From the NCBI RefSeq assembly GCF_000016745.1, contig NC_009483.1, positions 2,040,001 to 2,072,000 on the forward strand: a stretch of 32,000 nt of DNA, given 5' to 3'. A program made the translations under genes and the position numbers. Positions 1 to 32,000 of this stretch are shown in pieces; position 1 is the first letter of the stretch, and each line of letters begins with the position of its first letter. The notes under the pieces were generated by a model. It did no database searches and was not told the origin of the DNA. It saw only the letters and a program-made list of their open reading frames with translations. The DNA comes from Geotalea uraniireducens Rf4 (GTDB taxonomy: Bacteria; Desulfobacterota; Desulfuromonadia; Geobacterales; Geobacteraceae).

Positions 1-839
1 AACCCCGCTTCGTCCAGCATCCGTCTGGTTTCCCTGGAGAGGTAGGCCAGGTCGCCCGAATCGAGGCGCACGCCGACCAGCTCATGCCCCCGTGCACGCA
101 GCTCGCGGGCGACGGTGATGGCGTTGGGGATGCCGCTCTTCAGGGTGTCGTAGGTGTCGACGAGGAGAATGCAGGTGTCGGGGAAGACTTCGGCGTATCT
201 GCGGAAAGAGGTCAGTTCGTCGTCGAAGGCCATGATCCAGCTGTGGGCATGGGTCCCCTTGACCGGAATGCCGAATGTCTTGCCTGCCATGACGTTGCTC
301 GTGCTGCGGGCTCCGCCGATATAGGCGGCCCTGGCAACGCTGATTCCGCCGTCGGGTCCGTGGGCGCGGCGCAGGCCGAACTCGATCACCTTGGCGCTCC
401 CCGCCGTATGGGTGACGCGCGCCGCCTTGGTGGCGACCAGGGTCTGGAAGTTGATGATGTTCAGGAGCGCCGTCTCCACGAACTGGGCCTCGGCCAGGTT
501 CCCTTCGATGGTGAGGAGCGGTTCGTTGGCAAAGACTATGGTCCCCTCCGGCGGTGCGGTCACCCTTCCCCTGAAGCGGAAACCGCGCAGGAACTCTATG
601 AAGTTCGGCCGGAAGATGCCGAGGCTTCGCAGATATGCCAGCTCGTCGTCGCTGAAGGCCAGGTTTTCCAGGTAGGAGAGGGCGGTGTCGAGCCCGGCGA
701 AGACCGCGTAGCCCCCTTTGAACGGGTTATGGCGGTAGTAGAGGTCGAACACTGCCGGCGTTTCGTGCATCCCTTCTTCCAGGTAGCCGGCAAGCATGGT
801 CAATTCGTAAAGGTCGGTGATGAGCGGTGAATAACGCAT
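1..839 (-). CDS. pncB: nicotinate phosphoribosyltransferase, N-terminal ~279 codons (rest lies beyond window start)
   Basis: Absent from the ORF track because it runs off the window. My reverse-complement translation from the ATG at comp(837-839) reads [51 protein letters not shown]...[14 protein letters not shown]...LVDTYDT. This is the typical NAPRTase N-terminus and core. The + strand ORF 84..830 is its antisense shadow. Confidence 0.85.
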
Positions 840-959
840 GGCTGCCTCCATGGTTAAACTAGTGTCCATCCGGAAACTCTGGATGAGACACTATTGGTTT
901 CCAATTCGGAACCTAAACTATATCATAAGGATGATGCCGCGCCATATTATGGCGGGGGG

Positions 960-1520
960 CTAACGGGTGATTGCCTCCAGCAGCTTTGCCGCCAGCTCTC
1001 CATCGAGTGGCTTGAGCATGTCATACTCTTTCCGCGCGGAATCCTTGTCTCCCATGGCGTAATAGGCCATTCCCCTGTTGAAACGGGCGTTCGCATCATC
1101 CGGCTTGAGGCGGAGTACCTGACCGTAGGCCTCTATCGCCTCCTGAAAGCGGCCGAGCCGGTAATAGATGCCTCCCAGGTTGCCGTATGCCGGCAGGAAG
1201 TCGGGATTGAGGCGCACCGCCTGCTTGAGGGACGCGGCCGCCTCCTCATGGTTGCCGAGAAAGGCGCTTGCCGTGCCGAGATTGAACCAGGCAGCCGCAT
1301 CAGCGGGAGTAATGGCGATCACTTTTCGGAACGCCTCGGCTGCTTCCCGGTAACTGCCGGACCGGTTCAGTTCGAGCCCCTTTCGAAACCATTCTGCGGC
1401 CCCGGTAAAGTCCACCGCTCCTTTTTCCCGGGGCGCGGATTTGGGTTCGACTGCCCCATGGACTGCAATTGCCGTAATGAGCGTCACAATAAGCGTAGCG
1501 AGAAACAGGCGCACGTTCAT
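960..1520 (-). CDS. secreted TPR-repeat protein
   Basis: ORF 960..1583 (-). The likely start is the internal ATG at 1520 (MNVRLFLATLIVTLITAIAVHG, a signal peptide) preceded by AGGAAAAC. Repeated TPR-like A/Y/G patterns follow (AWFNLG, YGNLGGIYYRLGRFQEAIEAY, FNRGMAYYAMGD). Confidence 0.75.
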   Translation of the reverse strand: MNVRLFLATLIVTLITAIAVHGAVEPKSAPREKGAVDFTGAAEWFRKGLELNRSGSYREAAEAFRKVIAITPADAAAWFNLGTASAFLGNHEEAAASLKQAVRLNPDFLPAYGNLGGIYYRLGRFQEAIEAYGQVLRLKPDDANARFNRGMAYYAMGDKDSARKEYDMLKPLDGELAAKLLEAITR

Positions 1521-1553
1521 CTGTTTTCCTTTAAATACAAAAATGCAGTTGGA

Positions 1554-1659
1554 CACGGATTTACACGGATAAATCAAGGACATATTCCCTAACCCTTCCG
1601 GTCTTGGTTCTCGGTCTTTTAAATCCGTGAAAATCCGTACAAATCAGATTTGATCCGTG
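1554..1659. repeat. cluster of five ATCCGTG/CACGGAT heptamer sites in a divergent promoter region
   Basis: CACGGAT is at 1554-1560 and 1564-1570. ATCCGTG/ATCCGTA is at 1623-1629, 1633-1639 and 1653-1659. Adjacent sites are 10 nt apart, and the two groups are inverted relative to each other. Confidence 0.5.
1643..1654. repeat. copy 1 of the near-palindromic motif ATCAGATTTGAT
   Basis: The core CAGATTTGATC recurs at 11776-11786 and, reverse-complemented, at 5344-5354. A perfect-palindrome variant is at 17145-17156. Confidence 0.5.
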
Positions 1660-1831
1660 TTTAAATGCTTTTTCAAGGTTAAAATACGTCTTCGAGGATT
1701 ATAGCAGAAAAGACGGGACGCGCCGCCCTTCGGCATTTCGCCGGAGAGTTTTCTTCTGGAAACGGATGGTCGATTCTGGTATGAATCAGGTGCAGGCTAA
1801 GGAATTGCTGCGCCAAAACGGAGGTATTTGA

Positions 1832-2707
1832 ATGGAAAAGGTTTTAATCGTCGGTTGCGGAGATATGGGGAAGCGGGTGGCTGGACTGGTCATGGCGGAA
1901 GGCGCCGACGTAAGCGCCCTGGTCAGGTCTGCGGAGAAGGGGCAAAAACTGGCGGAGTTGGGGATTCAGCCGGTCGTCGGCGATCTGGACGAGCTGTCTT
2001 CACTGGCTACCCTGCCGACAAGGGACGCCCTGGTCTTTTACTTCGCCCCGCCCCCCGGAGGCGGGAACATGGACCCGCGGATGCGCTCTTTCTGCGCCTC
2101 CATCGAGGCGGGCAATGAGCCGCGTCGCGTTGTCTACATGAGCACCAGCGGGGTTTACGGCGACTGCGGAGATGCACTCGTTACCGAAGAGACGCCGCCA
2201 AACCCGCAGACCGCCCGGGCCAAGCGCCGCTATGATGCTGAAACGGTGCTCAGCGAGTGGGGGCGGGAGAGGGGGGTAGAGGTGGTCATTCTCCGCGTGA
2301 CGGGCATTTACGGCCCCGGCCGCCTTCCCATCACCCAGCTTGCCAACGGCCATCCACTGCTCGATGAACGGCTATCTCCCCCGACCAACCGCATCCACGC
2401 GGAGGATCTGGCCCGGGTATGCGTTGCTGCCGCGGAAAAGGGGGATGATGGCGACATCTTCAACGTCAGTGACGGCCGGGTCGGAACCATGTCCCAGTAT
2501 TTCAATGCCGTTGCCGATATTCTCGGTTATCCCAGGCCGCGCCAGATTTCCCTGGAAGAGGCCCATCGGGTGATGACTCCGCTGATGCTCTCCTATATCT
2601 CCGAGACCCGGCGCATGGGCAATGGCAAGATGCTGAAGAAGCTCGGCATAAAACTCCTCTATCCAACCCTTGAGGAGGGGTTGAAGGCATGTGTGCGGCG
2701 GGATTGA
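1832..2707 (+). CDS. NAD(P)-dependent epimerase/dehydratase-type SDR oxidoreductase
   Basis: 291-aa ORF. N-terminal Rossmann motif VLIVGCGDMGKRV, GGAGG-like SD upstream, and extended-SDR-like layout. Confidence 0.75.
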   Translation: MEKVLIVGCGDMGKRVAGLVMAEGADVSALVRSAEKGQKLAELGIQPVVGDLDELSSLATLPTRDALVFYFAPPPGGGNMDPRMRSFCASIEAGNEPRRVVYMSTSGVYGDCGDALVTEETPPNPQTARAKRRYDAETVLSEWGRERGVEVVILRVTGIYGPGRLPITQLANGHPLLDERLSPPTNRIHAEDLARVCVAAAEKGDDGDIFNVSDGRVGTMSQYFNAVADILGYPRPRQISLEEAHRVMTPLMLSYISETRRMGNGKMLKKLGIKLLYPTLEEGLKACVRRD

Positions 2708-2722
2708 GCCGAGACGGGATTA

Positions 2723-3742
2723 TCAGGGCCGAACCTTGACATTCTTGTTGACCCTGGAAATATTTTCTTTTTTCCTGAGATAGATTGTTGTGGACGGATT
2801 GATTTTGAACCCTTGTAGCAGGAATGACGCGTTTGATTTTATCCACCCTTTTGCTTCGAATTGATTGTCTGAGTGCTGCTGACCTTCATTGATAATCGCA
2901 TGTTTTAACCCGTTTTTGTTGTCGGACTTCACGGCGTACATCAGGTCATCGGCTTTTTTCAGCATTTCATCGACCGATTCCGGTGGAACGTTGTAGGTTA
3001 CCATGCCGATGCTGAAGGTCACGGGCCATCCTCTGCACTCCATGGCCGCCGCAAGTTTTCCCTGCAGCTTGGTTATGGCAGACAGCGCGTGTTCGGCGCC
3101 GGTTTCCGGCAGGATAATGACGAATTCGTCACCGCCGATCCGTGCGACGATATCCGCATAACGAACGTTATCCTGTATGGTGTCGGCGACGATGCACAGG
3201 AGGTCGTCCCCCACATGGTGCCCCTTTTTGTCATTAACGGTCTTGAAATTATCAAGGTCAATGTAGGCAACGGTGAACGAACGGTTATAGCGGCTCGACC
3301 GGTAAATTTCCTGTTCTGCAAGTTCATAGAGATAGCGGCGGTTCAGCGCCCGCGTGAGAGGGTCGATTCGCGCCAGCTTCTTTTCCTGGTCATGCTTTTC
3401 CCGTAACGTTGAAAACATGAGGCCGAGCATGAACAGATAGCTTGTTTCGATGATGAAATCCCATGAATGTAAAAATTGTGGGGATGAAGCGGGGTGTTCC
3501 AGCAGCTTGTCGATAAAGCTGGCGATGCTGCAGGACATGCAGATGAACAGCCCCGACCGTTTACCCACGAACCATGCCACGAGAAAGACCGGGATCAGAT
3601 AGAAGAGTATGAAGGAGAGTTCACCGGTGAGGTAATCGATGAACGCCAGGAGAAACACCAGTGCATAGCCGGCCATCAGCAGGTAAGTTTTCGTCTTCCC
3701 TTCCAGATATGCAAAAAGCTTGTTATGGATAGTGGTGTACAT
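2723..3742 (-). CDS. membrane-anchored diguanylate cyclase (GGDEF domain)
   Basis: 339-aa ORF. Hydrophobic N-terminal half, then RALNRRYL...VAYIDLDNFKTVNDKKGHHVGDDLL...RIGGDEFVIILPE, the canonical GGDEF active-site region. Confidence 0.85.
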   Translation of the reverse strand: MYTTIHNKLFAYLEGKTKTYLLMAGYALVFLLAFIDYLTGELSFILFYLIPVFLVAWFVGKRSGLFICMSCSIASFIDKLLEHPASSPQFLHSWDFIIETSYLFMLGLMFSTLREKHDQEKKLARIDPLTRALNRRYLYELAEQEIYRSSRYNRSFTVAYIDLDNFKTVNDKKGHHVGDDLLCIVADTIQDNVRYADIVARIGGDEFVIILPETGAEHALSAITKLQGKLAAAMECRGWPVTFSIGMVTYNVPPESVDEMLKKADDLMYAVKSDNKNGLKHAIINEGQQHSDNQFEAKGWIKSNASFLLQGFKINPSTTIYLRKKENISRVNKNVKVRP

Positions 3743-3955
3743 GGCGATCTTCTTTTCTCTGTACCAAGCTTGGCTTCTTAATGAGAACTACAGCAAGAAC
3801 CCTGCCAGCATGATCGGTGCTACAGCCATCAGTCGTCAAGAGCGCAAAATATGTGTAAAATCATTGATATGGCAGGCATCGACCGGCTGACCTTCGCTGT
3901 GTAATACTCTTATGGGTCAAGTTCTTGAGAAATCTCCTGCGGAATAACGGACAGC

Positions 3956-4621
3956 ATGATAAGGCGGGTGTCGGCCGATGGAGGCGAAATGGAAAACCGG
4001 ATGCGAACGGGGCTGCCGGATACGGTCATCCTTGTCCACGGCCTCTGGATGACAGGGGTGGAACTTTCCCTTTTGGGGTGGCGGTTGAAACGCTGCGGTT
4101 TCGAGGTGCGTTACTTCCGTTACCGCTCCTGGCGCGGAACTCTGGATGAAGCGGCACTCCGTCTCGGCAAACTGGTCGGCAAAACCGCCGGCGAAAGGGT
4201 GCATCTTGTGGGGCACAGCCTTGGCGGGATCGTCATTGCCAGAATGTTCGAGCTGTCTCCGCCGGCAAGGGCGGGGAACGTCGCTTTCCTCGCTTCACCC
4301 ATGGGTGGGAGTGCTTTCGTAACGGCGCTTTTCCGCTGTCGAATCGGCCGTTTCATCCTTGGCAGGGTCATCGGCGAGGCGCTGATGGAGAACAGGCCGT
4401 TCTGGTCCCAGGGGAGGGACCTCCTTGTCATTGCCGGCACCTTGCCGCTCGGGTTCGGAGTGTTTTTCGGGGTGCCCTCTCCCCATGACGGGACAATAGC
4501 CGAGGCGGAAACCAGGGTGGCGAATGCCAAATCAATGCGGGTGAGGAGCTCTCACATGGGGATGGTTATTTCACCGGGAGTTGCTGAAATACTATGCAAG
4601 TTTTTCAGAGGTGATGATTGA
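3956..4621 (+). CDS. alpha/beta-fold hydrolase (lipase/esterase-like)
   Basis: 221-aa ORF with VILVHGLW and the nucleophile elbow GHSLGG. An alternative start at ATG 3989 has a GGAGG 4 nt upstream. Confidence 0.7.
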   Translation: MIRRVSADGGEMENRMRTGLPDTVILVHGLWMTGVELSLLGWRLKRCGFEVRYFRYRSWRGTLDEAALRLGKLVGKTAGERVHLVGHSLGGIVIARMFELSPPARAGNVAFLASPMGGSAFVTALFRCRIGRFILGRVIGEALMENRPFWSQGRDLLVIAGTLPLGFGVFFGVPSPHDGTIAEAETRVANAKSMRVRSSHMGMVISPGVAEILCKFFRGDD

Positions 4622-4687
4622 GGTGTCGCAGAGAAAATCTGCTAAAAAGAAATCTGGACGGGGATGCGACCGGTAAGCCTGTCTGCA

Positions 4688-4736
4688 GGCCGAAAGGTTC
4701 CGCAACCATCCGGTTCGCTTGCGGAGCCTTTCGGCC
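4688..4736. terminator. long hairpin between convergent genes (putative bidirectional terminator)
   Basis: GGCCGAAAGGtTCCGCAA...TTGCGGAgCCTTTCGGCC followed by ATATTT. It lies between the hydrolase stop (4621) and the YtxH stop (4759). Confidence 0.5.
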
Positions 4737-4758
4737 ATATTTAACTTTCGTATGCCGC

Positions 4759-5004
4759 TTATATCCAGGCGTCGCCGCCATCATACTGGAGGGCGTCTCC
4801 CTTGGTTTTTCGGCTCATCTTGAACTTTGCTTCCTTGGCGCAACATTTGAGTTTATCCAAAGCTTCCTCTTTGGCCTCACCAAGTTTTTCCCTTACCTCT
4901 TTCCCCGTTTTGGGGGTCAAGAGAAGCGTCACGCCGGCTGCGAGCACTGCGCCGGTTAAAAATGCCATCATTGCTGCGCTCTCGTTATTCCTGTTGTTTG
5001 CCAT
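4759..5004 (-). CDS. YtxH-domain small membrane-associated protein
   Basis: ORF 4759..5031 (-). The start at 5004 (MANNRNNESAAMMAFLTGAVLAAGVTLLLTPKTGKEVREKL) has an AAGGAG SD 7 nt upstream. The TPKSGKE-type motif is typical of YtxH. Confidence 0.7.
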   Translation of the reverse strand: MANNRNNESAAMMAFLTGAVLAAGVTLLLTPKTGKEVREKLGEAKEEALDKLKCCAKEAKFKMSRKTKGDALQYDGGDAWI

Positions 5005-5343
5005 GACTCCAGCTCCTTTCTGTCGCATCATGAGAAATTATCCTGTTTATTTTTAGCACATAATTTGTCCCATGAAAACCCTTTGTTGCACGTTTATTTG
5101 AGACTTTGTTCATGCGGGCAAAGATTTGGCGGGCGAAGGGGGCTGAATATCGAGCCGGTCCGGCCGATGGTAAGGATTTTCAGTTGCCGCGGATGGAAGC
5201 TTTCCCAGTTGACACCGCTCTCTTTGCGGGTGTATTAAAACGAAGATTTCTATGCCCGGGAAAGCAGGTGGGGAGCGCATGCGTCCCCTCATTTTGGATG
5301 CCGGTAAAAATAAATATTGCCGTAAATACGGAATTGCAATTAT

Positions 5344-5356
5344 GATCAAATCTGTT
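5344..5356. repeat. copy 4 (reverse orientation) of the CAGATTTGATC motif
   Basis: GATCAAATCTG at 5344-5354, 49 nt upstream of the 5405 start codon. Confidence 0.45.
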
Positions 5357-5404
5357 CGGTAGTGGGCTGTTCTTGTTTTTTGGGCTTGACCTTAATGGGG
5401 GTTG

Positions 5405-5986
5405 ATGATGAGAAGATCTTTTTTTCTGCTGTTGATGTTGCTGGTTCTGGTGCTGAATCAAACGGCTCACGCCTGTGTCGGCAAGATACTTAATATCGGC
5501 ATTCCCAACTCTGCCAATGAACAGCTCCTGGCGGAGATGATCGCGACCCTGGTCACCGAGAGGACCGGCACGACGGTGAAGATAATTGTCTATAAGGATG
5601 AACGTGAACTATATAAAGCAGTAAAAAAAGGTGATGTCGGCATTCTCATTGAAAATACCGATCATGCCATGAAGATGGTGGCCAAGCCGAGGGAGTCCAA
5701 CGCTAAAACGGCTTACGAGACGGCAAAGAGTGAATACCGGAAAAACCTGAACCTGGTCTGGCTCGATCCCCTCGTTTCGGCAAACGGTGCTGCGGGGAGC
5801 ATATATTATGCGCCGGTATTGTCGCTTGATACCCTCAGCAATCTGCCTGCCCTGCCGAAACTGATCAACAAGCTGTCCGGCATACTCAAAGAGGATGCCT
5901 ACGCGAAGCTGCTCAAATCGGTGAAATCGGACGACAAGCCGAGAAAGGTGGCAAGGGATTTTCTCAAATCTAAAAAGTTGATATGA
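5405..5986 (+). CDS. short secreted OpuAC-like (glycine betaine-binding fold) protein
   Basis: ORF 5402..5986. ATG 5405/5408 follows a GGGGG SD. Signal peptide MMRRSFFLLLMLLVLVLNQTAHA|C. The body (KILNIGIPNSANEQLLAEMIATLV...VWLDPL...PRKVARDFLKSKKLI) resembles osmoprotectant substrate-binding domains but is about 100 aa shorter. Confidence 0.45.
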   Translation: MMRRSFFLLLMLLVLVLNQTAHACVGKILNIGIPNSANEQLLAEMIATLVTERTGTTVKIIVYKDERELYKAVKKGDVGILIENTDHAMKMVAKPRESNAKTAYETAKSEYRKNLNLVWLDPLVSANGAAGSIYYAPVLSLDTLSNLPALPKLINKLSGILKEDAYAKLLKSVKSDDKPRKVARDFLKSKKLI

Positions 5987-6097
5987 TCGATTGATCCAAA
6001 GTTCCCTGATCGCCGGTCAATCATGCGCGGTAATCGATCCGTTATGGATTTTTGTTGTAACAGACTGAAGCGGTTTAGGCCGGCTGAGAGGTAACGG

Positions 6098-6412
6098 ATG
6101 TCGAAGATCTATAGAAATCCGGACGTCATGTGGCGCGAGGAGGATGAATCCAGAGAACAGGCCAATGCAGCATTGGAAAAGGGAGAAAATGCCGAGGATA
6201 TCGGGACTTCGCTCCTCTTCTCCGACGGCATGATGGTTACGCTCAACGTGCTTGGCACCGAAATATGGAAGATGTGCGATGGCAGGGAAGTGGACGAGAT
6301 TGTCGCTGAACTGCTCACGCAGTTTGACGTTGAGGCGGATGTTCTTAAAAACGATGTGGCAGGTTTCCTTGAGGAGCTTGCCGAAAAAGGATTTATCCAT
6401 TATGAGGAGTGA
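6098..6412 (+). CDS. PqqD-family peptide-binding (RRE-type) protein
   Basis: 104-aa ORF with a GAGAGG SD. The LLFSDGMMVTLNVLGTEIWKMCDGREVDEIVAELLTQFDVEADVLKNDVAGFLEELAEKGFI pattern is the PqqD winged-helix signature (L-N-x-x-G-x-x-IW, then DV-x-x-FL-x-x-L-x-x-x-G). Confidence 0.8.
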   Translation: MSKIYRNPDVMWREEDESREQANAALEKGENAEDIGTSLLFSDGMMVTLNVLGTEIWKMCDGREVDEIVAELLTQFDVEADVLKNDVAGFLEELAEKGFIHYEE

Positions 6413-7403
6413 TCCGACCCTTAAAGCGCCGCTCACCATCAACTGGGCAATCAACAATAACTGCAATTTCTTCTGCAGACACTGCTACAGCAGGAGCGAC
6501 ACAACAGAGGAACTGTCCGGCGAGGTACTCTGCGCCGCCATGAAAAGGGTCGCTGCAACAGGGGTGCTCTCCGTCAACTTCGGCGGCGGCGAGCCGCTGT
6601 TGCGCCGGGACCTGCTTGCCATCGCCTCCTGTGCAGCCGGATGCGGCATGCGGGTTTCCATGAACAGCAACGGCTACCTGATCGACGGTGAGAAGGCCGT
6701 TGCCCTGAAAAATGCCGGTTTCTCCAAGGTCGGCATCAGCATCGACAGCCATGAGGCTTTGGTCCATGACCGTTTCCGGGGAGTTGCCGGCAGCCACGAG
6801 CGGGCGGTAAACGCACTTGGCCGGCTGCGCGAAGCGGGCATCAAGACATCCATCTCCACGGTTATCTGCACCTTCAATCATGAACAGATCGACAACCTCA
6901 TCGAATTTGCCCTGGCAAACAAGGTCAGCCAGCTCAATTTCCACAACTTCAAATGCTCCGGGCTCGGCCTTGCCAACAAGGACGAGCTGGACCTGACCCC
7001 TGTTCAGTGGCAGGAGTTTTACCGCAAGGCGCTGCGGGCGAAAGAACAGGTCAAGGAGCTGGACATCTCCCTCGACGACCCGATCATCGCCTCCCTCGGT
7101 CTGAAGAGCGGCAGCAGCCTGGTGAAGGGGAGCGTCTGCGGCAAGCTCTCCCTCAACATCAAATCCAACGGCGACATCACCCCCTGCGGTTTCATCCCCG
7201 TCGTCATCGGCAATATCATCCGCGATGACCTGAAAGAGATCTGGGACAACTCACCGGTACTGGAGAGACTGCGCCACAAAACCCCGACCGGCAAATGCGC
7301 CTCGTGCAGCGACTACGGTGAATGTCTCGGCGGTTGCAGCGCTCGGGCTCTGGCCATGACCGGCGATTTCAACAGCCCTGATCCCCACTGCTGGGTACCA
7401 TGA
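6402..7403 (+). CDS. radical SAM / SPASM-domain maturase
   Basis: ATG 6402 overlaps the PqqD stop by 11 nt. CNFFCRHC (CxxxCxxC) is near the N-terminus and GGGEPLL follows. C-terminal SPASM pattern: CGKLSLNIKSNGDITPC ... CASCSDYGECLGGC ... HC. The track ORF starts at 6252, but that extension lies inside pqqD. Confidence 0.85.
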   Translation: MRSDPTLKAPLTINWAINNNCNFFCRHCYSRSDTTEELSGEVLCAAMKRVAATGVLSVNFGGGEPLLRRDLLAIASCAAGCGMRVSMNSNGYLIDGEKAVALKNAGFSKVGISIDSHEALVHDRFRGVAGSHERAVNALGRLREAGIKTSISTVICTFNHEQIDNLIEFALANKVSQLNFHNFKCSGLGLANKDELDLTPVQWQEFYRKALRAKEQVKELDISLDDPIIASLGLKSGSSLVKGSVCGKLSLNIKSNGDITPCGFIPVVIGNIIRDDLKEIWDNSPVLERLRHKTPTGKCASCSDYGECLGGCSARALAMTGDFNSPDPHCWVP

Positions 7404-8296
7404 ATCTTACCGAATTGAAAACGCCGATCCGCCTTTACTGGGACCTGCCGTCACACCCGGCTGACACAAACCTGGATTATCCGGGTATCTGCGAGCAGAT
7501 CATCTCGCTCAGGATACTGAGCCTCGGTATAACTGAAACGGCCCCCGCCGTGAGCGACGGCTGTCTGGCGATTCTGGAGAGGCTCAAAAAGCAGCCCATT
7601 GCCACATCCCTTACCGTTTCTTCTTCTGTGCTAGACACTGCTGCCCTGTCCCTCCTTCACGGCTTTAACGTCCGCCTGCTCCTGGTCCGGGCCTCCACCC
7701 TGGACGACCTGCGGGTAGTGCCCCGGCTGAAGACTTCCGATGGGGCAAAGCCACAGCTCGGTGTTTCCTTTGAGGTCAGCGCTGATAATTTCGGAATCCT
7801 GCCGGAGGTATTGTCCTATTGCGTGGAGAACGGCATCCAGCACCTGGTCCTTCCCATGCAACGGTTGAAGGCAGGCGATGATTGCTTTCAGCTGGGCAGG
7901 TCCGAGCGTGAATCGCTCTCCTCAAATCTTGCCGGGATCGACCGGCCCGCCACCATGAAGATCACTATCCACGACCCGTTTCTCTGGCGGGTGTTTTTCC
8001 CCAGCGTCTCCTTTCCCGACGGTAGTTGCCAGGCGGCAAACACCATGCTTTATATTGCCGGGAACGGCGACGTCCATCCTTGCCCTACCTTGCCGTACAA
8101 GCTCGGCAATCTTGCCGGCACTACATTGCGTGCGATTGTTGAATCAACTGGAAAAAAAGAGTTGAGGGAAAGGCTCATCAATCCCCCTGCGGGGTGCGCA
8201 TGCTGCGCTGAGCTGGATCAATGCCGGGGCGGCTGCCGCGGTAGGGGATATTTTCTGACGGAATCGTGGGATGAGGCCGATCCGGGCTGTCTTTGA
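7400..8296 (+). CDS. SPASM-domain protein lacking the radical SAM CxxxCxxC motif (paralog of the upstream gene)
   Basis: ATGA start/stop overlap at 7400-7403. 298 aa with no CxxxCxxC in the N-terminal half. C-terminal pattern: CQAANTMLYIAGNGDVHPC ... CACCAELDQCRGGC ... PGC. Confidence 0.75.
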   Translation: MNLTELKTPIRLYWDLPSHPADTNLDYPGICEQIISLRILSLGITETAPAVSDGCLAILERLKKQPIATSLTVSSSVLDTAALSLLHGFNVRLLLVRASTLDDLRVVPRLKTSDGAKPQLGVSFEVSADNFGILPEVLSYCVENGIQHLVLPMQRLKAGDDCFQLGRSERESLSSNLAGIDRPATMKITIHDPFLWRVFFPSVSFPDGSCQAANTMLYIAGNGDVHPCPTLPYKLGNLAGTTLRAIVESTGKKELRERLINPPAGCACCAELDQCRGGCRGRGYFLTESWDEADPGCL

Positions 8297-8328
8297 TTTG
8301 CCAGGAGCCGCGGCACCCGTGTTTCGGC

Positions 8329-8637
8329 TTATTTCGCCGGCGTTTTTTTCTCGCTTGTGGTGGGCCGGTCCATTTCCATTGGAACAAGGGCGATCTCAAT
8401 ACGGCGGTTAAGCTTCCTCCCCTTTTGGGTGTTGTTGGAAGCCGCCGGTTGGTTGGGACCGTAACCTGTCAGGGCAAGAAGCTTCGGATTTATCTTTCCC
8501 TTCTTCTGCAGGTGCTTGACCTGAGCATCTCTTGCTTTACAAATCAAGGTTGTATGGGGTATCTTGTGGCCTGATAAATACCGAATACCTGGCCAAACTT
8601 GTTGATGATTTAACGCAGAACTTTGAACGTAGAACAT
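8329..8637 (-). pseudogene. OmpA/MotB C-terminal domain remnant (degenerate, N-terminal part missing)
   Basis: The tail of ORF 8329..9003 (-) reads ...LSGHKIPHTTLICKARDAQVKHLQKKGKINPKLLALTGYGPNQPAASNNTQKGRKLNRRIEIALVP, with the OmpA_C hallmarks GYG..P, NRR and EI. The YN..LS segment appears only in another frame (PYNLDL), suggesting a 1-nt indel. Upstream sequence runs into the mutL start. Confidence 0.4.
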
Positions 8638-8662
8638 AGAACTATGTAGTACGAGGTTTGCC

Positions 8663-10471
8663 GTGGCCACACGCATCAAGATACTTCCCGAAAACCTGAC
8701 CAACAAGATTGCCGCCGGCGAGGTGGTGGAACGCCCCGCATCGGTGGTGAAGGAACTGGTGGAGAACGCCCTTGACGCCGGCTGTTCCGAGGTGGTGGTG
8801 GAGATCGAGGCAGGTGGGAGGCGGCTGATCAAGGTCACTGACTCCGGTTGCGGCATGACCCGGGAGGATGCCCTCCTGGCTCTGGAACGCCATGCCACCA
8901 GCAAGATAGCCAGCGACAGCGACCTGTTCGGCCTGGCTACCCTCGGCTTTCGCGGCGAGGCGCTCCCCTCCATTGCTTCTGTTTCCCGTTTCGCTCTCGC
9001 CACCAGGGAAAAAGGGGCAATCGAAGGAACGGAGATCTACGCCGAAGGGGGGCGGGTCAAGGAGGTCAAGGTCTGCGGCATGGCCGAAGGGACCGTGATT
9101 TCGGTGCGGAACCTGTTTTTCAACACCCCGGCGCGGCTGAAGTTCATGAAGAGCAGCGACACCGAGGCGGGGCACGTGGGGGATCTCCTCACCAAGCTGG
9201 CCATTTCCCGGCCCGATGTGCGCTTTATCTACAACAACGACGGCAGGACCATATTCCGGGCGCTGGATGCCGACCTGCGCGAGCGGGTGGCGACTCTCCT
9301 CGGCCGGGCACTGTCGGCCGACCTCTATCCGCTCGATTTTCACGACGGCCCGCTCGGCGTTACCGGATTGATCGCCAAACCGGAATGCAGCCGCTCTGCG
9401 GCTTCCCACCTATACACATACATCAACGGCCGCTTCATCAAGGACAAGGTGGTGCAGCATGCCGTGCTTCAGGCTTACCGCAACTTCATGGAGCGCGGCC
9501 GCTACCCGGTGGTGGTGCTGTTCATCACTGTTCCGGCCGATGAGGTGGATGTGAACGTCCATCCGACCAAGCACGAGGTCAGATTCCGCGAGCAGGGGAG
9601 GGTGCACGACGCCATCCAGGCGGCGTTGGAGTCGGTCCTGCGCGCCACCCCCTGGGTGCGGAAGCAGGCAGCGCCGCAACCGTTCGCTTCCCCCCCGCCG
9701 GCATCGGAGGCAAGCGCGACACGAGTTGCCGAGGTACGGGAGACCCTTGCCAGGTACAGCCCGGAAAAGCATCTGCAGCAGTCCTTTACGGTGCCGCCTG
9801 CTGCGACATTCCAGCGGCAGCAAGGCGCTGTCTCGCTTCCCGTTGCGGCCAGGGAAGACGATACCGCGTCAGACAAGACGGAGTCGAAGGGCTATTATTG
9901 TTCGCTTTCGGTTATCGGCCAGTTCAATGCTGCCTATATCCTCTGTCAGGATGGCACTGACCTGGTGATCATCGACCAGCACGCCGCCCACGAGCGGGTC
10001 GCCTTTGAAAAACTCAAGGCGCAGTTTGCCGCGGCACAAGTGGAGTCGCAACGGCTGCTTTTTCCCGAGACCATCGAGCTTTCTTTCAAGGAAGGGGCGA
10101 CTCTCAGGGAGCATCTGGCTGAACTGGGCAGGCTCGGTTTTTCCCTGGAGGAATTCGGCGGCGCAACCTGGCTGTTGAACGCCGTCCCCCGTCTCTTGAG
10201 CGGCACGGACTACCTGCGCACCCTGAGGGATATCCTCGAAGAGTTGCAAACTCTCGGCAGAAGCCGTACCTTTGCCGATGCACTGGAAGAAATCCTTTCC
10301 CGCATCGCCTGTCACAGTGTGGTGCGGGGCATCCATCCCCTGAACGGGCAGGAGATCAGTGCCCTCTTTGCCCAGATGGATGCCACCGAGTTTTCCAGCA
10401 ACTGCCCCCACGGCAGGCCGGTGCTGCGCAGCTTGACCCTTCCCGAGATCGAGCGGATGTTTAAAAGGTAG
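8663..10471 (+). CDS. mutL: DNA mismatch repair endonuclease MutL
   Basis: 602-aa ORF with a GTG start. N-terminus: IKILPENLTNKIAAGEVVERPASVVKELVENALDAG (GHKL ATPase). C-terminus: DQHAAHERV ... CPHGRP endonuclease motifs. Confidence 0.92.
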   Translation: MATRIKILPENLTNKIAAGEVVERPASVVKELVENALDAGCSEVVVEIEAGGRRLIKVTDSGCGMTREDALLALERHATSKIASDSDLFGLATLGFRGEALPSIASVSRFALATREKGAIEGTEIYAEGGRVKEVKVCGMAEGTVISVRNLFFNTPARLKFMKSSDTEAGHVGDLLTKLAISRPDVRFIYNNDGRTIFRALDADLRERVATLLGRALSADLYPLDFHDGPLGVTGLIAKPECSRSAASHLYTYINGRFIKDKVVQHAVLQAYRNFMERGRYPVVVLFITVPADEVDVNVHPTKHEVRFREQGRVHDAIQAALESVLRATPWVRKQAAPQPFASPPPASEASATRVAEVRETLARYSPEKHLQQSFTVPPAATFQRQQGAVSLPVAAREDDTASDKTESKGYYCSLSVIGQFNAAYILCQDGTDLVIIDQHAAHERVAFEKLKAQFAAAQVESQRLLFPETIELSFKEGATLREHLAELGRLGFSLEEFGGATWLLNAVPRLLSGTDYLRTLRDILEELQTLGRSRTFADALEEILSRIACHSVVRGIHPLNGQEISALFAQMDATEFSSNCPHGRPVLRSLTLPEIERMFKR

Positions 10472-10479
10472 TGAAAGGC

Positions 10480-10576
10480 GGTCGGTGGTCGGTGGTCGGT
10501 GGTCGGTGGTCGGTGGTCGGTGGTCGGTGGTCGGTCGGCAGTGGATGGTGGATGGTGATGTTGATGGTCGATGGTG
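10480..10576. repeat. heptanucleotide tandem array: (GGTCGGT)x8 perfect (10480-10535), then degenerate GGATGGT/GATGGTC units
   Basis: Read directly from the sequence. It begins 9 nt after the mutL stop and runs into the probable miaA start region. Confidence 0.9.
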
Positions 10577-11496
10577 AAGACAAAATAAAACTGATAATTA
10601 TCGTCGGGCCGACCGCTTCCGGCAAGACCGAACTGGCGGTTCGTCTGGCTGAGCGTTTCGATGGGGAGATTGTCAATGCCGATTCCATGCAGGTCTATCG
10701 CGGTATGGACATCGGCACGGCAAAGCCTTCGCCGCAGTTGAGGCAACGCGTTCCCCATCACCTCGTCGATATTGTCACACCGGACGTGAATTTTTCCGCC
10801 GCTGATTTCCGCAGGGAGGCTGCTGCTGCCATTGACGACATCCATAGTCGCGGCAAGAGCGTCTTCGTTGTCGGTGGAACCGGGCTTTACATCCGGGCAC
10901 TGCTCCAGGGGCTGGTCGATTCTCCCAGCGGCGACGAATCCATTCGCCGGGAACTTGTCGAACTGGCGCAAACAGTGGGCAACGAGGAGCTGTTGCGCCG
11001 GCTTGCCCTGGTCGATCCTGAAACGGCGGAACGCCTCCACCCCAATGACCGGCTGCGGATTATCCGCGCCCTGGAGGTATACCGCCAGACCGGCCGGCCC
11101 ATATCCACGTTCAGGAGCGAGCACGGGTTTGCCGATACCTATTACGATTGCCTTAAGATCGGCCTGCGCGTTGAGCGGCAGGAACTTTATCGCCGCGTTG
11201 AGAGCCGGGTCGAGGTGATGATCGAGCAGGGGCTCATCGCCGAGGTGGAGGGGCTTTTACGTGCCGGTTACACTCCCGATCTGAAGTCAATGCGCTCCAT
11301 TGGCTACAAGGAAATATGCGCCTATCTTGCCGGTGAATGTACGCTGGACGAGGCGGTACAGTTGATAAAAAGGGATACGAGACACTACGCAAAGCGGCAA
11401 ATGACCTGGTTTAATAAAGATTTTGAAATTAATTGGGTTGAATATCCTGAGAGTTTTGCTACTATTTGTAACCATGTGATAGAATTTTTTGCTTAA
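10552..11496 (+). CDS. miaA: tRNA dimethylallyltransferase MiaA
   Basis: KLIIIVGPTASGKTELAVRLAERF (P-loop), NADSMQVYRGMDIGTAKP and RHYAKRQMTWF. The start is uncertain: in-frame ATGs lie at 10552, 10558 and 10564. The track start at 10471 (GTG) reads through the heptamer array and is probably not used. Confidence 0.88.
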   Translation: MVMLMVDGEDKIKLIIIVGPTASGKTELAVRLAERFDGEIVNADSMQVYRGMDIGTAKPSPQLRQRVPHHLVDIVTPDVNFSAADFRREAAAAIDDIHSRGKSVFVVGGTGLYIRALLQGLVDSPSGDESIRRELVELAQTVGNEELLRRLALVDPETAERLHPNDRLRIIRALEVYRQTGRPISTFRSEHGFADTYYDCLKIGLRVERQELYRRVESRVEVMIEQGLIAEVEGLLRAGYTPDLKSMRSIGYKEICAYLAGECTLDEAVQLIKRDTRHYAKRQMTWFNKDFEINWVEYPESFATICNHVIEFFA

Positions 11497-11507
11497 AGGA
11501 GAGGATC

Positions 11508-11732
11508 ATGCCGAAAGCACCGTTCAATATCCAGGATCAGTATCTGAATCAGGCGCGCAAGGAGCGGGTCAAGGTTACTGTGCAGCTCATGGCCGGTACC
11601 AAGATGGAAGGGTATATCAAGTCTTTCGATAATTTCTCCGTGCTCATGGAAGTCCAGGGGGACATTCTTATCTATAAGCATGCCATCTCAAGCATAACAT
11701 CAGTGGACGGCACGTTCCGCCTGCACCAATAG
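11508..11732 (+). CDS. hfq: RNA chaperone Hfq
   Basis: 74 aa: FNIQDQYLNQARKERVKVTVQLMAGTKMEGYIKSFDNFSVLME...ILIYKHAISSI (Sm1/Sm2 motifs). AGGAGAGG SD upstream. Confidence 0.95.
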   Translation: MPKAPFNIQDQYLNQARKERVKVTVQLMAGTKMEGYIKSFDNFSVLMEVQGDILIYKHAISSITSVDGTFRLHQ

Positions 11733-11773
11733 CATTTGTCTGCTTCAACCAAAGAACAGCAATTCCTGCATCA

Positions 11774-11785
11774 ATCAGATTTGAT
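11774..11785. repeat. copy 2 of the near-palindromic motif ATCAGATTTGAT
   Basis: AATCAGATTTGATC plus about 30 nt of downstream similarity to copy 1 (TAAAATG-TTTTTTCAGGATAAA versus TTAAATGCTTTTTCAAGGTTAAA). Confidence 0.5.
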
Positions 11786-11813
11786 CGGCGATAAAATGTT
11801 TTTTCAGGATAAA

Positions 11814-11850
11814 GCGTGTAGGGGTGGCCTGACGGGTCTCCCCTACACGC
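11814..11850 (+). terminator. hairpin downstream of hfq
   Basis: Perfect 11-bp stem GCGTGTAGGGG / CCCCTACACGC with a 15-nt loop. Only a weak T tract (ATTT) follows. Confidence 0.45.
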
Positions 11851-11874
11851 ATTTCAACATCCGGTACTTAACCA

Positions 11875-12948
11875 ATGAACAATAAAGAAAAATTCCTGGC
11901 CGTTCTTGCCGGGCTTTTATGCATAGGCGCAATCATTCTGGTTTATTTTTCGGTGACCATTTTCCTGCCGGTGTTTATAGCCCTGATCCTTACTTATATC
12001 CTCAATCCGCTCGTCGTCATGCTCGTGAAGAGGGGGATGAACCGGACAGTGGCCATCATTGCCGTTTTTTGTTTCCTCGTTCTTCTGGCAATGCTTACCG
12101 GCTTCCTCTTTATCAGCTCTCTGAAGGCCGAATTCAGCACCGTGCAGATAAACCTGCCGGAATACGCCGGCCGGCTTTATGGGTACATTCCCGGAGAGGT
12201 CAAGACCTATCTGGATATCGAAACTCCCGCAAAGGCCTACCAGCACCTGAACGCCGCACTGGAAGAGCTGCGCGGCATCTCTTTCAACCTGTTCAAAGAG
12301 ACCTTTGCAGTCGTTACCCGGGCCTTCAGCTCTACCCTTGCCTTTATCCTTGCCGTGCTCGGCTATTTCATCACCCCGATCTATCTTTACTATTTCCTCA
12401 GCGACCTGTCCGAAATGAAAAGCGGTATGCTCGACCTCATCCCCGAACGCCACCGGGACCGGTTGCGGGAGAGAGTAGGTGAGGTCAATGAGGTCTTGTC
12501 CGCCTTTGTTTGCGGCCAGTTGTCGGTCTGCGCCATCCTTGCCGTGCTCTACAGCATCGGCCTTTATGTTATCGGCATCGACCTGGCGGTGCTGATCGGA
12601 ACGCTGGCGGGCGCCCTGTTCATCATCCCCTATTTCGGCACCATCCTCGGCATAATTTTCTCCATGACCATGGCGCTGCTCAAATTCCACGACTTTCTCC
12701 ACCCGCTTCTCTGCCTGGGCTGGTTCGCCCTGGTTCAGGCTGCGGAAGGAGGGATCATTACCCCGAAAATCGTCGGGGACAAGGTCGGCCTGCACCCAAT
12801 CATCACCATTCTGGCGCTACTGATCGGCGGCCAGTTGTTCGGCATTTTCGGCATGCTCCTGGCGGTGCCGGTGACCGCTGTTTTGAACGTATTTTTCCGC
12901 TCGCTGCTCGATTATTACCGGAGAACAGCCTACTATAAAGGTGCCTGA
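11875..12948 (+). CDS. AI-2E family transporter (PerM/YhhT-like permease)
   Basis: 357-aa polytopic membrane ORF with the family-typical C-terminal region ...EGGIITPKIVGDKVGLHPIITILALLIGGQLFGIFGMLLAVP. Confidence 0.8.
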   Translation: MNNKEKFLAVLAGLLCIGAIILVYFSVTIFLPVFIALILTYILNPLVVMLVKRGMNRTVAIIAVFCFLVLLAMLTGFLFISSLKAEFSTVQINLPEYAGRLYGYIPGEVKTYLDIETPAKAYQHLNAALEELRGISFNLFKETFAVVTRAFSSTLAFILAVLGYFITPIYLYYFLSDLSEMKSGMLDLIPERHRDRLRERVGEVNEVLSAFVCGQLSVCAILAVLYSIGLYVIGIDLAVLIGTLAGALFIIPYFGTILGIIFSMTMALLKFHDFLHPLLCLGWFALVQAAEGGIITPKIVGDKVGLHPIITILALLIGGQLFGIFGMLLAVPVTAVLNVFFRSLLDYYRRTAYYKGA

Positions 12949-14240
12949 TGGACGGATTACTCATTGAAAAAGTCATGCCCGGCAGCGTTGCCTCCGAGCT
13001 GGAAATAGAGGCGGGTGATCGGCTCCTGGCCATAAACGGCCACCGGTTGCGGGATATAATCGACTATAACTTTTTCTCGGCCGATGAGGAACTGACCCTG
13101 GAAGTGGTCAAAAGCGACGGCGAGGTGTGGGAGATCGAGGTCGAACGGGATGAGTCCGAGCCGCTCGGCCTGATGTTCCCGGCGCCGGTTCCGGCCCAGT
13201 GCGGCAACAAGTGCGTTTTTTGTTTCGTTCACCAACTTCCCAAAGGGCTGCGCGCACCGCTCTATGTGAAAGATGAGGATTATCGCCTATCCTTTTTGTA
13301 CGGCAATTACGTCACCCTTGCCAACATCGGTCGTGCGGAGGTCGAACGGATCAAAGAACAGCGACTGTCGCCGCTTTACATCTCCGTTCACGCAACCGAT
13401 CCCCTGTTGCGGGAAAAGCTGCTCGGCAAGTCCGGGATCGTTCCGATCCTTGAGGTTATGGAGGAGCTTGCCGCTGCCCGCATCACCATGCACACCCAGG
13501 TAGTGCTCTGCCCCGGAATCAATGACGGCAGTTTCCTGGAGCAGACGGTCAATGACCTGGCGGCCCTTTATCCCCTGGTTGCCTCGCTGGCGGTGGTGCC
13601 GTTGGGATTGACCCGGCATCGCAAAGGTCTGCCGGAGCTGCGACCGGTGACCAGTGACTACGCCGCCGACCTGATTGCAGCCTGGCAACCGCGTGCGAAG
13701 GAGCTTGCCGGGCGGTTGGGCGAACCGTTTCTCTTCTTCGCCGACGAGTTTTTCATCAAGGCCGGCCTTCCGTTTCCTCCCATTGAGGAGTACGGGGATT
13801 TTCACCAGGTGGAAAACGGGGTAGGGATGGTGCCGCTCTTTCTCGATGAGGCCGCCGAAGTTCTCGACCAGGCTCAACCTTTGCAGCCCGCTACGATTAC
13901 CGTTGTCACCGGCGAGTCACCTTATCAGTATCTTAGCGATTTCCTCCGCAACCTGGGGCAAAAAACCGGCATTACCTTTCGTCCAGTGGCGATCAGAAAT
14001 CGTCTGTTCGGCGATAGTGTCACCGTTACCGGTCTGGTTTCCGGTCGGGATATCATTGACGGTCTCCGGGAGGTGGAGGTCGGGGATTTGGTCCTGATCC
14101 CCGATGTGATGTTGAAAGAGGGGGAGGGTGTGTTTCTCGACGACTTGTCTGTGGCCGATCTGCAGGATGCCTTGCACAAGGAAATAGTTGTTGTGGAATC
14201 GACGCCGTGGGGAATATACCGGGCGATTACCGGGGTTTAG
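12948..14240 (+). CDS. PDZ-domain protein with radical-SAM-like Cys motif (DUF512 family)
   Basis: The ATG overlaps the upstream stop (TGATG). N-terminal PDZ (GSVASELEIEAGDRLLAINGHRL), then CGNKCVFCF (CxxxCxxC). Overall layout resembles DUF512 proteins. Confidence 0.7.
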   Translation: MDGLLIEKVMPGSVASELEIEAGDRLLAINGHRLRDIIDYNFFSADEELTLEVVKSDGEVWEIEVERDESEPLGLMFPAPVPAQCGNKCVFCFVHQLPKGLRAPLYVKDEDYRLSFLYGNYVTLANIGRAEVERIKEQRLSPLYISVHATDPLLREKLLGKSGIVPILEVMEELAAARITMHTQVVLCPGINDGSFLEQTVNDLAALYPLVASLAVVPLGLTRHRKGLPELRPVTSDYAADLIAAWQPRAKELAGRLGEPFLFFADEFFIKAGLPFPPIEEYGDFHQVENGVGMVPLFLDEAAEVLDQAQPLQPATITVVTGESPYQYLSDFLRNLGQKTGITFRPVAIRNRLFGDSVTVTGLVSGRDIIDGLREVEVGDLVLIPDVMLKEGEGVFLDDLSVADLQDALHKEIVVVESTPWGIYRAITGV

Positions 14241-14277
14241 GCGGTTTGTCCCACGAACATCGAACGGGGGATAACCT

Positions 14278-15144
14278 ATGCAAAATTCTTGGACGGCTGT
14301 ACCGCTATTTCTTATGCGGCTTGGTCTGGCGCTCTTCTTTCTGCTGTCGCTTCCGAGGGGGGGAGAATGTCACGCCGAGCGATCGGTTCTCAGGGTCAGT
14401 GACCGAAAGATAATCAGCTTCAGTCGGATGATGGACGAAATCAAGGGCACCCAGGTGGTGGTTATCGGCGAAAACCACGACAACCCCGAACATCATCAAT
14501 TGCAGCTTGACGTCATTGACGCTTTCCATCAGGCAGACAGACCGCTGGTGATAGGTCTGGAGATGTTCAACGCCGACAATCAGCGGCAGCTCGACCGCTG
14601 GATTGCGGGAAAACTGGACAAACCGAGCTTTATCCGACTCTATTACGACAACTGGCGGATGCCGTGGTCTTTGTACAGTGAAATTTTCCTCTATGCCCGT
14701 GACCATGGGATTCCGCTTCTAGGTCTTAACATTGAGCAGGGTATACCCCAGAAAGTGGCACGCCGGGGATTTGGATCGCTTACGCGCAAAGAATTGAAAA
14801 AAGTGCCATCCGGCATCACCTGTGATGTGGATGCTGCCTACATGGCGTTCATAAGACGTGCCTATACAACCCACACCAGGGACGAGAAATCCTTTGTCCA
14901 TTTCTGTGAAGCCCAGAAATTGTGGAACGTGGCAATGGCTTCGCGAATCATCGGTTATTTTGAAAAGCATGTCGGACAAACCATGGTGGTTCTTACTGGG
15001 ACAGGCCATGCGCTGAAAAGGGGAATGCCTGCGGAGATAGGGCAGTCCTCGCATCTGACATATAAGGTTATACTCCCGGAATTTCCTGAAATGGCAAGGA
15101 AAGACGTTACAGTTAACGACGCTGATTACATGATTCTGGAGTGA
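14278..15144 (+). CDS. ChaN-family (haem-binding uptake/Tiki-like) secreted protein
   Basis: Signal peptide, then VVVIGENHDNPEHHQLQLDVI...IGLEMF...QRQLDRW, characteristic of the ChaN family. Confidence 0.7.
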   Translation: MQNSWTAVPLFLMRLGLALFFLLSLPRGGECHAERSVLRVSDRKIISFSRMMDEIKGTQVVVIGENHDNPEHHQLQLDVIDAFHQADRPLVIGLEMFNADNQRQLDRWIAGKLDKPSFIRLYYDNWRMPWSLYSEIFLYARDHGIPLLGLNIEQGIPQKVARRGFGSLTRKELKKVPSGITCDVDAAYMAFIRRAYTTHTRDEKSFVHFCEAQKLWNVAMASRIIGYFEKHVGQTMVVLTGTGHALKRGMPAEIGQSSHLTYKVILPEFPEMARKDVTVNDADYMILE

Positions 15145-15163
15145 GCACCTTCGATATGGTAAT

Positions 15164-15205
15164 AAAAAACAAGGGGACAGTCTGGTCGGCTGTCCCCTTG
15201 TTTTA
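15164..15205. terminator. bidirectional rho-independent terminator
   Basis: AAAAAACAAGGGGACAG-tctggtcgg-CTGTCCCCTTGTTTT. It has an A tract on the left and a T tract on the right, and lies between convergent genes. Confidence 0.8.
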
Positions 15206-15244
15206 GTATGTCGATTGTAATGGCCCTCTTCGTCACTTCTGAAG

Positions 15245-15460
15245 TTAATTGCCGCTATTCGTCAGTTTTGCCTTCCGCCTTTCCTTGTCCTGGTACTTGT
15301 CATAGCTAAGGCCATCCTCCCGTATTCTGTCAACGCCGATTTTTACCCATTTGTCCGTGCGGCAGAATTCGGTGATATTCCCCGTACGTATCAGGTATTC
15401 CAGGCAATAATCTTCAACAATGTCATAGCTTTCGTCGTCGTAGCGTACCATTACCTTCAT
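15245..15460 (-). CDS. small hypothetical protein (71 aa)
   Basis: ORF with a GAGGAGAT SD upstream (comp. of ATCTCCTC at about 15464-15471). Charged, non-membrane sequence MKVMVRYDDESYDIVEDYCLEYLIRTGNITEFCRTDKWVKIGVDRIRE. I cannot assign a function. Confidence 0.55.
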   Translation of the reverse strand: MKVMVRYDDESYDIVEDYCLEYLIRTGNITEFCRTDKWVKIGVDRIREDGLSYDKYQDKERRKAKLTNSGN

Positions 15461-15751
15461 GTTATCTCCTCGACAAGCATGTAAGTCCGTAGGCGTTTTA
15501 ATGAACCGTCAACGTACCTATCGTACGCATTCAAAAAAAACTTTAATTTAAAATGCAATTATTTATGATTGGGTGAAAAAAAGTTTGTTTAGAAATGGGT
15601 TGTGGATTGGATTGGATGATTGGGGCTTTGACAGTTAAGGCTACAGCGTCGAAAATATTGACTGTGTAACAGGCACTGACTGAAATGAACGGGATCAGGC
15701 CGTAAGCCTTGAATTACATTGGCTCAAAGAATAGCATCAATCATATTTACT

Positions 15752-17086
15752 CAGTAACTTCCGGTTAGGTTTTTGCACGACGTTTCTTACGTTTCAACTG
15801 TCTAATTTTGTTTGAGTTACCTTGTATTCTTGTGCGACGGCTCTGCTGTTCGGCTGCTGCTTCATTTGCAATCTGATTGCGTAATTCTCGTACCCTGCTA
15901 ATGCTGACTGGCTCCTGGTGCTGCTCACGGCAATAGATGGCTAGCAGCAGATAGGTGATGAGACCACCAAGTATTTGAACCATGAGACCATATTCGCTTC
16001 TGGCAATCAGGTGATACACCTTTAGGTGGCGTTTCCACCAACCGAAGAAGGTCTCTATGTTCCAGCGCAGTTTATAAACCTGGGCCACTTCTTCAGCCGT
16101 CAGGTCGTATCTGTTGGTTGCTACCCAGTAGTCCTTGCCGTCAATACGGTAACCAACAAGGCGCAGCTCTTTCTCAGTCTGGTTTATACCTTTGGTGCCG
16201 AGAAGTACTATCTGGTCATAGAAGACAATACTGTCAGGATTTACGGCATTCTCTCTGATGACGGTTTTGTGTGTATTCTCCCTGATACGGCAGACAAAAA
16301 ACTTCTCGGCGGCCTGCCACTGGTCAAAGTGATTATGAGACTGATACCCACGATCCATGACACCGGTTTCGCCTTTGTCGATGATCTTATCAACAAAGGG
16401 GCGCTCACCCTCTTTACCGTCGGTCAGGAATATCTTCCTTGGAATACCACGGTTGATATCGAAGCCGATATGGGCCTTGGCCTTCTTAGAGCCGCTTCGG
16501 TAATCTGCCCATTCCATAGATAGAACAGCATCTATCAAAGAACCGTCTATGGATACCAGATTGCCAAGGTGAGCATATTCATCGGGAAGCACTCTGCCTG
16601 CTTGCTTGACAAGATGCCCGAATACCTCGGAAAGCTGTTCAAGACCACGGTTGTTGATTGCCTCAAAGAAAGAGCTCTTTTTGATTCCCTTGGGGGGAGC
16701 AACACATTCCTTGGCGAAGTCATCCTGATCCAGCGCCTGGAGAAGTTCGCTCCCGGAAGAGAACTCTTCCAAGTGATAAAAGATCAGGGCTTTTAGCTGA
16801 TCATCGAAAGTCATTTGCAACGGGCGATACCCCCTGGATTCAAGTTCATTATCTGACTTGAATCTCTCAAAAATCGGGGTAAGAAGCAATTTGAAAGCGC
16901 GTGATTTTCGTCTTTGTTTCAGTCGTTTGAACGGTCGCATATCGTAACTCCTGTAATATTGGATAGTTACGAGTGCGGACCACCGTTTTTTTACTCAAAG
17001 TCAAGCAAATAATGCGGTATAACGCTGATTTTACAACTTTTTTACATTCTCAAAGAACCTTGCAAAGACCAAACCGGACAATGCTG
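15752..17086 (-). mobile_element. IS4-family insertion sequence, 1335 bp
   Basis: Imperfect 29-bp terminal inverted repeats: CAGTAACTTCCGGTTAGGTTTTTGCACGA (15752-15780) versus the reverse complement of 17058-17086, CAGCATTGTCCGGTTTGGTCTTTGCAAGG (21/29 identical). Flanked by a perfect 9-bp direct repeat ATATTTACT (15743-15751 and 17087-17095). Confidence 0.8.
15765..16940 (-). CDS. IS4-family DDE transposase
   Basis: 391-aa ORF with VMDRGY ... DGKDYWVATNRYDLTAEEVAQVYKLRWNIETFFGWWKRHLK, the Y-x2-R-x3-E-x6-K signature of IS4-type transposases. Confidence 0.88.
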   Translation of the reverse strand: MRPFKRLKQRRKSRAFKLLLTPIFERFKSDNELESRGYRPLQMTFDDQLKALIFYHLEEFSSGSELLQALDQDDFAKECVAPPKGIKKSSFFEAINNRGLEQLSEVFGHLVKQAGRVLPDEYAHLGNLVSIDGSLIDAVLSMEWADYRSGSKKAKAHIGFDINRGIPRKIFLTDGKEGERPFVDKIIDKGETGVMDRGYQSHNHFDQWQAAEKFFVCRIRENTHKTVIRENAVNPDSIVFYDQIVLLGTKGINQTEKELRLVGYRIDGKDYWVATNRYDLTAEEVAQVYKLRWNIETFFGWWKRHLKVYHLIARSEYGLMVQILGGLITYLLLAIYCREQHQEPVSISRVRELRNQIANEAAAEQQSRRTRIQGNSNKIRQLKRKKRRAKT

Positions 17087-17144
17087 ATATTTACTTCGTT
17101 ATTTTCTGGTTTCTGTGGTAGAAATTGTCGCGGAATCTCATTCA

Positions 17145-17156
17145 ATCAAATTTGAT
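17145..17156. repeat. copy 3 of the motif, here the perfect 12-bp palindrome ATCAAATTTGAT
   Basis: Read directly from the sequence, 63 nt upstream of the greB ATG. Confidence 0.5.
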
Positions 17157-17218
17157 CCGGCTCGCCTGCAATTATTTTAGCGGACAATTGTCTGTCAGAA
17201 AACCACAAGGAAAATGTC

Positions 17219-17731
17219 ATGGTGAAAAAAATGGGCGCAGAAGAACCACGCTCTAATTATATAACCCCTGAAGGGGCAAAATGTCTGCGTGATGAACTGG
17301 ATTACCTCTGGAAGGTGGAGCGTCCTCGCGTGACCCAGGCCGTTTCAGATGCTGCGGCAGAAGGGGACCGTTCGGAGAATGCCGAGTACATTTACGGCAA
17401 AAAGCGCCTGCGCGAGATTGACCGTCGTGTCCGATTCCTCATCAAGCGGCTTGATGCGCTGACTGTTGTGAATAATCAGCCGGAACGGCAGGGGAAGATA
17501 TTCTTCGGTGCCTGGGTGCGCCTGGAAACAGAAGATGGCGACGAGGTGGTGTACCGGATAGTGGGACCCGATGAATTTGACGTGGCCAAGGGATTCATCA
17601 GCATGGATTCTCCCGTGGGACGAGCCCTCCTCGGCAAACAGGAAGGGGATGAGGTGGTGGTACGACGCCCGGCGGGTGCTACGACCTTCACTGTTCTTGA
17701 TATAAGCTACCGGCCGTTTGCAACGGATTAG
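17219..17731 (+). CDS. greB: transcription elongation (cleavage) factor GreB
   Basis: 170 aa. ITPEGAKCLRDELDYLWKVERPRVTQAVSDAAAEGDRSENAEYIYGKKRLREIDRRVRFL and GKIFFGAWV...ISMDSPVGRALLGK align closely with E. coli GreB as I recall it. Confidence 0.88.
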   Translation: MVKKMGAEEPRSNYITPEGAKCLRDELDYLWKVERPRVTQAVSDAAAEGDRSENAEYIYGKKRLREIDRRVRFLIKRLDALTVVNNQPERQGKIFFGAWVRLETEDGDEVVYRIVGPDEFDVAKGFISMDSPVGRALLGKQEGDEVVVRRPAGATTFTVLDISYRPFATD

Positions 17732-17790
17732 AACGGAAATGGCAACGGATGAATGCGTCAAGCTATGGGTAATTACTGAGGAGAGACAAC

Positions 17791-18360
17791 GTGACACCTG
17801 AGCAGTTCATACGGGCTGGCCGGCTTGCTGTCGTCAACGCCGTCATCACCATTCCGCTCTTTCTCCTCTCGATCATGCTCGGTTTGCAGAGCGATTACGG
17901 GGCGCGGGCGCTCCAAACGATGCTGATGGTGGCCTCGACGCTTCTTTTTGTCTATATCCTTCTGGCGCTCAAGGAATTCATCAACAGCCGCCATGGTTTC
18001 CACGATACGGATATCCTTATCAAGATCCAGATATGGGCCAATATTGCCCTGACCGTTTTCAGCATGCTCGGCCTCCTCAGCCGGACGCTCCAGGAGGCGG
18101 GGGGGATGTTTGCCCTCTTCCTCATCGTTCCGCTCGGCATCGCCCAAGCCGTCTTCGGTTACAGGCTGCTCCGTTTGCCGGACAAACTCCACGGCAGGCT
18201 CAAGCCCTTTTGCTACCTGTCGATAGCTACCGGCTTTTGCTTTGCGGTTGTCGTCCTGATCCCGCTGGGGCTTATCACCAGCGCAGCGGCGGATGTTTTA
18301 CTGGGGTTGATTTTAATTCGGGCGGGTGGAGAACCACTCTGTCAAAGCCGGGGAGCGTAA
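17791..18360 (+). CDS. hypothetical polytopic membrane protein
   Basis: 189-aa ORF with a GTG start 7 nt after GAGGAG. It has 5-6 hydrophobic segments and no recognisable motif. Confidence 0.6.
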   Translation: MTPEQFIRAGRLAVVNAVITIPLFLLSIMLGLQSDYGARALQTMLMVASTLLFVYILLALKEFINSRHGFHDTDILIKIQIWANIALTVFSMLGLLSRTLQEAGGMFALFLIVPLGIAQAVFGYRLLRLPDKLHGRLKPFCYLSIATGFCFAVVVLIPLGLITSAAADVLLGLILIRAGGEPLCQSRGA

Positions 18361-18365
18361 ACGGA

Positions 18366-18404
18366 AAAGCCCGGAAGTGATATTACTTCCGGGCTTTTAT
18401 TTTA
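18366..18404 (+). terminator. rho-independent terminator
   Basis: AAAGCCCGGAAGT-gatatt-ACTTCCGGGCTTTTATTTTA, immediately after the 18360 stop. Confidence 0.85.
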
Positions 18405-18761
18405 TGGTGTTACATCGAGGCTCTTTATTCTAATCCGTCGGTGGAAATTTCCCGAGCTTCAGTCGCATGCTCCTTGGAGGGCCATGCAACCGGGTATCCG
18501 CTCCGTTTCCCCTTTTTCCAGAGGTTTGTACGCTCATGACGGATGAAGTATGAACAGCTTATTCAGCGTTGTCTCATGTAGCACCACTTTCTTATTTTCA
18601 GAGAACTTCTTCTTTTGATTATATAATACGCTTATGAGGGGCATATGTCAAAGCGATGCCCACTGTAATCCATTGTCTGGAACGGCTTTACGGCGTGAAA
18701 TAAACTGGAGTTTTTCTGATGTCGTGATTTCTGAATTTTTCCTCCGATTTCTCTGACTGCG

Positions 18762-18812
18762 ACAAAAAAGAGCGGGTGGAAGTATCGTATCGATACTTCC
18801 ACCCGCTCTTTT
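18762..18812 (-). terminator. rho-independent terminator of eno (usable in both directions)
   Basis: 19-bp stem AGAGCGGGTGGAAGTATCG / CGATACTTCCACCCGCTCT with a 3-nt loop. An A6 tract flanks it on the + strand (T6 on the eno strand). Confidence 0.8.
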
Positions 18813-18854
18813 CATTGCGGCTAATGAACGGCGCACCTTATTGCCATGGTGCGT

Positions 18855-20156
<1,302 letters not shown>

Positions 20157-20272
20157 TCATTGATAGTGGACAGGCTTCGTTGCCTGCAATAACAAACAAG
20201 ACTATATATCACACTTTCACATAAATGGAAGCAGTTTTGTAAATGTTCGTTAACGCTGAAAAATGGTTTAAG

Positions 20273-20301
20273 TTGACAGTATGCGGGGATAGGGATATAT
20301 T
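20273..20301 (+). promoter_or_regulatory. sigma70-type promoter candidate for the pgpH-like operon
   Basis: TTGACA (20273-20278), a 17-nt spacer, then TATATT (20296-20301), about 115 nt upstream of the first candidate start. Confidence 0.55.
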
Positions 20302-20414
20302 AAACGCTTGTCTATGACCTGTTTACCGCAAAAAATCTTAACGGAACAGGCTACGTTTCTCATGGGAAACTAACTGTAACAAGGCTGTCGTCGCTCAACC
20401 TTTAATAAGGTGGG

Positions 20415-22838
20415 GTGCCGATCACGGGAATAACACTCAGAATGCCCACTGAAAGCGGCGATAACGAAAAACAAATTAAAGGTTCGCTTGTATTGCTTGG
20501 CGAAACCTGCCTGGACTCATTACTGGAGAGGTTTTCCGGTGCGAAGCACGAAAAACGGAACCGCTTCATTCTCCTCTTTTTTACCGCATTTTTCCTTACC
20601 CTACTGATTATTCCCAGCAGTCAGTTCAACGTTGTTAAATATAAGGCCGGCGATATCGCAACGTCGGATATCAGGGCCACCCAGGACTATCTTCTGGAGG
20701 ACCGCCCCCTTACCGAGAAGAAGCGTTCCGAGGCCGGTAATGCTGCTCCCTTCGTCTATAATTTTAATGCCGGTGCCCCGCTAGACGTTACCCGGCGTTT
20801 CGAGAAGTCAATGGCCCTGGTCCGCGAGGCGCGGGAGGGTGACAAAGAAATGTCCGGCGATACTCTCCTGCGGAATCTCGACGGCGCTTTGCAGTTGGAC
20901 CTTTCTGCCGCCGAGGCGGCAACCCTCGCCAGGATAAAGTCGGACCAGGTGCTGTTGGCCGAGATAAGCCGTGTCACCGCGGCCCTTTACCGGCAGAAGG
21001 TAGTCGCCGATAAAAAGGGGTTTACTGCCGACCGGAACCACGGTCTACTCGTTACCGACCTGGAAACAAAACGTGAGGTTGCTGCCGGCGATTACTCCCT
21101 CTATGTGGATCTGGTTGATGGACGGAAGGCCCTTGCCGGGATGAAGATCGCCATTGGCGCTTCCCCCCGCGATGTGGAGGTCATAAAGGGGGTGCTGTCC
21201 AGGATGATAGCCCCCAGTCTTACCTTCGACCGTGAGGCGACTGATCAATTGAGGCATGAAGCGAAAGCTGCCGTGCGTCCCGTCCTGTTCCAGTTGAAGA
21301 GGGGGGAGATGATTGTCCGGGTGGGCGAGCGGATTACCCAGGAACAGGCGATGAAGCTGGAGAATATCTTCGAGTCCCGTGGCATTAACCGGTTCTTCAT
21401 GGGGGTCGGCATACTGGGGCTGGTGCTGGTGCTTTTCTACTTTCCGTACCGTTTCGCCCGCAAGAACATCCGCAAGTTCGACCCTTCCAATAAGGACATA
21501 CTGCTCCTTACCTTGCTGACCATAGGCAACTTTCTGTTACTGAAGATAACATTTGCCGTATCTACTGCGATGGGGGGGCTCTTCCCCTTTATTGACACCG
21601 CCGACTATTACTACCTTTTTCCTTTTGCAGCCAGTGCCATCATCGTGCGCATTATTATCAATTCCGAGGTGGCCCTCGTTTATTGCGCCATTTGCGCGCC
21701 GCTCCTGGGGATGATGTTCAACAACAGCCTTCAGGTGGTCGTTTACGCCCTCCTGGGGGGAATCGTCGGGGCACACGGCGTTCGTCAGTGCAAGGAGAGA
21801 GGGGCCATTTATACGGCCGGCTTGAAGGTGAGCGTGGTGAATGTTGCCATGGCGGTTTCTTTCCAGTTTTTCAGTGACAATGCCTTTACCATGCAGACCG
21901 TTTACTGCGTGGTTTTTGCCTTGGTCGGGGGTATTATCAACGCTGCCTATGCCACCGGCGCCATTCCCCTGATCGAGACCCTGTTCCACTATACCACCGA
22001 CATCAAGCTGCTGGAACTGGCCAACCTCAATACTCCCATTCTCAGGGAGCTCATGATCCGTGCACCCGGTACTTACCATCACAGCGTGGTGGTGGGAAAT
22101 CTGGTTGAGGCCGGTGCCGAGGCGATCAATGCCAATCCCCTTCTGGCAAGGGTAGCTGCCTACTATCACGATGTGGGGAAGATCAGCAAGCCCCTCTACT
22201 TCATCGAAAACGTCGGAGGTGGTGAAAACCGCCACGACAAGCTTTCTCCGAGCATGAGTGCCCTGATCCTCATCTCCCATGTCAAGGAAGGGGCGGAACT
22301 GGCCAGGGAGAACCGCCTTGGCCAGCCGATCATAGATATTATCCGTCAGTCCCACGGTACGTCGCTCATCACCTTTTTTTATCAGAAAGCCAAGAGCCTT
22401 GTGATCTCGGATGCGCAGGGGGTGGAAGAGAAGGATTTCCGCTATCCCGGCCCCAAGCCGCAGACCCGTGAAGCGGGACTGGTCCTTTTAGCCGACTGTG
22501 TCGAGGCAGCCTCCAGGACCTTGACTGATCCGACCCCCGCTCGCATCCAGGGGATGGTGCAGAAGATCATCAACAACATCTTCATCGACGGCCAACTGGA
22601 TGAGTGCGAGCTGACCCTGAAAAATCTCCATGAAATTGCCAAGAGCTTTAACCGGATACTTGCCGGCATCTATCATCACCGTATAGATTACCCCGAACCG
22701 GTTTTCAAAGACAAGGGTAGCGGAGGAAAGAAAAACCTTGAAAATAGCTATAGCGAACCGGCAAAGACGCTGGCCGATCGAGGCGAAGAAACTAAGAAAA
22801 GTGGCGGAGAAGATCTTAAGCGCCTTGGAATGTCCTGA
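20415..22838 (+). CDS. 7TM receptor with intracellular HD-domain phosphohydrolase (PgpH/YqfF-like)
   Basis: 807-aa ORF. Extracellular N-terminal part, a block of about 7 TM segments, then HHSVVVGNLVEAGAEAI...AAYYHDVGK...SHVKEG (HD domain). The start is uncertain (GTG 20415 or ATG 20442). Synteny with ybeY-dgkA matches the Bacillus yqfF-ybeY-dgkA order. Confidence 0.8.
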   Translation: MPITGITLRMPTESGDNEKQIKGSLVLLGETCLDSLLERFSGAKHEKRNRFILLFFTAFFLTLLIIPSSQFNVVKYKAGDIATSDIRATQDYLLEDRPLTEKKRSEAGNAAPFVYNFNAGAPLDVTRRFEKSMALVREAREGDKEMSGDTLLRNLDGALQLDLSAAEAATLARIKSDQVLLAEISRVTAALYRQKVVADKKGFTADRNHGLLVTDLETKREVAAGDYSLYVDLVDGRKALAGMKIAIGASPRDVEVIKGVLSRMIAPSLTFDREATDQLRHEAKAAVRPVLFQLKRGEMIVRVGERITQEQAMKLENIFESRGINRFFMGVGILGLVLVLFYFPYRFARKNIRKFDPSNKDILLLTLLTIGNFLLLKITFAVSTAMGGLFPFIDTADYYYLFPFAASAIIVRIIINSEVALVYCAICAPLLGMMFNNSLQVVVYALLGGIVGAHGVRQCKERGAIYTAGLKVSVVNVAMAVSFQFFSDNAFTMQTVYCVVFALVGGIINAAYATGAIPLIETLFHYTTDIKLLELANLNTPILRELMIRAPGTYHHSVVVGNLVEAGAEAINANPLLARVAAYYHDVGKISKPLYFIENVGGGENRHDKLSPSMSALILISHVKEGAELARENRLGQPIIDIIRQSHGTSLITFFYQKAKSLVISDAQGVEEKDFRYPGPKPQTREAGLVLLADCVEAASRTLTDPTPARIQGMVQKIINNIFIDGQLDECELTLKNLHEIAKSFNRILAGIYHHRIDYPEPVFKDKGSGGKKNLENSYSEPAKTLADRGEETKKSGGEDLKRLGMS

Positions 22839-23190
22839 CAGCGAATTGTCCCTCACCATTGTCGGCGACCGGAGCATCCGCCGCCTGAACAGGGACTACC
22901 TGGAACGGGACAAGCCGACCAATGTCATTTCGTTTGCCATGCAGGAAGGGCTTTTCGGCGAGCTGAACCCGGAAGTGCTGGGTGATGTGATCATCTCGGC
23001 CGACACCGCAGCCCGCGAGGCTGAAGAGGGTGGAATGCCCTTTTTTGCCCGACTTTCTTTCCTGTTGTTGCACGGTATCCTCCACATAACCGGATACGAC
23101 CATGAACGTAGCGGCGAGTCCGAGGCGAGGCGGATGGAGGCAAAGGCGCGGGAGATTTTCGGACTGTTGGAACGGGAAGGGCTTGTGTAA
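22738..23190 (+). CDS. ybeY: rRNA maturation endoribonuclease YbeY
   Basis: 150 aa with a TTG start. KPTNVISF and the zinc motif HGILHITGYDHE. It overlaps the upstream gene by 101 nt if the TTG is used. Confidence 0.85.
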   Translation: MKIAIANRQRRWPIEAKKLRKVAEKILSALECPDSELSLTIVGDRSIRRLNRDYLERDKPTNVISFAMQEGLFGELNPEVLGDVIISADTAAREAEEGGMPFFARLSFLLLHGILHITGYDHERSGESEARRMEAKAREIFGLLEREGLV

Positions 23191-23237
23191 GGGCGGATAC
23201 CAGGGCTGCCCATGCGAACACGAAATCGGGAAACCAT

Positions 23238-23945
23238 TTGAAACCGACGCGCTTTATAGATTCGGCCAACTGTGCCATTGAAGGGATACTCTATACGGCC
23301 AGGACCCAGAAGCACATGCGCAACCATTTTCTGGCGGCGCTGGTCCTGTTGATCGCCACCCTGTTTCTGCGGGTTTCCGCCCTGGAGTTTATTCTACTGG
23401 CCTTGTCGGTCTCTTTCGTTCTCTTTGCCGAGCTGATGAACACCGCCGTCGAGGTGGTGGTTGATCTGGTTTCTCCCGGTTATCACCCCCTGGCCAGGAT
23501 TGCCAAGGATACCGCTGCCGGTGCAGTGCTGGTGGCTGCCATCGGCACCGCGGTCATGGGCTACCTGATACTTTCCCGATACATTTTCCCTATTTACAAG
23601 GAGGTGCTCGGCATGATAGGAACGCCTACGGAGATGGGGACCCTGGTCTCGATACTGATGGTGGTGATTGTCGTGATCATTCTGAAGGCAAGAAGCGGCA
23701 AGGGAACTCCTCTTCAGGGAGGGCTTCCCAGCGGACATGCAGCGGTGGCCTTCTCCATTGCCACATCGGTTTCGTTGAACACCCAGGATCCGATGATTTC
23801 CCTGTTGACCATTGCCCTGGCAATTATGGTCAGCCATTCCCGTCTTCTTCTTAATATCCACTCCATGCGCGAAGTGGTGTTCGGGGCATTGACGGGGACC
23901 GGCATAACCTTGGCAATGCTGCTGCTTTTCAGGTTCGCCGGTTGA
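23238..23945 (+). CDS. dgkA: diacylglycerol/undecaprenol kinase (DgkA) fused to a PAP2-type phosphatase domain
   Basis: The N-terminal ~120 aa carry AELMNTAVEVVVD...ARIAKDTAAGAVL (DgkA). The C-terminal part carries KARSGKGTP...PSGH...SRLLLNIHSMRE (PAP2 motifs, with T for R and E for D). Confidence 0.75.
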   Translation: MKPTRFIDSANCAIEGILYTARTQKHMRNHFLAALVLLIATLFLRVSALEFILLALSVSFVLFAELMNTAVEVVVDLVSPGYHPLARIAKDTAAGAVLVAAIGTAVMGYLILSRYIFPIYKEVLGMIGTPTEMGTLVSILMVVIVVIILKARSGKGTPLQGGLPSGHAAVAFSIATSVSLNTQDPMISLLTIALAIMVSHSRLLLNIHSMREVVFGALTGTGITLAMLLLFRFAG

Positions 23946-24011
23946 CAGCGATGCGCAGGCGAGTTGTTGAGTTTGGCGATAATTTAATGAGATAATGGAG
24001 GGAACATATCC

Positions 24012-24866
24012 TTGGAAGGGGAGAATGGCAAGAAAAGTCCAAGTCTGCTTGACATTATAAGCCGATTTCTCTCGGGTCGCAAGCGTGTGACCGAGGAGGA
24101 AATCCAGGAGTTGATGGACGCCGGCGAGGAAGAGGGGCTGATCAACGAAGAAGAGAACCAGATGATCCGTTCCATCTTTGCCCTGGGTGATACCGTGGTC
24201 CGAGAGATCATGGTGCCCCGCACCGACATGGCTTGCGTAAGCGTTGATGCCGGAGTGAAAAATGTGCTCAATGCGATCATTGCCTGCGGTCATTCGCGCA
24301 TTCCGGTTTACGATGGAACCGTCGATAATATCATCGGTCTTATCTACGCGAAAGACCTGTTGAAATACTGGGGGATGGATGCTTCGGCCATCGTCCTGAG
24401 GAAGATCGTCCGTGCGCCTTACTTCATCCCCGAAAGCAAGAACCTGGAGGAACTCCTCCACGAATTCAAGAAAAAACGGGTGCACATCGCCATTGTCATC
24501 GATGAGTACGGCGGCACGTCCGGCCTGGTGACCATTGAAGACCTGCTGGAGCAGATCGTCGGTGATATTCAGGATGAATACGACCTGGAAGAGGATTGGC
24601 TGGTAATAGAGCCCGATGGCTCGGTTATTGTCGATGCACGGCTGCCGATTGAAGAGCTGGAAGAACATTTCGACATCGAGGTGGAGAGGGAAAAGTTCGA
24701 TACGGTGGGGGGGCTGATATTCCATCTCATAGGTCGGATTCCCGCAACAGGCGATGAGGTTGACAACGGCTCCATCCACATGACCGTTCTTGGCGCAGAT
24801 GAACGGCGCATCAGCAAGGTGAGAATCGTCAGAAAGAGTGCAACGGTTGAGGAGATGGAAGGTTAG
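24012..24866 (+). CDS. corC: CBS-pair / CorC_HlyC domain protein (CorC/YbeX-like)
   Basis: 284 aa with a TTG start. [27 protein letters not shown], two CBS repeats, [31 protein letters not shown], and a C-terminal transporter-associated domain. Confidence 0.85.
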
Positions 24867-26431
24867 TGGATTATAGCAGATTCAAAATGCCCGATTTCAA
24901 CGCCATTCCCCGACGGGATTATCTGCTGGCGGTCACCTCCGGTATCCTGTTGGCCTTGTCGTTTCCCAAGCCCGGCATTGCCATCTTCGCCTGGCTGGCT
25001 TTTGTTCCGCTTTTCCTGGCCCTGGGCAAAAAAAGTCCGCGCAAGGCCTTCCGTCTCGGGTTTGCCTGCGGCCTGACCGCCTACGGGGGGATTCTCTACT
25101 GGATCAACATCGTCATGACCACCTACGGAAAACTCCCTTTCCTGGTCAGTTTCTGCCTTTATCTGTTACTTGCGGCCTACCTTGCCTTTTACATCGGCAT
25201 CATCGCCTACCTCGTCCGGCGAGGTGAGGAAAGGGGCATTTCACCGCTCTTTTCCTTTCCTTTTCTCTGGGTCGGGTTCGAATTGATCCGGGCCGTTATC
25301 CTAACCGGTTTTCCCTGGGCGAGCCTCGGCCATTCCCAGTACAGGACCCTGCCGCTTATTCAGATCGCTGATGTTACCGGTGTCTATGGCCTCAGTTTTC
25401 TCCTCGCCATGGCAAACGTCGTTCTCTATCGGATCGTCAAAGGGGTTGTCAGGAAGAAGCAGGCCGCCTATCCGACGAAAAGTGCGTCTGCGCTTTTCAT
25501 ACTTATGGCGCTGACCCTTGGCTACGGTTTTTACCGGCTGAACAGCGTCGACCATGGCGAGCCGGTCAAGGTCGTGCTCGTGCAGGGAAACATACCCCAG
25601 GACGTGAAGTGGGATCCAGCTTTTCAGGAGGCAACGGTCGGTATTTACGAGAAGCTTTCCCGTAAGGCGTGCACAACCGGCGGTAATCTCGTCATCTGGC
25701 CTGAGAGCGCCTTGCCGTTTTACTTCCAGAGCGAGGAGAAGTATGCGGCGCGGGTGAAGGCTTTGGCTTCCGAACTGAAGAGTTGTCTCGTTGTCGGCAG
25801 CCCGGCTTACGAGAAGGATGGGGAGAGAATCAGATACCTGAATAGTGCCTTTCTCCTGGCGCCGAGCGGAGATGTTATCGGTCGCAGCGACAAGATGCAC
25901 CTGGTCCCCTTTGGAGAATACGTGCCGCTGCAGAAGCTCCTTCCCTTTGTCAACAAACTGGTGGCCGGTATCGGTGAATTTTCTTCGGGGACAAAGATTA
26001 CACCGCTCAACACCGGTAAGGGGGAGATCGGCGTCCTGGTCTGCTTTGAGGGGATCTTCCCCGAATTGGCCAGGGCGTATGTCCGGGCCGGGAGCCGCTT
26101 GCTCGTCAACATCACCAACGACGCCTGGTTCGGTAAATCGTCGGCGCCGTATCAGCACCTTTCCATGACCGTATTCCGTGCCGTGGAGAACCGTGTTCCC
26201 TTGGTGCGTGCTGCCAATACCGGCATTTCATCGATAATCGACAGCAAAGGGCATATCCGCGGCATGACGCCGCTGTTTGAGGAAGCGTTCCTCACCGGCG
26301 AGGTACGCTACGGTGAGGGTAATACCATTTACAACCGCTATGGCGATTTCTTTGCCGGGTTCTGCTTGTTAATATCGGTGGGCATCGTCGTGCAGATATT
26401 CAGAAAGAACGGAAAGCGTGAAAAAGATTAA
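24866..26431 (+). CDS. lnt: apolipoprotein N-acyltransferase
   Basis: 521 aa. The GTG overlaps the corC stop. Multi-TM N-terminus, then a CN-hydrolase domain (VVLVQGNI...IWPESA...[10 protein letters not shown]...NDAWFG). Confidence 0.9.
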
Positions 26432-26443
26432 TTTAAGGAGTAA

Positions 26444-27560
26444 ATGATGTTCAGAGAAGAAGTGGCAAGAGTCGAGGCAATGGCGGAGCGGATCAACAAG
26501 TTACGGGGGTCTCTTTGACATAGATAGCCTGAGGGAGGATATCCAGGAGCTGGAATCGAAAATCGCCGACCCCGGTTTCTGGGATGATAATGATACTGCC
26601 CAGAAGGTGCTCAAAGAGCGCACCGTCATGGAAAAGACCCTGTCCGCCTGGGATCGGTTCAACCGGCAGGTGGATGATATCCGTGTGCTCATCGAGCTTG
26701 GCAGCGAAGCCGAGGACGAGGCGACCCTGGCAGAGGTGCATGGACTGAATGATGAGCTGGAGAAAGGGGTCTCTCATGCCGAGTTCCAGAAGATGCTTTC
26801 CGGTCCCCATGACGCCAGCTCCTGTTTCGTCTCCATAAACTCCGGGGCAGGGGGCACCGAGTCCCAGGATTGGGCCGAGATGCTGCTGCGCATGTATCTC
26901 CGCTATTGTGAACGCAAAGGATGGAAGACGGAGATAACCGATTACCAGGCGGGCGACGAGGCCGGGGTGAAGGGGGTGACCTTTTCCGTCAGCGGCGAGT
27001 ACGGTTACGGCTATCTCAAGGCTGAAGCGGGTATTCACCGTCTGGTGCGTATTTCACCTTTTGACAGCAATGCCCGCCGCCACACGTCGTTTGCCTCGGT
27101 TTTCGTCTTCCCGGAGATTGAGGACGATATCGAGGTAAAGGTCAACGAGGCCGATCTGCGTGTCGACACCTTCCGTTCCAGCGGCGCAGGGGGGCAGCAC
27201 GTCAATACCACCGACTCTGCCATCAGAATTACCCATATTCCGAGCGGGATTGTCGTTGCCTGTCAGACCGAGCGGAGCCAGCACATGAACAAGGCTACCG
27301 CCATGCGGGTTCTTCGCGCCAAGCTCTACGAGCGGGAACTTCAGGAGCGTGAATCCCAGGCTGCGGAGATTGGCGGCGAGAAGAAGGAGATCGGATGGGG
27401 CAGCCAGATCCGCTCCTACGTGCTCCATCCGTACAAGATGGTGAAGGACCTGCGCACCGGCGTGGAGAGCGGCAACCCGGACGCAGTCCTGGACGGGGAC
27501 CTGGAAGAGTTCATCGTCGCCTTTCTCATGGGGGTCCGTCGGGAAGTCAAGGACGTATAA
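26444..27560 (+). CDS. prfB: peptide chain release factor 2, requiring a programmed +1 frameshift (26444-26515 joined to 26517-27560)
   Basis: AAGGAG SD, then ATG 26444. Frame 0 ends in CTT TGA C at 26513-26519, preceded by the internal SD-like GGGGG. The +1 frame continues into ORF 26607..27560, which carries the SPF and GGQ motifs. Confidence 0.92.
26504..26519 (+). other. RF2 autoregulatory +1 frameshift site
   Basis: CGG GGG TCT CTT TGA C, comparable to the E. coli AGG GGG TAT CTT TGA C. Confidence 0.9.
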
Positions 27561-27600
27561 ATCCTATCCGCAGATTACCCGTTTTCAAGCTTCGGAGTTT

Positions 27601-28443
27601 TTGTTCATGATTTATCGAGTGTTGTTTCTGATTGTTTTCTGGGTCACGGTCGTATTGACCGCCACCGGTTGTGCTGCACCTTCTGCCGGCATCAGCAGGG
27701 TCGGCTTCGCCATCCAGGTTGGCGCTTTTTCCGAGGTGAAGAACGCCGAACGTCTCAGCAACAAGTTGCAGCAAAAGGGTATCGAGGCTTTTTATTTTAA
27801 GAAGGACAATGGCGTCTATGCCGTACGCTTCGGTGATTTCGAAAGCAAGGAAAAGGCGAGGAAGGCGGCGCAGCGGCTCGTTGCCGATAGGATGATCGGC
27901 TCCTATTTCATCGCCCCGCCGCAGAAGATAGCTGTGAAGAAAAGCAGCGAGCTGGCCTGGGAAAAGGCGCCGGAGCCATCCCTGAAAAAACTTTCTCCTG
28001 TGGTCCCGAAAAAAAAGGTTGAGCAACCTGGTGGTGAAGCCGGGCCGACAAGTGGCGGCAAAGGTCACGGCGACATGGGGGTAATTGCTGCACGCACCGC
28101 CGAACGCTTTGTCGGCATTCCCTATCGTTGGGGTGGTGACACTGTGGTGGACGGCATGGATTGCAGCGGTTTTGTCCGGGCGGTTTACAACCTGTGCGGT
28201 GTGAATATCCCGCGTACCTCCCGCGAGCAGTTCAGGGTTGGAGAGAATGTTGGAAAGACGGACCTCCAGGACGGTGACCTGGTCTTTTTCGGCGCCTCCG
28301 GCGACGAGATAAACCATGTGGGGATCTATGTGGGGAATGGCCGCTTCGTCCACGCTCCGCGCCGGGGTGACGACATCAAGGTCTCCACTCTTGATGAAAA
28401 CTATTTTGCAAAAAAATTCATTGGTGCGAAGAGATATTTCTAA
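27601..28443 (+). CDS. SPOR-domain / NlpC-P60 (C40) peptidoglycan endopeptidase lipoprotein
   Basis: Lipobox LTATGC. SPOR-like FAIQVGAFSEVKNAERL...YAVRFGDFESKEKA. C-terminal DCSGFVRAVY...HVGIYVGNGRFVHAP catalytic Cys/His. The start is TTG 27601 or ATG 27607. Confidence 0.85.
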   Translation: MFMIYRVLFLIVFWVTVVLTATGCAAPSAGISRVGFAIQVGAFSEVKNAERLSNKLQQKGIEAFYFKKDNGVYAVRFGDFESKEKARKAAQRLVADRMIGSYFIAPPQKIAVKKSSELAWEKAPEPSLKKLSPVVPKKKVEQPGGEAGPTSGGKGHGDMGVIAARTAERFVGIPYRWGGDTVVDGMDCSGFVRAVYNLCGVNIPRTSREQFRVGENVGKTDLQDGDLVFFGASGDEINHVGIYVGNGRFVHAPRRGDDIKVSTLDENYFAKKFIGAKRYF

Positions 28444-28458
28444 ACAGTAATTGACAAG

Positions 28459-29852
28459 TGTCAGGACATCGGTTACCCGGATGTGTCAAGACATCGGTTA
28501 CCCTTAACGCCCTTTTTTGTGTCAAGACATCGGTTACCTTCATTAGAAATATCAGCTACAATGTTCTCTGTGATTTCAACTTGAGGGGAGAACATCCGCA
28601 TGGAAGAAGAACTCAGGAAACAAGCAGTCCAGCGCCATCTTGCAGGCGAATCACCCAAGGCAGTCTATACAAGCCTTGATCGCTCCAAGAAGTGGTTTTT
28701 TAAGTGGTTGAACCGGTATCAATCTGGCGCGACTGACTGGTACAAGGAACACTCAAGAGCGCCACTTAAAAGACCGTCTGAACTCAGCATCGTAGATAAG
28801 GAGATTATTGTCTCCACCAGAAACCGCCTGGACTCGTCACCATTTGCACAGATTGGCGTTTCCGCTATCAAGTGGGAGCTGCATAAGCTGGGGTTACCGT
28901 TTCGCTCTGACAGCACCATTAACCGGACCCTGAAGCGGGAAGGACTCGTTAAAAAAAACGAGATATTCCCCCAAAGGGGTCGAGTACCCGTACTTTACCG
29001 AAGCCCTGTGCTGCAACAACATCCATCAGATGGATCTTGTTGGCCCCCGCTACATCAAGAGTGACGGCAGATTTTACTCGATGAATGTGATTGATCTGTA
29101 CAGCCATCGGGTCTTCATCGAATCAAATCGCACCAAGGAGGATGACAACATTGCACAGGGTTTGCTGCGCTGCTGGAAGTCAATGGGGCTTCCCGACTTC
29201 CTGCAAATGGACAATGAACTCAGTTTCCGTGGCAGTAACCGCTATCCGAGGTCACTTGGTCTGGTGCTGCGACTATGTCTCTACTTCGGCGTTCATCCTG
29301 TTTTTATCCCTGTTGCGGAACCGTGGCGCGATGGCGTAATAGAGAGCTTCAACGATACCTATGACAAAAAGTTTTTTCGCCGCCAGTGGTTCACAAGCTA
29401 TTCCATGCTCAAGCGGCAAAGCAAGAATTTCCAGCAGTTTCACAACAAGAATCACCGTTACAGCTATCTCAAGGGGAAAACGCCACTGGAGGTTATTGAA
29501 GCTGACAAATTCAAGCCCTTGACGCTGGGGCCAAATACCAGGATGCCAAAACTTGATTTTCTCCCGGACGGCACCATTTCGCTCATTAGATTTATCAGGA
29601 GCGATAGAACACTTAACATCTTTGGCGAAAAATTTGAGGTTTCAAAAGACCTCGTCTATTCATATGTGCGAGCCATGATCGTAACGGAAATTCACACGCT
29701 GCAAGTGTACCTGGGTGAAGACTTTGTTCAAAGCTTTGAGTACAGAATGCCTACAGAGTTCAGCTCATGAAATAGTATGCATAATCAGGGGGTCGGGTAA
29801 CCGATGTCCTGACACTTTTTAGAGTTAGGCTTGGGTAACCGATGTCCTGACA
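28459..29852 (+). mobile_element. 1.39-kb insertion sequence with TGT...ACA ends and reiterated terminal 20-mers (IS481/IstA-like transposase)
   Basis: Left-end copies of TGTCA(G/A)GACATCGGTTACC(C) are at 28459-28478, 28484-28503 and 28520-28538. Inverted copies GGGTAACCGATGTCCTGACA are at 29795-29814 and 29833-29852. The flanking direct repeat TTGACAAG is at 28451-28458 and 29854-29861. Confidence 0.85.
28600..29770 (+). pseudogene. HTH + rve (DDE integrase-core) transposase split by a +1 frame change in an A8 run
   Basis: ORF 28600..29064 (HTH, ...HSRAPLKRP) and ORF 29030..29770 (QMD...QMDNELSF...GVIESFN, a DDE triad) are in frames 0 and +1. The +1 frame opens after the TGA at 28931-28933. 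An A8 run at 28951-28958 lies in the overlap, and A7 would give one continuous ORF of about 390 aa. Confidence 0.75.
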
Positions 29853-29934
29853 TTTGACAAGTAATGGGTGCAGGGGAACATGGGTTTTACCTCTTTACTT
29901 ATCTACTCATTTCCAATAAACATTGAGGTGCATT

Positions 29935-31176
29935 ATGGCGTTTATTAAACCATTTAAAGCTCTTCGGCCGAAAAACGATCTGGCGGAGAAGGTGGCAGCT
30001 TTACCCTATGATGTGATGAGCACTGAGGAAGCCGTGCAGATGGCGGCCGGGAACCCTTACAGCTTCCTTCATATTTCCCGGCCTGAAATCGACCTTCCGG
30101 CCGCCGTAGATATTCATTCCGAACCGGTCTACGTCCAGGGGCGGGCAAATCTGGCTCGGTTCATGGGTGAAGGAATTCTGACTCAGGGTGAGAGGGAGTG
30201 CTACTATGTCTATCGTCAGAAAATGGGAGGCATAACTCAGACCGGCCTGGTGGTCTGCGCCGGTGTTGATGATTACCAGGGGGGCACCATAAAAAAACAC
30301 GAGCTTACCCGCGCCGACAAGGAAGAGGACCGGGTAAAGCATATCGATTACCTGGACGCCAATGACGAGCCGGTCTTTTATACCTATAAGAATGACCCGA
30401 CCATTACCGCCCTTATTGCGGAAACAACCACCGGCGCTCCGGTGTATGACTTCACCACTGATGACGGGGTTTCCCACACCCTCTGGCTGGTTGCGGAACA
30501 GGAGAGAATAGAGCAGCTTACCAGCCGTTTTGCCGCGATACCGACCCTTTACGTGGCGGACGGCCACCACCGCAGCGCAGCAGCGAGCAGGGTGAGGGAC
30601 CTGAGGAAGGCGCAGAACCCGGCCCATACCGGCAACGAGGAGTACAATTATTTCCTCACGGTTATTTTTCCTGACAATGAAATGAACATCATGCCTTACA
30701 ACCGTGTGGTAAAAGACCTCAATGGCCTGAGCATCACCGAGTTCATGGCCCGGGTGGGGGAAAAATTCGACATCAGCCCTTTGAGCGCCCCACTGAAGCC
30801 TGAGCGCCGCCATCAGTTCGGCATGTATCTGGGTGGCAAGTGGTATGAATTGCTGGCGAAAGAAGGATCCTTCCTGGAGAGCGATGCCGTTGCCCGGCTC
30901 GATGTCTCCATTTTACAGGATAACCTCCTCAGCCCGATCCTGGGGGTGCGCAATCCGCGCACTGACCAGCGTATCCATTTTGTCGGCGGCATACGCGGGC
31001 TGGACGAGCTGGTGCGAATGGTGAACAGCGGCGAGCACGAAGTGGCGTTCGCCCTTTATCCCACCTCCATAAAAGAGTTGATGGAATTGGCCGATGCGGA
31101 TAAGATCATGCCTCCCAAGTCCACCTGGTTCGAGCCAAAGCTCCGCAGCGGCTTGTTTGTCCATTTGTTGAAGTGA
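29935..31176 (+). CDS. DUF1015-family protein
   Basis: ATG 29935 follows a [20 protein letters not shown]...LPYDVMS...YVYRQ...HELTR...YVADGHHR...[10 protein letters not shown] is the characteristic DUF1015 pattern. Confidence 0.8.
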
Positions 31177-31183
31177 TAGAGGC

Positions 31184-31268
31184 GGTCGATGGTAGATGGT
31201 CGATGGTCGATGGTCGATGGTCGATTTTGAAGCCTCTATCGACCATCGACCATCGACTATCCACCGAT
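31184..31268. repeat. heptamer array folded as a palindrome: (GGTCGAT/GGTAGAT)x6, a 12-nt spacer, then (ATCGACC-type)x4
   Basis: Read directly from the sequence. The arms 31198-31225 and 31238-31265 are complementary at 26 of 28 positions. The array starts 8 nt after the DUF1015 stop. Confidence 0.9.
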
Positions 31269-31286
31269 TTAAATAGGAGGAGTAAG

Positions 31287-31754
31287 ATGCGTAACGTGGA
31301 AAGACTGATAGTATTGTTGTTGTTGCTGGTGGCGATTGCCATCCCTGCCTGTGCGCAGAAGGAAACCAAGGCTGTCGCGGAGAAAAAGGGAGAGCCCGCC
31401 GCTGCCGCCAATACGGTGAAAACCCCTTCAGGCCTTGCCTATGTGGATCTAGTCCCGGGTAGCGGTGCGTCTCCGGTTTCTGGTAAGCAGGTGAAGGTGC
31501 ACTACACCGGTTGGCTGGAGAACGGCACCAAGTTTGACAGTTCGGTCGATCGTGGCGAGCCGTTTGTCTTTACCATCGGCGCAGGCCAGGTCATTCCCGG
31601 TTGGGACGAAGGTGTCATGTCCATGAAGGTCGGCGGCAAGCGCAAGCTGATCATCCCTTCGCAGCTTGGTTATGGGGCGGCCGGGGCGGGCGGGGAGATT
31701 CCCCCCAATGCAACCCTGATTTTCGAGGTTGAGCTGCTGGACGTGGCGAAGTAA
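31287..31754 (+). CDS. FKBP-type peptidyl-prolyl cis-trans isomerase (secreted/lipoprotein)
   Basis: ATG 31287 follows an AGGAGG SD. Signal/lipobox [28 protein letters not shown]...[36 protein letters not shown]...[10 protein letters not shown]. The track start at 31173 reads through the repeat array and is rejected. Confidence 0.9.
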
Positions 31755-31782
31755 CTGGGAGCTCGGGAACTCGGGTTTTGCT

Positions 31783-31823
31783 GATCCCCGATCCCAGATC
31801 CCTGTTTTTGATCCCTGATCCCC
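31783..31823. repeat. heptamer repeats GATCCCC GATCCCA GATCCCT (gttttt) GATCCCT GATCCCC
   Basis: Read directly from the sequence, 29 nt after the FKBP stop. It is preceded by duplicated CTCGGGA/CTCGGGT (31762-31776), which is partly complementary. Confidence 0.8.
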
Positions 31824-31852
31824 GTTCGCAAGCTCTATTACCGGGAGGCGCA

Positions 31853-32000
31853 ATGCGCTTTTTTCTTGCCTTGTGTTTTGTCTGCTTGCCGGCGGTTTCG
31901 GCCCTGGCAGCGGACAAAACCGTTACCCTCTATCTGGACGGCGCCAGGGTCGAGCGCAACATGACTGCGACGAAAGGATATCTTGAGGTAGCCCTTCCTG
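31853..32000 (+). CDS. secreted protein, N-terminal fragment (continues beyond window)
   Basis: GGGAGG SD, then ATG 31853. MRFFLALCFVCLPAVSALAADKTVTLYLDGARVERNM, a signal peptide followed by a beta-rich start. Function not assignable. Confidence 0.55.
   Translation, partial: MRFFLALCFVCLPAVSALAADKTVTLYLDGARVERNMTATKGYLEVALP

Follow-up and report, generated by a model that had tools for sequence, protein, structure and literature searches.

What does a radical SAM maturation cassette act on when no substrate gene is recognized beside it? The question is raised by three contiguous genes (6098-8296, + strand) in a 32,000-nt stretch of the genome of Geotalea uraniireducens Rf4 (NC_009483.1, positions 2,040,001 to 2,072,000), which is referred to below as the window and numbered from its first nucleotide. 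A first-pass annotation of this DNA had described them as an orphan cassette, made up of a PqqD-like protein, a radical SAM/SPASM enzyme and a SPASM-only paralog, and had stated that this trio has been named the GeoRSP system by protein-family curators.

Identity of the GeoRSP trio

The first gene, ORF1 (6098-6412, +), encodes a PqqD-family chaperone of 104 aa, the second, ORF2 (6402-7403, +), a radical SAM/SPASM enzyme of 333 aa that represents the catalytic subunit, and the third, ORF3 (7400-8296, +), a SPASM protein of 298 aa that is a pseudo-radical-SAM paralog. Re-reading of the ORF coordinates gave the overlaps exactly as first described: because the start codon of ORF2 is the ATG at 6402 (its product reads MRSDPTLKAPLT...), ORF1 and ORF2 share 11 nt (6402-6412), while ORF3 starts inside an ATGA at 7400-7403 and hence overlaps ORF2 by 4 nt. 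The same gene order is found in related loci wherever a contig spans all three genes. Carriers of the cassette include the cultured strains Geotalea toluenoxydans JCM 15764, Geomobilimonas luticola JCM 17780 and Geobacter sp. AOG1, each represented by a draft genome. Comparison with NCBIfam revealed that ORF1 matches TIGR04302 (195.6 bits, E 1e-58, cut-off 100, positions 1-102 of 102), ORF2 matches TIGR04303 (686.6 bits, E 6e-207, cut-off 400, positions 1-325 of 325) and ORF3 matches TIGR04304 (536.4 bits, E 1e-161, cut-off 300, positions 1-293 of 293). These three equivalog matches, which are well outside what chance would give, together with the source names of related sequences, confirmed the name GeoRSP. 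Pfam analysis found PqqD (PF05402, 70.4 bits) in ORF1, so that the first protein does match PqqD models as had been proposed, Radical_SAM (PF04055, 92.7 bits) and SPASM (40.7 bits) in ORF2, and SPASM (31.5 bits) in ORF3. The trio of the window is a true copy of the curated GeoRSP radical SAM maturation system, with all three models matched over their full length and above cut-off, and with the same order and contiguity; no difference was seen at the level of the trio, whereas its context in the window is reduced to four genes. NCBIfam assigns no substrate to GeoRSP and holds no family that scores above cut-off with the protein encoded just upstream, and a literature search on GeoRSP found no publication mentioning the system.

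The product of ORF2 contains NNNCNFFCRHCYSR, and its description as a radical SAM enzyme with a full SPASM region was upheld by the TIGR04303, Radical_SAM and SPASM matches. Among 57 sequences, the radical SAM cluster cysteines 21, 25 and 28 (CxxxCxxC) and FGGGEPL, with the SAM-binding GGE motif, are invariant, as are the SPASM cysteines 246, 262, 299, 302, 308, 312 and 330 and two further cysteines, 156 and 185. The closest solved structure by sequence is PqqE (6c8v, E 1e-21), and SkfB and SuiB are also among the closest solved relatives. Of the PADLOC defence models, none matched the window proteins beyond a generic similarity of ORF2 residues 12-212 to the viperin core (93 bits). This match is confined to the radical SAM core and does not amount to a full-length pVip, in a protein that also carries a SPASM domain and scores 687 bits with GeoRSP; a role in anti-phage defence was rejected.

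ORF3 likewise retains seven invariant SPASM cysteines (210, 228, 266, 269, 275, 279 and 297; 29-sequence alignment A1), and the seven-Cys C-terminal motif of both proteins fits the SPASM subfamily, with two auxiliary clusters predicted in each. An hhalign comparison aligned ORF3 with the radical SAM family from end to end (probability 99.8, E 8e-27), except that 15 residues are missing at the CxxxCxxC loop, and ITETAPAV stands where the GGE motif has been lost; the N-terminal 200 aa alone still matched the family (probability 95.3, E 2e-8). Furthermore, its AF2 model is compact (pLDDT 89.3, low confidence only for residues 1-7) and matches SuiB, anSME, PqqE, CteB and SkfB across the whole chain. 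ORF3 is a full-length pseudo-radical-SAM protein, paralogous to ORF2, in which the fold is retained, the cluster loop is deleted and GGE is gone; the earlier reading of it as a paralog with SPASM cysteines and no CxxxCxxC was correct. A search for Rosetta-stone fusions among 1.84 billion representatives yielded none that was informative, the close relatives of ORF1 all being stand-alone proteins of ~100-110 aa.

The search for a substrate gene

The PqqD/RRE protein is a hallmark of leader-peptide recognition and favors a classical RiPP or peptide-derived cofactor as the product of the trio, as does the extreme conservation of ORF2 across two phyla, which resembles that of PqqE and MftC. The precursors of these two enzymes are conserved and short (about 23-30 aa), and gene callers often overlook them. 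Similarly to GeoRSP, the PQQ and mycofactocin systems (PqqD/PqqE/PqqA and MftB/MftC/MftA) combine a stand-alone PqqD-type chaperone with a highly conserved radical SAM/SPASM enzyme, whereas GeoRSP has an extra pseudo-radical-SAM paralog and no adjacent short precursor gene. Membership in either system was rejected, as the scores stayed below the cut-offs for PqqE (120.6 vs 381 bits), PqqD (41.5 vs 46 bits) and MftC (161.4 vs 265 bits), and no PqqA or MftA gene is present.

The alignment of related loci, which had been suggested as a way to find co-conserved small ORFs, showed none near the trio. Among ORFs of 25-90 aa in 61 loci, and of 10-60 aa in the 403 gaps between genes of 66 loci, the only clusters were alternative-frame artefacts and unrelated antisense fragments; no conserved ORF lies on the strand of the operon, which argues against a RiPP pathway with its precursor gene in or next to the cluster. 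The genes beside PqqD are tightly packed, and the spacer preceding the PqqD gene (5987-6097 in the window) is only 30 nt long in two related loci, L001 and L065. The one small ORF upstream in the window (5252-5362) was rejected as a precursor, for its start lies in a 37-nt indel that these same two loci lack. Nor did an Rfam search of 4600-8800 with permissive thresholds reveal any credible regulatory RNA.

That no substrate gene is visible thus remains true for small ORFs, but the statement overlooked a co-conserved gene lying directly upstream of the trio (5408-5986, +; alternative starts TTG 5402 and ATG 5405). In 54 of 66 trio loci, a member of its family (cl1) is encoded on the same strand in the 8 kb that lie upstream, and since 10 of the 12 absences are contig cuts, 54 of 56 informative loci have the gene; the two that span the region and lack it are L055 and, as a borderline case, L050. 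In the reverse search, all three long contigs seeded from the upstream protein carried the trio 3.3-3.8 kb downstream. The two families are also alike in size (311 vs 399 clusters). These findings make the gene at 5408-5986 the best candidate for the missing GeoRSP substrate, which is a new result.

Upstream of the four genes, the most conserved part of the four-genome alignment (A4) holds an invariant promoter-like block, TTGACA-18 nt-TATTAA (5209-5238, +), which was noticed by direct reading and missed by the consensus scan. The scan indicated a second promoter-like site, TTGCCG-18-TATGAT (5317-5346, +; 9/12 matches, partly conserved in A4), though comparable matches are about equally frequent in shuffled sequence. 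A pattern scan also found a weak terminator-like hairpin with a T-run 28 nt past the last stop codon (8324-8340, +), which is only suggestive because nine such sites were found against 5.1 expected.

The upstream gene encodes an exported, OpuAC-like protein of 192 aa. Pfam OpuAC matches it in two stretches, skipping profile positions 87-185, and its AF2 model (pLDDT 88.5) resembles OpuBC, ProX and EgtU in Foldseek with a TM score of about 0.76 when normalized to the query but only about 0.54 when normalized to the target, so that the protein has one lobe only. It therefore differs from OpuAC/ProX/EgtU proteins, which are two-lobed and about 270 aa long; its family also differs from them in having an invariant N-terminal Cys motif. 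A conventional two-lobed ABC substrate-binding protein was rejected on the same grounds, and neither an ABC permease nor an ATPase gene lies beside it in the window.

A predicted signal peptide is followed by an invariant mature N-terminus, C-V-G-K/R (C-V-G-K in the window protein). The residues C-V-G occupy positions +1 to +3 in 163/163 family members, with K or R next. Ahead of them, 162/163 members have A or S at position -1, while at position -3 A or S is present in 132/163 and L in only 6, and position -2 is usually one of D, Q, G, S, H, E and N. Positions -3 to -1 fit an AxA signal-peptidase-I site, and cleavage of the window protein is predicted at A-H-A|C, which places the invariant Cys (TGT codon 5474-5476, +) at residue +1. 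This is the sole Cys of the window protein and of 122/163 family members. The model is of low confidence around it, with pLDDT below 50 for residues 19-23, directly before the Cys, and averaging about 66 for the segment up to residue 30. A lipoprotein was rejected, as the site does not resemble the lipobox L-[ASTVI]-[GAS]-C, and so was a selenocysteine variant, with no TGA at the invariant position in any fetched locus (TGT in 44, TGC in 9). The signal peptides of the family are conserved in sequence only at the cleavage region, and hence they offer no obvious leader motif to the PqqD protein, which is itself highly conserved.

Full clusters and a naturally reduced clade

The description of the cassette as an orphan did not survive comparison with related genomes, in which the trio proved to be the remnant of a large conserved cluster, operonic with the co-conserved gene of the exported protein. 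In most Geobacterales and Nitrospirota, it is located within a cluster of 10-13 genes that also encode NosD-like and ResB-like proteins, ArsP/NicO/MFS membrane proteins, CbiMQO, a cupin, FmdE and a YedE selenium/sulfur transporter module (YedE = TIGR04112, 402 bits). A transporter gene, or a transporter and a cupin gene, lies directly 5' of the PqqD gene in every full cluster; the 105-aa cupin adjoins PqqD in 43 of 66 loci, and an FmdE (FmdE/zinc-ribbon) gene is found 3' of the trio in 16. In full clusters, the candidate gene is situated 3-6 kb from the trio, between the genes for a CarboxypepD_reg/Big_1 protein and the ResB-like protein.

A natural deletion series was found at one chromosomal site, upstream of mutL-miaA-hfq. 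There, locus L062 contains a full cluster, whereas in the window and in L001, L064 and L065 the other cluster genes are gone from both sides of, and from between, the upstream gene and the trio, which are kept. Relative to L062, at least eight to ten neighboring cluster genes have been lost, and tblastn with the L062 cluster proteins revealed no remnants (deletion scars) in the window. As this loss was read at the locus, the 'lost' genes may reside elsewhere in the genomes of the reduced clade.

So extensive a loss could mean that the window cassette is itself a decaying, non-functional leftover of the deleted cluster. This is very improbable, since the four ORFs are intact in four genomes and have dN/dS values of 0.05-0.22 (0.12-0.22 for the upstream gene, 0.05-0.17 for ORF1 and about 0.10-0.17 for ORF2), similar to those of the mutL control (0.07-0.18), at dS of up to about 0.4-0.7. 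The upstream gene and the trio are thus under purifying selection together; all invariant cysteines and motifs are kept, and the promoter-like block upstream is conserved.

The full clusters also bear on the RiPP explanation. In this view, the precursor is very short and either encoded in trans or hidden by its small size or divergence, MFS or ArsP-type permeases of the full clusters carry the product out of the cell, and the single-lobe protein is a periplasmic receptor or carrier rather than the substrate. The transporter found 5' of PqqD in every full cluster and the ligand-binding-protein fold of the candidate are consistent with this. In the reduced clade, however, no exporter is present beside the trio, yet the binding-protein gene is kept under selection, and a binding protein reduced to a single lobe cannot enclose its ligand as such proteins normally do. 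Moreover, a precursor encoded in trans would be unusual for PqqD-dependent systems. Taken together, we regard a RiPP pathway as doubtful, albeit a serious possibility.

A non-peptide substrate was considered as well, namely a tetrapyrrole-like or metal/chalcogen small molecule, as for AhbD and NirJ, in which case the PqqD-like protein would be a scaffold only, while the delivery or removal of the metal or chalcogen would fall to the surrounding genes for Ni/Co/Cu and S/Se transport. In favor of this, the ResB-like, NicO, CbiMQO, NosD-like and YedE genes are present in full clusters, a divergent PqqD (39% identity) is encoded directly after a YedE module, and YedE shows a statistical association with the use of selenium (PMC5322559). 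Besides, after GeoRSP itself ORF2 is matched best by NirJ2 (185 bits) and AhbD (182 bits), which are a little ahead of MftC (161 bits). Nevertheless, all haem and haem d1 families (AhbC/D, NirJ, NirJ1/2) scored only 133-185 bits against cut-offs of 500-650, so that membership in a haem-type family, which the first-pass annotation had named as a finding that would overturn its peptide reading, was rejected; none of the clusters holds siroheme, ahb, nir or chelatase genes. PqqD-family proteins are known to bind peptides only. Moreover, the solved structures nearest to these proteins belong to enzymes that mature peptides or proteins, and the reduced clade has no transport genes nearby. We thus consider a non-peptide substrate unlikely.

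Finally, the substrate might be another cluster protein, such as the cupin or FmdE, or the pseudo-radical-SAM paralog itself, with the window cassette acting on a copy encoded elsewhere. The frequent positions of the cupin and FmdE genes beside the trio and the tight translational coupling of its three genes would agree with this. Both the cupin and FmdE are, however, absent from the reduced clade and from an alternative cluster type, NicO-TPR-NosD-MFS, in each of which the trio is conserved, and the model of the pseudo-enzyme is compact and confident except at its very N-terminus. This explanation is accordingly rated as quite unlikely.

A proposed maturation of the exported protein

The evidence led us to hypothesize that the trio matures the pre-protein encoded at 5408-5986 in the cytoplasm, before Sec export, in the manner of HXS, anSME and QhpD. 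That this protein is the substrate is supported by its co-conservation and shared purifying selection with the trio, by the invariant Cys segment behind its signal peptide and by the deletion series, in which the upstream gene and the trio alone survive. A peptide or protein modification is supported by the closest solved relatives of the enzyme (PqqE, SkfB and SuiB) and by the structural matches of the pseudo-enzyme model (SuiB, anSME, PqqE and CteB), all of which modify peptides or proteins. On the other hand, because the candidate gene lies 3-6 kb from the trio in full clusters, the protein that it encodes may simply be part of the periplasmic module, where it would bind the compound made by the pathway. 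The two loci without the gene, the lack of an obvious leader motif and the chance that the 'lost' genes reside elsewhere likewise count against the proposal. We hold it tentatively, as one that could well be right but is somewhat short of probable.

Radical SAM maturation of full-length exported proteins is known for sulfatases, which are matured by anSME, and for QhpC, which is matured by QhpD. In both cases, a radical SAM/SPASM enzyme modifies a Cys-containing site of the full-length protein in the cytoplasm before export, as we propose here, and the ORF3 model has anSME as one of its best structural matches. By contrast with GeoRSP, these systems have neither a PqqD partner nor a pseudo-enzyme partner, and the sulfatase motif is C/S-x-P/A-x-R instead of C-V-G-K/R. 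The closest architectural analogy is HXS (PMC13128918). Its small HxsD protein and two radical SAM enzymes, HxsB and HxsC, are responsible for the maturation of HxsA, a protein with a signal peptide that afterwards acts in the periplasm. In HXS, too, a small accessory protein and two paralogous proteins of radical SAM fold are encoded with a signal-peptide-bearing protein; unlike in GeoRSP, neither Hxs enzyme has lost its SAM cluster, HxsD does not belong to the PqqD family, HxsA is a peptidoglycan-binding repeat protein, and the function of HXS is anti-phage defence.

We infer the substrate, the site and chemistry of its modification and the role of the pseudo-enzyme as follows. The locus would constitute a four-gene operon, the three GeoRSP proteins forming a cytoplasmic radical SAM maturase. 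ORF2 would cleave SAM at the cluster bound by C21/C25/C28 and take a hydrogen atom from the substrate, the pre-protein of the first gene, while the PqqD-like protein would hold an unfolded stretch of it. The pseudo-radical-SAM paralog, predicted to have no SAM cluster and to keep two auxiliary Fe-S sites, might partner the enzyme as an electron relay, as a substrate-holding subunit or as both. Modification would take place at or next to the invariant A|C-V-G-K/R, just past the signal peptide, and Sec export followed by cleavage by signal peptidase I would then expose a modified Cys-1 N-terminus in the periplasm. In organisms with full clusters, the modified protein would work there together with the NosD-like, ResB-like and metal/chalcogen transport proteins.

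In its widest form, the proposal is that GeoRSP is a protein maturation system and not a RiPP system. A PqqD chaperone, a radical SAM/SPASM enzyme and an Fe-S paralog devoid of catalytic activity would act on an exported binding protein with a single lobe and turn the region around its Cys-1 into a peptidyl cofactor or into a site that binds a metal or chalcogen. The protein would subsequently serve periplasmic selenium/sulfur or metal handling (NosD-like, ResB-like, YedE) in Geobacterales and Nitrospirota. We put this forward as a conceivable rather than a probable account.

While the GeoRSP family was known already, the analysis adds a directly testable candidate for its substrate. It also places the trio, as a cytoplasmic core, within a larger cluster associated with the cell envelope, of which one exported protein remains with it even where every other cluster gene has been deleted at the locus. 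Should this protein be confirmed as the target, a PqqD-dependent example would be added to the few radical SAM systems that mature whole exported proteins, and a function would be found for a pseudo-radical-SAM partner. Its confirmation might also link radical SAM chemistry with selenium/sulfur transport of the YedE type, itself poorly understood, in metal-reducing bacteria.

Family identity of the three genes

Inspection of the sequence placed three overlapping ORFs, all on the + strand, exactly where the first-pass annotation had put them: ORF1 (6098-6412, 104 aa, PqqD family), ORF2 (ATG at 6402, end at 7403, 333 aa), which carries CNFFCRHC and overlaps ORF1 by 11 nt, and ORF3 (7400-8296, 298 aa), which starts within the ATGA at 7400-7403. 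The start residues of ORF2, M-R/K-S-D/E-x-TLKAPLT, were found again in three related genomes. A search of the trio against NCBIfam gave full-length matches to TIGR04302 (195.6 bits versus a cut-off of 100), TIGR04303 (686.6 versus 400), and TIGR04304 (536.4 versus 300), all above the curated cut-offs, and thus bore out the name GeoRSP given in the first-pass annotation. Pfam was consistent with this assignment (ORF1, PqqD; ORF2, Radical_SAM and SPASM; ORF3, SPASM), and homologs are labelled "GeoRSP system SPASM domain protein" in several source databases; a search of the available literature found no publications on the system. The finding is real, the trio is a member of the known, uncharacterised GeoRSP system, and its novelty is modest. 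For the radical SAM (rSAM) enzyme, the next-best NCBIfam models were NirJ2 (185 bits versus a cut-off of 500), AhbD (182 versus 500), MftC (161 versus 265), and PqqE (121 versus 381); as these scores are far below the cut-offs, it is a member of none of these families.

The first-pass description of ORF3 as a paralog of the enzyme held up as well. Profile-profile alignment of the SPASM-only family (58 proteins) with the rSAM family (57) extended over the full length (probability 99.8, E 8e-27) and was retained with the N-terminal 200 residues of the paralog by themselves (probability 95.3, E 2e-8). It placed a 15-residue gap in the paralog family exactly at the CxxxCxxC loop of the enzyme; the FGGGEPL motif of the enzyme is likewise substituted in the paralog. 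Furthermore, a confident AF2 model of the paralog (pLDDT 89.3, pTM 0.88) could be superposed along the entire chain on SuiB, anSME, PqqE, CteB, and SkfB, and its seven SPASM cysteines were invariant in a 29-sequence alignment, all of which identifies ORF3 as a true paralog. The cysteines of the catalytic enzyme follow a 3 + 7 pattern, plus invariant C156 and C185. ORF3 should therefore bind auxiliary Fe-S clusters, and its sequence implies that it would be unable to bind the SAM-cleaving one. In the draft genome of Geotalea toluenoxydans JCM 15764, the enzyme and pseudo-enzyme form a single 613-aa ORF (L023:6960-8801), which may be a genuine fusion or may stem from a sequencing frameshift where the two genes meet in an ATGA-type junction; other genes of this locus are split.

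Precursor search, full cluster, and its reduced form

Related loci (60 species-level and 11 metagenomic) were fetched from Geobacterales/Desulfuromonadota and Nitrospirota/Thermodesulfovibrionia, and an initial set of 66 sequences, the window and 65 of these loci, was scanned for co-conserved small ORFs, as had been suggested. No conserved ORF of 25 to 90 aa (61 sequences) or of 10 to 60 aa (403 intergenic gaps, 66 sequences) was found on the operon strand, and no Rfam family was found at the locus. PqqD is abutted by its flanking genes. The spacer preceding it (5987-6097), earlier taken for a leader, shortens from 111 nt in the window to 93 nt in L064 and to a mere 30 nt in the relatives L001 and L065.

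The cassette had also been called an orphan, but clustering of neighbouring genes combined with HMM annotation revealed that the trio belongs to a conserved cluster of 10 to 13 genes (L059:101-11991; also L046, L044, L061, L062, and L066-L068). In Geobacterales, the typical order is a NosD-like beta-helix protein, a CarboxypepD_reg/Big_1 protein, an OpuAC-like protein of about 186 aa, a ResB-like membrane protein, an ArsP-type permease with a cupin (or NicO/DsbD-like, TPR, and small NosD-like proteins, sometimes then MFS), the trio, in some loci an FmdE/zinc-ribbon protein, a PhnD-like binding protein, a 180-aa protein, and YedE (TIGR04112, 402 bits); in Nitrospirota, the same modules are shuffled. 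This gene content suggests that the cluster is linked to the handling of selenium/sulfur or Ni/Co/Cu, and YedE of the TIGR04112 family is statistically tied to selenium utilisation (PMC5322559). In another locus (L069:2-3557), the gene for a divergent relative of PqqD, 39% identical to the protein of the window, lies directly after a binding-protein/179-aa/YedE module and before an rSAM gene, so the YedE link reaches past the core GeoRSP clade. Genes for very large multihaem cytochromes (GSu_C4xC__C2xCH motifs) and for giant fn3/He_PIG/Big_9 surface proteins are frequent neighbours of the full clusters (e.g., L061:14226-20453; L066:1-5559 and 19596-20612; L067:1-1415).

The window locus is a deletion derivative of the full cluster. 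At the identical site, upstream of mutL-miaA-hfq, L062 carries a full cluster, CbiMQO and the YedE module included, with a pseudo-enzyme 71% identical to that of the window, whereas at the locus level the window, L001, L064, and L065 hold just the trio, preceded by the OpuAC-like gene, and no remnants of other cluster genes were recognisable in the window. Purifying selection acts on each of the four genes in the reduced clade, with dN/dS of 0.12-0.22 for the OpuAC-like gene, 0.05-0.17 for PqqD, 0.10-0.17 for the rSAM enzyme, and 0.12-0.21 for the pseudo-enzyme (mutL as a control, 0.07-0.18). A strongly conserved TTGACA-18-TATTAA block (5209-5238) upstream of the first gene and a weak terminator-like site downstream of the last one indicate a four-gene operon (5408-8296). 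The region 5209-5404 comprises the promoter-like block and a leader of about 160 nt, with a 37-nt indel between relatives and no Rfam match.

Beyond the operon, the stretch up to mutL (8297-8662) occurs in the window alone, except for some 50 nt immediately before mutL that relatives share; at this position, L064 and L065 have two minus-strand genes, one of 74 aa and one for an amino-acid kinase. A 103-aa ORF (8329-8640, minus strand) had no Pfam match. Between mutL, whose stop is at 10471, and the likely true start of miaA, the window has a perfect heptanucleotide tandem repeat, (GGTCGGT)x8 (10480-10535), continued by degenerate repeats of 6-7 nt as far as 10577; in L064, the mutL-miaA spacer is only about 18 nt. 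Synteny with L064 also located a second, unrelated radical SAM gene (12948-14240; PDZ, Radical_SAM_2, and DUF512) and then a Cofac_haem_bdg protein gene (14278-15144).

The OpuAC-like protein as a candidate substrate

The OpuAC-like gene (5408-5986) is the most persistent neighbour of the trio: 54 of the 66 loci have it in the same orientation, in ten others the contig is cut, and with the region covered it is missing only from L055, plus the borderline L050. Conversely, all three long contigs found via the OpuAC-like protein carry the trio 3.3 to 3.8 kb downstream, and the family sizes are alike (311 clusters versus 399 for the pseudo-enzyme). No NCBIfam model scored above its cut-off. The AF2 model (pLDDT 88.5) consists of an N-terminal helix, which is the signal peptide, a low-confidence segment (residues 19-23, pLDDT below 50), and a single alpha/beta lobe; Foldseek matched it to OpuBC, OpuAC, ProX, and EgtU with TM of about 0.76 versus the query and 0.54 versus the targets, which indicates a binding protein with just one of the usual two lobes. 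Among 163 distinct family members, the signal peptide is followed by an invariant C-V-G and then K or R. The residues just before this C-V-G are A/S-x-A/S, and only six members have leucine at -3; the predicted cleavage site fits signal peptidase I and not a lipobox. The invariant Cys is the sole cysteine in 122 of the 163.

Radical SAM enzymes generate a 5'-deoxyadenosyl radical at the SAM cluster (here C21/C25/C28), SPASM clusters serve substrate contact and/or electron transfer, and PqqD-type proteins present an extended peptide. We tentatively propose that the GeoRSP trio matures the upstream pre-protein at or near Cys +1 before export. PqqD would present the unfolded N-terminal part of the pre-protein, the enzyme would modify it at or near this Cys, and the pseudo-enzyme may be a partner of the enzyme that relays electrons through its Fe-S clusters or clamps the substrate. 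After Sec export and cleavage, the modified N-terminus would be exposed in the periplasm, where, in full clusters, the protein may act with metal/chalcogen-handling partners. This proposal is weakened by the following observations: (i) in full clusters, the candidate sits in a periplasmic module 3 to 6 kb from the trio; (ii) signal peptides of the family share no motif outside the cleavage region; (iii) the view of the reduced clade is confined to the locus; (iv) none of the related loci showed selenocysteine in place of the invariant Cys; and (v) a search for fusions of PqqD with other genes gave none. The main rival, which we consider only somewhat less likely, is a tiny precursor encoded in trans, whose product would be bound by the upstream protein. 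For the maturation of the pre-protein itself, anSME/sulfatase and QhpD/QhpC are older precedents. A close architectural one is HXS, in which a protein with a signal peptide is matured by two rSAM paralogs together with a small protein and finally resides in the periplasm (PMC13128918). What the present analysis adds to the GeoRSP family is the wider cluster, a series of naturally occurring deletions, and a concrete candidate substrate that is cheap to test.
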